A stretch of DNA of 61,564 nucleotides, filler included. It is 3 parts of 3 records of this genome, joined end to end, with 100 filler letters (N's around TTAATTAATTAA, not from the genome) between each part and the next. Parts side by side here need not be neighbours in the genome. Positions count along the whole stretch, not along the records: positions 23,827 to 49,953 come from SRR22947725_2216; 2 more parts are not named here. One strand, 5' to 3'. The translations under genes were made by a program, and so were the position numbers. The notes beneath the pieces were generated by a model. That model worked only from the letters and a program-made list of their open reading frames with translations. It was not told the DNA's origin and did no database searches. Positions 1-61,564 of this stretch are shown here, one piece after another (position 1 is the first letter of the stretch; the number at the start of each line of letters is the position of its first letter).

Positions 1-979
1 AAGCAGATATAAATCTACCCCTTGATGATCTCTGTATCAAACCACGTTGCAATAAATAAGGTTCAATTACTTCTTCAATCATATCTTTTTGTTCAGATAA
101 AACAGCTGATAGTGTGTCTAAACCTACAGGACCTCCTTGATATTTTTCTATTATAACATTCAAATATTTTCTATCAATGGCGTCTAATCCAGATTTATCC
201 ACGTCCAACTGAGCAAGGGCTTTATCTGCAAACTTATAATCAATAATGTCGTCTTTAGAAACATATAAAATATCTCTTACACGCCTTAATAATCTACCTG
301 CAACTCTTGGCGTTCCTCTCGATCTTTTTGCGATTTCATAAGCTCCATCCTGATTTAGATTCACTTTTAATTTTGTGGCTAACTTGAGTAAAATCTTTAC
401 TAAATCTGTTGAATTGTAAAACTCCATTCTAATTTGAATGCCAAATCTATCCCTTAATGGTGTAGTTAATAATCCAGACCGGGTCGTTGCTCCTACCAAA
501 GTAAATGGAGGCAAATCAATTTTAATAGTTCTTGCTGATGGACCTTCACCAATTATTAAATCCAACTGGAAGTCTTCCATAGCCGGATACAATATCTCTT
601 CTATATTAGGCGAAAGACGATGAATTTCATCAATAAATAATACATCTTTTGGCTGAAGGTTTGTTAATAAAGCTGCTAAATCACCAGCTTTATTTATAAT
701 TGGTCCTGAAGTTGATCTAAAGCCAACACCTAATTCATGAGATATTATTTGTGCTAGAGTTGTTTTTCCAAGGCCCGGAGGACCAAATAACAAACTATGG
801 TCCATTGCCTCTTCTCTATGACCAGCAGCAGAAATAAAAGTAGATAAATTTTTTTGAACTTGCGGCTGCCCTATAAATTCGGAGAGTTTTTGAGGCCTTA
901 AACTTAAATCAGAACTCTCATCTTTCTGAATTATATCAGAATCAATTAGCCTATTTTCAATTTTGCCTTCATCCTTCAT
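1..979 (-). CDS. ruvB: Holliday junction branch migration ATPase RuvB (3' end truncated by window edge; missing from ORF track)
   Basis: Manual translation from ATG at 979: [11 protein letters not shown]...[13 protein letters not shown]...[14 protein letters not shown] (Walker A)...[10 protein letters not shown] (Walker B)...[20 protein letters not shown]; lies downstream of ruvA. Confidence 0.97.
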
Positions 980-984
980 TTAGT

Positions 985-1656
985 TCACCTTGATAATTCT
1001 TTGAGAGCTAAAGGTACAATATTATTAACTGTAAATTCTTGGTTTTTTTTATTAATACTAAACTCTTTTTTAATTTTCATCACAACTGTGAAAACTTCGC
1101 TTCTGCCAAATCCTAGATTTACTAGTGCTGAAATGATATCTTCCACTACATTTTCATAGTCATCCTGATTGAAATTATTTTCTAGATCCAACTGATTCAT
1201 TAATTTATCTGATTTTTGGTTATTAATAATTTCATGAGATTTATTAATACTAAAAGTTGAGATTTTATCTAACAATTCAGCAGTTATTCTTCCAGCAACC
1301 TTAGGACCAACTCCATCAGCCCTAGCAATCATTGCTTTATCACCAGAAGAAATTGCTAAAATAATTTCATCAACATTTAGAGTTGATAGAATAGAAAGAG
1401 CAGCTTTTGGGCCTACACCTTGAACAGATTGAAGTAATTTAAAAAAATTTTGATCTTTAAACGTTGCAAAGCCATACATTATAATTTTATCATCTTTGAT
1501 CTGTAAATCAGTGTACAAAAATAAGTTTGAACCTAAGTCACCTAACGATGAAATTAATTTTGACGAAACATTTAAAAAATACCCTACATCATTAACCTCT
1601 AAAATAATGTCAGATTTACCTATTGATGTTAATGTGCCTTTCAAAGATGCTATCAT
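985..1656 (-). CDS. ruvA: Holliday junction DNA-binding protein RuvA
   Basis: MIASLKG, VNDVGY, HhH motifs VQGVGPKAAL and GVGPKVAGRI, C-terminal ALVNLGF; in ruvCAB operon. Confidence 0.96.
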   Translation of the reverse strand: MIASLKGTLTSIGKSDIILEVNDVGYFLNVSSKLISSLGDLGSNLFLYTDLQIKDDKIIMYGFATFKDQNFFKLLQSVQGVGPKAALSILSTLNVDEIILAISSGDKAMIARADGVGPKVAGRITAELLDKISTFSINKSHEIINNQKSDKLMNQLDLENNFNQDDYENVVEDIISALVNLGFGRSEVFTVVMKIKKEFSINKKNQEFTVNNIVPLALKELSR

Positions 1657-1678
1657 TTGAAATTTTATGATCCTTTAA

Positions 1679-2230
1679 TTATGATTTCTTTTTTTCTTTT
1701 AATAAAGCCTTTGCAATAGCTATATCTAAACTATTATTTGCTTGTTGTAAATTTGAAGCCGAATAATCGTCACCAATATGATGCGCTGAAATTGCAATTG
1801 CCAATGCATCTGCGCTATCTTCATTCTTAGGTAAAACAGACAATAATTTTTCAATCATTGATGTTATTTGTTGTTTTGAAGCTGAGCCATAACCCGTAAT
1901 TGTTTTTTTTACTAATTTTGGAGGAATTTCTGTTATGTCCAAACCTGATTCTGCTAAAACTGACATAGATACACCCCTTGCCATTCCCAACTTCAAACTA
2001 GACCCAGCTCCAAATCCTACAAAAATCTGCTCTATTGCTGATTTATTTGGAATATATTTTGAAATTATTTCCGATAATTCACTTTTAATAAAAAACAATC
2101 TTTTACCATCTGAAATAGATGTTGAGGGTGATATAGTGCCGTCACCTATATAAATTAATTTGTTATTTTTGAATTCAACAATTCCCCATCCAGTATGCCT
2201 TAATCCAGGATCTATACCAATAATACGCAA
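1679..2230 (-). CDS. ruvC: Crossover junction endodeoxyribonuclease RuvC
   Basis: IIGIDPG...TGWG, AIEQIF, GMARG, DSADALAIAI; TTG start. Confidence 0.96.
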   Translation of the reverse strand: MRIIGIDPGLRHTGWGIVEFKNNKLIYIGDGTISPSTSISDGKRLFFIKSELSEIISKYIPNKSAIEQIFVGFGAGSSLKLGMARGVSMSVLAESGLDITEIPPKLVKKTITGYGSASKQQITSMIEKLLSVLPKNEDSADALAIAISAHHIGDDYSASNLQQANNSLDIAIAKALLKEKKKS

Positions 2231-2243
2231 ACTAAAAACTTCC

Positions 2244-2990
2244 TTAAATATTAACTTTATTTATGATTTCTTCGCTAATATCAAAATTACCATAAACACC
2301 TTGAACATCTTCACAATTATCAAGTGTATCTAAAAGCTTTAATATTGAGGCAGCTCTTTTTTCGTCATCAACCTTAATATAATTCTCAGGTTGCCAAATT
2401 ATTTCAGCTTGTTCAGGAGAGCCAAGTAGACTTTCTAATTTATCTCTAACATTATTAAATTCATTTAAAGAGGTAATTATTTCATGGCTTATTTCATCAG
2501 AAATAACGTCATCAGCACCAACTTCAATTGCTATTTCTAAGATTTCATCATCATTTTTAATATCTTTTTGATATAAAATATGACCCACATTATTAAACAT
2601 GAAAGATACAGAACCAGTTTCACCTAAATTACCACCATATTTTGTAAAAGAAGATCTGACTTCAGATGCAGTTCTGTTACGATTATCAGTGACAGCGTCT
2701 ACAATTAATGCAATCCCTCCAGGAGCATATCCCTCATATCTTATTTCTTCTAAATTTAGATTTTCTCCAGATTCAGCTTTTTTTATGACTCTTTCAATAT
2801 TATCCTTAGGCATGTTTACTGCTCTACAAGCTGATAAAGCTGACCTTAATCTAGGATTGCTTGATGGATCTGTACCACCTCTTACAGCAACTTGTAATTC
2901 TTTAGTCAAACGGGCAAATTTTTTGGCTCTCCTGGCGTCTTGTGCTCCCTTACGATGCATTATATTTTTAAATTTTGAGTGACCAGCCAT
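2244..2990 (-). CDS. yebC: YebC/PmpR family protein
   Basis: MAGHSKFKNIMHRKG, NPRLR, YEGYAPGG, TDNRNRT; classic yebC-ruvC linkage. Confidence 0.96.
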   Translation of the reverse strand: MAGHSKFKNIMHRKGAQDARRAKKFARLTKELQVAVRGGTDPSSNPRLRSALSACRAVNMPKDNIERVIKKAESGENLNLEEIRYEGYAPGGIALIVDAVTDNRNRTASEVRSSFTKYGGNLGETGSVSFMFNNVGHILYQKDIKNDDEILEIAIEVGADDVISDEISHEIITSLNEFNNVRDKLESLLGSPEQAEIIWQPENYIKVDDEKRAASILKLLDTLDNCEDVQGVYGNFDISEEIINKVNI

Positions 2991-3020
2991 ATAAATTTCT
3001 CCTATTATATTTTTACAAAT

Positions 3021-3836
3021 TTATTCTAAATTAGTTTGCTCTAATTTTCCTCCTATTCTTAGAGGTTTGATTGATTTACTTAAACCACCAATTTCACTCT
3101 CTATAATAACACCGCATAAAGTAGGCTCACCATTAGAAACTTCAAGTCTTGATTTTTTATTTTGAGGAAATAAAAATCTATTTAATGCATCTTTTTTATT
3201 CATCCCTATTATGGAGTTATAATCACCACTCATACCTACATCAGTAATATAAGCAGTACCATTTTCTAAGATCTGATAATCTGCGGTTGGCACATGTGTG
3301 TGCGTCCCAACAACTGCAGTGACCTTCCCGTCAAGAGCGTTTCCTAGAGCCATCTTTTCAGAAGATGCCTCACCATGAATATCAACTAAAGAAAAATCTA
3401 CATTCTTTTTTAACTTTAAATTTTCTAAGATATCAGGGATCTTATCAAAGACATTATCAGTTTTTTGCATAAACAAATTAGTCATTATATTTGCAACTCC
3501 AATTTTTCCTGCATCCAAATCTACTGTTGTCATTCCTAAACCTGGAGTACCTTCAATCATATTTAATGGGCGAAGTAATCTATCATTTTTTGTTATATAT
3601 GATATTATTTCTCTTTTATCCCAAATATGGTTTCCAGTAGTTAATACATCAGCTCCTACACGAAAAAAATCATCGCAAATTGAAGGCGTAACGCCAAATC
3701 CTCCCGCTGAATTCTCAACATTGACTATTATTGCATCTAATTTTAACTTTGTTTTAAGTTCTACAATTTTCTCTTGAGCATAGTTCCTTGCTCTTCTTCC
3801 AACAATATCACCAATAAACAGGACTTTCATAAACAT
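3021..3836 (-). CDS. ymdB: YmdB/TIGR00282 family metallophosphoesterase
   Basis: LFIGDIVG, NVENSAGG, TTGNHIWD, DIHGEASSEK, GTHTHVPTAD, TDVGMSG motifs. Confidence 0.92.
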   Translation of the reverse strand: MFMKVLFIGDIVGRRARNYAQEKIVELKTKLKLDAIIVNVENSAGGFGVTPSICDDFFRVGADVLTTGNHIWDKREIISYITKNDRLLRPLNMIEGTPGLGMTTVDLDAGKIGVANIMTNLFMQKTDNVFDKIPDILENLKLKKNVDFSLVDIHGEASSEKMALGNALDGKVTAVVGTHTHVPTADYQILENGTAYITDVGMSGDYNSIIGMNKKDALNRFLFPQNKKSRLEVSNGEPTLCGVIIESEIGGLSKSIKPLRIGGKLEQTNLE

Positions 3837-3856
3837 CTTCTTTTTTTAGGTTAATT

Positions 3857-4444
3857 TTAATTTACTTTTGATAGTATTTCTTTTTCAGTTACTATGAAAT
3901 CTAACTTTTGGTCATGACTTTCATATGGTATACTTTTAGTTTCTTGTTCACTATAAGCAAGGCCAATAGTAATAAAATTTTTCTGTTTTTTATCAAAATG
4001 TCTTTTTAAGGTTGATATTAATTTATCATAATAACCTGCTCCATATCCAAGTCTATTTAATTTTCTATCAAACATTAACATAGGAACAACAATAACCTGT
4101 GGAAAAATAGTTTTTTTTGTTCGAAGTGGTTCATAGCTTCCTATGTGACTTTTTTGCAGTTTCTCTTTTTTGAACCATTTTTTAAAAACCATTGAATTAC
4201 TATTACAATCAACAACTGGTAGAGCAGTGGTTATTTTGTTAACCTTAAAATATTCAATAAACACCAAAGGAGAAATTTCATTAAAAATAGGATAATATAA
4301 ACCAACCTCTTTTATAGTATTTTCAATGGAAAAAACTCTATCCAAACAAGAATTAATATTTTTTAAAAAAGTATTTTTATCTTCAGTGTCTAGAGAAATT
4401 AATTTTCTTTTTCGTTTAGCAATAATTCTAAGATTATTTTTCAT
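3857..4444 (-). CDS. ygfA: 5-formyltetrahydrofolate cyclo-ligase
   Basis: VVPMLMFD...RLGYGAGYYD and ESHDQKLDFIVTE; directly downstream of 6S RNA. Confidence 0.92.
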   Translation of the reverse strand: MKNNLRIIAKRKRKLISLDTEDKNTFLKNINSCLDRVFSIENTIKEVGLYYPIFNEISPLVFIEYFKVNKITTALPVVDCNSNSMVFKKWFKKEKLQKSHIGSYEPLRTKKTIFPQVIVVPMLMFDRKLNRLGYGAGYYDKLISTLKRHFDKKQKNFITIGLAYSEQETKSIPYESHDQKLDFIVTEKEILSKVN

Positions 4445-4467
4445 TTAAATTACTCTGGAACAAATAA

Positions 4468-4619
4468 CGAAAGCCAAACAATCGTCGGACAAGTTATCCT
4501 ATGTTGCCTGTTAAACAGGTGGGCACCATTTACTTTAACCTCGGCTAAAACAGTGACGGCTCCCTTAGAATACTTATGGCCCCAAGGATTAAAGTTCCTA
4601 ACAAAAAGCTCAGCTTTCG
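4468..4619 (-). ncRNA. ssrS: 6S RNA
   Basis: Conserved zapA-ssrS-ygfA position; GC-richer intergenic stretch whose minus-strand ends pair (CGAAAGCTGAGC ... GTTTGGCTTTCG); about 152 nt rod; contains GGTGCCCACCTG as in alphaproteobacterial 6S RNAs. Confidence 0.88.
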
Positions 4620-4629
4620 ATCTTATAAT

Positions 4630-4968
4630 TTATTTGCTTTCTAATAACTTTGCAACCTTATTCATTCTTTCAGTGGATTTTGCTAGCCAATCCAGAAGTT
4701 CACGTATATGTGGTAAATCTTTATCATCTGAGCTTGTTACTTCGTTACTTATAACATCAACCTTTTCATTTAATTTATCTGCTAAAACCAATGAAGTCAT
4801 TGCTAATAATCTAGTTTCACTTATCCCACTTGATATACTAGAAAGTTCTTCAATTGCTTTGTTAACTTCATTTGAAGCTTTAATAAGTTTGTCTTCTTCA
4901 CCAATTTCACATGTAACTGGATAAATGGTATTATTAATATTAACTTTAATTGTTACTTTATTTGACAT
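4630..4968 (-). CDS. zapA: Cell division protein ZapA
   Basis: VKVNINNTIYPVTCEIGEEDKL...ETRLLAMTSLVLADKL followed by coiled coil. Confidence 0.9.
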   Translation of the reverse strand: MSNKVTIKVNINNTIYPVTCEIGEEDKLIKASNEVNKAIEELSSISSGISETRLLAMTSLVLADKLNEKVDVISNEVTSSDDKDLPHIRELLDWLAKSTERMNKVAKLLESK

Positions 4969-4998
4969 GTAATACTCTAGTTAAACAAGTTCAGATTA

Positions 4999-5223
4999 CT
5001 ATTTGGAACTTCTTAATTTTAATTTTAAGTTTTCCAAACATTCTTTAGCCTCATTAAATTTTTTATTAGCATTAAGCATGTCATCTTTAATAGTTTCCAA
5101 TTTTTGTTTATTAGTTACGCTTTCAGCAATACTTTTCTCTAAACGCTTCATACTATCTTCAAATGCATTTTGAACGCTTTTTATACCTTTAAAATCTAAA
5201 AACAGTTCGTCTCGATCATTCAT
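4999..5223 (-). CDS. Small coiled-coil protein upstream of zapA (ZauP-like by synteny)
   Basis: 74 aa, all helical with heptads; occupies the zauP position of Alphaproteobacteria; sequence itself not recognised. Confidence 0.6.
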   Translation of the reverse strand: MNDRDELFLDFKGIKSVQNAFEDSMKRLEKSIAESVTNKQKLETIKDDMLNANKKFNEAKECLENLKLKLRSSK

Positions 5224-5385
5224 GATCTAACATCTCTTTAAAATTAAGTTAATCTAATAATAAATAAATTGTCTTACACTTCAATATTAATATATATATA
5301 TAATTTTTAGTATTTATAAATTTTTAATTTATAGATATGATTATGACAATAATTAACTTTGAAATATCAAATAGGTTTTATAAGC

Positions 5386-6312
5386 ATGAAGTTTACTAAA
5401 AACATTAAATCCATTCTAAGTAATTATGAAAGCGACAATCCTGGGGTTAAATCAAATTTAGCAAGAATTCTTATGTCCGGAAAACTTGCAGGTACTGGTA
5501 AATTAATAATTCTTCCAGTTGACCAAGGGTTTGAACATGGACCAGCTCGTTCTTTTGCAAAGAATGAGGGGGGTTATGATCCTCACTATCATTTTAAGTT
5601 AGCAATCAATGCTGGATTATCTGCTTTTGCTGCTCCCTTGGGAATGTTAGAAGCTGGCGCAGATACATTTGCAGGCCAAATTCCACTTATAATGAAGGTA
5701 AATAGTTCAAACTCTCTATCCAGAGAGAAATATTCTCCATCACAAGCAATAACTGGCTCGGTTAACGAGGCTGTCAGGTTAGGTTGTTCTGCTATTGGCT
5801 TTACTATCTATCCAGGATCTGATGCAGCATTGGACATGATTTCAGATATTCAGGACATGGCGTTAGAAGCAAAAAATGCTGGGCTTGCAGTTGTAGTTTG
5901 GAGCTACCCCAGAGGTGGAGATATAAGTAAAGAAGGTGAGACTGCAATTGATATTGTTGCATATGCAGCTCACATGGCCGCTTTAGTTGGAGCACATATT
6001 ATAAAGGTAAAACCCCCAACAGCTCACATTGAACTTGAGGAAGCTAAAAAAGTCTATCTTTCTGAGAAGATAGAAATAAGTACTCTTAGTAATAGAATTA
6101 AACATGTGGTGCAATCTTGTTTTAAAGGAAGAAGGCTAGTAGTTTTCTCAGGAGGAAACTCAAAAGATAAGGCCTCTTTTCTAAAAGAAATAAGAGGGTT
6201 ATATGAAGGTGGTGCAACTGGGTCTATAATTGGTAGAAATTCATTTCAACGACCATATAACGAAGCTTTGAGTTTGCTAAGCGAAGTCACTGATATTTAT
6301 AGAGGTAGATAA
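5386..6312 (+). CDS. fbaB: Class I fructose-bisphosphate aldolase (FbaB/DhnA type)
   Basis: ILPVDQGFEHGP, IGFTIYPGS, WSYPRG, Schiff-base Lys in IIKVK, IIGRNSFQR; ATG at 5386 preferred over TTG at 5359. Confidence 0.93.
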   Translation: MKFTKNIKSILSNYESDNPGVKSNLARILMSGKLAGTGKLIILPVDQGFEHGPARSFAKNEGGYDPHYHFKLAINAGLSAFAAPLGMLEAGADTFAGQIPLIMKVNSSNSLSREKYSPSQAITGSVNEAVRLGCSAIGFTIYPGSDAALDMISDIQDMALEAKNAGLAVVVWSYPRGGDISKEGETAIDIVAYAAHMAALVGAHIIKVKPPTAHIELEEAKKVYLSEKIEISTLSNRIKHVVQSCFKGRRLVVFSGGNSKDKASFLKEIRGLYEGGATGSIIGRNSFQRPYNEALSLLSEVTDIYRGR

Positions 6313-6313
6313 T

Positions 6314-6880
6314 TTGAAGGTTAACGGAAATACTATTAAACCGGGAAATGTAATTGAACACAAAAATGGGTTATGGGTAGCAGTAAAGACTAGCCATGTT
6401 AAACCTGGGAAAGGTGGCGCCTTTGCTCAAATAGAACTTAGAAATTTAAAAGATGGAACTAAACTTAATGAACGTTTTAGGTCATCTGAAAATATTGAAA
6501 GAGTAATATTAGAAGAAGTCCCTCATGTTTTTTTATATAAAGACGAAAATAACCTTGTTTTCATGAATAACAATACTTTTGATCAAATAAATATTGATGA
6601 AAATATGATTGGTGAACAATCATTTTTTTTACAGGATGGCATGACGGTCATGATAAATATTTATAATGAGGAACCTGTTTCAGTTAATATGCCTGATAGT
6701 TGTGTTTTAGAAGTAATAGAAACTGAAGCTGTTATTAAAGGGCAGACTGCTTCTTCTTCCTTTAAGCCAGCTATTTTAAACAATAACGTGAAAGTTATGG
6801 TCCCTGGACACATTGAGGTTGGTTCAAAAATAGTGGTTAGACCTTCTGATAGTTCTTATATAGAAAAAGCTAAGACATAA
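6314..6880 (+). CDS. efp: Translation elongation factor P
   Basis: HVKPGKGGAF loop, ERFRS, KGQTASSSFKPA; TTG start. Confidence 0.96.
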   Translation: MKVNGNTIKPGNVIEHKNGLWVAVKTSHVKPGKGGAFAQIELRNLKDGTKLNERFRSSENIERVILEEVPHVFLYKDENNLVFMNNNTFDQINIDENMIGEQSFFLQDGMTVMINIYNEEPVSVNMPDSCVLEVIETEAVIKGQTASSSFKPAILNNNVKVMVPGHIEVGSKIVVRPSDSSYIEKAKT

Positions 6881-6913
6881 AATAATTCTATAAATTTCGT
6901 TATTAATTCTGGA

Positions 6914-7723
6914 GTGAAGATGGGTAATAAATCACCACTTTTAAATGTAATTTTTCAATCTTTAAATAAAGTAACACGTAATATGCTCAGAGATTTTGGT
7001 GAGATAGAAAATTTACAAGTTTCTCCAAGCTCAATTCCTCGTTTTGTTACCAACACAGAAAATAAAATTGAAAGTAGCTTAATAGAAGATTTAACTAAAG
7101 CGCGTCCAGACTGGCAATTTAAAGCTAAAACAGAGAAAGAAACTTCAGAAAATAAATACTACTGGATAATTGATACTTTGAATGGCAAAACAAACTTTTC
7201 CCACGCCTTCCCCTACTTTTCTATATCTATTGCAGTTGAATATAATAATGAAATTATATGTACTGTTATTTTAGACCCTCTTAGAGATGAAATATATTTT
7301 GCAGAAAAAGGAAAGGGTTCATTTCAAAATGACCGGAGGATAAGAGTATCTAATAGAAAGTCTATTAATAATTGTATCTTTTCTACTTATAATGACCAAA
7401 ACTTAGATAATAATCCATCTGCTATAAATGACCTTAAAATAATCAAAGAATTAGCATTACAAAACTCATCAGTTACTCGAGAATTTGGCTCTTCAGCTCT
7501 AAATTATGCTTGGCTTGCGTCAGGAAAAATTGATTGCCTTTTCACAACCAACTTAAATAAAAACCAAATTGCATGTGGAGAACTTCTAATCAAAGAGGCA
7601 GGCGGATACATTTCTAATCTAAAGTATATCAATGCTTACAGGGCACCGAACGACTTTCATATCGGTGCTAACCCTGTGATACACAAAGAGTTATTAAAGA
7701 AAATCAATAACTTAAAAAAATGA
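6914..7723 (+). CDS. suhB: Inositol monophosphatase family protein SuhB, catalytic motifs degenerate
   Basis: RDFGEIENLQVS N-terminus, WIIDTLNGKTNF, GSSALNYAWLASG, IKEAGG; efp-suhB synteny. Confidence 0.85.
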   Translation: MKMGNKSPLLNVIFQSLNKVTRNMLRDFGEIENLQVSPSSIPRFVTNTENKIESSLIEDLTKARPDWQFKAKTEKETSENKYYWIIDTLNGKTNFSHAFPYFSISIAVEYNNEIICTVILDPLRDEIYFAEKGKGSFQNDRRIRVSNRKSINNCIFSTYNDQNLDNNPSAINDLKIIKELALQNSSVTREFGSSALNYAWLASGKIDCLFTTNLNKNQIACGELLIKEAGGYISNLKYINAYRAPNDFHIGANPVIHKELLKKINNLKK

Positions 7724-7806
7724 TGCTTATATGAAAATTAAAATTTGGTGTCATTAAAAAGTCATGTTTTAATGTTTCAAAGTAAAATGTAACAGGGGGT
7801 TATTGT

Positions 7807-8841
7807 ATGACAAATCCAAATAAATATGCTTTTAGAATGTTATTCTTACTTATAGTTTTAGCTATCCTAATATTTTTTCTTTTTGAACCTCTAAAGCAGG
7901 CATTTGAAGGAAATACTGCCCTTAACGGAGTAATTATAAGTACATTAATATTAGGAATAATTTTTTCATTTCGTCAAACATTCAGGTTAAGTAGAGAATC
8001 AAAGTGGCTTAAGTTTATAAAAAGAAAAGATAGCTTAATGCCCGCTAATATTGTGTTGAAAATAAAACCAATACTCCTAGCACCAGTTGCAGCAGTATTA
8101 TCTGAAACTAGAACTGACAATCCATCTTTATCTACTAACTCCTTAGGTACCATTTTAGATGGCGTTTCATCAAGACTGGACGAAAGTAGAGAAATTTTAA
8201 GATATATGATTGGCCTGTTAGTTTTTCTTGGATTATTAGGGACTTTTTGGGGACTTTTGCAAACTATCTCTTCTGTATCGGGAGTTATTAATACTATAGA
8301 TTTTAATATCAACAACTTATCAAAAGATGGTAATGCTTTATTTATGGATATTCAAAAAGGTTTAAGTGCTCCACTCGATGGCATGTCTACTGCTTTCTCC
8401 TCATCTTTATTTGGATTAGCTGGATCTCTAATACTAGGCTTTTTAGACCTTCAGGTAGGACAAGCTAGCAACCGATTTTTTAACGAATTAGAAGATTGGT
8501 TATCTCAAATGGCTATTTTTACTACAACTGAACCAGGAAATAATGGTTTAAGCGAATCTGCTGTTGAAAACCTTGCATATGTTGCAAAAAGAGCTAACCA
8601 AAATGAAAATGAAAAAATTAGAATCACAGAGAATATTAGCGAATTAACAATTGTTCTAAATAGGCTCGTTGAAAAACTTGATGACGACAAAAATGTTAAA
8701 GATCATTTAATAAAAATTTCTTCAATTTTAAAAAATTTAGGAGATCAAAATACAGATAAGTTATCAGAATTACAGTCAAACTTGACTTTAGAACTAAGAG
8801 CTATTTCAAAACAATTATTAGAAAATAAAAAAGTGAAATAA
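7807..8841 (+). CDS. MotA/TolQ/ExbB-family membrane protein (non-flagellar alphaproteobacterial type)
   Basis: Four hydrophobic segments, GLLGTFWGL and MSTAFSSSLFGLAGSL motifs, helical C-terminal tail. Confidence 0.82.
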   Translation: MTNPNKYAFRMLFLLIVLAILIFFLFEPLKQAFEGNTALNGVIISTLILGIIFSFRQTFRLSRESKWLKFIKRKDSLMPANIVLKIKPILLAPVAAVLSETRTDNPSLSTNSLGTILDGVSSRLDESREILRYMIGLLVFLGLLGTFWGLLQTISSVSGVINTIDFNINNLSKDGNALFMDIQKGLSAPLDGMSTAFSSSLFGLAGSLILGFLDLQVGQASNRFFNELEDWLSQMAIFTTTEPGNNGLSESAVENLAYVAKRANQNENEKIRITENISELTIVLNRLVEKLDDDKNVKDHLIKISSILKNLGDQNTDKLSELQSNLTLELRAISKQLLENKKVK

Positions 8842-8878
8842 TAATAGATAAGTATTAAAATATATAAAGAGACCACTA

Positions 8879-10024
8879 ATGATACTTAACAAAACAAGAC
8901 GAAGAAACCTAGATTATACCTGGCCTGGATTTGTGGATGCTCTTTCTAGTCTGTTGATGGTAATCATATTTGTTTTAATGATTTTTGTTTTATCCCAATT
9001 TTTCCTCTCACAAAAAATGAGTGGTCAAGATGAAGCTTTAGTTGAATTGAAGAACAACCTTACAGAATTGAGTGAATTGCTCTCGATTGAAAGAGAGTCT
9101 ACTACTGAATTGACTTCACAATTATCTATACTGGAATCTAAAATAATTAATCTGAAAACTGACTTAGATGAAAAAAAAATAATAGCATCACAATACATAA
9201 AAGAAATTGCAGGTAAGGATAATATAATATCAATGACCCAAATTGAAATTGGTAAATTAAAAGATATTATTAATCAGAAAAATCAAGATTCTTTAGATGA
9301 TAAGAATACTCTTGTGCAACTTACAAAGGATAATAAAGTCAAGGACAGTCAAATAATTGATAAACAAAACAAAATCAGAGCAAGCCAGGAGGAAATAAAA
9401 ATCTTAATTTCTGCTTCTTTGAAGTTAAGAAATAAATTGTCTCAATTACAAACATTACTTTCTGCTTACAAAGCCAAAGATAAAAAAGAAAAAGTTAAAG
9501 TAATTAGCTTAGGAAAAGATGTGAATTCAGCTTTGGCCAGAAGAGTAGAAGAACTAAAAAAGTTCAAATCAGATTTTTTTGGAAGAGTAAAAGCTCTTAT
9601 CAAAGGGCGTAAGGAAATAAGAATAGTAGGAGATAGATTTGTTTTTCAATCTGAGGTACTTTTTGTATTAGGATCAGATGAATTAGGAGAAAAAGGTAAG
9701 TTAGAAATGATTAAGCTTGCTTCGACTTTAATGGAAATAGAAAAATCATTACCTACTGATATTGATTGGATCCTTCAGATAGATGGACACACTGATAATT
9801 TACCAGTAAAACCAGGGCAAAGTTATAAGGATAATTGGGAGCTCTCAACAAAAAGAGCTTTATCTGTTTTAAGGTTTTTGATTAAACAAGGTATTAAACC
9901 AAACAGACTATCCGCATCAGGGTATGGTAGTTTCCAACCAATTGATAATAGAAATTTAGTTACCGCACGAACAAAAAATCGTCGTATCGAAATGAAAATC
10001 ACTCAAAGCACAAAATTAAAATGA
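8879..10024 (+). CDS. MotB/OmpA-family peptidoglycan-binding protein with long coiled coil
   Basis: WPGFVDALSSLL TM with conserved Asp; coiled coil; OmpA domain IDGHTD, NWELSTKRALSV, NRRIE. Confidence 0.87.
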   Translation: MILNKTRRRNLDYTWPGFVDALSSLLMVIIFVLMIFVLSQFFLSQKMSGQDEALVELKNNLTELSELLSIERESTTELTSQLSILESKIINLKTDLDEKKIIASQYIKEIAGKDNIISMTQIEIGKLKDIINQKNQDSLDDKNTLVQLTKDNKVKDSQIIDKQNKIRASQEEIKILISASLKLRNKLSQLQTLLSAYKAKDKKEKVKVISLGKDVNSALARRVEELKKFKSDFFGRVKALIKGRKEIRIVGDRFVFQSEVLFVLGSDELGEKGKLEMIKLASTLMEIEKSLPTDIDWILQIDGHTDNLPVKPGQSYKDNWELSTKRALSVLRFLIKQGIKPNRLSASGYGSFQPIDNRNLVTARTKNRRIEMKITQSTKLK

Positions 10025-10036
10025 TTAGAGATAAAA

Positions 10037-10333
10037 TTGTTAAAAAACCTAGTTAAGCGGTTCAACGCTAAATCAAACAAACATTTGTTGATTATTTTTA
10101 TAATTTTTGCTTTAAGTGGATCTGGTTCATTATTTGTCTCATCTCCTATTTTATCTGTAATCAATTTAGATAGCCTAGTAACATTCTATCCTTTATACTT
10201 ATTAATTAGAATTATAATCATAATTCCTATTTATCAAATAATGTTAATAATAATAGCCACATTGTTTGGACAATTTAATTATTTTTGGAAATTTGAAAAA
10301 AAATTCCTTCAACGTCTAAAGCTTATTAAATAA
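10037..10333 (+). CDS. Small membrane protein (DUF6787-like)
   Basis: IFIIFALSGS...PIYQ...LFGQFNYFWKFEKK pattern recalled from this family; TTG start. Confidence 0.65.
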   Translation: MLKNLVKRFNAKSNKHLLIIFIIFALSGSGSLFVSSPILSVINLDSLVTFYPLYLLIRIIIIIPIYQIMLIIIATLFGQFNYFWKFEKKFLQRLKLIK

Positions 10334-10409
10334 ATAAATTAACTTGTATTTAGCTGTTTTTAATTGTAAAAGTCTTTAAATATTAATAGATAAATTTTTA
10401 GAGTTTAAA

Positions 10410-10637
10410 ATGAAAAAAGATATCCACCCAGATTATCACGAAATTACTGTTGTAATGACAGATGGAACCGAATACAAAACTCGTTCTACTATGGGCAAGG
10501 CAGGTGAAACTATCAAGCTGGATATTGACCCAAAATCACATCCTGCATGGACAGGTCAACATAGAATTCTGGACTCAGGTGGACAAGTTGCGCGTTTTAA
10601 CAAACGTTTCTCTGGTCTTGGAGTAAAAACCGACTAG
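10410..10637 (+). CDS. rpmE: 50S ribosomal protein L31
   Basis: [10 protein letters not shown]...SHPAWTG...[10 protein letters not shown]. Confidence 0.97.
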
Positions 10638-12727
10638 TCTTCTAATACACTAAAGTTTGTGTATTGTATTATTATGTTTCGTAATAATTTCAACACTTCC
10701 AATCTATTATTTTTTATGATATTATCCTCATGATTTACAATAATATTTTCAAAAAACATATTAATTAAAGTACTTGCTTTTGTAATTTCATTTAAGATAG
10801 TTTCTTGTTTATCCAACTGATATTTATTTTTAGCAAATTCAATCCTTAAATGATTACTAATATTAAAAATACCTTCCTCTTCAGAACCTTCAAACAGACT
10901 TTGATCAACATAAATTTGTGATCCTTCTGGCAATTCATTAGTTTTAATAATGTTATTTAACCTTTTAAAGTTAGATAAGAAAAATTTAAACTCTTCTGTT
11001 TTATGTATAGTTTTTATACTTTGTATTCTTTTATATAATACTTGAAATGGTATTTTATATAAATCTGGCAAGTCAATAATTGATTTAATTATATCATCTC
11101 CAAAATCTTCTTTTTTAAGTATATAGCTCAATTTGTCTAGGATAAATGCATATAATTCATCTTGAATTATTTCAGATGAATTATCGAACATTTTCAAAGG
11201 TTCAGTAAAAAGATCAGAAATTGAAATGTTAACTTTAAATTTAATCAAAATTTTAACTATTGAAAATCCAGACCTCCTAAGGGCGAATGGATCTTTAGAG
11301 CCGGTTGGCTTCTTATTTATTACAAAAAAACCTGTCAATGTATCAATGTTGTCAATCACTGATAACATTGCTCCTAAATTTGACTTAGGAAGTTCATCTG
11401 ACAAGCCTTTGGGCTTGTAGTGCTCTGAAATTGCAATTGAAACGTCAGAAATGGTACCATTTATTTTTGAATAATATCCTCCCATAATTCCTTGAAGTTC
11501 TGGAAACTCACCAACCATTTCGGATGCTAGATCAGCTTTGGACAAAAGAGCAGCTTCTTTTGCTAAAGAAGGGTCTAAATTAAAAAAAGATGCAAAAAAA
11601 TCTGAAATTTTTGCAAGTCGTATAGTTTTGTCAAAAATAGATCCAAGGCCATCATAGAACAAAACTTTTTTTAATTTTTTATTAAAATAATCTAATGAAT
11701 TAGAGGTATCAACCTTCCAAAAAAAACTAGCATCCGATAACCTAGCTCTTAATACTCTTTGATTTCCTTCTGTTATTCTAATATTTCTATTTTTTTCTGT
11801 AAGAGCATTAGATACGAATATGAATTTTGGAGCTAATTTTTTCTTATTATCAAATATAGTAAAATATTTTTGATGCACCTTCATTGCTGTGGAGAGAACT
11901 TCTGGAGGCAAACTCATGAATTCATTGTCTATAGTTCCAAGCATAACATTTGGAAACTCTACTAAACCTGTAATTTCATCCAATAATGAGTTATCTTGTT
12001 TTAGATTTAATTGTTTGTTATTTAATAACAAATCTATGTCGCTTAAAATTTTATTTTTTCTAGTTTCTCTATCTATTATAACATTATTATTTTTCAATAA
12101 ATCTTCATATTGATTAATACTTTTTACAATGATTTTTTGGTTATGATGCCTGTGACCAAAGCTAAAATTTGTAAAGTTTAGGAATGTATTCTTCCCAATT
12201 CTTATTTCCCCCATGACTGGCTCGTCATTTAATAAAATTAATATATTTCTAAGTGGTCTAGCCCATTTTAAGTCAGAATATCCCCACCTCTGACTTTTGG
12301 ACCATAAAAAATCAAATATTATCTCATTAATGATATCAGGCAAAATTTTAGCAGTATTTTTGCCAAATATATTTTGTGAATAAAAATAAAAATCACCATT
12401 ATTTGTCTTTTTAACAATAGTGTCAGATAAACTAATATTATTAGATTTTAAAAAACCATTAATTGCTTTTTCATCTGAATCTAACCTAGGACCCCTTTTT
12501 TCAACAAGTTGATCTTTCTGAACAAGGTCTATATCTCTAATTATAATTGCTAGATGTCTTGGTCCTGTATAAGTTTTGCATGAATCAAAGCTTAGTTCTC
12601 TACTAACAAGTTTCTTTACAAATAGATTTTCTAGTTGTTCTCCAGATCCAACCTGTAATCTTGCTGGGATTTCTTCGGAAAAAAATTCTACAAGCAAGTC
12701 TCCTTTTTGAGCATCAATTTTACTCAT
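10634..12727 (-). CDS. glyS: Glycine--tRNA ligase beta subunit
   Basis: [51 protein letters not shown]. Confidence 0.96.
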
Positions 12728-13667
12728 TATTACTTTTTTCTATCCAGGCCAAGCAACATGATCTTGCCATATTTCTCACTCTTAAAATATATGACTGTCT
12801 TTCAGAAACTGAAATAACTCCTCTGGCATCTAATAAATTAAAAACATGGCTAGCTTTAATACAATGGTCATAAGCAGGCAAGCACAAAGGATTATCTTTA
12901 TCTTTTAACAATGAAATACATTCTTTTTCGGCATTATTAAAATTTTCTAATAATATCGATGAGTTTGATTTTTCAAAATTATAAGTAGAAAACTCTTGTT
13001 CTTGCTGTAAAAAAATATCCCCGTAATTTTTTCCACCTTTAGTTTTTTCAATACCATCCCAATCAAGATCATATACATTTTCAACTTTTTGAATAAACAT
13101 TGCAAGACGTTCTAGACCATAAGTTATTTCACTTGCAACAGGGTAAACTTCAATACCTCCAACTTGTTGAAAATATGTAAACTGACTAATTTCCATACCG
13201 TCACACCAGATTTCCCACCCAAGCCCTGAAGCTCCTAAGGTTGGGCTTTCCCAATCATCTTCAACAAATCTTATGTCATGGTCTTTGGTATTTAAACCGA
13301 TAGCATTTAAACTATCTAAATATAGTTCTTGTATATCGTCAGGTGACGGTTGAATAATAACTTGAAATTGGTAATAATGTTGTAATCTATTAGGGTTTTC
13401 TCCATATCTTCCATCAGTCGGCCTTCTACATGGTTGAATATAAGCGGCTTTCCAAATAGGATCAGGACCTAATACACGTAATACAGTTCCCGGATGAAAT
13501 GTGCCTGCACCAACTTCAGAGTCGTAAGGCTGCAATAAAACACAGCCTTGCTCTATCCAGTAAGATTGAAGATTCATAAGAATATTTTGAAATGACTTTG
13601 TTTTATTCATTTTATTACTGTTGTTAACTTTATTATACATATCTAGGTTTTTAGCACCAAAAGGCAA
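12720..13667 (-). CDS. glyQ: Glycine--tRNA ligase alpha subunit (true start may be an internal Met)
   Basis: [42 protein letters not shown]. Confidence 0.97.
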
Positions 13668-13669
13668 TT

Positions 13670-13930
13670 TTAAGATTGTTCTTTAGAACATTTTTTATTG
13701 TTACATTTGTCACCAGGACTCCAGCAACCACAATTATCACATTTATATGCGTCTATCCCTTTTTTACTCAGATCTTCCTGGCTTTCATCATTATTTTTTG
13801 AAATACTTTTACGTTTTTCTATAATTTTAAAAGTGTACCAAACAGCAACAAGAATAATTAAAAGCCAAAATATTTTACTAATTGAGAGCATCATCTTATA
13901 AACCAAATCTCTTAAAAATACTTTTTTCAT
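13670..13930 (-). CDS. Small membrane-anchored protein with Cys-rich (Zn-ribbon-like) C-terminus
   Basis: N-terminal TM helix; CDNCG...C...C; fills the gap between the S49 peptidase and glyQ. Confidence 0.65.
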
Positions 13931-14705
13931 CTACTTTTTGAATTAATATATCAAGGGCTCCAGATAACAAACTACTAAAACCAAAAAGTTTTTTCTTAGG
14001 GGTAAATTCTTTTATTTTAACTTGATTACCAAATCTTTCTTTAAGAACACTTTTCATTTCACCAAAAGAATCAATTAGACCAATTTCTAAACTTTTTTCG
14101 CCTGACCAAAAAGCTCCAGTAAAAACATCTTTGTTATCATCTTTAATCTTACTGCCACGTCTAGATTTCACAAAGTTAATAAATTGAATATGAAGTTGGC
14201 TTTGTATCGCCTTTAATCTTTTAATGTCATCAGGATTCTCTGGTAAAAATGGGTCTAAAATAGCTTTATTATCACCAGAAGTATATAACCGCCTATCAAT
14301 TCCGATTTTTTCTATTGCTTTATTAAAACCAAATCCTGAAGAAACAACCCCAATAGACCCGATTATTGAAGCTTTACTAGCTATAATTTCATCAGCTGCA
14401 CAAGCTAGCCAATACCCACCAGATGCAGCCACATCCTCTACAAATGCTAATACTGGGACATTGTTTTTATCTGACAACTCCCTTATACGATTTGCAATCA
14501 TTTCTGATTGCACAGGAGATCCACCTGGAGAGTTAATTTGCAAGGCAACCGCCTTCAGATTTTTGACAGAAAAAGCTTGTTCTATATTCTTATCAATCTC
14601 ATTTAAATTTAAACCTTTTCTTCTACCCATATTTGGAGCAATAACTCCATTCAGCGGAATGACTGATACACTTTTAGATTTTCTAAAAATAGAAAAAAAA
14701 CCCAT
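13896..14705 (-). CDS. S49 family signal peptide peptidase (SppA-like)
   Basis: INSPGGSPVQS, DVAASGGYWLA, SIIGSIGV. Confidence 0.92.
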   Translation of the reverse strand: MGFFSIFRKSKSVSVIPLNGVIAPNMGRRKGLNLNEIDKNIEQAFSVKNLKAVALQINSPGGSPVQSEMIANRIRELSDKNNVPVLAFVEDVAASGGYWLACAADEIIASKASIIGSIGVVSSGFGFNKAIEKIGIDRRLYTSGDNKAILDPFLPENPDDIKRLKAIQSQLHIQFINFVKSRRGSKIKDDNKDVFTGAFWSGEKSLEIGLIDSFGEMKSVLKERFGNQVKIKEFTPKKKLFGFSSLLSGALDILIQKVDEKSIFKRFGL

Positions 14706-14792
14706 AAAAACCTCTTAATAAAAATTATCAAAACAATTAGTTAATAGTGATTTGTAAACTACAACATTTATGAAATTTCTTAAATAAATTGT

Positions 14793-15539
14793 TTAATAAA
14801 AATTTAAAATACCTTCTTCACTTAATAAACTTGCTTTTTTGCTTTCTACACCTTTATTATTATATAATTTCAACCCAGGCAGCAATTCAGTTGGGCTAAT
14901 ACCCCCTTTTTTAGCCAAAAGTATAATCCTTTTCGAAGATTTTTTTGTATTTGGCCAAATAGGGTATATTTTAAAAGATCCAGCTTTATCTCTAAGGCTA
15001 ACTAAAACTACATCCAAAATGTTTGTTGGAAGAATTATACAAAGTGTTCCTTTTTCTTTAAGAAGGTAAACGCAGCCTTCCATCCATTTTTCTAAGTCAA
15101 CAATTCTTTTAGCAACATCTATAAATTTGTTATTCGATTTATTACTATTTTTGTTGTTAAATGGAGGATTGGAAACGACTATATCAAAATGATTTTTAAG
15201 ATTTTTGTTGATGTTAAAAATATCATAGTTAACAGTCTTAATAGTGTTATGAAATTTATTTTTAAGAACATTTTCTTTTGCAATTTCTATAAATTCTTCG
15301 TTGTTTTCTATTGAACTAATTTTCAAATTTTTGTTTTTTAGAGCTAAGATTAGACTGATTGTACCAACACCTGAACCGACATCTGCCAACGATAAATCTT
15401 TTTTATTTTTTCTCAAGTAACCATTTACAAATGCAGCTAAACATACTGCATCAAAGCCATATCTATAACCATGCTTCATCTGGGTTATAGTTATTTTACC
15501 TCTTAAAATTGTATCTGTGGTTTTATCTAAATGTACCAT
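14793..15539 (-). CDS. tRNA1(Val) A37 N6-methyltransferase family (YfiC/TrmN6-like)
   Basis: GYRYGFDAVCLA, DVGSGVG, VVSNPPF; divergent from ispB as is usual in Alphaproteobacteria. Confidence 0.85.
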   Translation of the reverse strand: MVHLDKTTDTILRGKITITQMKHGYRYGFDAVCLAAFVNGYLRKNKKDLSLADVGSGVGTISLILALKNKNLKISSIENNEEFIEIAKENVLKNKFHNTIKTVNYDIFNINKNLKNHFDIVVSNPPFNNKNSNKSNNKFIDVAKRIVDLEKWMEGCVYLLKEKGTLCIILPTNILDVVLVSLRDKAGSFKIYPIWPNTKKSSKRIILLAKKGGISPTELLPGLKLYNNKGVESKKASLLSEEGILNFY

Positions 15540-15634
15540 ACCACTCTCAAATAATTATTTTATAAAGGTTTATTATATATTATTTGCGCGTTATAATATA
15601 AATATTAATTTTTTTTGGAATTTTTTTAAATAAC

Positions 15635-16633
15635 ATGTCAAAATCAGAAAAAAATAAAGATAGCGTTGGTCAATTAAATAAATTGCTGGAAGTAACTCTA
15701 AAGAAAGTTGATCAAGAAATAATATATAGACTAGATAAGTCAATCCCCTTAATTAACGACATTGGAATACACCTAATTAATGCATCTGGCAAAAGAATAC
15801 GCCCACTACTGACGTTAGCAATGGCAACCCAACTAAATGATAAATCAAAAAACCCTATATTACTGGCAGCTGCAGTTGAGTTTATTCACACTGCAACATT
15901 ACTTCATGATGATGTAGTCGATCAATCAAATTTAAGAAGAGGTAAAAAAACAGCTAATATAATATGGGGTAATGAATTTAGTGTTCTTGCAGGGGATTTT
16001 CTGTTTGCTCAATCTTTCGAGTTAATGGTTGAGACTGGTTCAATTAAAGCTTTGTCAAGTTTAGCAAGCGCTTCATGCAAGATCACACAAGGTGAATTTC
16101 AACAAATGCAAATCGCAAATAAACCTAATACAACTAAGGTAGAATATTTTGACGTAATTGGGAAAAAAACAGCTGAGCTTTTTGGAGCATCTTGTGAAAG
16201 TGGAATTATTGTTGCAAATGGGAGCTTGGCACAACAAAAGGCAGCTTATGATTATGGTTTTAATTTAGGGTTAGCGTTTCAAATTGTTGATGATCTTATG
16301 GATTTCAATTCCCAAAGTAAAAAAATGGGTAAAAATTTAGGTGATGACTTTAAATTAGGTAAGACTACACTTCCAATTATTTTAGCTTGGGAAAAAAGTA
16401 ATACATCTGAAAAAAAATTCTGGAATAGAACTTTAAGAGAATTAAAGCAATATACTGGTGACTTCGATGAAGCATTAAATATCTTTAAGAAATATAATAT
16501 ATTTGAAGATTGTAAATTAAAAGCACATGAATTTATTTCAAAGTCTAAAATTTCGTTAGAACAATTCCCAAATACTCAATTTAAAGAACATTTGATTGGT
16601 TTAGCTAGCGAAAGTACTCAAAGATCTAAATGA
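15635..16633 (+). CDS. ispB: Polyprenyl diphosphate synthase (IspB type)
   Basis: GKRIRP, HTATLLHDDVVD...RRG, KTAELF, FQIVDDLMD. Confidence 0.93.
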   Translation: MSKSEKNKDSVGQLNKLLEVTLKKVDQEIIYRLDKSIPLINDIGIHLINASGKRIRPLLTLAMATQLNDKSKNPILLAAAVEFIHTATLLHDDVVDQSNLRRGKKTANIIWGNEFSVLAGDFLFAQSFELMVETGSIKALSSLASASCKITQGEFQQMQIANKPNTTKVEYFDVIGKKTAELFGASCESGIIVANGSLAQQKAAYDYGFNLGLAFQIVDDLMDFNSQSKKMGKNLGDDFKLGKTTLPIILAWEKSNTSEKKFWNRTLRELKQYTGDFDEALNIFKKYNIFEDCKLKAHEFISKSKISLEQFPNTQFKEHLIGLASESTQRSK

Positions 16634-16641
16634 GCTAAATT

Positions 16642-17292
16642 ATGAAAGATAGTTTGATAAAAAGTCAGCACGAATATGAAGACAAAAATAATTATATAAG
16701 AGAAAAGTTAAAATTTTTTATTACTAAAAATACAAAATATAATCTTCGAGAACTTTCACGCGCTCTTAACAAAAACGATGCTTATTTACAACAATATTTC
16801 CATCGTGGCACTCCTAAAATTCTCCCCGAAGAGTATAGATATAAGTTATCAAATATACTTGAGATAAATGTTGAGGAATTATCTCCTGAATGGTTAAAGA
16901 ATTATTCCAATGAAACTAATCAAATTTCTATTCATAATATTGAAAAAGATGATCCATCAAAAATTCAAACAATATCATTCTCAAGGCACCTTTTATATAA
17001 TTTAGATTTGTCTAAATTAAAATATTTACTATTCTTTCAATTAGTGACTGACCAATGTAAAATAACAAATATTATTAATTTAAATCTAAATACTTATGAA
17101 GAGCCAGGTCTTTATTTATTAAATGATCAAAAAATATATTTTCTAGCCTATCTTGAAGTTAGTACTCGAGATAATAAGAAACTAAGCGTACGGCCATACT
17201 TACAAAAATTTTCTCCATTTCATATTGTCAAAGATGCTTTGAATATAAGAGCTAAGGTTATATGGCAAAGTTCAAACGAACTTTTAAAATGA
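16642..17292 (+). CDS. XRE-type HTH regulator with degenerate S24 (LexA/CI-like) C-terminal domain
   Basis: LRELSRALNKNDAYLQQYFHRGTPKILPE HTH; C-terminal PGLYLL and AKVIW resemble S24 strands, but catalytic residues are absent. Confidence 0.65.
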   Translation: MKDSLIKSQHEYEDKNNYIREKLKFFITKNTKYNLRELSRALNKNDAYLQQYFHRGTPKILPEEYRYKLSNILEINVEELSPEWLKNYSNETNQISIHNIEKDDPSKIQTISFSRHLLYNLDLSKLKYLLFFQLVTDQCKITNIINLNLNTYEEPGLYLLNDQKIYFLAYLEVSTRDNKKLSVRPYLQKFSPFHIVKDALNIRAKVIWQSSNELLK

Positions 17293-18632
17293 GGAAAGAG
17301 AAAAAATTATCAAAAAATTTTGATCCCCAAATTCTTACTATTGATTATATAGGTTCAAGAGGCGAGGGCGTAGCAAAGCTTTTTAAAGAAATTGATTATA
17401 AAGAACAAAATTATAATTTTTTTGTTCCTTTTTCTTTACCTCATGAACTAATTTTGGCTAAACCCACCTACTTATCTAGTGAAGGTGTAAGGGCAGAATT
17501 AATAGAACTTAAACAACTATCACCTGATAGAGTTGAACCTAAATGCAAGCATTTTTTTAAATGTGGTGGCTGTACCTTACAGCACTGGAATTTTAAAAAT
17601 TATAATAGTTGGAAATCCAAAAAAGTGTCTTCTCAAATAAAGATAATTTCTTCCGATGGAGAGATTAAAGAAATGTTAGTTTCTTCCCTAAAAAGTCGCC
17701 GGCATGCAAAGTTTGTCGCTAAAAAAACTAAATTAGGTACAATTATTGGTTTCTACGAGTATAAGAGCCATTTTATTTCAGAAATTGATGAATGCTTAAT
17801 ACTTAATGATCAACTTACTAATTTAATAAAAGAAATAAAAGCTCCAATTTCTAAAATACTAAGAGTTGGGCAAACAATAAATATTCATGCTAACGTTTTA
17901 GATCATGGCATTGATCTCTTAATAGACGGAATTGATAAAATACCTTATAAAGAATTAACGAAGTTTAATGAAGCTATGATGAAAACAAACGTGATTAGGC
18001 TTAATCGATCCCAATTAAATCATCCCAATGACTTACTCTTTATTAAAGAAAATATAAGTTTATCTAATCATGTATATTCATCAAAAATTTTCCCTCCTCC
18101 TGGAAGCTTTCTACAAGCAACTATCGACGGTGAAAATGCAATTATAAACACTGTGATAAAGGGATTAGAAAAAATAAATAAAAAAAAATTAGTTTGCGAA
18201 CTTTTTTCTGGATGTGGAACTATTACAATACCTTTACTTTCCAAGGGTTACACTATAAATGCCTATGAAATAGATGATGAATCAATTAATGCTATCAATA
18301 TTGCTAGCAAAAGACAAGGTTATGGAAATAAGGTAATTACACAGTCTAGAAACCTGAAAAGTAATCCTTTAACATCAGAAGAATTAAAAAAATTCAATGC
18401 CATAATTATTGATCCACCAAGATCAGGCGCAAGATCACAATTTTTAAATATTACACTTTCTAAAGTACCTATTGTAATAAGCATTTCTTGTAATATTAAT
18501 ACTTTTGTAAGAGATGCAAAGATATTAATTGAAAATAATTATCAATTAAAATGGGTACAGCCAATTGATCAATTTCTGTTCAGCCCCCACGTTGAAATAG
18601 TTAGTCTATTTGAATTAAATTTGGTAAATTAA
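17289..18632 (+). CDS. rlmD: RlmD/TrmA family RNA (uracil-5)-methyltransferase
   Basis: 4Fe-4S motif CKHFFKCGGC...C, SFLQA, ELFSGCG, DPPRSG, ISCN, DQFLFSPHVE; ATG at 17289 overlaps upstream TGA. Confidence 0.88.
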   Translation: MRKEKKLSKNFDPQILTIDYIGSRGEGVAKLFKEIDYKEQNYNFFVPFSLPHELILAKPTYLSSEGVRAELIELKQLSPDRVEPKCKHFFKCGGCTLQHWNFKNYNSWKSKKVSSQIKIISSDGEIKEMLVSSLKSRRHAKFVAKKTKLGTIIGFYEYKSHFISEIDECLILNDQLTNLIKEIKAPISKILRVGQTINIHANVLDHGIDLLIDGIDKIPYKELTKFNEAMMKTNVIRLNRSQLNHPNDLLFIKENISLSNHVYSSKIFPPPGSFLQATIDGENAIINTVIKGLEKINKKKLVCELFSGCGTITIPLLSKGYTINAYEIDDESINAINIASKRQGYGNKVITQSRNLKSNPLTSEELKKFNAIIIDPPRSGARSQFLNITLSKVPIVISISCNINTFVRDAKILIENNYQLKWVQPIDQFLFSPHVEIVSLFELNLVN

Positions 18633-18836
18633 ATGCTAATTAAGAAGTCAATCACACTAAAAAAACATCGAACATCTTTATCTTTAGAAAAAGATTTTTG
18701 GGAAGCATTAAATAAAATTGCTGAAAATGAAAACAGTTCTATTCAAAGTTTAATTTCTGAAATAGATATAAATAGAAAATCTTCATTAGCGTCATCAACA
18801 AGAGTTTTTATTTTACAATATTTTAAGCACATTTAA
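18633..18836 (+). CDS. Ribbon-helix-helix (RHH_4-like) domain protein
   Basis: KKSITLKKHRTSLSLEKDFWEAL...LASSTRVFIL. Confidence 0.85.
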   Translation: MLIKKSITLKKHRTSLSLEKDFWEALNKIAENENSSIQSLISEIDINRKSSLASSTRVFILQYFKHI

Positions 18837-20380
18837 CCTGTAATTCCAATTTGCCAAGGTGCAAATTCATGCCTACCCAAATTTAAAACTTCACTTTTTG
18901 TTTTCTTTCCAGAAGCAAAAGAAATGAATTCTTCAAAAATTTCTTTTCCCATTTCTTCTATGTTTTTTTCACCGTCAATTACTGCACCGCAGTTAATATC
19001 CATGTCTTCATTCATTCTTTCAAATAAATTTGAGTTAGTTGCAAGTTTAATAGATGGTGTTGGTTTTGCACCAAAACATGATCCTCTTCCAGTAGTAAAA
19101 GCAATAAGATTTGCACCCCCTGCAATTTGTCCAGTAGCAGAGACTGGATCAAAACCAGGTGTGTCCATAAAAACAAATCCTTTTTTATCTACTTTTTCAG
19201 CATAATTATAAACTTCCATCAATCCAGTCGTTCCACCCTTCATTGCTGAACCTAATGACTTTTCTAAAATATTTGCTAATCCTCCTTTTTGATTACCTGG
19301 ACTTACAGTACCGTTAATTTGAACATCCCTACCGACAGAATATATATCTTTCCACCAATTGACTCTGTTCATTAATTTTTCAGCAACATTACTGTTAATA
19401 GCTCTTGCGGTTAGACTGTTTTCCACACCATAAATTTCAGGTGTTTCAGATAAAATTGCTGTGCCTCCATGAGCTACTAATATATCAACTGCTTTTCCTA
19501 AAGCAGGATTGGCAGACAAAGAAGAGAATGCATCTGAGCCACCACATTGCAATCCAACCATTAAAGAAGAAAGAGGCGTTGCAATTCTTTCAATTTTATT
19601 TGCCTCCTCTAACATTCCTTCAATACATTTAATTCCAGCTTTTATTGTGGCTGTTGTTCCACCATTTTCTTGCATAACTAACGTTCTCAATTTGTTAGTC
19701 TCTGCTATACCTTGACTTTGAAACAATCCACCTACTTGGCATCTCTCACATCCAAGTCCAACAACAAGGGATGAGGCAACGTTTGGATGGTTTATATAAC
19801 CTCCAAGCGTCCTATGGAGTAAATTCATAGGCTCACCAGATAATTCCATACCGCATCCCGTAGAATGACTAAATGCCGCCACACCATCAATATTAGAATA
19901 ATTTTTGAGCTTTTCTTTAGTAAAATAAGCAGCTATCTCATGCACAACCGTTGCTGAACAATTAACTGTTGAAACAACAGCTATATAGTTTCTGGTACCA
20001 ACTCTACCGTCATCCCTTTTAAAACCCATAAATAACCTTTCACTTGAAGCATTAACAAATCTTGTAGGCTGGTAATTAGCACAATAATCATGTTCTCTAA
20101 TAAATTCTTTGAATACAACGTTAGAATTAGTTAAAACTTGACCTTTTAAAATATTTGAGTCTGCAAAACCTATAATTGTTCCATATTTATATATTGGTGA
20201 ATTTTCTGATATATCAATTTTTGCAATTTTTTGACCCGATAATATTGGAGCATCTATTTTTAAAGCAAATTGTTTTAAGTATTGTCCTGCATTCATATTT
20301 TCTAATGCTATGACAATATTATCATTTTCACTTAAAATTATTGCCTTGGCATTTTCTTTATCTGTTATGATTTTTTTCAT
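18833..20380 (-). CDS. UxaA/GarD family (altronate/galactarate) dehydratase
   Basis: SAF domain DNIVIAL, GRVGTRNY, HSTGCG, GLGCE, QCGGSD, SETPE, FTTGRG. Confidence 0.9.
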   Translation of the reverse strand: MKKIITDKENAKAIILSENDNIVIALENMNAGQYLKQFALKIDAPILSGQKIAKIDISENSPIYKYGTIIGFADSNILKGQVLTNSNVVFKEFIREHDYCANYQPTRFVNASSERLFMGFKRDDGRVGTRNYIAVVSTVNCSATVVHEIAAYFTKEKLKNYSNIDGVAAFSHSTGCGMELSGEPMNLLHRTLGGYINHPNVASSLVVGLGCERCQVGGLFQSQGIAETNKLRTLVMQENGGTTATIKAGIKCIEGMLEEANKIERIATPLSSLMVGLQCGGSDAFSSLSANPALGKAVDILVAHGGTAILSETPEIYGVENSLTARAINSNVAEKLMNRVNWWKDIYSVGRDVQINGTVSPGNQKGGLANILEKSLGSAMKGGTTGLMEVYNYAEKVDKKGFVFMDTPGFDPVSATGQIAGGANLIAFTTGRGSCFGAKPTPSIKLATNSNLFERMNEDMDINCGAVIDGEKNIEEMGKEIFEEFISFASGKKTKSEVLNLGRHEFAPWQIGITG

Positions 20381-20406
20381 ATTTTAAATGTCTCCGGATA
20401 AGTAAA

Positions 20407-21135
20407 TTAATTCTCTTTAGAGTTACTCTTCAACCACTTTTCGTACATTTTTTTTTCATTTTTGTCAGTAAGTGGGTATAAACCTTTTATTGATGATCCA
20501 TTCCTAACCTTGTCGATTACATAGTCTTCATAAATAGTCATAGGGTTTACCTCATTGGCAATTTCATCTATAATATTGGCAGGTATTACTACCACTCCTT
20601 CTTTGTCACCTACTAGCAAATCTCCAGGCCATACAGCAACATCTCCACACCCAATAGGAACGTTAATATCTATTGCTTGATGTAAGGTAAGATTAGTAGG
20701 AGATGAGGGTCTATTATGATAAGTAGGTATCTGAAGCTTTTTTATTTCATCAGAGTCTCTGAACCCCCCGTCTGTTACAACTCCTGCACACCCTTTAACC
20801 ATTAATCTGGTTATTAAAATAGCACCAGCTGAAGCAGCTCTTGGGTCTTTACGACTATCAAATATTAAAACATGATCTTTTGGACATTCTTCTATCGCAA
20901 CACGCTGAGGATGTTTAGGGTTTTTGAAAACCTCTAATGTATTTAGATCTTCTCTAGCAGGGATATATCTTACTGTGTAAGCAAATCCTACCATATTTGA
21001 GAGATTTGAGTTAAGAGGACAAATACCTTGGATAAATTGATTTTTCAACCCTCGTTTAAATAAAGCTGTGCATATTGTCGCTACGCTTGCTTTTAAATAA
21101 ACTTTTTTTATGTGATTAACTAACATATAATCCAC
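20407..21135 (-). CDS. RraA-like / HMG-CHA aldolase family protein
   Basis: GFAYTVRY, GVVTDGGFRD, GDLLVGDKEGVVVIP. Confidence 0.85.
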   Translation of the reverse strand: MDYMLVNHIKKVYLKASVATICTALFKRGLKNQFIQGICPLNSNLSNMVGFAYTVRYIPAREDLNTLEVFKNPKHPQRVAIEECPKDHVLIFDSRKDPRAASAGAILITRLMVKGCAGVVTDGGFRDSDEIKKLQIPTYHNRPSSPTNLTLHQAIDINVPIGCGDVAVWPGDLLVGDKEGVVVIPANIIDEIANEVNPMTIYEDYVIDKVRNGSSIKGLYPLTDKNEKKMYEKWLKSNSKEN

Positions 21136-22872
21136 CTAAAATATATCTGGCTCTTTAGCCGATGTTCCAAAATTGGTTTCCAAAAAATCAAAATCACACC
21201 CATTGTTAGCTTGCGTTACATGATTACTATACATCCATAACCAACCTCTACCTGCTTTAGGTTTCATAGCTTTAGATTCTTTTTTTCTTAAAGATAAAGT
21301 TTTTTCATCAACTAACATATTAATAGATCTTAAATTTACATCAAGTTCAATAATGTCACCTGTTTTTAATAAAGATAAAGGTCCTCCAATATAGCTTTCA
21401 GGCGCAACATGTAGAATGCAAGCTCCATAGCTCGTACCACTCATTCTAGCATCTGATATCCTAACCATATCCCTAACTCCTTTTTTAAGAAGCTTTTGGG
21501 GAATAGGCATCATTCCCCATTCAGGCATACCTGGACCTCCAACTGGTCCAACATTTCTCAAAACTAAGACATGATCTTCAGTTACATCAAAATCTTCTCT
21601 ATCAATAACAGCTTTCATTTCTGGGTAACTATTGAAAACAATAGCTGGACCTTTATGTTTAAAAAATTTCTTGTCACATGCTGCTGGCTTAATAACACAA
21701 CCATCAGGAGCTAAGTTACCTTTTAAAACTGCTAGAGAACCTTCTTCATAAATTGGATTATTTAATGGGCGAATTATATCATCATTAATGGTTTTTGTTT
21801 CTGAAATCAGTTCCCTTAAACTTAAACCTGAAACAGTTACTTCATCCAAATTAAGTTTTGCAGTAAGTTCGTGCATCAAAGCTAAAATACCGCCTGCATA
21901 AAAAAAATCTTCCATTAAATAGTTCTTTCCTGAAGGCCTAATATTCGCAATGAGTGGTATTTCCCTACCCTTTTTATCTAAATTATCCATTGTTAAATTT
22001 ATTCCTGCCCGCCTTGCCATGGCAATCAAATGAATAATTGCGTTTGTAGAACAACCCATTGCCATGGCAACAGTAACAGCATTATCAACAGATTTTTCAG
22101 TTACAATTTTAGAAGGAGTTAAGTCTTCCCAAACCATGTCTACAATTCTTCTTCCTACATTAGTGGACATTCTTATATGATTTGAATCTGCTGCTGGAAT
22201 AGAGCTTGCCCCCGGTAAAGATAAACCCATAGCTTCTGTTATTGCTGTCATTGTACTAGCTGTTCCCATAGTCATGCAGTGTCCGTATGATCTGGCAATT
22301 CCTGCCTCTACATCTTGCCAGTCTTTATTACTTATGTTACCTGCCCTTAATTCATCCCAATATTTCCAGCCATCCGATCCACTTCCTAAATACTTACCCT
22401 TATAATTACCTCTTAACATTGGACCAGCTGGTAAAAAAATCATCGGCAAACCTACACTTATTGCCCCCATTGTTAAAGCAGGAGCAGTCTTGTCACAACC
22501 TCCCATTAAGACAACACCATCAATTGGATGCGACCTGATCAACTCCTCAACTTCCATTGAAAGCATATTTCTATAGAGCATAGTAGTGGGCTTAACGTAC
22601 ATTTCTGCGAGAGATATAGCAGGAAGCTCTACTGGAAATCCTCCTGATTGATAGACACCTTTTTTAACATCTTCAACTCTTTGTTTAAAATGTGTATGAC
22701 AAGGCTGAATCTCAGACCAAGTGTTAATTATACCTATTAATGGCTTATCTTCCCAGTCCTCTTTACTTAATCCCATTTGCATTGCTCTAGATCTATGACC
22801 AAAAGATCTAACATCGTCTGGTGAAAACCATCTAGAGCTTCTCAACTCACTATATTTTTTTTTTCTCATCAT
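21136..22872 (-). CDS. araD: IlvD/Edd family sugar-acid dehydratase (L-arabinonate dehydratase-like)
   Basis: LRSSRWF...SFGHRSR, PCH, GGCDKT, HCMTMGTASTM, SDARMSGT; start at 22872 or 22869 after GAGG. Confidence 0.85.
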   Translation of the reverse strand: MMRKKKYSELRSSRWFSPDDVRSFGHRSRAMQMGLSKEDWEDKPLIGIINTWSEIQPCHTHFKQRVEDVKKGVYQSGGFPVELPAISLAEMYVKPTTMLYRNMLSMEVEELIRSHPIDGVVLMGGCDKTAPALTMGAISVGLPMIFLPAGPMLRGNYKGKYLGSGSDGWKYWDELRAGNISNKDWQDVEAGIARSYGHCMTMGTASTMTAITEAMGLSLPGASSIPAADSNHIRMSTNVGRRIVDMVWEDLTPSKIVTEKSVDNAVTVAMAMGCSTNAIIHLIAMARRAGINLTMDNLDKKGREIPLIANIRPSGKNYLMEDFFYAGGILALMHELTAKLNLDEVTVSGLSLRELISETKTINDDIIRPLNNPIYEEGSLAVLKGNLAPDGCVIKPAACDKKFFKHKGPAIVFNSYPEMKAVIDREDFDVTEDHVLVLRNVGPVGGPGMPEWGMMPIPQKLLKKGVRDMVRISDARMSGTSYGACILHVAPESYIGGPLSLLKTGDIIELDVNLRSINMLVDEKTLSLRKKESKAMKPKAGRGWLWMYSNHVTQANNGCDFDFLETNFGTSAKEPDIF

Positions 22873-22959
22873 AACCTCAATAAAAATAATATTTTTAAAA
22901 CTATGATACAAATTTAAAATTTAAACTGCAAAATATTAGAGAAAAGATTTAAAAATAAA

Positions 22960-23036
22960 TGGTAGGCCTGGAGGGACTTGAACCCCCAACCACTCCGTTA
23001 TGAGCGGAGGGCTCTAACCAGTTGAGCTACAGGCCT
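22960..23036 (-). tRNA. tRNA-Ile2 (CAT anticodon, lysidine type)
   Basis: Minus strand AGGCCTGTAGCTCAACTGGTTAGAGCCCTCCGCTCATAACGGAGTGGTTGGGGGTTCAAGTCCCTCCAGGCCTACCA; full cloverleaf with CCA; downstream of rpoD like ileX; lacks initiator features. Confidence 0.9.
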
Positions 23037-23140
23037 TTAATATTATGAATAAAAATTATTCAAAACACGCAACTTATACAAGGACAAACTAACTATGTAA
23101 AGAATAAGAATTAAAGATTAAGTTTTAATATTCTGAAAAA

Positions 23141-23726
23141 TTAATTTTCTAGAAAGGATCTTAGTTTCCTAGATCTTGATGGATGTTTTAATTTTCTTAA
23201 AGCTTTAGCTTCTATTTGTCTAATTCTCTCTCTGGTAACACTAAATTGCTGACCGACTTCTTCAAGTGTATGATCAGTATTCATCCCAATCCCAAAGCGC
23301 ATTCTTAAAACTCTCTCTTCTCTTGGAGTTAAACTAGCTAAAATTCTTGTGGTTGTTTCTCTTAGATTTGCGTGAATTGCTGCTTCAAGAGGCTGAACAG
23401 CCATCTTGTCTTCTATAAAATCTCCTAAATGACTATCATCTTCGTCTCCAACAGGCGTCTCTAAAGAAATTGGTTCTTTAGCTATCTTTAGAACTTTCCT
23501 AACTTTATCAAGTGGCATTGATATTTTTTCAGATAATTCTTCTGGGGTTGGCTCCCTACCAATTTCATGAAGCATTTGTCGTGAAGTTCTAACTAGTTTG
23601 TTTATGGTTTCAATCATATGAACAGGTATTCTTATGGTTCTAGCTTGATCTGCAATGGACCTTGTTATTGCCTGTCTAATCCACCATGTTGCGTATGTTG
23701 AGAATTTATAACCTCTTCTATATTCA
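23141..23726 (-). CDS. rpoD: RNA polymerase sigma factor RpoD (5'-truncated at contig end)
   Basis: [37 protein letters not shown]... and region 4 [17 protein letters not shown]. Confidence 0.97.
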
Positions 23727-23826
23727 NNNNNNNNNNNNNNNNNNNNNNNNNNNNNNNNNNNNNNNNNNNNTTAATTAATTAANNNNNNNNNNNNNNNNNN
23801 NNNNNNNNNNNNNNNNNNNNNNNNNN
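23727..23826. other. Artificial contig linker (N44-TTAATTAATTAA-N44)
   Basis: N runs around a six-frame stop; composition and gene taxonomy change across it. Confidence 0.98.
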
Positions 23827-23852
23827 CGCTCTACCAACTGAGCTACTCCCGC
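23827..23852 (-). tRNA. 5' fragment of a tRNA, probably tRNA-Gly (truncated by contig end)
   Basis: Minus strand GCGGGAGTAGCTCAGTTGGTAGAGCG = acceptor 5' strand plus D-arm; anticodon not present. Confidence 0.75.
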
Positions 23853-23869
23853 ATTAACACAAATATACA

Positions 23870-24301
23870 CTATTCCAATAAACGCTTCACAAAGTGAAAC
23901 CCCAAGTGCTTAAAGCCTTCTCGCTTATACAAACGGTGTGATGCACTATTTTGTTTGTACGCATTTAGCTCTAATGCTTCATAACCTTTTTCCTTAAGCT
24001 GATCGCCTATCCAATTCATAAAATGGGTACCCAATCCTTTGCCTTGAAATTCGGGAATGATATAAAAATGATCGAGTTCACAACTCTTCCCCGAATAATG
24101 CCGGGTTTGATACCACAGACCACACAAGCCTACTAAAGTATCCGCACTATAAAATCCAATACAGTCGTACTCATGGGTAAACATGGCGGTAAAACGCTCG
24201 GCGTGTACCGCATCGGAGTATTTGTGTTGCGTAAAATCTTGGATTAACGGAAGGATTTCCGGGATATTCGCTACTTTTAAAAAACGAAATTCAACATTCA
24301 T
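23870..24301 (-). CDS. GNAT family N-acetyltransferase
   Basis: FYIIPEFQGKGLG motif A; NSASHRLYKREGF. Confidence 0.88.
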   Translation of the reverse strand: MNVEFRFLKVANIPEILPLIQDFTQHKYSDAVHAERFTAMFTHEYDCIGFYSADTLVGLCGLWYQTRHYSGKSCELDHFYIIPEFQGKGLGTHFMNWIGDQLKEKGYEALELNAYKQNSASHRLYKREGFKHLGFHFVKRLLE

Positions 24302-24309
24302 AGCCTTAG

Positions 24310-24741
24310 GTGCAAATCATTACAAACATACAACTAAAACAAATTTCTGCTAAAGACAGCTATATCGTGCGCCACCCCGTTTTACGAAAGGGCTTGGCAC
24401 AGAGCAGCTGTGCTTTTGATCGTGATGAAGACACAACAACCATCCACTTAGGCGCTTTTGAAAACAATGCTTTAGTAGGTGTACTAAGCCTCTTACAAAA
24501 CACTGTAGACATTCAACTTAGAGGGATGGCCGTTTTAGAATCCCATCAAGGATTGGGAATTGGTAAAACCATGATTGCTAAAGCGGAAGAAATGGTAAAA
24601 GAATTGAGTGTAAAAAAACTATGGATGAATGCACGCTTGATTGCTGTTCCGTTTTACGAAAGCTGTGGGTATACCAAAGAAGGCGTTTCTTTTGAACTCC
24701 CTTACGGCGCCATGCACTATAAAATGACAAAAACACTATGA
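24310..24741 (+). CDS. GNAT family N-acetyltransferase
   Basis: QLRGMAVLESHQGLGIG; NARLIAVPFYESCGY. Confidence 0.88.
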   Translation: MQIITNIQLKQISAKDSYIVRHPVLRKGLAQSSCAFDRDEDTTTIHLGAFENNALVGVLSLLQNTVDIQLRGMAVLESHQGLGIGKTMIAKAEEMVKELSVKKLWMNARLIAVPFYESCGYTKEGVSFELPYGAMHYKMTKTL

Positions 24742-25439
24742 AAGTAATTTTAATCTTGCTGTTATTTTGCCAAGCGACATTCGCTCAGGTAAACACCATC
24801 CAACTATTGGGCATCGATGAATCGCATCTTGTTGAGCAAAACAATTACAAGTTAACCCAACAAACCGCCAAGGCTTTTGCAGCCATGCAAGAAGCGGCGC
24901 TAGATGATGGTATCGCTATTCAATTGGTTTCTGCCCACCGTTCTTTTGAGCGGCAACAAGGCATTTGGGAACGGAAATTTAATCAGTACACAGCAGATGG
25001 CATGTCAGGAAAACAAGCCATTACTAAAATTTTGGAATACTCTACCATTCCGGGGACCTCACGCCACCACTGGGGAACCGATATTGATATTACAGACGCT
25101 AACGCACCCAAACAAAACAGCCTTTTGGTAACCGAAAAGTTTGATGACAACGGCCCTTTTGCACCCCTACACAAATGGATGCAAGCCAACGCCCACCGTT
25201 TTGGATTTGTTTTGGTTTATACCAATGATGAAAAACGAACTGGCTTTGCCTACGAACCTTGGCATTACAGCTATTTTCCCGAAGCCAAAAGCTGCCTAAC
25301 TGCCTACAGCCCTAGAGAAGCCTTTGCTTTTTTTAAATCGGTTGGCGTGGTTGGGGGTAACTATGTAAACCGTGATTTTTGGGACAGCTACTACACCCGC
25401 TTTGTAAAAGGGATAAATCCGGTGTTAATTGACAATTAG
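24738..25439 (+). CDS. M15B family D-Ala-D-Ala carboxypeptidase (VanY-like), secreted
   Basis: Signal peptide; SAHRSF, SRHHWGTDID, YEPWHY zinc motifs. Confidence 0.9.
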   Translation: MKVILILLLFCQATFAQVNTIQLLGIDESHLVEQNNYKLTQQTAKAFAAMQEAALDDGIAIQLVSAHRSFERQQGIWERKFNQYTADGMSGKQAITKILEYSTIPGTSRHHWGTDIDITDANAPKQNSLLVTEKFDDNGPFAPLHKWMQANAHRFGFVLVYTNDEKRTGFAYEPWHYSYFPEAKSCLTAYSPREAFAFFKSVGVVGGNYVNRDFWDSYYTRFVKGINPVLIDN

Positions 25440-25521
25440 TCGGATGCTGTCTTTAATACTTAATTGGCATTTTATTCAGAGAGGCTAAGATAGACACGCC
25501 TTACAAACCTTATTTAAAATA

Positions 25522-25550
25522 GGTACGCGTCGCAGACGCGCACCAGCGGG
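25522..25550. repeat. GC-rich REP-like hairpin
   Basis: GGTACGCGTC-GCA-GACGCGCACC (10-bp stem with one mismatch, 3-nt loop) followed by AGCGGG, in AT-rich context. Confidence 0.55.
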
Positions 25551-25590
25551 TAGCTATCCCGCAGGGTAGCTATACACATTGTTAGCAACA
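25551..25590 (-). repeat. Truncated attC-like site of cassette 2
   Basis: 6 nt after the stop codon: TGTTGCTAAC-AATGTG-TA-TAGCTACCC-TGC-GGG-A-TAGCTA; right arm cut off by the REP-like hairpin. Confidence 0.6.
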
Positions 25591-25596
25591 GTCTTT

Positions 25597-26487
25597 TTAT
25601 CCTAATTTTTTAATTTTTGATTCTACTGATTGAAGCTGGTTCATTTTAGGAAATAGATTTTTGACGTTTTCTGGCTGATTAAGGGCTGGGTGAACTTCTG
25701 CTCCCTGCTCAATTAAATTTGATAAGAGTCTGATTAAGTTTTTCAATCGTTCAATCTGCTCATTATTATCCCCATCAAAATTTTCGTTGTAGAGGTTTTT
25801 TGCTTCTGCATCAATCATTAAGTTGAGAGCATCTTTTTGTTTCTCCTGGATTTCCTTTAGACTTTCATTTTTAATTTTCAGACTTTTGACGTGTTCTGTG
25901 ATTAATTTTCCTTCTTGTATTTTCTTATAAATAACTGCGGAAGCCCACGCGAGACCTCCAATCAAAGAAACAGCTGCAGTTGAGCCTAAATAGACATCCA
26001 ACCAAATAGAACCATTCTCGACATTGTCAATTCGAACTTGTCCATTTATCTGATCGTTTACAACGGCTTGATTAATTATTTTATGAAACTCAGAAGAGAC
26101 TTTTGATAAGTCGTCAAAGTCAGTAACTGATGGAAACTTTATACTAATACTATCTGGATTTACTTCTCCACCTATTTCCGAAATAGTTGTACTTAAAGCA
26201 GTTACAAGCTTTATTATTTCATCAATTTGGATTTTTAACTGTCTCCCTTCAGTAAAATTTAAACTTAAGCTGTCTTTTGCTGTTGTGAAAATTGCCGAGT
26301 TTCGAATTGCTTGAATTTCATTCTTAAACAGTCCTGTTTCTTCCAATTGGTTAATGGCTTTCCTAAATTGATTTAGTTTGGAAAATTTAGAAGTTGGTTG
26401 TTGATTACCTTGTCGAGGTTCTTCGTATGCAACATTGAGTATTGCTGTAATAGTCGCAAGCTGCTGTTTAAGTTCTTTTATCTTCAT
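25597..26487 (-). CDS. Hypothetical 296-aa cassette protein with a hydrophobic helix and coiled coil
   Basis: Long AT-rich ORF; VENGSIW followed by AAVSLIGGLAWASAVIY; family not recognised. Confidence 0.85.
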   Translation of the reverse strand: MKIKELKQQLATITAILNVAYEEPRQGNQQPTSKFSKLNQFRKAINQLEETGLFKNEIQAIRNSAIFTTAKDSLSLNFTEGRQLKIQIDEIIKLVTALSTTISEIGGEVNPDSISIKFPSVTDFDDLSKVSSEFHKIINQAVVNDQINGQVRIDNVENGSIWLDVYLGSTAAVSLIGGLAWASAVIYKKIQEGKLITEHVKSLKIKNESLKEIQEKQKDALNLMIDAEAKNLYNENFDGDNNEQIERLKNLIRLLSNLIEQGAEVHPALNQPENVKNLFPKMNQLQSVESKIKKLG

Positions 26488-26497
26488 TTATTTCATA

Positions 26498-26638
26498 TTG
26501 TTACTAATGGTCTCGTATAACCGTCAGTTACGGGTTAAAGTGAGCTTACATTTCGGTTTTGTACCTAAGTTGGCAATTCGGCTTGAATTTCCTGTCGGAA
26601 ATTCCGCCGTAATTGCGGTTATACATTGTTGTAAAACG
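26498..26638 (-). repeat. attC-like site of cassette 1
   Basis: Inverse core CGTTTTACAAC (26638-26628); arms GTATAACCG-CAATTACGG and CCGTAACTG-A-CGGTTATAC with one extra base; internal GAATTTCC-GACA-GGAAATTC hairpin; core ATTAGTAACAA (26508-26498). Confidence 0.72.
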
Positions 26639-26642
26639 TTTT

Positions 26643-27245
26643 TTATTTTCCAAATCCGATATTCGGTTTTTCAGGTTTTACACTTTGTTTTAATTCAGCA
26701 TATTTTTGGTCAAACTCCTCTTTCGATATTGCATTGATTGATTTTAACCATTTAAAATTATTCAGTTGACTTTCATAGCTCAAATTTTCATCAACAATTG
26801 CATAATTTTCTTTTAGAAATTCATTTCTTGACTTCATTAATTCAGATAAAAATTGGTCTGTTGCTGATTTATTCGGAATGTTTTTATGTATATAAATATA
26901 ACTGTCATTAGTCAATCGTATTTTCCAAAAATTTTGTCTTGACAATAAATAAATAACTGAAAAGACTGTCCCAATTCCAGCCCAAAAAAGTCCAGCGAAT
27001 TTTTCTCCAGTACTGCCTCGATACAAACTTATTTATATTGCAATAGCAATTAGATAAATAACACCAGCGATAATCAGCAAAGTATGATTAGTCGATTTAT
27101 GGGAAGTTTTTTCTCCATTTAAATTTTCAAACGGAATATCTATTTCATTTCCGTTTCCAAATTTTGAAATATTATAGAACAATTTTGAATCCGTAATTCT
27201 TAATTCACGTTTTACGAAGTTCTTATTCTGCTTTAATTCTTTCAT
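26643..27245 (-). pseudogene. Two-TM membrane protein with SHOCT-like C-terminus, interrupted by an in-frame TAA
   Basis: ORFs 27033-27245 and 26643-27026 are in the same frame: ...GCA ATA TAA ATA AGT TTG TAT CGA...; C-terminal LNNFKWLKSINAISKEEFDQKYAEL. Confidence 0.8.
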
Positions 27246-27263
27246 TTTGTTCGTTTTCAGAAA

Positions 27264-27303
27264 TGTTTTACAACTTGTTTATATCCACATATTGCGTTTA
27301 TAT
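27264..27303 (-). promoter_or_regulatory. attI-like recombination site
   Basis: ATATAAAC-GCAATATGTGG-ATATAAAC-AA-GTTGTAAAACA: GTT core preceded by direct repeats and no hairpin arm, 18 nt before the first cassette ATG. Confidence 0.55.
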
Positions 27304-27532
27304 ATTTTATGATTAGCACACCTGTGATATGCTTGTTTTCAATACTTTACACCTACTACAACGCGTCCTAAGTACAAATAAATGTGCAAGCGTATGCATC
27401 GTCCTAACTCCAAAAAAGTAAAAAAATGAAAGGCGTAGGTTCGTTCAGTCTAAACAATTTTGGGCGTTTGTTTAACGCTAAATTAACAAAAAATCAATAC
27501 AGCACAGCATTGTCATGGCAGTTGGGTTTGTT

Positions 27533-27540
27533 TATCTTTG
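27533..27540 (+). promoter_or_regulatory. Bacteroidota sigma-A -7 element (TATCTTTG) for gpmI
   Basis: Matches TAnnTTTG; 17 nt before ATG 27558. Confidence 0.7.
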
Positions 27541-27557
27541 CAACACAATACAACCAC

Positions 27558-29075
27558 ATGAACAAACGCGTCCTTTTAATGATTTTAGACGGTTGGGGTA
27601 TCTCTCCCGATCCTAAGGTTTCGGCAGTAGTCCAAGCCAATACCCCTTTTATCGACAGCCTTTCTCAAACAGCTGCCAACAATGTCTTGCATACCGACGG
27701 CATGCATGTTGGTCTTCCAGAAGGTCAAATGGGAAATAGCGAAGTAGGTCATGTAAACCTAGGTGCTGGGCGTGTGGTATATCAAGATTTGGCGAAAATC
27801 AATCTGGCAGTAAAAGAAAACACACTCAAAGACGAGCCTGTTTTAAGAGAAGCTTTTGAATATGCCATCAAACAAAATAAAAGCGTACACTTTGTAGGGC
27901 TTGTTTCAGACGGTGGGGTGCATGCGCACATCAACCATGTGGAAGGCTTACTAAAAGCTGCACACGAAGCCAAGGTACCCAAAAGTTATGTACATGCCTT
28001 TTCGGATGGCCGTGATGTAGATCCAAAATCCGGACTTGGTTTTTTAACCAAAGTACAAGACATCTGCTCTAGCCACAACGCACATCTTGCTAGTGTTATT
28101 GGGCGCTACTTTGCCATGGATAGAGACCAACGCTGGGAGCGTGTTAAAAAGGCCTATGATCTACTCATTCACGGAACAGGCACACAAACAGAAAACCTTA
28201 CCGAAGCCATGCAAGCCAACTACGCTGCAGGCACTACTGATGAATTCATTGAACCCCTTGTACTTCCTGAAAATGGAGATTTAAAAAGTGGGCGTATTAA
28301 GGCTGATGACGTTGTCATTTTCTTTAATTTCCGTACCGACCGTGGACGTGAGCTTACCCAAGCCTTAAATCAAGTCGCCTTTCCAGAGCAAGACATGGAG
28401 CCACTTCCTTTGTATTATGTAACACTAACCAACTACGACGAATCTTTTAAAGGGGTTAAAGTGGTTTATGACAAAGAAAATATTTCAGAAACTCTAGGAG
28501 AGGTAATCGCTAAAGCAGGGAAAAAACAAATCCGTATTGCGGAAACCGAAAAATACCCACACGTTACCTTTTTCTTTAATGGTGGACGGGAAGCTCCTTT
28601 TGAGGGCGAAGAACGCCTTTTGTGTCCTTCACCAAAAGTAGCGACATACGACTTGCAACCCGAAATGAGTGCCTATGACATTCGTGATGCTATAGTGCCC
28701 AAGTTACAACAAAAAGCCGCTGATTTTGTTTGTTTAAACTTCGCCAATCCCGATATGGTTGGACATACTGGTGATATGGCTGCTGCCATAAAGGCCTGCG
28801 AGGTCGTGGATGGTTGTGCTAAAGCTGTAGTTTCCGCTGCACAAGAAAGTGACTACACGGTAATTATTATTGCAGACCATGGGAATTGTGATACAATGAT
28901 TAATCCAGATGGAAGCCCAAACACCGCCCATACCACCAATTTGGTGCCTGTCTATTTGGTTGATAAAGATATTGATTCTGTAAGCAAAGGTGCGCTATGT
29001 GATATTGCTCCTACTGTATTGGAACTTATGGGCGTGGAACAGCCTGCAGCGATGACAGCGAAATCACTACTTTAG
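27558..29075 (+). CDS. gpmI: 2,3-bisphosphoglycerate-independent phosphoglycerate mutase
   Basis: LMILDGWG, GQMGNSEVGH, DGRD, AETEKYPHVT, DMVGHTG, ADHGN; start reassigned to 27558. Confidence 0.97.
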   Translation: MNKRVLLMILDGWGISPDPKVSAVVQANTPFIDSLSQTAANNVLHTDGMHVGLPEGQMGNSEVGHVNLGAGRVVYQDLAKINLAVKENTLKDEPVLREAFEYAIKQNKSVHFVGLVSDGGVHAHINHVEGLLKAAHEAKVPKSYVHAFSDGRDVDPKSGLGFLTKVQDICSSHNAHLASVIGRYFAMDRDQRWERVKKAYDLLIHGTGTQTENLTEAMQANYAAGTTDEFIEPLVLPENGDLKSGRIKADDVVIFFNFRTDRGRELTQALNQVAFPEQDMEPLPLYYVTLTNYDESFKGVKVVYDKENISETLGEVIAKAGKKQIRIAETEKYPHVTFFFNGGREAPFEGEERLLCPSPKVATYDLQPEMSAYDIRDAIVPKLQQKAADFVCLNFANPDMVGHTGDMAAAIKACEVVDGCAKAVVSAAQESDYTVIIIADHGNCDTMINPDGSPNTAHTTNLVPVYLVDKDIDSVSKGALCDIAPTVLELMGVEQPAAMTAKSLL

Positions 29076-29079
29076 TACT

Positions 29080-29571
29080 ATGAAAATTGCACTAACATTC
29101 TGTTGTTTTATACTTTGTTATGTGTCTTATGGCCAAGATTTAATAGGCCCTATTGAAATTGAAGCTTTACAAGAAAAACCCCATAGTGAATGGTTCGTAG
29201 CGGAGTATGACGCCTACCGACCATTTGGGAAAACCACCACACTTTTAGCTCCGCTATTAAAGGATATTGATATTGTGGTGTTTATGGGGACTTGGTGCTC
29301 GGATAGTCAACTTCAAGTGCCTGCGTTTTACAACATATTAGATGCCGCAGGGTATACTAAAAAAACGAAGCTTATTGCTGTTGATGCCGACAAAAAAACA
29401 CCCACTGGTAGTGCAGAAAAATACGGCATCACCAACGTGCCTACCTTTATTTTTTACAATGCCGACGGTGTAGAAATTAACCGAATCGTTGAGTCCCCTA
29501 TCGAATTTCTTGAAGATGATATGCTGCAACTATTAAGCGGCTTGGATTACAAACACACGTACGAAGATTAA
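29080..29571 (+). CDS. Secreted thioredoxin-fold protein (CxxS)
   Basis: Signal peptide; GTWCSDS; VPTFIF. Confidence 0.85.
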   Translation: MKIALTFCCFILCYVSYGQDLIGPIEIEALQEKPHSEWFVAEYDAYRPFGKTTTLLAPLLKDIDIVVFMGTWCSDSQLQVPAFYNILDAAGYTKKTKLIAVDADKKTPTGSAEKYGITNVPTFIFYNADGVEINRIVESPIEFLEDDMLQLLSGLDYKHTYED

Positions 29572-30389
29572 TGTCCTTACAAAAAACAACAGAAGAAATT
29601 GAGCTTATCCGCACTAGCGCCCTATTGGTTTCCAAAACCTTAGGGATGTTAGCAGCAGAGATTAAGCCGGGTGTTAGCACCCTAGAACTCGACAAAAAAG
29701 CAGAGGCGTTTATCCGTGATCACGATGCGATTCCAGGGTTTTTGGGGTTATATGGCTTTCCAAACACCTTGTGTATGAGTCCAAACGAACAGGTTGTTCA
29801 TGGCATCCCCAATGACACTCCCTTGGAAAATGGTGAGATTATTTCTATTGATTGCGGCGTACTCAAAAACGGTTATTACGGCGATCACGCGTATACATTT
29901 TCAGTAGGTGAAATTGACCCTGAAACGACAAAACTTCTCGATAGAACCAAAGAATCACTATACATTGGAATTGAAGCATTTCGCAGCGGCAACCGTGTGG
30001 GAGATGTAGGCTATGCCATTCAACAGCACGTGGAGCAATTTGGCTATGGCGTGGTACGCGAACTGGTAGGCCACGGTTTAGGGAAAACGATGCACGAAAA
30101 ACCTGAAATGCCGAATTATGGGAAACGCGGAAAAGGCAAAGCCTTTTTAGAAGGAATGGTCGTTGCTATTGAACCCATGATTAATCGAGGGACACACCGC
30201 ATCAAACAACTTAAAGACGGCTGGACTATTTTAACTGCCGATGGTGCACCTAGTGCGCATTTTGAACATAACGTAGCACTAGTAAATGGCAAGCCCGAAA
30301 TGCTTTCGACATTCCAATACATCTACGAAGCATTGGGAATTACTTCCGATGAGGAAATTCCTTTTAGAACAGCGTCTATTTTACGATGA
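29571..30389 (+). CDS. map: Methionine aminopeptidase type I
   Basis: VVHGIP, SIDCG, GDHAYT, GHGLG...HE, AIEPM, SAHFEH. Confidence 0.96.
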   Translation: MSLQKTTEEIELIRTSALLVSKTLGMLAAEIKPGVSTLELDKKAEAFIRDHDAIPGFLGLYGFPNTLCMSPNEQVVHGIPNDTPLENGEIISIDCGVLKNGYYGDHAYTFSVGEIDPETTKLLDRTKESLYIGIEAFRSGNRVGDVGYAIQQHVEQFGYGVVRELVGHGLGKTMHEKPEMPNYGKRGKGKAFLEGMVVAIEPMINRGTHRIKQLKDGWTILTADGAPSAHFEHNVALVNGKPEMLSTFQYIYEALGITSDEEIPFRTASILR

Positions 30390-31162
30390 AAAAGCTAGCG
30401 CAATGGCTACTTGGATTATTCCCTAGAGCTGCCTTACAGCGTTTAGCCAATATTCTTTTACCCATTTTAGACCTCTGGTTTCGTGGCAGTCGGTATACTG
30501 ATCCGATAAATGGAAAATCGTATCGTAAATTTTTGCCTTATGGCTATGTCAAGGTCCGTCCAAATGTATTAAGTCCTGGGACACTTTCCTTAGAACGCCA
30601 CCGGCTAATTTGGCTTTACTTAAAGCGAGAAACCAACTTCTTTGAAATGCCAATAAACGTCTTGCATATGGCTCCAGAAAAAGCATTCCTGTCTCGATTA
30701 AAAAAGAGTAAAACATTAGACTACACCACCTGTGATTTATCTTCGCCCCTAGCCGATATTAAAGCTGACATCTGTGCACTTCCATTTAAAGATCAGGTGT
30801 TTGATTGGGTGTTATGCAATCACGTTTTGGAGCATATTCCAGACGACCAGACAGCGATGAAAGAACTTTTTCGGGTATTGAAACCTGGAGGAAAGGCGTT
30901 GCTTCAAGTGCCTTTGGACCCAAAACGAAAAACAACTTTTGAAGATGACAGTATTACAAATAAGGCCGAACGTACTCGTGTATTTGGACAATACGATCAT
31001 GTACGAATTTATGGATTGGATTACTTCGATAAACTTCGCGCGGTGGGCTTTGAAGTTGAGGAATTGCAGTACGCAAAAAACCTTTTAGATGAGGAACAAA
31101 AGCGCTATGGTGTTGTTGCCAACGAATACATCCCAGTGTGTACGCGCCCTATTCAAGAGTAA
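30386..31162 (+). CDS. Class I SAM-dependent methyltransferase
   Basis: LHMAPE, CNHVLEHIPDD, RVLKPGG. Confidence 0.85.
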   Translation: MKKLAQWLLGLFPRAALQRLANILLPILDLWFRGSRYTDPINGKSYRKFLPYGYVKVRPNVLSPGTLSLERHRLIWLYLKRETNFFEMPINVLHMAPEKAFLSRLKKSKTLDYTTCDLSSPLADIKADICALPFKDQVFDWVLCNHVLEHIPDDQTAMKELFRVLKPGGKALLQVPLDPKRKTTFEDDSITNKAERTRVFGQYDHVRIYGLDYFDKLRAVGFEVEELQYAKNLLDEEQKRYGVVANEYIPVCTRPIQE

Positions 31163-32162
31163 ATTCAAATCCAGCGGTTGCTGTAATACGAACCGTATCA
31201 TTCACAGCAAGAACCCACAAAGCCTCCACACGTTCAAGGTTGTTTATTAGCACCTTCCCTTCATTATAAGGCATCGCCATTAGTGCTGTTGCATACGCAT
31301 CGGCGAGCATTGTTGAGGCTGCCTGTACAGAAGTGCTAAGCACCTCACTTTTTACCGGATGTCCTGTCATCGGATTGATGGTGTGCACATAACGATTTCC
31401 CGCTGCATCGATACGGAATTTCCGATAATTACCCGAAGATGCTAAGGCTTGATTTTCTAGCGGTAAGGTCGCAATAAACTGGCGAGAAATATCCTGTTTT
31501 GGATGATCGATGGCTACACGCCATGGAAGATTCTTTACAGGGTGTGTTCCCTTTGCGTATAACTCACCTCCAACTTCTACCAAAAAATCTGTGTAGTCTA
31601 AAGAGACTAACGCCTCGCTAAGCATATCAACGGCATATCCTTTTGCAATGGCATTATAATCTATAAATATATTTGGGTGCTGCTTTTTTATGAATCCCTT
31701 CTCAGTTAAAGCTACTTTTGAAAAGCCTGTCAGCACCATTAAACTATCAATAGCCTTTGCTCCAATCTGTTTCAACGGTTTTGTAGGACCAAAACCATAG
31801 GCATTGACCAACGCGCCTACTGTAGGGTCGAAGTAGCCGTCAGTTTGATCCCAAACAAGTTTTGCGGCATCATAAACACGTTTAAAGTCAGTGTCAATCT
31901 GAACGGATTCTCCCCTATTAACTTTAGAAATAAGCGAATTGGGCCAATACGTAGACATGGATTGATTGATACGCAAAAAAACTGCATCAATAGAGTCCAA
32001 CAGCACTGTGTTAGGTGCAGTGTCTAGGTATAAAATCGAATAACTTGTTCCTAATGCGTCCCCTTGAGCACGTTGTAAATTAGGTGTATTGTCGCAAGCT
32101 ATTAGTGCAAAAAAACACAGCAGTATACTACACTTCTTGAAGACCTGTAAAGTTTGTTGCAT
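31149..32162 (-). CDS. apbE: FAD:protein FMN transferase ApbE (lipoprotein)
   Basis: LIAC lipobox, FDPTVG, NAIAKGYAVD, EVGGE, SSGNYR, HTINP, ADAYATA; start reassigned to 32162. Confidence 0.93.
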   Translation of the reverse strand: MQQTLQVFKKCSILLCFFALIACDNTPNLQRAQGDALGTSYSILYLDTAPNTVLLDSIDAVFLRINQSMSTYWPNSLISKVNRGESVQIDTDFKRVYDAAKLVWDQTDGYFDPTVGALVNAYGFGPTKPLKQIGAKAIDSLMVLTGFSKVALTEKGFIKKQHPNIFIDYNAIAKGYAVDMLSEALVSLDYTDFLVEVGGELYAKGTHPVKNLPWRVAIDHPKQDISRQFIATLPLENQALASSGNYRKFRIDAAGNRYVHTINPMTGHPVKSEVLSTSVQAASTMLADAYATALMAMPYNEGKVLINNLERVEALWVLAVNDTVRITATAGFEFTLE

Positions 32163-32484
32163 AGGGTTCGTTTTTGGAAAGTGGCTTGGAGTAGTCTTCA
32201 GCATGCGCAAAACCAACTCCTGCAAAATAGGCTTTTGCTTTAAATTTTTGAGCATGTTCCTTGACTTGTTCCATCAAGGTTTTGTCAAAGTCCTTAGGAT
32301 TGTTGGGATAACGCACATGCCTTACAATAACAAAGCGCAGAATTTTATCCTTGGTACACACAAATTGTGGATCCTTTTTGGGTGCACTATTTACCGCTAA
32401 AAACTCAAATCCTTGTTCCTCTAAAGAGGCGCCAACGGTATTCATGGCCAGTTGATGAAGTTCGTTTTCAGAAAGCTGATTCAT
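32128..32484 (-). CDS. Conserved hypothetical protein between nqrF and apbE
   Basis: 118-aa ORF with its own TAAATTTG promoter; pattern resembles a degenerate YraN/PD-(D/E)xK fold. Confidence 0.75.
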   Translation of the reverse strand: MNQLSENELHQLAMNTVGASLEEQGFEFLAVNSAPKKDPQFVCTKDKILRFVIVRHVRYPNNPKDFDKTLMEQVKEHAQKFKAKAYFAGVGFAHAEDYSKPLSKNEPYATNFTGLQEV

Positions 32485-32497
32485 GCTACAAATTTAC

Positions 32498-32522
32498 AAA
32501 AAAAGAGGCCGAAGCCTCTTTT
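32498..32522 (-). terminator. Rho-independent terminator of the nqr operon
   Basis: Minus strand AAAAGAGGC-TTCG-GCCTCTTTTTTT immediately after the nqrF stop. Confidence 0.85.
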
Positions 32523-32527
32523 GTATG

Positions 32528-33823
32528 TTATCCTCCAAAGTCGTCGAATCGAACATTTTCTGGTGGCACACCAAAGTCTTCTGCCATCTTTTCAACGGCT
32601 TGATTCATAAGTGGTGGTCCACAGAAATAGACCTCTATATCTTCAGGAGCCTCATGATCGTTCAGGTAATTGTCAATAACCACTTGGTGTACAAATCCTA
32701 CAAAACCATCGCCTTCGCCATCTAAACCATCTTTTACACTCCAGTTATCTTCTTCCGAAGGTTCAGATAAGGCAATGTAAAATTTAAAGTTTGGAAAATC
32801 ACGCTCAAGTGCACGGAAATGTTCGGTGTAGAACAACTCACGTTTAGAACGACCTCCATACCAAAAAGTAACTTTACGTCCTGTTTTTAGGGTACGGAAT
32901 AGGTGATATAAATGCGAACGCATAGGTGCCATACCTGCGCCTCCACCTACATAAAGCATTTCCTCTTCCGAATGGTTGATAAAGAACTCGCCGTAAGGTC
33001 CAGAAATAGTTACTGGATCCCCTTTCTTTTTTGAAAAGATATAAGACGAAGCAATACCAGGATTTACATCTGCCCAACCGCCTTTTACTCGATCAAAAGG
33101 AGGCGTGGCAATACGTACGTTTAGCATGATTTCTTTCCCTTCTGCAGGGTAAGAAGCCATAGAATATGCACGTTCAACCAACTCAGGGTTTTTCATTTTC
33201 AAGTCCCAGAGTTTGAATTTGTCCCACTCTAGTTTAAACTTATTGATGTCTTCGGGATGCTCTTCAGGGTGCGCAGAAATATCAACATCCTTAAAATCAA
33301 CCTCACATTTTGGAATCTCTATTTGGATATATCCACCAGCTTCATAGTGCATATCATCCGGTATTTCGACAACAAACTCTTTAATAAACGAAGCCACGTT
33401 CCAGTTACGAACCACTTTAGCTTCATATTTTTTAATTCCGAAGACTTCTTCAGGAACATCAATAACCATATTTTCTTTAACCTTGACTTGGCAGCCTAGA
33501 CGCCATCCTTCGGCAATTTCTTTTCGTGAAAAGTGCGGAGTTTCAGTAGGGAGAATTTCTCCTCCACCTTCTTTAACAATACATTTACATTGGATACAAG
33601 TTCCTCCACCCCCACAGGCAGATGGCAAAAATATTTTATTGTCTCCAAGGGTAGAAAGCAACGTACTTCCAGAGGATACTTCAACATCCTTTTCACCATT
33701 AATAAATAGTTTCACAGGACCAGAAGGCATAAGGCGGGCTTTTACACCCAATAACATTCCCACCAATAAAAATGTGATGGTTAAGAAAACAACGACACTT
33801 GCAACAATTACTGTAATATCCAT
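32528..33823 (-). CDS. nqrF: Na+-NQR subunit F
   Basis: [10 protein letters not shown] 2Fe-2S motif, [24 protein letters not shown]. Confidence 0.97.
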
Positions 33824-33832
33824 AGGGTATAA

Positions 33833-34447
33833 TTATAATTTGATTCCCATAAAACTCATAAATCCAATGGCCATAAGCCCTGTAATAATAAAGGTTATAC
33901 CCAGTCCACGCAACGGAGCAGGAATGTTAGAGTAAGCGATTTTTTCACGAATCGCTGCAATGGCCAAAATAGCCAACAACCATCCTATACCAGATCCAAA
34001 TCCGTAGACTGCAGACTCACCAATAGAAGCAAAGCTTTTTTGCTGCATAAAAAGTGAACCTCCTAAAATGGCGCAGTTTACTGCTATAAGCGGTAAAAAG
34101 ATTCCCAAGGCTCCGTATAAAGCAGGAGCAAATTTTTCAACAATCATTTCTACCAACTGTACCATAGAGGCAATTACAGCAATAAACATGATGAAACTCA
34201 AAAAGCTTAAATCTAGTGCGGCATAATCTGATCCAAGCCAAGCCATAGCACCTGGTTTTAACAAATAATTGTCAAGCAAATAGTTAATAGGAACCGTAAT
34301 AGACAGTACAAAAATAACGGCTAAGCCAAGACCTACCGCTGTTTTGACTGTTTTAGAAACCGCTAAGTACGAACACATTCCCAGGAAATAGGCGAAGATC
34401 ATGTTCTCTATAAAAATACTTTTTACAAAAAGATTAATGAAATCCAT
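33833..34447 (-). CDS. nqrE: Na+-NQR subunit E
   Basis: [23 protein letters not shown]. Confidence 0.96.
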
Positions 34448-34450
34448 GGT

Positions 34451-35140
34451 TTAATTTTTTTCAATGAGTTTACGATTACGTGCGCGCTGCACCCATATAA
34501 TAAGTCCAAGAGTGATAAGCGCCATTGGAGAAAGCAACATTAACCCGTTGTTTTCATAGCCCATTTCATAAAGTGCATCTGGAATAACTTGATAGCCATA
34601 GAGTTTTCCAGAACCTAAAAGTTCACGGAAAAAGGCAACAAGAATCAGCATAAAGCCATAGCCAGCTGCATTACCAACACCATCTAAAAATGATTTCCAT
34701 ACCCCATTCCCTAAAGCAAAAGCCTCCAAGCGACCCATTACAATACAGTTGGTGATAATAAGCCCAATAAAGATTGAGAGCTGCTTACTTACATCGTAAG
34801 CGTAAGCACGTAATACTTGATCTACAAGAATAACCATAGAAGCTACTACAACCAATTGAACTATAATCCGAATTCGATTTGGAATGGCATTTCTAAGAAG
34901 GGATACAATGACATTACTGGCCGCCATTACAGCAATAACCGAAAGGGTCATTACTACGGCAGGTTTTAATTGAACGGTTATCGCTAGTGCAGAGCAAATC
35001 CCTAATACCTGAACAGTAATAGGGTTGTTATCGTCCAAAGGATCTTTCAGAAGTCCTCTATTCTTTTTAGAAAAAAGCGGCTCACGCTCTTTGGCTACAA
35101 AGAAAATAGCGGGTTTTTTGGTTGCTTTTGGTTGTGACAT
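34451..35140 (-). CDS. nqrD: Na+-NQR subunit D
   Basis: NPITVQVLGICSALA, LIITNCIVMGR. Confidence 0.96.
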   Translation of the reverse strand: MSQPKATKKPAIFFVAKEREPLFSKKNRGLLKDPLDDNNPITVQVLGICSALAITVQLKPAVVMTLSVIAVMAASNVIVSLLRNAIPNRIRIIVQLVVVASMVILVDQVLRAYAYDVSKQLSIFIGLIITNCIVMGRLEAFALGNGVWKSFLDGVGNAAGYGFMLILVAFFRELLGSGKLYGYQVIPDALYEMGYENNGLMLLSPMALITLGLIIWVQRARNRKLIEKN

Positions 35141-35142
35141 AA

Positions 35143-35877
35143 TTAGTTGTTGTACGCAAGGTCTGCGGGTTCGGCTTTTAGGTAGGGTAAATAGTGTTGC
35201 AAGCGTTCTACAATCATCGCAGAAACACCATCACCGGTAATTGTTGCGCCCGAAATGGCATCAACTTCATGGTCGTCTTTATCAGTATCGTTAGGGTCGT
35301 TATTGGTTTTCGAAACAGCAATACCAACCAATGCTCCAGTAGTATCAAATATTTTTTCTCCAACAAATCGATCCATAAACCATTGTTGGGTGATTTCTGC
35401 CCCAAGTCCAGCTGTTTCTCCTTTATGGTCAAACACCGCACCTACGATGGTGTTTTTATCTTGATCAAGAGCGATATAGCCCCAAATGGCATCCCAAAGA
35501 CCTGAGCCGCGAAGAGGAATAATATAATATTGCGCTGCATCCACATTTGCCACATAAAGCGGAAAACGCTGCTGATCCACATCTTTTTTAAGCTCAAATG
35601 CTAATTTCACATCAGAAAATGCGTTAACCTGCTCGTCGACTGAACCGTCATTTTTAAGTGCTAGCTGTTCGGTAATGTATTGGTTAAATAATACTTCGGC
35701 ACCATCTCTATCGGTTTCAATTCCAATGGTAGATAGAATATTTTGCATTTTCTCTTTACGTACATTTTCTCCTTGTAGGTCTTTGAGCGAGCTAGCCGTA
35801 AAAGCCAACACAGAAGCAACTACCAAAACCATGGCAGCAGCAAAACCAAAAGTATATCCGTTCGAATCTCTGTTCAT
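35143..35877 (-). CDS. nqrC: Na+-NQR subunit C
   Basis: GLWDAIWGY, HKGETAGLG, FMN site DAISGAT. Confidence 0.96.
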   Translation of the reverse strand: MNRDSNGYTFGFAAAMVLVVASVLAFTASSLKDLQGENVRKEKMQNILSTIGIETDRDGAEVLFNQYITEQLALKNDGSVDEQVNAFSDVKLAFELKKDVDQQRFPLYVANVDAAQYYIIPLRGSGLWDAIWGYIALDQDKNTIVGAVFDHKGETAGLGAEITQQWFMDRFVGEKIFDTTGALVGIAVSKTNNDPNDTDKDDHEVDAISGATITGDGVSAMIVERLQHYLPYLKAEPADLAYNN

Positions 35878-37028
35878 GATGCGGGTGTTAGAGTGGCACT
35901 TAGACGTTTTTTGCGTCGTTTAACATTTCCTTCAACGACATAGTGGTCGATGGTAGGAGCAAATACATTCATTAATAATATAGCAAGCATGACACCTTCA
36001 GGGTATGCTGGATTAAAAACACGTATAAGAATACAGAAGACCCCTACGAGAACACCATATATCCATTTTCCCTTGGTGGTTTGAGCAGCAGATACTGGAT
36101 CAGTAGCCATAAAAACAACACCAAAAGCGAATCCACCAACAACGAGGTGATTCATCCAGCTAAAAGACATCAATGCATTGGCTCCCCAAAGATTAAACAG
36201 CATCCCAGTAGCAGCAGCACCTAATACTCCTCCTATCATAATACGCCAACTACCTATACCGGTAAAGATTAGAATCGCCGCACCTACAAGAACCCAAAGG
36301 GTAGAGGTTTCGGCAATAGATCCTGGAATTGCTCCAATAAACATATCAAACATGGAATAGCTAACATCGTTTCCAGCAGCCAAGCTCCCTAAGATTGTTT
36401 CTCCAGAAATACCGTCCACATTGGATGCTTCTGAGACCCAGACTTTATTTCCAGACATGTATGTAGGGTATGCAAAGAATGCGAAAGCCCGTGCGGTTAA
36501 TGCAGGGTTTAGAATATTCATTCCCGTTCCACCAAAAGCTTCTTTGGCAATAAATACAGCAAAAGCCACGGATAGACCAACCATCCATAAAGGAATATCG
36601 ACAGGCATAATCATAGGGATTAGAAGCCCTGTAACTAAATAACCTTCGTTGACTTCATGCCCGCGATAAACGGCAAAAGCAAACTCAATTGCAAGTCCAA
36701 CTCCGTATGAAACCACAACCATGGGGATAATTTTCAGCGCTCCATGAAGTAAGGCATCCCAAAAAGTAAAGGCAATACCTGATTGAATAAAATACTGGTA
36801 CCCCGTATTGTAAACACCATAAATAAAGGCTGGTAACAAAGCAATGATAACGGTAACCATGGTGCGCTTTAAGTCTACAGCATCACGAATGTGTGCTCCT
36901 TTATGTGTGGTGTGATTGGGCACAAATAAAAAAGTGTCAAATGCATTTACCGCTGGGGCAAAGCGTTCAAATTTTTGGCCTTTACCAAATGGTTTCTTAA
37001 GTGCGTCTATACGTTCGCGTAATTTCAT
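35874..37028 (-). CDS. nqrB: Na+-NQR subunit B
   Basis: HIRDAVDLKRTM, FGGTGMNILNPAL, FMN site DGISGET, FMATDPVS. Confidence 0.96.
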   Translation of the reverse strand: MKLRERIDALKKPFGKGQKFERFAPAVNAFDTFLFVPNHTTHKGAHIRDAVDLKRTMVTVIIALLPAFIYGVYNTGYQYFIQSGIAFTFWDALLHGALKIIPMVVVSYGVGLAIEFAFAVYRGHEVNEGYLVTGLLIPMIMPVDIPLWMVGLSVAFAVFIAKEAFGGTGMNILNPALTARAFAFFAYPTYMSGNKVWVSEASNVDGISGETILGSLAAGNDVSYSMFDMFIGAIPGSIAETSTLWVLVGAAILIFTGIGSWRIMIGGVLGAAATGMLFNLWGANALMSFSWMNHLVVGGFAFGVVFMATDPVSAAQTTKGKWIYGVLVGVFCILIRVFNPAYPEGVMLAILLMNVFAPTIDHYVVEGNVKRRKKRLSATLTPAS

Positions 37029-37037
37029 ATTGTTTTC

Positions 37038-38390
37038 TTAACCAACTTCTTTAATCATCAAATCCAATGCTTCTCGAATAATCGCTTGCGCTTCTATCTT
37101 AGAAGTGCTTGCATAATCAATCAAAGCAAAATCTTCTGGAGCTACCTCATAAATTCCAAGGGCTTCCATCTTTTCTATATTTTCAACCATACACTCTTTT
37201 AATAACTGCATTGGTAAAATATCCATTGGTAAAACACGCTCCATTTCGCCTGTAACAACCAATGCACGCTCTTCACCGTTCATGTTTGTATCAAGTGCAT
37301 AGCTGCGTTTGGGAAATAACCAAGATAATGAGGTGCGTGACATACTATAGATTTTAGCTCCTACAAAAGGCAACCATCCAAACATGCGATAATGATTTCC
37401 TTCAGATAATATCGATAGCGTATTGTTGTAAAAACCAAGACTACCATCGGCATGCGTGGCCTGGCCAGAAAGCACATCTCCATTTACCACTCTAATTTGT
37501 CCAGCCGCATTGACTCCTGCAGCTTCAATTATAGGTGCTAAAGCAGCACCAATTCGGGTTTGGAAGTAACTTGGAGAGGCTAATACAGGGCCTACTACTG
37601 CAATTGTTCTTGATGGGTCAAACGTGCCAGTAGTAAAAAACCTACCAATGCGCGCGACATCTTCTGCGTTAATAGTCCAAGCAATTTCTCCTGCATTAAT
37701 AGCGTCAATATGGTGTATTTGCACACCAACATTCCCTGCGGGATGAATTCCCTTTACACGATGAATTTCTACTCCAGGGACACGCGATAAAAAAGAGGAA
37801 TCCTGATTAGAAACGGAAAGATGAATCTTTGAAGAAAGTTTGTTTATAACATCTATTCCGTGTTGAAAATCTTTTTGTTGATTCTCTAGCAAAAAAGGAA
37901 TGTCAGCAGCAAGGGGTGCCGTTGAAAATCCAGTTATAAAAATACCTTTAGGCGTGTGTCTAGGGTTTGCAATAACATCATAAGGCCGCTGCTTTATGAA
38001 TGGCCAGCAACCAGACCCCAATAGTTGTGATTTAACTGAGTCAGCATCAAGTGCATCGACTGCGGGAAGTTTGTGCTTTACGGCCTCATCCTTTCCGTCA
38101 GATTTAAGCGCTATAGAGAGAATCCGACGTTTAGCACCACGAACAATTTTGGTGAGCGTACCACTTACTGGAGAAACAAATTGAATCTCAGGATTGGCTT
38201 TAGAAAAGAAAATAGGCTGACCCAGTAAGACCGGTTCACCTTCTTTTACAAGCAATTTAGGTACTACGCCATGAAAATCGTCAGGGTATAGGGTGAAAAC
38301 ATCCGTAAGCTTGGATGCTTTTATTTCTAATGAGGCTTCTCCCCTTAAAGGAATTGTTAAGCCTTTTCTTAGGGTTATGTCAGCGGACAT
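37038..38390 (-). CDS. nqrA: Na+-NQR subunit A
   Basis: LRKGLTIPLRG, SPVSG, HPAGNVG, LGIYEVAPEDFAL; start reassigned to 38390 after TACATTTG promoter (38417-38410). Confidence 0.95.
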   Translation of the reverse strand: MSADITLRKGLTIPLRGEASLEIKASKLTDVFTLYPDDFHGVVPKLLVKEGEPVLLGQPIFFSKANPEIQFVSPVSGTLTKIVRGAKRRILSIALKSDGKDEAVKHKLPAVDALDADSVKSQLLGSGCWPFIKQRPYDVIANPRHTPKGIFITGFSTAPLAADIPFLLENQQKDFQHGIDVINKLSSKIHLSVSNQDSSFLSRVPGVEIHRVKGIHPAGNVGVQIHHIDAINAGEIAWTINAEDVARIGRFFTTGTFDPSRTIAVVGPVLASPSYFQTRIGAALAPIIEAAGVNAAGQIRVVNGDVLSGQATHADGSLGFYNNTLSILSEGNHYRMFGWLPFVGAKIYSMSRTSLSWLFPKRSYALDTNMNGEERALVVTGEMERVLPMDILPMQLLKECMVENIEKMEALGIYEVAPEDFALIDYASTSKIEAQAIIREALDLMIKEVG

Positions 38391-38563
38391 ACAGGTTGTT
38401 TTTGCAGTACAAATGTAACGCAAAAGCATTAAAAGTAAAGTGTATTTGGTCTTAAAATTATATTTTTATCAACGATTAATTAGATTGTTTAACTTTGGTG
38501 AGTGAGCAACTTTTTCAGTAACGAGCTAAACCCTCTTTAAACACACCTAAAACCAATATTCTT

Positions 38564-39811
38564 TTGATTTCAAACATTAAACAAAAAGTTCTTTTTTTAC
38601 TGTTACCGATGCTATGCTTTGGGCAAAATCTTACTGAGTACACCCCTCCATCAAATATAAAAACTGTTCGTCTTTACACGAATAGCCAACAAACTGCGCT
38701 TCCGATTGTACCACTTGATGGGCAGATTACACTCGAGTTTGATGATCTTAATGCTGACGACAGCACCTACTATTACACAATCGAACGTGCCAATGCAAAT
38801 TGGGGAAAAAGCGATTTGTTTAAAGCGGACTATATAGACGGGTATGACGACCTTCGGATTCAAAATATTTCATATTCGGTAGGTACGCTTCAGTCTTATA
38901 TTCATTATAAAATTCATCTTCCAAACACACAAACACGAATAACAAAAAGCGGCAATTACTTTTTAAATATTTGGGATGATAACAGAGAATTAGTCATAAA
39001 AAAACGCTTTGTTGTTTTTAGCAACGGGGCTAATGCAGGAGTTCGAATACATCGGGCGCAAAACCTTGACGAGATTCAAACGCACCAAAGTATCCAGTTC
39101 AGTGTAACAACAACTGATTTGACATTACGGATTCCTGAAAAACAATTAAAGATTTTTGTGGTGCAGAATCAACGTTGGCAAACATGGCGATCTGCTGGAA
39201 CCGCGACATACCTTCTTGGGGATAAACTAGAATTCAACTACAAACCTGAAACGCTTTTTTCTGCTGGAAATGAATATCATTTTTTCGACACGCAAGACTT
39301 AAGAAGCGGAGGGGGCAATGTTGCTTACGTTCTTCGTGAAAATTTATATGTTTCGGTATTGGCCCCTCAATGGGTTCGAGCAGGGCGTCCCTACACCTAC
39401 GCTCCTGACATCAATGGTGACTTTCGAATCAGCACCTTTCAAGGGATTAATTCGGATACAGAATCGGATTATAGTAAAGTAATATTCTCACTTTTTCCGG
39501 AAGATTTTTTGTTTGATTTAGATCACTATGTGATTGGAGATTTTAACCAACACATACAAGAAGAAGAAAACAGGCTGGTATACAATTCCGAATCGGGCCG
39601 TTTTGAAACAACACTTTTGATGAAGCAGGGGATTTATAATTATTCGTTTACTAGCAGTGACGGAACCAATAATTACAGCAATCTGATTTCTGGAAGTTAT
39701 TGGCCAACAGAGAATAACTATACTGTTTTGGTATATTATCGTGCTTTAGGAGCGCGATGTGACGAACTTGTTGCTATTGGGAGTGCAAATTCAATTGACA
39801 TCGGGTTATAG
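38564..39811 (+). CDS. DUF5103 protein (T9SS plug-like)
   Basis: Signal peptide; LEFDDL, TKSGNY, AGNEY, DING, KQGIYNY, TENNY motifs recalled for this family. Confidence 0.75.
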   Translation: MISNIKQKVLFLLLPMLCFGQNLTEYTPPSNIKTVRLYTNSQQTALPIVPLDGQITLEFDDLNADDSTYYYTIERANANWGKSDLFKADYIDGYDDLRIQNISYSVGTLQSYIHYKIHLPNTQTRITKSGNYFLNIWDDNRELVIKKRFVVFSNGANAGVRIHRAQNLDEIQTHQSIQFSVTTTDLTLRIPEKQLKIFVVQNQRWQTWRSAGTATYLLGDKLEFNYKPETLFSAGNEYHFFDTQDLRSGGGNVAYVLRENLYVSVLAPQWVRAGRPYTYAPDINGDFRISTFQGINSDTESDYSKVIFSLFPEDFLFDLDHYVIGDFNQHIQEEENRLVYNSESGRFETTLLMKQGIYNYSFTSSDGTNNYSNLISGSYWPTENNYTVLVYYRALGARCDELVAIGSANSIDIGL

Positions 39812-39833
39812 AGAAAATCATTACCTTTAACAT

Positions 39834-40220
39834 ATGATTCATCAAGTTACCCAAGGCATTCGCATTTCAGTGGTATCATTTTTTGAAGGTACTTACTTCA
39901 AAAACTACCGCTTGCATTTTTCTTTTGGGTATCGCATTTCTATTTCGAATCATGGAAAAGATCTTGTTCAACTGCAATCTAGGCATTGGAAAATTTTTGA
40001 TGCATTAAAAGCAACTTCTTTAGTTGACGGTGAAGGAGTTGTTGGAAAGAAGCCTGTAATAAAACCTGGGCAAGTTTACACCTACCAATCGGGTTGTCTA
40101 CTATCATCCCCACTTGGTGCTATGGAAGGGCATTTTACCATGATAAATCTTGCTACAACAAAAACATTTAGAGCTTACATTCCAAAGTTTGAACTCAACA
40201 CACCCTTTGCATTAAATTAA
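39834..40220 (+). CDS. apaG: ApaG protein
   Basis: VQLQSRHWKI, GEGVVGKKPVI, YQSGC. Confidence 0.93.
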   Translation: MIHQVTQGIRISVVSFFEGTYFKNYRLHFSFGYRISISNHGKDLVQLQSRHWKIFDALKATSLVDGEGVVGKKPVIKPGQVYTYQSGCLLSSPLGAMEGHFTMINLATTKTFRAYIPKFELNTPFALN

Positions 40221-40230
40221 ATTTACTGCT

Positions 40231-41856
40231 ATGTCAAATGGTTTTTACTCCGTACCAAAACCTATAAATGAACCCGTACTTACATACCGTAAAGGCAGCA
40301 AGGAGCGGGAAGAAGTATTAAACGTTTACAAAGAATTGTACAACAAGGCTGTCGTTGTACCGCTATATATTGGGTCCAAAAAGATTGTTACCGACAAGCA
40401 GTCTAGAATGTCGCCTCCACACGAACACCAACACACACTTGGGCATTATAGCCAAGCAGCACCATCACACGTGACACATGCGATAGACGAAGCATTAGCT
40501 GTCAAATCTAGATGGGAAACGATTTCTTTTGAACATCGCTCAGCAATTTTCTTAAAAGCAGCAGATCTTATCGCGGGTCCTTATCGGGCTAAAATAAACG
40601 CGGCAACAATGCTTGGTCAATCGAAAAATATTTTTCAAGCAGAAATTGATGCTGCCTGTGAATTTGCAGATTTCCTGCGATTTAACGTGTCATTTGCTGC
40701 AGATATTTACGCACAACAGCCTGCTCAAGGCGAAGGCGTTATTAATCGGCTGGAGTATCGTGCCCTAGAAGGTTTTATATATGCGGTTACGCCATTTAAT
40801 TTCACTGCGATTGCCGGAAATCTATGTGCAGCACCCGCTTTAATGGGAAATGTTGTGGTATGGAAACCTAGCGACCATCAAATGTTTTCTGCAAAAATCA
40901 TTATGGATATTTTTGAAGACGCTGGTCTTCCCCCTGGTGTTATTAATCTTATTTCTGGTGATCCTGTTATGATTTCAGATATTGTTTTAGCGCATCCAAG
41001 TTTTGCAGGATTACACTTTACCGGCTCTACCGAAGTATTTAAAAATCTTTGGAAGCAAATTGGGAATAACCTTGATGCCTATCAAAGTTACCCTCGAATT
41101 GTTGGTGAAACTGGGGGCAAGGACTTTATTTTTGCACACAGCAGTGCCGCTATAGCTGAACTTATAACGGCCATCACTAGAGGAGGGTATGAATTTCAGG
41201 GACAAAAATGCTCTGCGGCTTCAAGGATATATTTACCTGAGTCTATTGCCGAAAAGGTAATTGCTGGTGTTGTTGAAAATATAAAACAGTTTACTATTGG
41301 CTCGCCAGAGGATATGAATAATTTTATTACAGCTGTAATTCACGAAAAGTCTTTTGATCGGCTAGCACATTTTATTGATCAAGCAAAAAAAGATGAAGAT
41401 GTAGAACTATTGGCAGGAGGGACTTACGACAAGTCTACAGGCTATTTTATACATCCAACGCTGTTAAAAACATCCAATCCACACTACGCTACTATGGAGA
41501 CTGAACTTTTTGGACCCATTGTAACCATCTATGTGTATCCAGACCATGCTTGTGAAGAAACCTTGGAATTGGTAAATACAACTTCGGATTATGCTCTTAC
41601 AGGCGCCGTTATTGCACAAGACCGCGAGTTTATAGCGTTTGCCTCAGACAGACTACGTCACGCTGCAGGAAATTTTTATATTAATGACAAGCCAAGTGGT
41701 GCTGTGGTTGGGCAACAACCCTTTGGAGGTGGCCGCGCATCGGGAACCAACGACAAAGCTGGTTCTGCACTCAATCTTTTACGCTGGGTTTCCCCTAGGC
41801 TAATAAAGGAAACCCTTGTTCCAGCAACAGATTTTAGGTATCCCTGTATGGACTAA
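40231..41856 (+). CDS. pruA: 1-pyrroline-5-carboxylate (glutamate semialdehyde) dehydrogenase
   Basis: PFNFTAI, FTGST, GETGGK, GQKCSA, ELFGP, QQPFGGGRASGTNDK. Confidence 0.95.
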   Translation: MSNGFYSVPKPINEPVLTYRKGSKEREEVLNVYKELYNKAVVVPLYIGSKKIVTDKQSRMSPPHEHQHTLGHYSQAAPSHVTHAIDEALAVKSRWETISFEHRSAIFLKAADLIAGPYRAKINAATMLGQSKNIFQAEIDAACEFADFLRFNVSFAADIYAQQPAQGEGVINRLEYRALEGFIYAVTPFNFTAIAGNLCAAPALMGNVVVWKPSDHQMFSAKIIMDIFEDAGLPPGVINLISGDPVMISDIVLAHPSFAGLHFTGSTEVFKNLWKQIGNNLDAYQSYPRIVGETGGKDFIFAHSSAAIAELITAITRGGYEFQGQKCSAASRIYLPESIAEKVIAGVVENIKQFTIGSPEDMNNFITAVIHEKSFDRLAHFIDQAKKDEDVELLAGGTYDKSTGYFIHPTLLKTSNPHYATMETELFGPIVTIYVYPDHACEETLELVNTTSDYALTGAVIAQDREFIAFASDRLRHAAGNFYINDKPSGAVVGQQPFGGGRASGTNDKAGSALNLLRWVSPRLIKETLVPATDFRYPCMD

Positions 41857-42476
41857 AGCCGGAGGTAAACTACCATTTTAGTTTCAAAAAACGGATCGGC
41901 AAAATACTGAGACAACGCAAAGGTTTCTGCTTTAGGAAATGCTAAGAGCTCTTCTGACAAATCTCCTCCCTTTAAGTATAAAATACCATTGGCACGTTTA
42001 TGAAGCTGCCGTGAACTGATTTTATGTTTAACCCAAGGCACAAAGCGTTCCATTCGGGTTACAGCACGACTTATTACAAAATCAAAGGTTCCATTTACTG
42101 TTTCAGCACGTTGATGAAATGTGGTAACATTTGACAATTCTAGGGCTTCAGCCACAGCCTTAACTACTTTAATCTTTTTCCCAATAGAGTCAACAAGTGT
42201 AAACTGAACATCCGGAAATAAAATAGCCAATGGAATTCCAGGAAATCCACCTCCAGTACCTACATCCAAAATTTTTGATCGAGGAGCAAAAGATTGGATT
42301 TTTGCAATACCCAAAGAATGTATCAGGTGACGCATATAAAAATGCTCCATATCGGCACGTGAAATAACATTGATTTGTTGATTCCAAAAATCATACAACT
42401 CAAAAAGTTGTTCAAATTGATCTTTTTGCCTTTGTGTTAGGTCGGGGAATTGTTGGTGAATTAATGCTGTTGTCAT
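41853..42476 (-). CDS. rsmG: 16S rRNA m7G527 methyltransferase
   Basis: INVIS, RHLIHSL, LDVGTGGGFPGIPLAI, SRAV. Confidence 0.95.
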   Translation of the reverse strand: MTTALIHQQFPDLTQRQKDQFEQLFELYDFWNQQINVISRADMEHFYMRHLIHSLGIAKIQSFAPRSKILDVGTGGGFPGIPLAILFPDVQFTLVDSIGKKIKVVKAVAEALELSNVTTFHQRAETVNGTFDFVISRAVTRMERFVPWVKHKISSRQLHKRANGILYLKGGDLSEELLAFPKAETFALSQYFADPFFETKMVVYLRL

Positions 42477-42562
42477 AATTATTTTGCAAAAATACGGAAG
42501 CTGTTGATTAAAAATTTACGTTCATCTTATTCTAGCGATTATATTTGAAGAAAATTTAAACT

Positions 42563-43753
42563 ATGAGTAATCCCTTGTCGGAACGCATTAAAAGTTTACC
42601 CGCTTCAGCAACACTTGCTATGGCGGCTAAAGCTAGAGAATTAAAAAATGAAGGTAAAGATATTATTGGTCTTAGCTTAGGCGAGCCTGATTTTAACACC
42701 CCTGAGTTTATTAAAGAAGCAGCTATTGAGGCCATAAACGCAGACTACAACTCTTATACGCCTGTTGATGGGTATGTTGAGCTCAAAGAAGCAATCTGCA
42801 CAAAGTTTAAGCGCGATAATGGATTATCATATAAACCCAATCAAATAGTTGTTTCAACCGGAGCAAAGCAATCCATAGCGAATGCCGTACAGGTACTTAT
42901 CAATCCTGGTGATGATGTGTTGTTAGTGGCGCCGTACTGGGTAAGTTATTCAGCCATGGTTATTCTTGCAGAAGGAAATCCCATTGAAATTAGATCGGGA
43001 ATTGAAACTGATTTTAAAATCACTCCTGATCAACTAAAAGCAGCCATCACGCCAAAAACTAAATTGGTCATGCTTAATTCTCCAAATAATCCGAGTGGCT
43101 CCATGTACACTAAAGAAGAATACGAAGCATTAGCAACTATTCTTGAGCAGTACCCTAACATCTATGTGTTGTCAGATGAAATTTATGAACATATCCACTA
43201 TGACGGAGCAACGCCTTTCAGTTTTGCTGCAATACCAAGTATGTTTGATCGAACGATCACCGTTAATGGGCTTGCAAAAGCATTTGCGATGACAGGCTGG
43301 CGTATTGGTTACCTTGGCGGACCAGAATGGCTCGCTAAAGCGTGTACAAAAATCCAAGGGCAGGTAACTAGTGGTACGAATTGTATTGCACAACGTGCAG
43401 CAATAACAGCAGTTCTAGCACCAGTTGGTAAAATAAAATTTATGGTCGATGAGTTTGATTTTCGTCGAAAGCGCATCATTGATTTATTACAAGATATTGA
43501 AGGCTTTACAGTTAATGTGCCGAAAGGAGCTTTTTATGTTTTCCCTGATATTTCGTCATTTTTTGGTAAAACACTCAAAGGGACTGTTATAGAAAATGCA
43601 TCCGACTTTGCCATGTATTTATTGGAAGAATCCAACGTGGCTACTGTAACTGGAGATGCCTTTGGATGTCCAAATAACATTCGTATTTCTTACGCAGCAT
43701 CCCTTGAAAATATTGAAGAGGCTATGCGACGAATTCGTGAAGCCGTTAGCTAG
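42563..43753 (+). CDS. aspC: Aspartate/class I PLP-dependent aminotransferase
   Basis: GEPDF, NSPNNPSG, SDEIY, GLAKAFAMTGWRIG. Confidence 0.9.
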   Translation: MSNPLSERIKSLPASATLAMAAKARELKNEGKDIIGLSLGEPDFNTPEFIKEAAIEAINADYNSYTPVDGYVELKEAICTKFKRDNGLSYKPNQIVVSTGAKQSIANAVQVLINPGDDVLLVAPYWVSYSAMVILAEGNPIEIRSGIETDFKITPDQLKAAITPKTKLVMLNSPNNPSGSMYTKEEYEALATILEQYPNIYVLSDEIYEHIHYDGATPFSFAAIPSMFDRTITVNGLAKAFAMTGWRIGYLGGPEWLAKACTKIQGQVTSGTNCIAQRAAITAVLAPVGKIKFMVDEFDFRRKRIIDLLQDIEGFTVNVPKGAFYVFPDISSFFGKTLKGTVIENASDFAMYLLEESNVATVTGDAFGCPNNIRISYAASLENIEEAMRRIREAVS

Positions 43754-45237
43754 TGGTTACGCCAGTAATAGGGCGTTAGTAAAATAAGTACGGTAAACAA
43801 CTCGAGTCTGCCGATAAGCATAAGAATAGCGCACCACCACTTACCCAATAATGGGAGTGAATTGAATGTTGATGCTGGCCCTACACCTCCAAGTCCTGGG
43901 CCTACATTCCCTAAAGAACTTGCAGCACCACCTATAGCCGTTGTAAAGTCCAGACCCATCGTACTAAGGACTCCTGCCCCAATGATAAACAATATCATGT
44001 AGAGGATGAAAAATGCGAGTACATTATAAACAATGGATTGTTCAACAGTTACTTTGTTTAGGCGCACCATCAAAATTGCGTTTGGGTGCAACGCACGTTT
44101 AAATTCTAGAAAACCGTTTTTTATTAAGATTAGATGTCGCATTACTTTTACCCCACCAGAAGTTGACCCTGTTGAGCCCCCTAAAAACATCAAACCAAAA
44201 AACAACATGGTAACAAATGGTGACCATGCTGTAAAATCGGCAGTTACTAAACCTGTGGTTGTAATTACTGCTACTACTTGAAATAACGCATGTCTAAACG
44301 ATTGTTCCCAAACAGACCAAGTATTTAATTCGGTAGTGTAGTAGCCTCCGTTTTTAATAATAGAAAACATTACAATAAAGACAAAAACGGAGATAAGTCC
44401 AATATACCATCTAAACTCTGTGTCTCTTATAACCCTTTTAAAATTTCCTTTAAGTGCAAAGTATAGCAGCACAAAATTACTACCCGCTAGAACCATAAAG
44501 AATACGGTGATATATTGAATCTGTGGAATATGATTCCAATGCCCGATACTGGCGTTTTTTGTTGAGAACCCACCAGAAGCCATCGTACTCATACCATGGT
44601 TAATCGCATCAAACAGAGGCATTCCAGAAACGTATAACAATAATGCATTTACAAAAGTTAAGGTCACATAAATTAGCCATAACCGTTTGGCGGTATCGCT
44701 TATACGTGGGTGTAGCTTATCCCCTCCAAGAACTGGGGCTTCCGCGCTGAAAAGCTGCATTCCACCTATTCCAAGTAAGGGTAAAATGGCAATGGCCAAA
44801 ACAATAATTCCCATGCCACCCATCCAATGCGTTAACGAGCGCCACAAGATGATACTTTTGGGCAGGGATTCTATGTCATCCAAAATGGTTGCTCCTGTGG
44901 CAGTATAGCCTGACATAGTTTCAAAAAAAGCATCTGTAATGGAGGAAATACTCCCCGTAAAAAGATAGGGAAGTGTACCAAAAATAACCATGGTCAACCA
45001 TCCAAAAGTGACAATTACATAGCCCTCTCGCTTTTTAATTTCTTTCTTATGATTTAGAGTAAACCCCATAGCAAGACCGCCAATTCCAAGACTTACTAAG
45101 AAGGACAGTAGAAGTCCATTAGTTGCTCCGTCTTGCATCGTATAACTACTAAGGCATGCAATCCCCATAAAAAGGGCATTAAACAGCAGTAGCAGTCCTA
45201 AAATGTGTACGATAAGTTTAAGGTTAAACCCTTTCAT
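43750..45237 (-). CDS. trkH: Trk potassium uptake membrane protein
   Basis: FETMSGYTATGA, GGMGII, GSTSGGVK, LGNVGPG, GRLE. Confidence 0.95.
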   Translation of the reverse strand: MKGFNLKLIVHILGLLLLFNALFMGIACLSSYTMQDGATNGLLLSFLVSLGIGGLAMGFTLNHKKEIKKREGYVIVTFGWLTMVIFGTLPYLFTGSISSITDAFFETMSGYTATGATILDDIESLPKSIILWRSLTHWMGGMGIIVLAIAILPLLGIGGMQLFSAEAPVLGGDKLHPRISDTAKRLWLIYVTLTFVNALLLYVSGMPLFDAINHGMSTMASGGFSTKNASIGHWNHIPQIQYITVFFMVLAGSNFVLLYFALKGNFKRVIRDTEFRWYIGLISVFVFIVMFSIIKNGGYYTTELNTWSVWEQSFRHALFQVVAVITTTGLVTADFTAWSPFVTMLFFGLMFLGGSTGSTSGGVKVMRHLILIKNGFLEFKRALHPNAILMVRLNKVTVEQSIVYNVLAFFILYMILFIIGAGVLSTMGLDFTTAIGGAASSLGNVGPGLGGVGPASTFNSLPLLGKWWCAILMLIGRLELFTVLILLTPYYWRNH

Positions 45238-45240
45238 GGT

Positions 45241-46590
45241 CTATAAAAAAAGTTGCTCTACTCTTCTGATGGATTGCGGTAAGCAGCAAACCAGCACAAG
45301 ATCTTCATCTTCAATAATAAAATCTCCTAATGCAATAATACCAACACCATTTCGAACAACCCCGCCAATTGTAGCCGTTTTAGGGAAATCTAAATCTTTA
45401 ATGGATTTGCCAATAACTTTAGCGCCAGTTTTTACTTTAAACTCTACAATTTCAGCATCCATATTGTTGAGTTTTGCCAAATCTACTACCTCTCCCCTTC
45501 TTATGTATCGAAATATAGTATTTGCTGTTAGCATTTTTTTATTCACTAGAGTATCAACTCCTATGGACTTTGTTAGTTCAAAGTAATCCATGTTTTCAAT
45601 AAGCGCAATGATTTTGTGAACATGCTTCGACTTTGCCATAAGGCAAGACATAATATTTGTTTCTGCATCGTTAGTAACGCCTAAAAAAGCGTCCATTTCG
45701 TCTAGATTTTCCTCTAACATCAGCTCCACATTACGTCCATCGCCATGAATAATTAGGGTGTCGGGTAAGCGCTCAGCCATTTCAATAGCTCGATCCTTGT
45801 CAAGTTCAATGAGTTTTACGTTAATCCCTTTCCTGCAAAGATCTTCGGCTGTTTTAAAACCAACACGACCGCCGCCCAAAATCATTACATTTTTAATTTT
45901 GTTTTTTACCTCACCTGTTAGGCTGTATAACTCAGAGACGCCTTCAGGCAGGGTGGTGAAATAAACCTGATCGCCTTGTTCAAAGCATGTGTCTCCTCTT
46001 GGAATTATGGTATTTACTCCTTCCAAGCGTTTTATCGCTATGGGCATAAAATGAACTCCAGGAAAAACCGCAGCTGCCTCTCGAACTGTTTTGCCAATAA
46101 AAGGTGCATCCTCTTCTAAGGTGGTGCCCATCATGGTCAATGCCCCATTCTCAAATTCGTGGCTGTTTTCAAAAGCAGACTGGTGAATAAGTAATTGGAT
46201 TTCTTCAGCTGCCAATTCCTCAGGTGAAACCAACTCGTCTATTCCTAAGGCTTTAAAGTCAACATCGTCTTTATATTTTTCAAATTCAATATCGGTAACA
46301 CGGGCTATGGTTTGTTTACATCCCAATTGTTTTGCAAGTAGGCAACACATGAGATTCGTTGTTTCCGAATGAGTTACAGCAATCATCATATCAGCATTAG
46401 CAACGCCCCCCTTTTTAAGAGTGCCCAATGCTGCAGGATCTCCCTTTATTGCACGAATATCCAAATGATTTTCGGCATAGTTTAATGCTTCTTTATCAAG
46501 ATCAATTAGGGTAATGTCTTGGGCCTCGAACGAGAGTAATTTGGCTAGGTGAAAGCCAATGTCGCTGGCACCAGCGATGATAATATTCAT
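45241..46590 (-). CDS. trkA: Trk potassium uptake NAD-binding protein
   Basis: Two RCK/Rossmann units (IIIAGASDIG; ILGGGRVG). Confidence 0.95.
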   Translation of the reverse strand: MNIIIAGASDIGFHLAKLLSFEAQDITLIDLDKEALNYAENHLDIRAIKGDPAALGTLKKGGVANADMMIAVTHSETTNLMCCLLAKQLGCKQTIARVTDIEFEKYKDDVDFKALGIDELVSPEELAAEEIQLLIHQSAFENSHEFENGALTMMGTTLEEDAPFIGKTVREAAAVFPGVHFMPIAIKRLEGVNTIIPRGDTCFEQGDQVYFTTLPEGVSELYSLTGEVKNKIKNVMILGGGRVGFKTAEDLCRKGINVKLIELDKDRAIEMAERLPDTLIIHGDGRNVELMLEENLDEMDAFLGVTNDAETNIMSCLMAKSKHVHKIIALIENMDYFELTKSIGVDTLVNKKMLTANTIFRYIRRGEVVDLAKLNNMDAEIVEFKVKTGAKVIGKSIKDLDFPKTATIGGVVRNGVGIIALGDFIIEDEDLVLVCCLPQSIRRVEQLFL

Positions 46591-46682
46591 CTAAAATTGC
46601 TATTATATACTGCAAATATAACAAGTTTATTATCAGTGATGCATTTTAATCAAACGCTAGATAATAGCTACCTTTGCTGGCT

Positions 46683-47408
46683 ATGAGTAAAAACATCACT
46701 CCTTACAAAGACTCGACGCTATCCAAAAAGGAACAAGTAACCCTTATGTTTGACCGAATTGCTCAAAAATACAACGGGCTAAATCGCGTGTTGTCTTTGG
46801 GGCTCGACAAAGGGTGGCGAAAAAAAATGGTGGCACTGGTTCGAAAACAACAGGCTACAAGTGTATTGGATGTTGCTACAGGAACTGGAGATGTTGCTAT
46901 TGCCATGAGTACTATTGCATCTCTTTCAATTCATGCCGTTGATTTATCGACACAAATGCTGGCAGTTCAAGCTGAGGAACTTGAAAAATTAAAACTCTCC
47001 GACAGAATTACCCTTGCCATAGCTGATGCCGAAAAGTTGCCTTATAAATCGCAATTTGATGCCGTGACTGTTGCATTTGGTATTCGAAATTTTGCAAATC
47101 TGAGCGTAGGTCTAAGTGAAATGTTTCGTGTGCTAAACCCAAAAGGATGTTTGTATGTGCTTGAAACATCTCGACCAAAAAAATTCCCAATGCGGCAAGC
47201 ACATTTTATCATGTCTCGCATCCTTATTCCAACAATGGGAAAGCTTTTTGCTGAAGATAAAGGAGCCTATGCATATCTTGGAGAATCTGCGGCACACTTC
47301 CCTGATGGCGTTGCATTATGCAATAAATTAAGGGAAGTTGGGTTTACTAAAGTAACGCACAAACCACTAAGTGGTGGTGTGGTAAGCCTGTACATAGCCG
47401 AAAAATGA
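46683..47408 (+). CDS. menG: Demethylmenaquinone methyltransferase (MenG/UbiE)
   Basis: KKEQV..MFDRIA..Y..LNRVLSLG, LDVATGTGD, AFGIRNF; start 46683 after TACCTTTG. Confidence 0.92.
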   Translation: MSKNITPYKDSTLSKKEQVTLMFDRIAQKYNGLNRVLSLGLDKGWRKKMVALVRKQQATSVLDVATGTGDVAIAMSTIASLSIHAVDLSTQMLAVQAEELEKLKLSDRITLAIADAEKLPYKSQFDAVTVAFGIRNFANLSVGLSEMFRVLNPKGCLYVLETSRPKKFPMRQAHFIMSRILIPTMGKLFAEDKGAYAYLGESAAHFPDGVALCNKLREVGFTKVTHKPLSGGVVSLYIAEK

Positions 47409-48112
47409 AACTTTTTATATTTATTGTACTCTTTTTTACAACTCTAACTGGTGGTTACGGTCAAGACTACCGGTCTGAAAACCTTAAAATTGAAGACAAG
47501 AAACTTTTGCGTTTTGGATATTATATTGGAATCAATTCAGTTGGCGCAAAAATGGAGTACCACCCCACAGCAACTGGCCAACCCTTTCGAATTCAGGTAA
47601 CGCAAAAACCGAGTTTTGATGTTGGGTTACTTGCAGATTTTAGAATCAATGAATTTCTAAACATCCGTTTTCACCCCGGTGTTGCGTTTGTTGAACGAGA
47701 TATTTTATTTCCATTTTCAGAGACTAGTTTTTCAAAATCACTTTTAGAGCGAAACCTTAAATCAAACTATGTGCGTTTGCCTATTGGTATAAAACTAAAT
47801 ACACGACGTATTCGCAATGCCCGTCCATATATAATGGGGAGTTTGTCTTACAATATGAATATTACTAGCGAAGAAAACAACTCAGAGGATAATGAATCAG
47901 GGACCTTTAGAATGAAAAGCACCATGTATGCTTGGGAATTTGCTATTGGTTCTGATATTTACTTACCCTTTTTTAAGTTCTCTCCTTCAATTCACGGGAT
48001 TTTTGCATTAAACGATGAGTTTGTACCAGACGAGGACCCAAACAGCCCGTTTACAAAAAATATTAAATCAATGAAAACCCGTGGGGTATTTCTTCGATTT
48101 ACGTTCGAATAG
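47405..48112 (+). CDS. porT: T9SS outer-membrane beta-barrel PorT/SprT
   Basis: Signal peptide, amphipathic strands, D...LRFGYYIGIN, FKFSPSI, C-terminal FTFE; menG-porT synteny. Confidence 0.82.
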   Translation: MKLFIFIVLFFTTLTGGYGQDYRSENLKIEDKKLLRFGYYIGINSVGAKMEYHPTATGQPFRIQVTQKPSFDVGLLADFRINEFLNIRFHPGVAFVERDILFPFSETSFSKSLLERNLKSNYVRLPIGIKLNTRRIRNARPYIMGSLSYNMNITSEENNSEDNESGTFRMKSTMYAWEFAIGSDIYLPFFKFSPSIHGIFALNDEFVPDEDPNSPFTKNIKSMKTRGVFLRFTFE

Positions 48113-48113
48113 G

Positions 48114-48830
48114 TTACCGTTTACAAAATTCGCTTAGTAATATTCCAGTAGCCATGGCTACATTAAGACTTTCAGCAGCAGGGTTTCCGTAAGAAGGAAT
48201 CGATACATTTTTTTTAGTCAACGCAGCTATATTTTCAGAGATGCCATGTCCCTCATTCCCCAGAACAAGAACAGCGTTAGTAGGTAGGGTTGTTTCGTAA
48301 ATGGGAACACCTCCAACCGCAGTCCCCACAACAGCTAAATCGTGCGTATTAAAACAAGCTGCCAAATCAACGTAATGTACTTGAACCTTAGAAAGCGACC
48401 CCATACTAGCTTGTACCACTTTGGGGTTATAGCAATCAACGGTGTCAGTCGAGCAAAGCAATTGTTTGATGCCAAACCAATCGCAAAGGCGAATTATAGT
48501 TCCAAGATTTCCTGGATCACGAACACCATCCAAAGCAAGGTTTAATTTCTGTGGTAAATAAGATAATGAGGTGGGAATTGAAAATGCTGCCCAAAATGCA
48601 GGAGGCGTTATAAGATTGGTCAATTTATTCATTTCAACAGATGTAATTACTTCAAATGGAATACTTATTGAAGTTGATGAATCAAGACCAAAACAATGTA
48701 TTAGCTTATACCCGTTTTTCAAAAAAGTAAGGATCGCCTTATCCCCTTCAACTGAAAAAAGTTGGTGCTGATTTCGGTATTTTTTTTGGCCTAATTGGCC
48801 CAACTGTTTTAATATGTTTTTGGTAACCAT
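48114..48830 (-). CDS. TrmH/SpoU family RNA methyltransferase
   Basis: DGVRDPGNLGTIIR, GNEGHG, ESLNVAMA; start reassigned to ATG 48830. Confidence 0.92.
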   Translation of the reverse strand: MVTKNILKQLGQLGQKKYRNQHQLFSVEGDKAILTFLKNGYKLIHCFGLDSSTSISIPFEVITSVEMNKLTNLITPPAFWAAFSIPTSLSYLPQKLNLALDGVRDPGNLGTIIRLCDWFGIKQLLCSTDTVDCYNPKVVQASMGSLSKVQVHYVDLAACFNTHDLAVVGTAVGGVPIYETTLPTNAVLVLGNEGHGISENIAALTKKNVSIPSYGNPAAESLNVAMATGILLSEFCKR

Positions 48831-48867
48831 GTATTTGGTGTATTTTTGAATAATCACAACATAACTG

Positions 48868-49953
48868 TTGACTACACATTTTTCAAAAATACTAGGTTTT
48901 TTCATGCTTTCGGCATTGATAATAGGATGTTCTGCAACACAGCACTTACCCGAGGGGACTGTATTGTTACATAAAAACATGGTTATTGTTGACAACGAAA
49001 TTGCAGTTGACTCAGTCGAAAACATCATTCATCCCAAACCCAATAAACGATTTTTGGGTATTCCTTTTGGATTACTCCTTTACCAATCAGCAAATGACAG
49101 CGCTGCGATCGAATTTGACCGATGGATTGCCAAAAATCCAAAGCGTCAAAAGCGAATGCAGGCACTTTGGTCCGAAAAGCAAGTAGCCAAAATGAAAAAT
49201 TACAAGCTAGGGTTTCAGCAATGGAAAAAAAACACAGGAGAACCCCCCGTAATAACTGACTCACTACTCAGAACATCCAACGCTAATAAGCTACGTTCTT
49301 TTTTCTCTAATGAAGGATATTTTAATGTAGCCGTTGCGACAAAAGCAGAAACTTCAAATCAAAAAGCTAAAGTTCACTATAATGTTGAAACAAATACACC
49401 CTACTTTTTAGACAGTATTAACGCGACAATTGAAAGCCCTGTTTTGGATTCTATTTATCGGGCAACTAGTGCACAAAGCACTCTTAAAAAAGGCAATAGA
49501 TATCGCACAAATGACTTTGAACAGGAACGAAATCGATTGTTTACATTATTTCGTAATGCTGGTGTTTATCCCTTTCAATTAAACTCTATAGATTTTAGCG
49601 TAGGCATTGATTCAACAGGTTTCGACTACCGCCTTCCTGTTGATATAAATATTCGAAACCACATCGAAAACCAAGATGGTATAACTGTCGAAAAAATATA
49701 CAAGGTGTCCAAGATGAATACATTAAACGTGTTTGTTGGAAATCCTGGGGATACAGGAAGCAACCCTTACGATTCTATTGGCGTTTTTAAGGGCATCCAT
49801 TTTTATAGTCAAGGAAAAATGCGCTATAGCAAGCGCCTACTTCGGGATGCAATCCCTTTCAAGCCAACCGATTTGTATAGCGACAATGCGCGAAGCCTGA
49901 CATTAAAACAACTAACACGTTTACAAAGTTTTGATTACCCAACAATTCGGTAT
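48868..49953 (+). CDS. tamL: Omp85/BamA-TamA family lipoprotein (TamL-like), 3'-truncated
   Basis: LIIGC lipobox, PNKRFLG, GEPPV, GYF POTRA features; divergent from trmH. Confidence 0.8.
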
Positions 49954-50053
49954 NNNNNNNNNNNNNNNNNNNNNNNNNNNNNNNNNNNNNNNNNNNNTTA
50001 ATTAATTAANNNNNNNNNNNNNNNNNNNNNNNNNNNNNNNNNNNNNNNNNNNN
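49954..50053. other. Artificial contig linker (N44-TTAATTAATTAA-N44)
   Basis: Identical to the linker at 23727-23826. Confidence 0.98.
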
Positions 50054-50133
50054 AATTATATCTTCATGATTATCCTCGAGCATGGAAGATATGTGTCCAA
50101 AGCTTCATCTTGTAATAAGGCAATCTAAGACGA

Positions 50134-51213
50134 GTGGAAAAAAAATTATACATAGTCAGGAAAGAATTCGATGGATTTGGGGGAGCTGAAAATGTTGCTA
50201 AGCGGTTGCTTGAAGGAATTCAAGGATATTTCAATGCTTCATTATTATACGCAGGTGGCAATGAGAAAGACTATAAATTCTCAGGAAGTAAAGGTCCAGG
50301 TTGGTTTAGATCTTTATTATTCGCATCTTCTGTAAATAAATTTCTCTCCCAAAGTCCTGATGCTTTAGTTTTTAGCATGACTCGTGGAATCCCTGGTGCA
50401 GTTTTTCGTATGGGGGACGGAGTTCATAAGTGTTGGCTAAGGAGGAAGCAGACAGGAACAGTTAAAAGGATTACAAACCCAAATCATTTAATCACCCCTG
50501 TTCTTGAGCGTTTTTCTATCCAGAAATCAAAATGCGTCGTTCCTAATTCTCAACTAATATTTAAAGAATTAGAAGAAATCTACCCGCAGTATAAACATAA
50601 ATGCGAAGTCATCCAAAATGGGTATAATCGAGGCTTTTTCCAATTTGCAAATTCGTCTGAGAGAGAAACACTAAAAGTAGATCACAATATTTCCAATAAT
50701 TGCTTGAATTTTCTTTTTTGTGCAAATGGATGGGAAAGAAAAGGGCTTATTTATGCAATTGAAATGTTGTCAATACTGGCAAAAATAACTCCGTGTCATT
50801 TATGGGTAGTTGGACGCGGCAACCAGACGGAATTTGCCAAAAAAGCTAAACAGTGCGGAATTGCAAAAGAAATTTCTTTTATTGGTCCTGTAGCCGACAC
50901 CTCTTCTTGGTATAAAATGGTAGACCTTTTTGTTTTACCTACTCTCTACGATCCATTTTCTAATAGTTGCTTGGAGGCTCTAGCTTGTGGTTGCCCGGTT
51001 CTGACGACCCAAAGTAATGGAGCTAGCGAATGCCTAAATAAAAGCAACGGTCTTGCCGTTAGGAATCCACAAGATGTACTACAAGGAAATGTTATTAAAT
51101 GGATCAACGAAATAAGAAAACTGAATCGCAAGTTCATTTCCGATTCTGTAAAATCGCTCACTTCTGAGAATGAGATTAATTCCTACCTGAACCTTCTTCA
51201 TAATCATGAATAA
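50134..51213 (+). CDS. GT4 glycosyltransferase (LPS core, WabG/RfaG-like)
   Basis: FGGAE, GDGVH, NGWERKG, LPTLYDPFSNSCLEALACG. Confidence 0.88.
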   Translation: MEKKLYIVRKEFDGFGGAENVAKRLLEGIQGYFNASLLYAGGNEKDYKFSGSKGPGWFRSLLFASSVNKFLSQSPDALVFSMTRGIPGAVFRMGDGVHKCWLRRKQTGTVKRITNPNHLITPVLERFSIQKSKCVVPNSQLIFKELEEIYPQYKHKCEVIQNGYNRGFFQFANSSERETLKVDHNISNNCLNFLFCANGWERKGLIYAIEMLSILAKITPCHLWVVGRGNQTEFAKKAKQCGIAKEISFIGPVADTSSWYKMVDLFVLPTLYDPFSNSCLEALACGCPVLTTQSNGASECLNKSNGLAVRNPQDVLQGNVIKWINEIRKLNRKFISDSVKSLTSENEINSYLNLLHNHE

Positions 51214-51970
51214 CAGCCATAAACTGCCGATTTCAGTTTGCATCCTTGTTAAAAACGAGGAGAAGAACCTTCCTCGTTCATTGCATCCTCTCTCCATATT
51301 CGAGGAAATCTTAATTTATGATTCGGGCAGCACAGATAAAAGTATGGAGATTTGCGAAAGTCACGGTGCTAATGTCATTCAAGGTGAATGGTTAGGTTTT
51401 CCTGAAAGTAGAAAAAAACTATTTTCACAAGCTGCACAACCCTGGATATTTTGGTTGGATGCTGATGAGGTTGTGACTCTGGAACTTGTCGAAGAATTAA
51501 AAGTCAAGTTTTCCGGAGATATTAAAGTGAGTGGCTTTGAAATTAATCGTATGGTGTTCTTTCTTGGGAAATGGGTAAAACACGGGGAATGGTTCCCTGA
51601 TTGGAATGTTAGAATATTCAGGTCTAATAATTGGCAAATATTAGATCGCGAAGTCCACGAGTCTGTTTGCATTAGAGGCAAAGTGACTAGGCTTAGCTCT
51701 CTACTCGAACATCATAGCTATAAAGACTGGGATGACCGAAAGGCAAGGGTAGATAAATACTCAGAGTTATGGGCAAATATGAGAATGGCGGATGAGCACC
51801 GTAGTGTTACCTATGGCGAAGAATATCTTAGAGCAGGATGGAGGTTCTTTCGGTCATTCTTTTTAAAAGGGGGTTTCCTTGACGGTTTAATCGGGTTAAA
51901 AATTGCGATTTCCATAGCCAGCGAAGTTACCATTAAGTATAAGAAACTCCGCGTTCTCTCATCCAAATAA
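51206..51970 (+). CDS. GT2 glycosyltransferase (WaaE/LgtF-like)
   Basis: NEEKNL, DSGSTD, LDADE, VHE, FLDG. Confidence 0.9.
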   Translation: MNNSHKLPISVCILVKNEEKNLPRSLHPLSIFEEILIYDSGSTDKSMEICESHGANVIQGEWLGFPESRKKLFSQAAQPWIFWLDADEVVTLELVEELKVKFSGDIKVSGFEINRMVFFLGKWVKHGEWFPDWNVRIFRSNNWQILDREVHESVCIRGKVTRLSSLLEHHSYKDWDDRKARVDKYSELWANMRMADEHRSVTYGEEYLRAGWRFFRSFFLKGGFLDGLIGLKIAISIASEVTIKYKKLRVLSSK

Positions 51971-53077
51971 ATGCTCACCGAAAAAAAATTAAAAATTATT
52001 CATACCGAAGCCTCACCGCATTGGGGGGGGCAGGAGATTCGCATTTTCGAGGAGATGAAATGGTTTCGGGAACAAGGGCATGAAATGATCCTAGTCGCAC
52101 CTGACAATGGAACTCTTTATCAACGCTGCAAAGATGAAGACTTCGAGGTTATTTCTCTCTATTTCACAAAACCAAGAACATTATTAAACATTTTGAGGAT
52201 GATTTGGGTGATTTGGCGAAAGAAACCAAATGTTGTCGCGACCCACAGCAGTACCGACAGTTGGGCGGGGTTGATTGCTGCTTCACTAAATAATGTTCGC
52301 AAAAGAGTACGATATCGCCATGTAAGCACGCCAATCAAGAAAAATAGGTTAAATAAATTTCAATATTTGATCCTCAGTAATTTAACTATAACCACCGGTA
52401 ATTGTATAAGAACAGATATTATTAATAAATTCAATATAGACCATGGAAAGATCATATCAATTCCAACAGCAATTAGCCCGCCTAGTCAACTCGAGGATAG
52501 AACTGCAGCAAGAAAACTTCTATCAAACGAAATACCCGATATAGCAAATAAATTTATCATTGGCCAGGTGTCCGTCCTGAGGAGTTGGAAGGGTCACAAG
52601 GTGCTAATTGATGCATTTAACATTTTGAATTCACTCCACAAAAATACAAGTCTTATGATTGTAGGTGACGGCCCTGTGAAATCGGACATTGAGGGGTACA
52701 TCAAGGCCACTAAGAATAACGGCAAAATACATCTATTAGGTCACAAAGAAGATCCGTTTATCTTCCTAAGGGCATTCGACTTAAAAGTACTAGCTAGCAC
52801 AAAAAACGAAGGCATTCCCCAATCAATCCTCCAAGCGATGTACTGCCAAACTCCTGTTATTGGAACTTCTATTGGAGGAATTCCAGAAATTATTAATCAT
52901 GGAGTCTCTGGCTTAATCGTTGAACCAAACAACTCATATCAATTAGCCAATACAATTATTTCTGTAATGAAGGAGTACGAAAGGTCCGAAAAAATGGCTC
53001 AAAATGCACACTATTATGTAAATCTTGAGTTTTCTAAACAAAAGTTATGGTCAAAACTAATTAATCTTTTTTCGTAA
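51971..53077 (+). CDS. GT4 glycosyltransferase
   Basis: HWGGQE, RSWKGH, EGIPQSILQAM, IGGIPEII. Confidence 0.9.
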   Translation: MLTEKKLKIIHTEASPHWGGQEIRIFEEMKWFREQGHEMILVAPDNGTLYQRCKDEDFEVISLYFTKPRTLLNILRMIWVIWRKKPNVVATHSSTDSWAGLIAASLNNVRKRVRYRHVSTPIKKNRLNKFQYLILSNLTITTGNCIRTDIINKFNIDHGKIISIPTAISPPSQLEDRTAARKLLSNEIPDIANKFIIGQVSVLRSWKGHKVLIDAFNILNSLHKNTSLMIVGDGPVKSDIEGYIKATKNNGKIHLLGHKEDPFIFLRAFDLKVLASTKNEGIPQSILQAMYCQTPVIGTSIGGIPEIINHGVSGLIVEPNNSYQLANTIISVMKEYERSEKMAQNAHYYVNLEFSKQKLWSKLINLFS

Positions 53078-53079
53078 TT

Positions 53080-53724
53080 ATGGCAATTATTCTAAAAAAC
53101 GGTGAATGCTTTTTACATATCCCTAAAACCGGGGGTTCATTTATAACTCATGTTTTAAATGAAGCTGGATTAATGAGAAAAAAAATTGGTTATCATAAAC
53201 ATTTAGATTGGACTAGAATTTGCTATTTCCCCCAGACGCACCGCAAGATTTTAACTAGATTAAATTTTAGTTTGGTCAAATTTTATTACCCAACCTCCTT
53301 TTGTTTCGTCCGGCATCCCATTGCTTGGTATGAATCATTTTGGAACTATTGTAATCAAAGTTCGGTTAACTGGAAGGTTTTTGGAACAGTTAGCAATTGG
53401 CATCCATGCTTCAGGTTAGCCGAGCACTATGACACCAACTTTAATGCATTTGTAACAAAGATTCTAAACAACCAACCAGGTTATGTTTCAGAATTATACT
53501 CGATGTACGCTCATCCAAAAGTTGACTTTGTTGGCAAAACTGAAAACCTGACTCAGGATTTATTGACTTTTTTACGAAGACAAGATTATAAAATTGAAGA
53601 AGAATTCTTTTATCAACAAAAAAAAGTGAATGTATCCGAAAAGGAAAGAATTATCTGGGATAAATCCCTTAAAAATGAGGTTCTTGATTCTGAAAAGATG
53701 GCACTATTAAGATATAGCTATTAA
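53080..53724 (+). CDS. Sulfotransferase (Sulfotransfer_2-like)
   Basis: PAPS-binding motifs FLHIPKTGGS and FVRHP...ES; DFVGKTENL. Confidence 0.8.
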   Translation: MAIILKNGECFLHIPKTGGSFITHVLNEAGLMRKKIGYHKHLDWTRICYFPQTHRKILTRLNFSLVKFYYPTSFCFVRHPIAWYESFWNYCNQSSVNWKVFGTVSNWHPCFRLAEHYDTNFNAFVTKILNNQPGYVSELYSMYAHPKVDFVGKTENLTQDLLTFLRRQDYKIEEEFFYQQKKVNVSEKERIIWDKSLKNEVLDSEKMALLRYSY

Positions 53725-54359
53725 TTGAACCTCATTCTTTTAGATATGCTGTTTGAAATCTGAGAATGAAAACCTCTTACGGTTGCATTAAGACGCATCC
53801 CAAGTGAAACTTCATATGAAGCAGATGGTGCGACTTTTTGTATTCCGATCAATGAACCCTCGGTAAATAAAACTTTGTAATTCTTATAGTTTTTTAAGAA
53901 TTTATTAATACTTCTAAAAACGCCAGGAAACTGAGGACTGAAATCATGTGCACAAAGTAGACCACCAACCCGCAGGAACCTAGACCACATCAAATCTTCA
54001 GTCACATATTTTTGTTTATGACTTCCATCTATCAGCATAAAGTCAAAAGATGGATTTTCTGTTTTTGCTACTTTTTGTGCCTGTCTGCTTTTGCAAATCA
54101 GAAAACGAATTTTTTTTGCCTCGATTTTATTTTTTTGGAGGTTCTTCTTAATAACCCTAAACTGATCGTTGAAATACCTCATCGGGTCAACTACCCAAAA
54201 TTGTGGTATTTCGTTCTTATGCTCCTTGTAAAATGAGCATAGTTTACACAATGTTCCTCCCGCTGCAGTACCTACCTCAAGATGCTTACCTTGTAAATCA
54301 AGGCAAGTAAGTTGATCCAAAAGAGCGTTCATTTCATTATCAGGTATTTCTGATTCCAT
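53721..54359 (-). CDS. Class I SAM-dependent methyltransferase (Methyltransf_24-like)
   Basis: LEVGTAAGGT, IDGSH, LRVGGLLCAHD; ATG at 54359 preferred. Confidence 0.85.
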   Translation of the reverse strand: MESEIPDNEMNALLDQLTCLDLQGKHLEVGTAAGGTLCKLCSFYKEHKNEIPQFWVVDPMRYFNDQFRVIKKNLQKNKIEAKKIRFLICKSRQAQKVAKTENPSFDFMLIDGSHKQKYVTEDLMWSRFLRVGGLLCAHDFSPQFPGVFRSINKFLKNYKNYKVLFTEGSLIGIQKVAPSASYEVSLGMRLNATVRGFHSQISNSISKRMRFN

Positions 54360-54393
54360 TGTAATTGCACAATTTCTCACAACTAATCAATAT

Positions 54394-55113
54394 ATGTTAA
54401 TGAAGTTATTTAAAGGATTAAAAAAGAATAAGCATTTTAAAAAAGAAGAAGCACTTTCCGATTTTGATTATGATACAATTAAAGAAGGTTTAATGTACTC
54501 AATGGCTTCATGGGAACGCCTATATGCTAATATCAACTCCGTCAAATATTTGCTCGAGTCTGACATTACTGGATCAATTGTTGAATGCGGGGTTTGGCGT
54601 GGGGGGAGCATGCTGACTATGCTCAGAACTCTTATGCAATCACCTTCAACAGAAAGAGAGATTTTTTTATATGATACTTTTAGCGGAATGAGTAGGCCGA
54701 CTAAAGAAGATGGGGCTTTCGCCATCACTAAGTTTGAGAAATTGCAGACAGGGATTGATAGATCTGATTGGTGCTGTGCAGAAATCAGTGAAGTGAAATC
54801 AGTTATAAATCGATCGTCTTACCCAAAAGATTTAATCAACTTTATTGAGGGTAAAATTGAGGCAACCATTCCACAGAGAAAGGTTCCTGAGCAAATTGCG
54901 CTTCTTAGGATTGACATGGATTGGCATGAACCAACTTTACACGCCTTGAAGCATTTGTATCCCAAACTTGTTAAAGGTGGCGTACTAATTCTCGACGATT
55001 ATGGACATTGGGAAGGATGCAAGGCAGCCGTTGACGAATATTTCTCAACTAACAATATTAGGCTTTTAATGAATAGAATAGACTATACAGGTCGAATCGC
55101 TGTTAAGGTGTAA
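54394..55113 (+). CDS. TylF/MycF/NovP family sugar O-methyltransferase
   Basis: IVECGVWRGGS, YDTFSGM, LRIDMDW, LILDDYG. Confidence 0.9.
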   Translation: MLMKLFKGLKKNKHFKKEEALSDFDYDTIKEGLMYSMASWERLYANINSVKYLLESDITGSIVECGVWRGGSMLTMLRTLMQSPSTEREIFLYDTFSGMSRPTKEDGAFAITKFEKLQTGIDRSDWCCAEISEVKSVINRSSYPKDLINFIEGKIEATIPQRKVPEQIALLRIDMDWHEPTLHALKHLYPKLVKGGVLILDDYGHWEGCKAAVDEYFSTNNIRLLMNRIDYTGRIAVKV

Positions 55114-55392
55114 AAAACCTCATTAAAAAAACAGCATAACAGCTACAAGTCATCATACAATTTTGGCCTCTTTATAAAACTAACTATTGAGACCACTTAA
55201 TGGACATAGCCTTGCTTTACTCATAATCTCAAGGAAAAGAAACTAATATCGAATATTTTCGATCAGCAACATCGTCTTAAACTGTAAATTTTTGTGACTT
55301 AGCTTGGTTTCTGTCTTTGAATTTTTATTTTGGCTACACCAAGAAAAACCAACTAATGACTCAAATTAATTGTAGAGACAATAAGGCATAAT

Positions 55393-56070
55393 CTAATTGT
55401 TTCCTTGAAAAACTAAATCCAATGCAAAAAGATTGCGAATGACAAATGGCAAAAAAGGAAATACGGGAATGCCAGTGCTACCGCCTCCTATCAAATGTCC
55501 CGATATAGGATGAATGGATATCTGGCTAAAGTAAAATTCTAATTCTTTCCTGAGAGTAAAAGCGGAATATGACCTCAAATGAGAAGGGTCTGTCTCAAAG
55601 GGTTGCCCGCATAAAAACTTCCATCTATTCCTGAGCCTGAATGCATTGGGCACTGAACCGACCAATCGACCGTCTTTTCGTAACACTCTAGATATTTCCG
55701 CAAGGGCTTTCTGTGGAAATCTCAGGTGTTCCATAACTTCTGAAAAAACAACGATATCAAAAGAACCTGAATCAAATGGTAAATCCTCTGAGTCTACATC
55801 CACCCAATGACTCTTGAGGCTCAATCTTTTTTCAAATTCAATAAGAGCATTACGATCAACATCTATACCTACTACCTCATTCCCTTCATGGTAGAATTGA
55901 GTTAAGTTACCTGACCGACAACCAACTTCCAGTATTTTATTACTCTTACCAATTAACTGAATGTAGAGGTTTTTTCTTTTTTCATCACCATAAAAGTAAT
56001 CATATTTACCACGGGATTGAAAATCTTCGTAAAATTCAGCAACTTGTTTCTTTGAATCTAAATTCGGCAT
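55393..56070 (-). CDS. Class I SAM-dependent methyltransferase
   Basis: ILEVGCRSG, FSEVMEHL, SVPN. Confidence 0.85.
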   Translation of the reverse strand: MPNLDSKKQVAEFYEDFQSRGKYDYFYGDEKRKNLYIQLIGKSNKILEVGCRSGNLTQFYHEGNEVVGIDVDRNALIEFEKRLSLKSHWVDVDSEDLPFDSGSFDIVVFSEVMEHLRFPQKALAEISRVLRKDGRLVGSVPNAFRLRNRWKFLCGQPFETDPSHLRSYSAFTLRKELEFYFSQISIHPISGHLIGGGSTGIPVFPFLPFVIRNLFALDLVFQGNN

Positions 56071-56081
56071 ATTTTATGGGA

Positions 56082-56777
56082 TTAAATTTTTTCCTTCTCT
56101 GCTTGAACAATAAGATGGCGACCTAATCTACTCCCACTAGTTCCGGCAATAAGCCAAAATTTTCGCTCCTCTTCGGTTTTGGATTTCTTCAGCTTGCCAT
56201 TGCAATAAAACATTGCAGGTAAACCCAATAATCGTTCAAAACTATGTTTAGGTTTAGAGAGGGGTTCATTTATTAAAGCAGGCATTCCAAATCCTGATAG
56301 CTTTAAATAAAGATATAACTGCGGATAAGACCAAGGAGTTATGTGCATATGCTGCCCGAAATGAATCTGCTTATCAACTAGAGATGGAAAAGAAGGAAAG
56401 AAACCGCGGATAAGAAATTGCATTCGAGATTGTGGATACCAAATATTGGGAGTTGTAATGATTAGTGATCCTCCGACATTTAATCTCTGATAAAAGGCAC
56501 GGAGCAGCAAAAGTGGATTCCCGACATGTTCGATTCCTTCGCAGCAGCAGATTAAATCGTAACTCTCTTTGATATCAGGCAATCCATCATCCAAATCATG
56601 CTGCCAAAAGTTGCGGTATCCAGAGGGTTTCCCCTCAAACAAATCTACACCATCAATTTTAGCACTAACTGATAACATTTTTTGTAACCACCCATTTCCT
56701 GAAGGTACATCTAGGACTGTTTTAAATGATTTAGTTTGTAAAAATTCAGCTACAGTTTGTTTGGATGAATCTTGCAT
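56082..56777 (-). CDS. Class I SAM-dependent methyltransferase
   Basis: VLDVPSGNG, EGIEHV, ITTPN. Confidence 0.85.
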   Translation of the reverse strand: MQDSSKQTVAEFLQTKSFKTVLDVPSGNGWLQKMLSVSAKIDGVDLFEGKPSGYRNFWQHDLDDGLPDIKESYDLICCCEGIEHVGNPLLLLRAFYQRLNVGGSLIITTPNIWYPQSRMQFLIRGFFPSFPSLVDKQIHFGQHMHITPWSYPQLYLYLKLSGFGMPALINEPLSKPKHSFERLLGLPAMFYCNGKLKKSKTEEERKFWLIAGTSGSRLGRHLIVQAEKEKI

Positions 56778-57823
56778 TATGTAAATATTTCAGAATAGAT
56801 TTTTTTATACTCGGTTGCAACTGTTGACCAATCCCTACGATAGTCCACAACATAATTCGATTCTAGCAATTCGCTAGCTTTTTCAGCCCAAATCGATATT
56901 TCGCTATTATGTGGAAGCGAAGCTCCAGTGCCTTCTTTAATAATCTCTGAAGCTCCGCACTCCGATGAACAAAGTGGAGTAACACCCATAGCAAGAGACT
57001 CACTAATTACCATGCCAAATGCCTCAAGTTTTGCTGGATGAATAAGCAAGTCAATTGAACGATAGAATAATTCCTTATTTTTCACAAAACCAAGAATATC
57101 TATATTTGTATCAGTTTTTCCAATTAAATGTGAGCAGGCTTCTGCTCTAACGCCAGCTATTTTTAGTTTCAAGTTGGGTCTGCTTTTTTTTAATTCTCTC
57201 CAAATGTTTATTACTTTAAGTAGTCCTTTCCTTTTCCACTCTTTTCCTATGAAACCAATTGTTCCTCCTTCCTTTGGAACTTCACGCTTAGATTGAGTGC
57301 TTGGTAGTTTCAATTCAACCCCTGGATAAATGGCAACTTCTATCCTATTGCTACAACTAGGATGCTTCTGCCTGATCAAGTCTCCCAATCTATTGCTCAC
57401 TGGAACAATTGCTTGAACCGAATGGGAAAAAAGTTCTCTATTCTCTAATTTTTCGTAAAAATAATTACGAATACTTGAAAACTTCAATATCCAAGGCTTC
57501 CCCAAATTAAATGGCGTAGTGTGGAATGTTGATATGTGGTGAGAAGATTCCCTTTCATGACTATGAATAACTCGATCGGATTTAGGGTTTTCTAACAACC
57601 ATCGATTTACCTTCCTCGAGAATCTATAATGAGAAAGCCAATGTGGCTTTGAATGTACCCCAAGTTCAATCACATTAATCCCCCTATAATCATTGGAGTA
57701 ATTTCTTTCGCACAGGACAGTTATTCTGAAACCCAGTTTGAACAATTCTTGGGTCAGACGATATGCATATTCTTCCATCCCTCCAACGGGGCCAAACTTT
57801 TTAACAATTTGAACAATATTCAA
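56777..57823 (-). CDS. GT4 glycosyltransferase
   Basis: FGPVGGMEEY, EWKRKG, EAFGMVISESL. Confidence 0.88.
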   Translation of the reverse strand: MNIVQIVKKFGPVGGMEEYAYRLTQELFKLGFRITVLCERNYSNDYRGINVIELGVHSKPHWLSHYRFSRKVNRWLLENPKSDRVIHSHERESSHHISTFHTTPFNLGKPWILKFSSIRNYFYEKLENRELFSHSVQAIVPVSNRLGDLIRQKHPSCSNRIEVAIYPGVELKLPSTQSKREVPKEGGTIGFIGKEWKRKGLLKVINIWRELKKSRPNLKLKIAGVRAEACSHLIGKTDTNIDILGFVKNKELFYRSIDLLIHPAKLEAFGMVISESLAMGVTPLCSSECGASEIIKEGTGASLPHNSEISIWAEKASELLESNYVVDYRRDWSTVATEYKKIYSEIFT

Positions 57824-57825
57824 TG

Positions 57826-58602
57826 TTAAAGAGATTTTGATGCTCTTATGATTAAGCTTCTAGAAGAAAGCATTCTTATGGAATTCATAATAGGCACTAA
57901 ATGTTTATTTTCGGACCACAATTTGGAATCATATGATTTTAAATTTCTGTTGGTTACAAAACTTGAAAATTTGAATAATGGATAAAGCAAAAGAGCCCAA
58001 AACAAGCATCCTTTCTTTAACCTATCAGAAACAAATTTGAGGTTAGAAAAACCAACTCGTACTAATCCATAATGAAAATAAGGAAAAGTAAGGGGCATTA
58101 TGTGACCACATATCCTGCCCGCATTGGATTGAAGGATAGAAGGAGGCGGGAAAAGTGAGCCAAAACCTGAGGCAAACAAATTAAATCGAGATAACACATG
58201 CATTAAGTTAGGGACAGAAATTATTATTAGCCCACCTGGTCGAAGAACCCTCATAGCTTCTTTAATAAAATCATACGGTCTTGTGGTATGTTCCAAGACC
58301 TCTATTGCGTAAACAATATCAAATGAATTTTCATCATATGGAATCTTTGAATCCAATCCTATTTCCTTGCACTCAACTTCATTGTACTGAAAGAATTGAG
58401 GCTCTACCTCACAGGGAAAAATTACATCTTTCGGCAAAAGGCCCATTTCTTTAGCTCGATCTCCGATTCTTTGGCTCATGTGACCGGAACCACAGCCAAA
58501 ATCAAGAATCCTGACTTTATCTTTGATCTTAGGGGAAATAAGTTCAAAAATCACCTGATTGGTTTTATTGTGTGAGGCTGATTTAATTGGGCTTAAACTC
58601 AT
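57826..58602 (-). CDS. Class I SAM-dependent methyltransferase
   Basis: ILDFGCGSG, IEVLEH, LRPGG, SVPN; ATG at 58602 preferred. Confidence 0.85.
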   Translation of the reverse strand: MSLSPIKSASHNKTNQVIFELISPKIKDKVRILDFGCGSGHMSQRIGDRAKEMGLLPKDVIFPCEVEPQFFQYNEVECKEIGLDSKIPYDENSFDIVYAIEVLEHTTRPYDFIKEAMRVLRPGGLIIISVPNLMHVLSRFNLFASGFGSLFPPPSILQSNAGRICGHIMPLTFPYFHYGLVRVGFSNLKFVSDRLKKGCLFWALLLYPLFKFSSFVTNRNLKSYDSKLWSENKHLVPIMNSIRMLSSRSLIIRASKSL

Positions 58603-60481
58603 TTTTATAAGGTGGGATGTAACTTGATACTGCCTCAATTATTTGTGATGCTTGAATGGAATTAATATCGTTTGTTTTTTTTGACTCGATTGAAATAAGT
58701 GGTGAACTGAAAAACGGTTTCGTTTTAGTCGAATTTGTAGGTCCAAAAAGTACAGCAACTGGAGTTCCTAACATATTTGCCAAGTGCATACTTCCGGTAT
58801 CATTACCAATTACTAGAGAGCAAGAAGCTAATTCATTTGCGAGTTCGCATATAGTTGTCTCTCCAGCTAAATTATGGATTCTTTTTGAAATTGTTTTAGA
58901 GGAAATCATAGATGTTATCATGTAATCATCTCTTGTGCCCAAAAGAGAAAATTCAAACTTACTGTTTCGGTTTGATATGCTATCTATTAAAGAGACCCAA
59001 TTCACGACTGCCCATCTCTTTTCTGGAGTATTAGATGAACCAGCGACAATCCCTATCTTGTGTTTTTTTCTATGAATTGGATGAAGGCTTGTTGGTTTTT
59101 CTTCGATTGATTCATGAAGACCAAAATGGCGTGCCATTTGCTCCCAAAGTCTAGTTTGATGTAAGTTTGAGTATTTAATAATACCTGATTCTACTGGATT
59201 GAATGCATGAGATAATAAAGGACGACTCCTACCAGGTAACCTTAAGCCGAAGCGTTGTTCGGCTCCTGATATAATTGCCTCCATGTCTCCTCTTACTGAG
59301 TTTGTAAAAAGCAGATAATTATCCGGAGGATATCGGGTTTTTTTATGGAATTCCCAAAAATACATGAATGATTTTGGTGGTAAATTGATAAATTCTTCTC
59401 CTAGGTCAAATTTCTTTAACAAATCGGTATATTCAGACTTACAGACTATGGTAAAACTCACATCTGGTCGACCTTTCCGAATTGCTAGTAATACTGGGAT
59501 CGCCATTATAACATCACCTAACCAATTTGGCATTCTAATAAAAAATTTTGTCCTTCTTTCTACTTTTTTATTTTTCAAGACATGCTTTCTTTTCACCAGC
59601 ATTCGATACCTGGATTCAACTCTCGAGTGAACCTTCCACTTCCCATGAGACCACAACCACTCTGGTAAACCATTTGGGTCTTCCTTAATTAGAGATTCTA
59701 ACTTGTTATGAACAAGGGAAGAAACGAACTTATCGCTACCAACGACAAGTTCTTCCATGAAAAGCTCAGCCTTAAAAAAACTTTTTCGCTTTGGGAATAC
59801 AAATACTGGCAAAGCATTTGTGTTCCTAGAGAGACTGTCGGGGAGAGACGTATATGAAATAATGCGATTTAGAAATAAATCCAGCGTGCCTGAGTCACCA
59901 GCATTCTGGTCAAAAAGCAGAATGAGCCAGTTTCCTTCAGATAAATGCTTTTTCGCCTTCAATATTCCGTCTTTTCTTGAAAATACAACCAAACCAGTAG
60001 ACTCTCTTGCCTGCTTGACTTGCTGGTCTATCGCAGGATTTCGATTAGGACGATATATTGCACCAAGTTTGCACCCCTGACTTGGGCGAAAAAGAGGAGA
60101 AGTTGCAATTGTCTCAAAAAGGCAAACATGAGGAAGGAGAATGAGTAGTGGTTTGTTAGTCTTTTTTAAACTTTTTAATTTAATTTCAGTTTCACGAGAG
60201 AAATTTAGTGAATGCCTTTTTTTATACTTCGGTAAGTATTGGTAACTTAAGGAAAAAAGGCCCATTTCAAGCATTCGGGATGCTGATACGGATGCAATTT
60301 CTCTTCTTCTTTTCTCATTCCAATCTGGAAATGCATACCTTAAGTTTGATAATAATAGTTTTTTTCTTTTTGAAGGAATAACAATAAAAATCGCTCCAAT
60401 CCAATTGGTGACCGAGGAAAGTATAGAGTAAGGAAGGCATGACAAAGCCATTCCCATAAACTTAATCAGTATCGCCATCAT
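58583..60481 (-). CDS. Fusion of LpxL/HtrB-type lipid A acyltransferase and GT9 heptosyltransferase (WaaF-like)
   Basis: N-half: TM anchor, NLRYAFP, H-x4-E (HVCLFE), YRPNRNP, DQNAG, WLWSHGKWK; C-half: RMPNWLGDVIM, KRW, NDTGSMHLA, LFGPT. Confidence 0.88.
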   Translation of the reverse strand: MMAILIKFMGMALSCLPYSILSSVTNWIGAIFIVIPSKRKKLLLSNLRYAFPDWNEKRRREIASVSASRMLEMGLFSLSYQYLPKYKKRHSLNFSRETEIKLKSLKKTNKPLLILLPHVCLFETIATSPLFRPSQGCKLGAIYRPNRNPAIDQQVKQARESTGLVVFSRKDGILKAKKHLSEGNWLILLFDQNAGDSGTLDLFLNRIISYTSLPDSLSRNTNALPVFVFPKRKSFFKAELFMEELVVGSDKFVSSLVHNKLESLIKEDPNGLPEWLWSHGKWKVHSRVESRYRMLVKRKHVLKNKKVERRTKFFIRMPNWLGDVIMAIPVLLAIRKGRPDVSFTIVCKSEYTDLLKKFDLGEEFINLPPKSFMYFWEFHKKTRYPPDNYLLFTNSVRGDMEAIISGAEQRFGLRLPGRSRPLLSHAFNPVESGIIKYSNLHQTRLWEQMARHFGLHESIEEKPTSLHPIHRKKHKIGIVAGSSNTPEKRWAVVNWVSLIDSISNRNSKFEFSLLGTRDDYMITSMISSKTISKRIHNLAGETTICELANELASCSLVIGNDTGSMHLANMLGTPVAVLFGPTNSTKTKPFFSSPLISIESKKTNDINSIQASQIIEAVSSYIPPYKNEFKPN

Positions 60482-60539
60482 ACAACAAATTACTTAGTTT
60501 ATAACTTATGAACTTTTTTTGGCAAATATCATTTCAATA

Positions 60540-61466
60540 ATGAAGGTTTTAATTATAAAACCATCTTCATTGGGAGATATTGTCCATGCACTGCGGGTAG
60601 TCTCCCTTATTAAAAAACAAGTCAATTCATTGCAAATCCACTGGGTCATAAAAAGCGGACTCGAGGGTATTATTTGTGCAAGTGGCATTGTGGACAAGTA
60701 CTTCCTGTTTTATCGAGGAGGGGGAGGCATGAAATTCCTTAAATTAGGGCTGTCATTAAGAAGAGAAAATTACGATTTAGTTTTAGATATGCAAGGTTTA
60801 TTAAGGAGTGCTTGGTTAGCAATTCTTGCCAATGGTAAGAGTTGTTACGGTCGACCTGACGGAAGAGAGTGTTCTACGCTTTTTTATAAAACTGTAAATA
60901 TCCCTACCGAAAACCACCCACATGCAATTGAACGGTTATTACCTTTTGTTGAAGCTTTCAATATACAAAAGGATAAAAAGCTTTATCTAGAATTCCATAA
61001 ATCAATAACCCCTGATTTTTTAAAAGAAAAACTAAATTATGAAAATTTTAGAATTTTGCTATTTCCAGAAAGTCGCAGAGCAGAAAAGTGTTGGCCTTTT
61101 TTTAAAGAACTCTCGGTATTGATTCAAGATGAGGGTATTGGCGATGTTTTGGTTTCCGGGACAAGGAAGGACGATCAATTTAATCATGCAATCGATTTAA
61201 GGGGCGAAGTGTCACTTGAATCAATTCCCGCATTAATTCGAAATGTTTCTATTGTTATTTCAAATGACAGTGCGCCCTTACACATAGCCTCAGCTATGAA
61301 AATCCCAACAATTGGTATATTTGGCCCAACTGACCCGCGAAAATATGGCCCCTACCCAAAAGGTTCGAGAAGGGGAGATACTATTTCTTCAGAGATCATT
61401 TCCGAACTTAAGCCAAGGCATGTCTTTAAAAGGATCCTATTAATGCTAGAAGAATTCAGGCAATAA
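60540..61466 (+). CDS. GT9 ADP-heptose:LPS heptosyltransferase (WaaC-like)
   Basis: KVLIIKPSSLGDIVHA, DMQGLLRS, SNDSAPLHIA, IFGPT; ATG at 60540. Confidence 0.9.
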   Translation: MKVLIIKPSSLGDIVHALRVVSLIKKQVNSLQIHWVIKSGLEGIICASGIVDKYFLFYRGGGGMKFLKLGLSLRRENYDLVLDMQGLLRSAWLAILANGKSCYGRPDGRECSTLFYKTVNIPTENHPHAIERLLPFVEAFNIQKDKKLYLEFHKSITPDFLKEKLNYENFRILLFPESRRAEKCWPFFKELSVLIQDEGIGDVLVSGTRKDDQFNHAIDLRGEVSLESIPALIRNVSIVISNDSAPLHIASAMKIPTIGIFGPTDPRKYGPYPKGSRRGDTISSEIISELKPRHVFKRILLMLEEFRQ

Positions 61467-61564
61467 TTTTTAAATAAAAAGATAATACATACCACTATCA
61501 TATGGTTTTGACCCGAGCATCACTTTCTGAAAAAATAATACTAAACAATGATCGACCTAACTTA

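What the first reader, a model, noticed from the sequence alone, without database searches (positions are those of the whole stretch)
25522..27303. Integron-like gene-cassette array in a Flavobacteriaceae-like contig, with non-canonical att sites and no integrase
Seen: an AT-rich insert between vanY-like and gpmI (illustrative hand counts: 19/60 GC at 25741-25800 vs 31/60 at 28081-28140). It holds two co-oriented minus-strand genes with no room for promoters. Cassette 1 (27273-26508) starts at G|TTGTAAAACA and ends in a hairpin opening with CGTTTTACAAC, the complement of that start. Cassette 2 (26507-~25551) starts at A|TTAGTAACA and ends with TGTTGCTAAC, again complementary to its own start and not to its neighbour's. 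Established: this self-matching of core and inverse core around an invariant AAC/GTT, with ORFs flush against the sites, is the signature of integron cassettes that excise as circles. Inference: this is a Bacteroidota cassette-capture system. Its sites deviate from GTTRRRY and from the canonical spacer and bulge geometry, so standard attC models could miss it. I cannot tell whether it has already been described.
Basis: partly seen in the sequence, partly recalled or inferred. Interest (0 to 1): 0.88.

Follow-up and report, generated by a model that had tools for sequence, protein, structure and literature searches.

The report
Integron-type gene cassettes in a flavobacterium
Two small genes between vanY and gpmI are mobile integron-type cassettes, a stray outpost of large cassette arrays that most Flavobacteriaceae genomes sampled carry beside an unusual recombinase, in a group thought to have almost no integrons.

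Summary
Window 25536-27269 is missing from the closest relative. A second relative has 4.1 kb of other genes there, and homology resumes at the same base (CAAC|TTG, 27269/27270). Seven more distant relatives have vanY next to gpmI.

Both genes follow the cassette rule: the bases after the upstream GTT complement the gene's own downstream ...AAC box (8/9 and 7/9; cross controls 3/9).

The hairpins belong to a family of mostly about 135 nt (range about 55-220) with attC architecture. My model finds it in 126 of 151 sampled Flavobacteriaceae genomes, in single-strand arrays. Across 128 neighbouring sites the cassette rule holds (mean 6.75/9, against 3.2/9 in controls).

Five of five arrays whose head I examined start with a XerA/IntI-like tyrosine recombinase that lacks the IntI-specific insertion. 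No recombinase is in the window contig, and none of this type was found in the closest relative.

The window copy is decaying. It has a nonsense codon in cassette 1, a truncated second site and a private G-to-A change in one core. The sites are therefore fairly canonical, not exotic.

I found no published description in seven literature searches. IntegronFinder could not be run.

The parts
27270..27327 (-). Short attC-like docking site ('attC0'). It has a conserved core of about 40 nt (27270-27310) that ends in ...ATATAAACAA|GTT. The GTT at 27274-27272 is the junction to cassette 1.
   Evidence: Homology with L002 and L003 resumes exactly at 27270. The 40-nt core recurs at unrelated loci in G124, G244 and G003. 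In G124 it is a complete 63-nt CACAAC...GTTGTG hairpin. It resembles the junctions just downstream of array recombinases. Models R1 and R2 do not detect it.
26643..27245 (-). Cassette 1 gene: a 200-codon predicted membrane protein of unknown function, broken by an in-frame TAA at 27033-27035.
   Evidence: There are 63 homologs, nearly all 200-201 aa and uninterrupted; the best is 94% identical and has Gln at codon 71. Contigs of runs X3 and X9 read CAA there, and X2 shares the TAA (place 27035). No Pfam family. One faint PADLOC match, E 0.006.
26500..26636 (-). attC1, the 137-nt recombination hairpin of cassette 1. It starts with the R'' box TTTTACAAC, then AAT, then the L'' arm GTATAACCG. It ends with the L' arm CGGTTATAC, then GAGACC, then the R' box ATTAGTAAC.
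   Evidence: Top hit of model R1 in 12 kb with exactly these ends, 11.6 bits, E 0.1. Third hit of R2 in the whole window, 11.3 bits, E 1.5. Both ends are near-identical to G002:C13:311-447, whose R' is GTTACCT. The same 5' part follows the first cassette of the G143 array. Fold. Place 26508 reads G on the minus strand in X2, X3, X7 and X9.
25597..26487 (-). Cassette 2 gene: a 296-aa protein of unknown function that I read by eye as coiled coil plus one membrane helix.
   Evidence: No Pfam or PADLOC family. 243 homologs across Bacteroidota and Ignavibacteria, all named hypothetical. Found in only 1 of 151 family genomes, and broken there. Homologs lie in cassettes with full sites.
25535..25589 (-). 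attC2, truncated. It keeps the R'' box TTGCTAAC, AAT, the L'' arm and the loop, but has no L' arm and no R' box.
   Evidence: Top hit of R2 in the whole window, 14.5 bits, E 0.18, with the 3' model positions unmatched. Compare the full 67-nt site L057:9244-9310.
25522..25544 (-). Intrinsic-terminator-like hairpin followed by TATTTTAAAT. It closes the minus-strand unit and is shared with relatives.
   Evidence: The same motif is in L002, L003 (twice) and L004 and at two further G003 loci.
25536..27269 (.). The block that is absent from the closest relative.
   Evidence: blastn: window 24652-25535 matches L002 5915-6798, and window 27270-32998 matches L002 6868-12606. The 69 nt between them in L002 read as the first codons of another gene.
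24738..25439 (+). Left flank: VanY-type D-Ala-D-Ala carboxypeptidase gene.
   Evidence: PF02557, E 4.8e-39.
27558..29075 (+). Right flank: gpmI (cofactor-independent phosphoglycerate mutase). A TATCTTTG box lies about 20 nt before the ATG.
   Evidence: PF01676 and PF06415. I placed the start by comparison with the 505-aa ORF of L003. Reading the box as a promoter is from recall.

Best explanation
Window 25536-27269 is a short integron-type cassette array with no recombinase gene nearby (a CALIN-like cluster). It sits at a short attC-like site upstream of gpmI.

Each unit is one promoterless gene followed by a folded recombination site. The site runs R'' (...AAC), L'', variable loop, L', R' (GTT...). 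Units are joined at the GTT core. As a result, the bases after each GTT belong to the next gene and pair with that gene's own downstream AAC box. That is the footprint of cassettes that excise and insert as circles through site-by-site recombination.

The sites belong to a family that is widespread in Flavobacteriaceae. There it forms long single-strand arrays headed by a XerA/IntI-like tyrosine recombinase that lacks the IntI-specific insertion. That enzyme is the likely catalyst (inferred).

The window copy looks like a satellite that is decaying. Cassette 1 has a nonsense codon, the second site has lost its 3' half, and one core reads ATT in this sequence only.

Shown here: presence/absence and replacement at one exact base, the family of sites, the circular-permutation signature, and the recombinase at array heads.

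Inferred: catalysis by that recombinase, the exact cleavage position within GTT, single-strand folding during recombination, and read-through expression from upstream.
For: Polymorphism at one base: L002 lacks the block, L003 has 4.1 kb of other minus-strand genes there, and all three resume at CAAC|TTGTTTATAT. Ten loci aligned on both flanks. In seven of them (L007-L012, L014) vanY and gpmI are 128-232 nt apart, where the window has 2128-2308.

Cassette rule in the window: 8/9 and 7/9, against 3/9 and 3/9 for cross pairings. The L003 cassettes show the same match by eye.

Family: the bottom strands fold as R box, unpaired spacer and long L stem. Model R1 found two sites it was not trained on. 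R2 hits 126 of 151 sampled genomes. It gives 146 hits in 221 kb from 8 genomes, and all hits within a locus lie on one strand. AAC is at the expected place in 142 of 146 and GTT in 112 of 146. Paired cells are 94.8% against 73.3% in shuffles, and double changes are 488 against 144, with 0 of 500 shuffles reaching either.

Cassette rule in arrays: against the own next site the mean is 6.75/9, with 94 of 128 at 7 or more. For the same hairpin it is 3.23 (6 of 128), for the site after next 3.17 (4 of 117), and for random pairings 3.15 (61 of 2560).

Same site or cassette in other contexts.

Recombinase: it is at the head of 5 of 5 arrays whose head I examined (G143, G146, G015, G017, G152), and in each of these genomes it is the best TIGR02249 hit. 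It is present at E<=1e-40 in 106 of 151 genomes. By my cross-tabulation, 101 genomes have both sites and recombinase, 25 have sites only, 5 have the recombinase only and 20 have neither.

Independent assemblies: an X2 contig spans 24484-26534 and another spans 26604-28198. An X3 contig spans 26612-27423.
Against: The two window sites score weakly on my models (E 0.1 to 1.5) and would not be called on score alone.

No tyrosine recombinase is in the ORFs of 90 aa or more that I scanned in the window from 23141 to its end. No array-type recombinase was found in the closest relative G002, but that is a 1.7-Mb MAG.

The second site is truncated, so cassette 2 could not excise on its own now.

No circle or excision product was seen. 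The only contig that skips the region (X3, 25510 to 27385) rests on 30 letters on one side and removes more than the block.

No contig spans 26535-26603, inside attC1, so the adjacency of the two cassettes rests on the window assembly.

Alignment A5 was fitted to the model, which favours pairing. IntegronFinder's own attC model could not be run.
Confidence: 0.88

Rival explanations
1. The hairpins are ordinary intergenic palindromic repeats (REP/BIME- or MITE-like, perhaps terminators) that spread on their own. The variable vanY-gpmI gap then reflects ordinary indels or homologous replacement, not cassette recombination.
For: The elements are very abundant, often lie at contig ends and sit after stop codons. 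A separate terminator-like hairpin family also recurs. The window sites score weakly on the models.
Against: A repeat that spreads by itself would not make the bases after each GTT complement the next site rather than its own hairpin: 94 of 128 against 6 of 128. All sites in an array share one strand. Insert boundaries in three genomes fall on the same base. A recombinase heads the arrays.
Confidence: 0.05
2. These are classical integron cassettes moved by a true IntI (with the extra domain) that is encoded elsewhere or in other bacteria. The XerA-like gene at array heads is a bystander.
For: The site architecture and AAC/GTT cores are those of attC. CALINs and single cassettes far from any integrase are known (Loot et al. 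preprint, section 27 read).
Against: No TIGR02249 match over the cut-off in 9 of 9 genomes searched: G002, G003, G244 and G124 and G143, G146, G015, G017 and G152. None of the 14 control genomes has a match over the cut-off either, so the search had no positive control. In the five array-bearing genomes the best hit is always the array-head gene. That gene family is present in 106 of 151 genomes.
Confidence: 0.05
3. The block is an assembly artefact. The window is stitched from contigs of a bin, and the assembler joined unrelated pieces through repeated hairpins.
For: The window is three contigs joined by N-TTAATTAATTAA-N linkers, and the first contig belongs to a different organism from the second. 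Depth rises sharply at 26518-26671 in X2, and contigs break inside attC1.
Against: The block lies 1.7 kb inside contig 2. Both outer junctions are spanned by contigs of independent runs X2 and X3. Both junctions obey the cassette rule.
Confidence: 0.02

Closest known systems
CALIN (cluster of attC sites lacking an integron integrase; Cury et al. 2016, seen only as a search listing and abstract; Neron et al. 2022, section 3.1 read)
   Same: Two to three attC-type sites with co-oriented promoterless ORFs and no integrase nearby. It is small and decaying, as proposed for CALINs.
   Different: The sites were found with my own model, not with IntegronFinder's. The host family is one where Neron et al. 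report no complete integron. In relatives, the parent arrays are headed by a recombinase that is not IntI in the strict sense.
Sedentary chromosomal integrons such as the Vibrio superintegron with its VCR sites (recalled; abstracts of PMC11023631 and PMC11551772 seen in listings)
   Same: The family's large arrays have dozens of cassettes and fairly uniform sites: 114 of 146 sites are 130-139 nt. The genes are mostly of unknown function and all lie on one strand.
   Different: The recombinase lacks the IntI insertion and carries about 100 extra N-terminal residues. In the five arrays examined it is co-oriented with the cassettes. The window itself holds only a two-cassette remnant.
Inverted integrons of Treponema (PMC3607928, listing and abstract only; the orientation is recalled)
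   Same: The recombinase gene reads in the same direction as the cassettes.
   Different: Treponema IntI is, from recall, a true IntI. The phylum differs. Not tested here.
Archaeal integrons (Ghaly et al. 2022, PMC9668308, passages read)
   Same: Cassette arrays outside the usual phyla. The best NCBIfam model for the array-head enzyme here is the XerA/'integron integrase' model NF040815.
   Different: The paper states that archaeal IntIs carry the IntI-specific additional domain. The Flavobacteriaceae enzyme does not.
Cassette insertion outside att sites (attG, SALIN; Loot et al. preprint 10.1101/2022.09.11.507474, abstract and section 27 read)
   Same: Small cassette clusters far from any integron, possibly seeded by insertion into a genomic site.
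   Different: Here the docking point is itself an attC-like hairpin shared by three relatives, not a bare GTT.

Membership tests
Integron, strict sense | IntI tyrosine recombinase carrying the IntI-specific additional domain around patch III | tested here: not met
   There is no recombinase in the window contig. Array-head enzymes in relatives score 179-203 bits on TIGR02249 (cut-off 265), in two stretches. Where IntI4 (2a3v) has 58 residues (177-234), they have 17 (277-293). They align without a break to XerA.
Integron, strict sense | attC sites: imperfect palindromes of roughly 57-141 nt (range recalled) with R''(..AAC)-L''-loop-L'-R'(GTT..) | tested here: met
   Folds. AAC is in place in 142 of 146 and GTT in 112 of 146, and 114 of 146 sites are 130-139 nt long. 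Pairing and covariation. attC1 in the window is 137 nt. attC2 is truncated.
Integron, strict sense | Cassettes joined at the core, so that each cassette's first bases complement its own attC R'' box | tested here: met
   (94 of 128 against 6 of 128). Window 8/9 and 7/9.
Integron, strict sense | attI site next to the integrase gene, and a Pc promoter | tested here: inconclusive
   Junctions of the form ...|GTTGT... lie 60-140 nt after the recombinase stop in four arrays but share little sequence. No promoter was identified. The sigma-70 scan is no better than shuffles, 9 against 8.4, and does not model Bacteroidota promoters.
Integron, strict sense | Sites recognised by IntegronFinder's attC covariance model | not testable with these tools
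   The model is not available here. Rfam has no matching family at its gathering scores.
CALIN | At least two attC sites and no integron integrase nearby | tested here: met
   attC0, attC1 and truncated attC2 lie within 1.8 kb. No PF00589 hit in the ORFs of 90 aa or more scanned from 23141 to the window's end. Caveat: the sites were called with my own models and by comparison.
REP/BIME-type extragenic repeats | Palindromic repeats whose sequence is independent of the neighbouring gene | tested here: not met
   The outer box of each site co-varies with the start of its own gene unit.
Xer/dif modules (pdif-type; features recalled) | Modules bounded by 28-bp XerC/XerD sites in alternating orientation | not tested
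   The sites here are 55-220-nt hairpins in one orientation. No dif-type 11-6-11 site was searched for.

The most novel reading that the evidence does not exclude
Flavobacteriaceae carry a widespread second lineage of integron that standard tools overlook. It consists of long attC-type cassette arrays run by a XerA-like tyrosine recombinase. That enzyme lacks the insertion held to be essential for integron recombination and has its own N-terminal extension of about 100 residues. The window shows one of its satellite arrays. If so, folded-site cassette capture does not need the IntI domain, and a major marine bacterial family has a large, unexplored cassette gene pool.
Probability: 0.5. Interest if true: 0.9.

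Novelty: new variant of a known kind. Interest (0 to 1): 0.8.

Why it matters
Integron surveys of complete genomes report almost nothing in Bacteroidetes: earlier only In0 elements, and later one complete integron in Salinibacter (PMC9024848, section 3.1). A 2024 preprint counts Bacteroidota among clades previously found without integrons. Two other papers list Bacteroidota among phyla where integrons have been detected.

Here an attC-type family turns up in 126 of 151 sampled Flavobacteriaceae genomes. It carries the cassette signature and has its own recombinase clade at the array heads.

If this holds, three things follow:
- It opens a large pool of mobile accessory genes in abundant marine bacteria.
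- It gives a natural test of whether the IntI insertion is needed for hairpin-site recombination.
- It shows that integrase-anchored detection misses such systems.

For the window itself, it explains an AT-rich two-gene insert as a decaying cassette outpost.

Tried and rejected
- G001, offered as the nearest genome, matches only the first stitched contig, so relatives had to be found through VanY.
- A crude AAC...GTT plus stem scan and two regex scans were no better than shuffles, and I dropped them.
- A MAFFT alignment of eight sites of unequal length misplaced the 3' ends.
I did not use it.
- An ATGTATTGTTGTTG stretch in L003 that looked like a site lies in the signal peptide of a plus-strand lipoprotein gene that L006 also has. 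I rejected it.
- Neither cassette protein has a relative in the 84 loci fetched by then. PADLOC gave only a faint match.
- The cassette-2 gene was found in only 1 of 151 family genomes, so that search could not test boundaries.
- In 9 of 13 metagenome loci with a cassette-2 homolog, R2 found no convincing site. These are the more distant homologs or short contigs.
- Parts of the window without contig cover in runs X7 and X9, and the short-sided joints, are not used as evidence.
- No structure or complex prediction was run.
Full report
**What is at the coordinates**

The region between a VanY-type gene (24738-25439, +) and gpmI (27558-29075, +) is AT-rich. GC is 0.28-0.35, against 0.40-0.47 in the flanks.

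It holds two minus-strand ORFs. One is 25597-26487 (296 aa). The other is 26643-27245 (200 codons) and is interrupted by an in-frame TAA at 27033-27035. Neither has a Pfam family.

- Cassette 1: the start GTTGTAAAACATTT and the sequence just after its stop, AAACGTTTTACAAC, are 13/14 complementary (pair I7).
- Cassette 2: it starts (A)TTAGTAACA and ends TGTTGCTAAC.

One such repeat in 2 kb is not rare, since one search lists 88 inverted pairs. The case therefore rests on position and on comparison with other genomes.

**The window is stitched**

N-TTAATTAATTAA-N linkers at 23727-23826 and 49954-50053 join three contigs. The first contig is 98-99% identical to genome G001. The second, which holds the finding, has no close match there. 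Its relatives are Flavobacteriaceae MAGs found through VanY. The finding lies 1.7 kb inside contig 2.

**Presence, absence and replacement at one base**

The closest relative is L002 (VanY 95% identical). It aligns to the window up to 25535 and again from 27270, with only 69 nt between. Those 69 nt read as the first codons of another gene.

L003 (VanY 65% identical) has 4.1 kb of different, mostly minus-strand genes at the same place. They include a kinase-like gene, a ClpP/SppA-like gene and an HTH gene. Homology again resumes at window 27270. All three read ...CAAC|TTGTTTATAT...

Ten loci aligned on both flanks. In seven of them (L007-L012, L014) vanY and gpmI are 128-232 nt apart, where the window has 2128-2308. 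L006 has 612 nt that hold a plus-strand lipoprotein gene. The block is therefore not core genome.

**The hairpins belong to a family with attC architecture**

I read the inter-gene DNA of L003 and of a co-oriented 17-gene stretch in G244 (L057), found through the junction motif. Both showed sites of one pattern on the coding strand. The 5' end reads RYYYAAC, then AAT, then GT(G)TATA. The 3' end reads TATAC, then 3-6 nt, then ACC, then GTTRRRY.

Their bottom strands fold as a 4-7-bp R box, an unpaired spacer and a long L stem with bulges.

A covariance model built from five sites (R1) found two further sites it had not seen. Re-alignment of nine sites gave model R2.

With filters off, the window sites score as follows:
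- R1 ranks window 26500-26636 (minus) first of 15 hits in 12 kb, with exactly the ends I had drawn by eye (11.6 bits, E 0.1).
- R2 ranks 25535-25589 (minus) first and 26500-26636 third of 19 hits in the whole window (14.5 and 11.3 bits; E 0.18 and 1.5).

These scores are weak, for visible reasons. The first site has ATT where the family has GTT. The second stops after its loop and runs into a terminator-like hairpin at 25544-25522 that relatives share.

Direct comparison is stronger. G002:C13:311-447 is near-identical to the window's 137-nt site at both ends. It has a canonical GTTACCT core and follows a different gene. The first site of the G143 array begins with the same 30 nt.

**The family is widespread and forms arrays**

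R2 finds matches at E<=1e-4 in 126 of 151 genomes sampled from the family of G002. Many lie at contig ends. No Rfam family matches at gathering scores.

In twelve stretches from eight genomes (221 kb), R2 gives 146 hits at E<=0.011. Every hit within a stretch is on one strand, and hits are about 0.5-2 kb apart.

AAC sits at the expected place in 142 of 146 and GTT in 112 of 146. Of the 146 sites, 114 are 130-139 nt long.

On the model-fitted alignment, 94.8% of cells pair, against 73.3% in shuffles. There are 488 double changes against 144, and 0 of 500 shuffles reach either value. Sliding the partner columns drops pairing to 22-31%. The fit to the model favours pairing, so this counts as support, not proof.

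**The cassette signature**

In an integron array the bases after each GTT belong to the next cassette and pair with that cassette's own R'' box. I tested this on 128 neighbouring site pairs, drawn from the 141 sites where both cores could be placed.

| Pairing tested (9 nt after GTT against 9 nt before AAC) | Mean matches of 9 | Pairs with 7 or more |
|---|---|---|
| Next site (own cassette) | 6.75 | 94 of 128 |
| Same hairpin | 3.23 | 6 of 128 |
| Site after next | 3.17 | 4 of 117 |
| Random | 3.15 | 61 of 2560 |

The window's two cassettes score 8/9 and 7/9, with cross pairings at 3/9 and 3/9. Even the usual mismatch is the same as in the arrays (AT against AC at the eighth base).

This result is hard to reconcile with self-spreading repeats. 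It is what recombination between sites at the GTT core produces.

**The same cassette elsewhere**

The cassette-2 protein has 243 homologs across Bacteroidota and Ignavibacteria. All are named hypothetical, and many lie on very short contigs. Only 1 of 151 family genomes has it, and there it is broken.

Of 13 metagenome loci with a homolog, 4 have a strong R2 site directly after the gene (42-53 bits). One of these also has a site just before the gene.

L089 is only 46% identical in protein. It starts GTTAGCAACAAT and has the R'' box CTGTTGCTAAC. The window has ATTAGTAACAAT and CTGTTGCTAAC. The unit boundaries are therefore conserved while the gene has diverged.

The cassette-1 protein has 63 homologs, nearly all 200-201 aa and unbroken. 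The best is 94% identical and has Gln where the window has TAA.

**Independent assemblies**

Ten runs hold half or more of the sampled words of 24800-28000. I laid contigs of four runs from four studies.
- In X2, one contig spans 24484-26534 and another spans 26604-28198.
- In X3, a contig spans 26612-27423.
- Both outer junctions are thus confirmed outside the source sample. No contig crosses 26535-26603, inside the repeated site.
- At 27035, X3 and X9 read CAA (Gln), while X2 shares the TAA. The nonsense allele is therefore a real polymorphism.
- One X3 contig skips 25510 to 27385. It rests on 30 letters on one side, and I do not use it.

**The recombinase**

The window contig has no tyrosine recombinase among the ORFs of 90 aa or more that I scanned. 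G002, G003, G244 and G124 have no TIGR02249 match over the cut-off.

At the upstream end of the large arrays there is a 357-381-aa tyrosine recombinase (PF00589 plus the SAM_4 domain) reading the same way as the cassettes. I saw it in G143, G146, G015 and G017, and in G152 about 4 kb before the first site.

Its best family model is NF040815, named 'XerA / integron integrase', at 216-232 bits (cut-off 220). TIGR02249 gives 179-203 bits, below its cut-off of 265, and in two stretches.

Against solved structures it aligns without a break to XerA (4a8e at 134 bits; 5hxy). Against IntI4 (2a3v) it aligns in two pieces. Where IntI4 has 58 residues (177-234) it has 17 (277-293). The RHSFATH, GH and IYTH motifs are present.

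In all five array-bearing genomes it is the best TIGR02249 hit, and nothing passes the cut-off. The control genomes hold no true IntI, so the sensitivity of that search was not shown.

The family is found at E<=1e-40 in 106 of 151 sampled genomes but not in G002. By my cross-tabulation, 101 genomes have both sites and recombinase, 25 have sites only, 5 have the recombinase only and 20 have neither. Genome size and completeness confound this.

From the listed rows, I count by hand at least 20 genomes in which a recombinase lies within about 22 kb of a site on the same contig. In a few of these (G004, G011, G044, G066, G115), a form that matches only from residue about 100 onward is divergent from the sites.

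**The junction site**

The 40 nt at 27270-27310 recur at unrelated loci. They occur in G124, in G244 (inside an array) and at two further G003 contigs. In G124 they form a complete 63-nt CACAAC...GTTGTG hairpin.

The junctions right after the array recombinases have the same ...|GTTGT... form. The G146 array's first cassette starts GTTGTAAAACATTT, the same as window cassette 1.

I read 27270-27327 as a short, partly degenerate site that serves as the docking point. Whether it is better called attC or attI cannot be settled here.

**Mechanism, with what is shown and what is inferred**

Shown:
- Gene units are bounded at GTT cores.
- The units are circularly permuted in the integron manner.
- Content at one docking site differs among close relatives.
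- The sites form a structured, covarying family.
- A dedicated recombinase clade sits at array heads.

Inferred:
- That enzyme cuts and joins at the core.
- The sites act as folded single strands.
- Cassettes pass through circles.
- The window's cassettes are read from upstream and stop at the shared terminator.

The window copy looks inactive now. It has no recombinase in reach, a truncated last site and a nonsense allele.

**Comparison with what is known**

The system works like an integron, and the window's block fits the definition of a CALIN. Strict membership fails on the defining IntI insertion, so I file the system as a variant.

What the literature I read says:
- IntegronFinder 2.0 reports that only In0 elements were seen earlier in Bacteroidetes, and that one complete integron was then found in Salinibacter (section 3.1 read).
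- A Flavobacterium genome paper reports no integron structures by IntegronFinder (passages read).
- A tyrosine-recombinase survey notes that the integron insertion is 'not fully conserved' in its integron-like subgroup (passage read).
- Two papers list Bacteroidota among phyla where integrons have been detected (passages read).

Seven full-text searches found no description of cassette arrays in Flavobacteriaceae. Supplementary tables were closed and may list CALINs there. Subscription journals are not covered.

**Verdict**

The window's block on its own is a small decaying cassette cluster. Its value is that it led to a widespread, apparently undescribed integron-like system.

Noticed in passing
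window 23727-23826 and 49954-50053: Runs of N flanking TTAATTAATTAA. The window is three contigs joined by an artificial six-frame-stop linker. Contig 1 (1-23726, GC about 0.27-0.42 where profiled) is 98-99% identical to G001. Contig 2 is unrelated to G001 and is close to a different Flavobacteriaceae MAG, so the bin looks mixed.
   Followed up: partly
window 23141-23617 (-), 22963-23036 (-), 4467-4619 (-): A sigma-70 gene that keeps only regions 3 and 4 and is cut off by the end of contig 1. Also a tRNA and a 6S RNA (Rfam).
   Followed up: no
L003 2681-6220: At the same docking site, the relative carries cassettes with a kinase-like gene plus a 137-aa partner, a ClpP/SppA-like protease plus an 85-aa partner, and an HTH gene. 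These could be defence or stress modules. The protease and kinase labels come from reading motifs, not from a family scan.
   Followed up: no
window 25513-25546; L003 about 2735 and 2945; L004; G003:C75:233-266 and G003:C64:21271-21304; L087 about 800-870: A second repeated element: a GC-rich terminator-like hairpin followed by TATTTTAAA. It recurs at several loci and genomes, separately from the attC-type family.
   Followed up: partly
L068 (G002:C17) 191-257, 2960-4033, about 4080-4150, 4195-5169: A tRNA, a 357-aa phage-type integrase and a repeat of the tRNA 3' part together outline an integrated island. Directly after it lies a single esterase cassette with a strong site (56 bits by R2, 41 bits by R1). 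Its start, GTTATAC, nearly matches its own R'' box.
   Followed up: partly
L087 877-1401: A copy of the cassette-2 gene, 98% identical from residue 28 on, lies in a different upstream context next to the terminator-like hairpin. It suggests a truncated or rearranged copy in another sample.
   Followed up: no
rows for G004, G011, G044, G066 and G115: A second form of the recombinase matches only from about residue 100 onward, in ORFs of 284-392 aa. It lies divergent from nearby sites, which is the classical integron orientation. The full-length form is co-oriented with its array.
   Followed up: no
window 27330-27480: This stretch is conserved only in the window, L002 and L003. It has no ORF, holds a direct repeat (CGTCCTAAG / CGTCCTAAC) and has GTTAGGA- and GTTGTAG-like cores on the minus strand. 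It may be the remains of older cassettes.
   Followed up: no
G146:C3:708692-709792; also G136, G071, G048, G051 and G140 rows: Several array-head recombinase genes carry one in-frame stop. They may be pseudogenes, or the stop may be read through or recoded.
   Followed up: no
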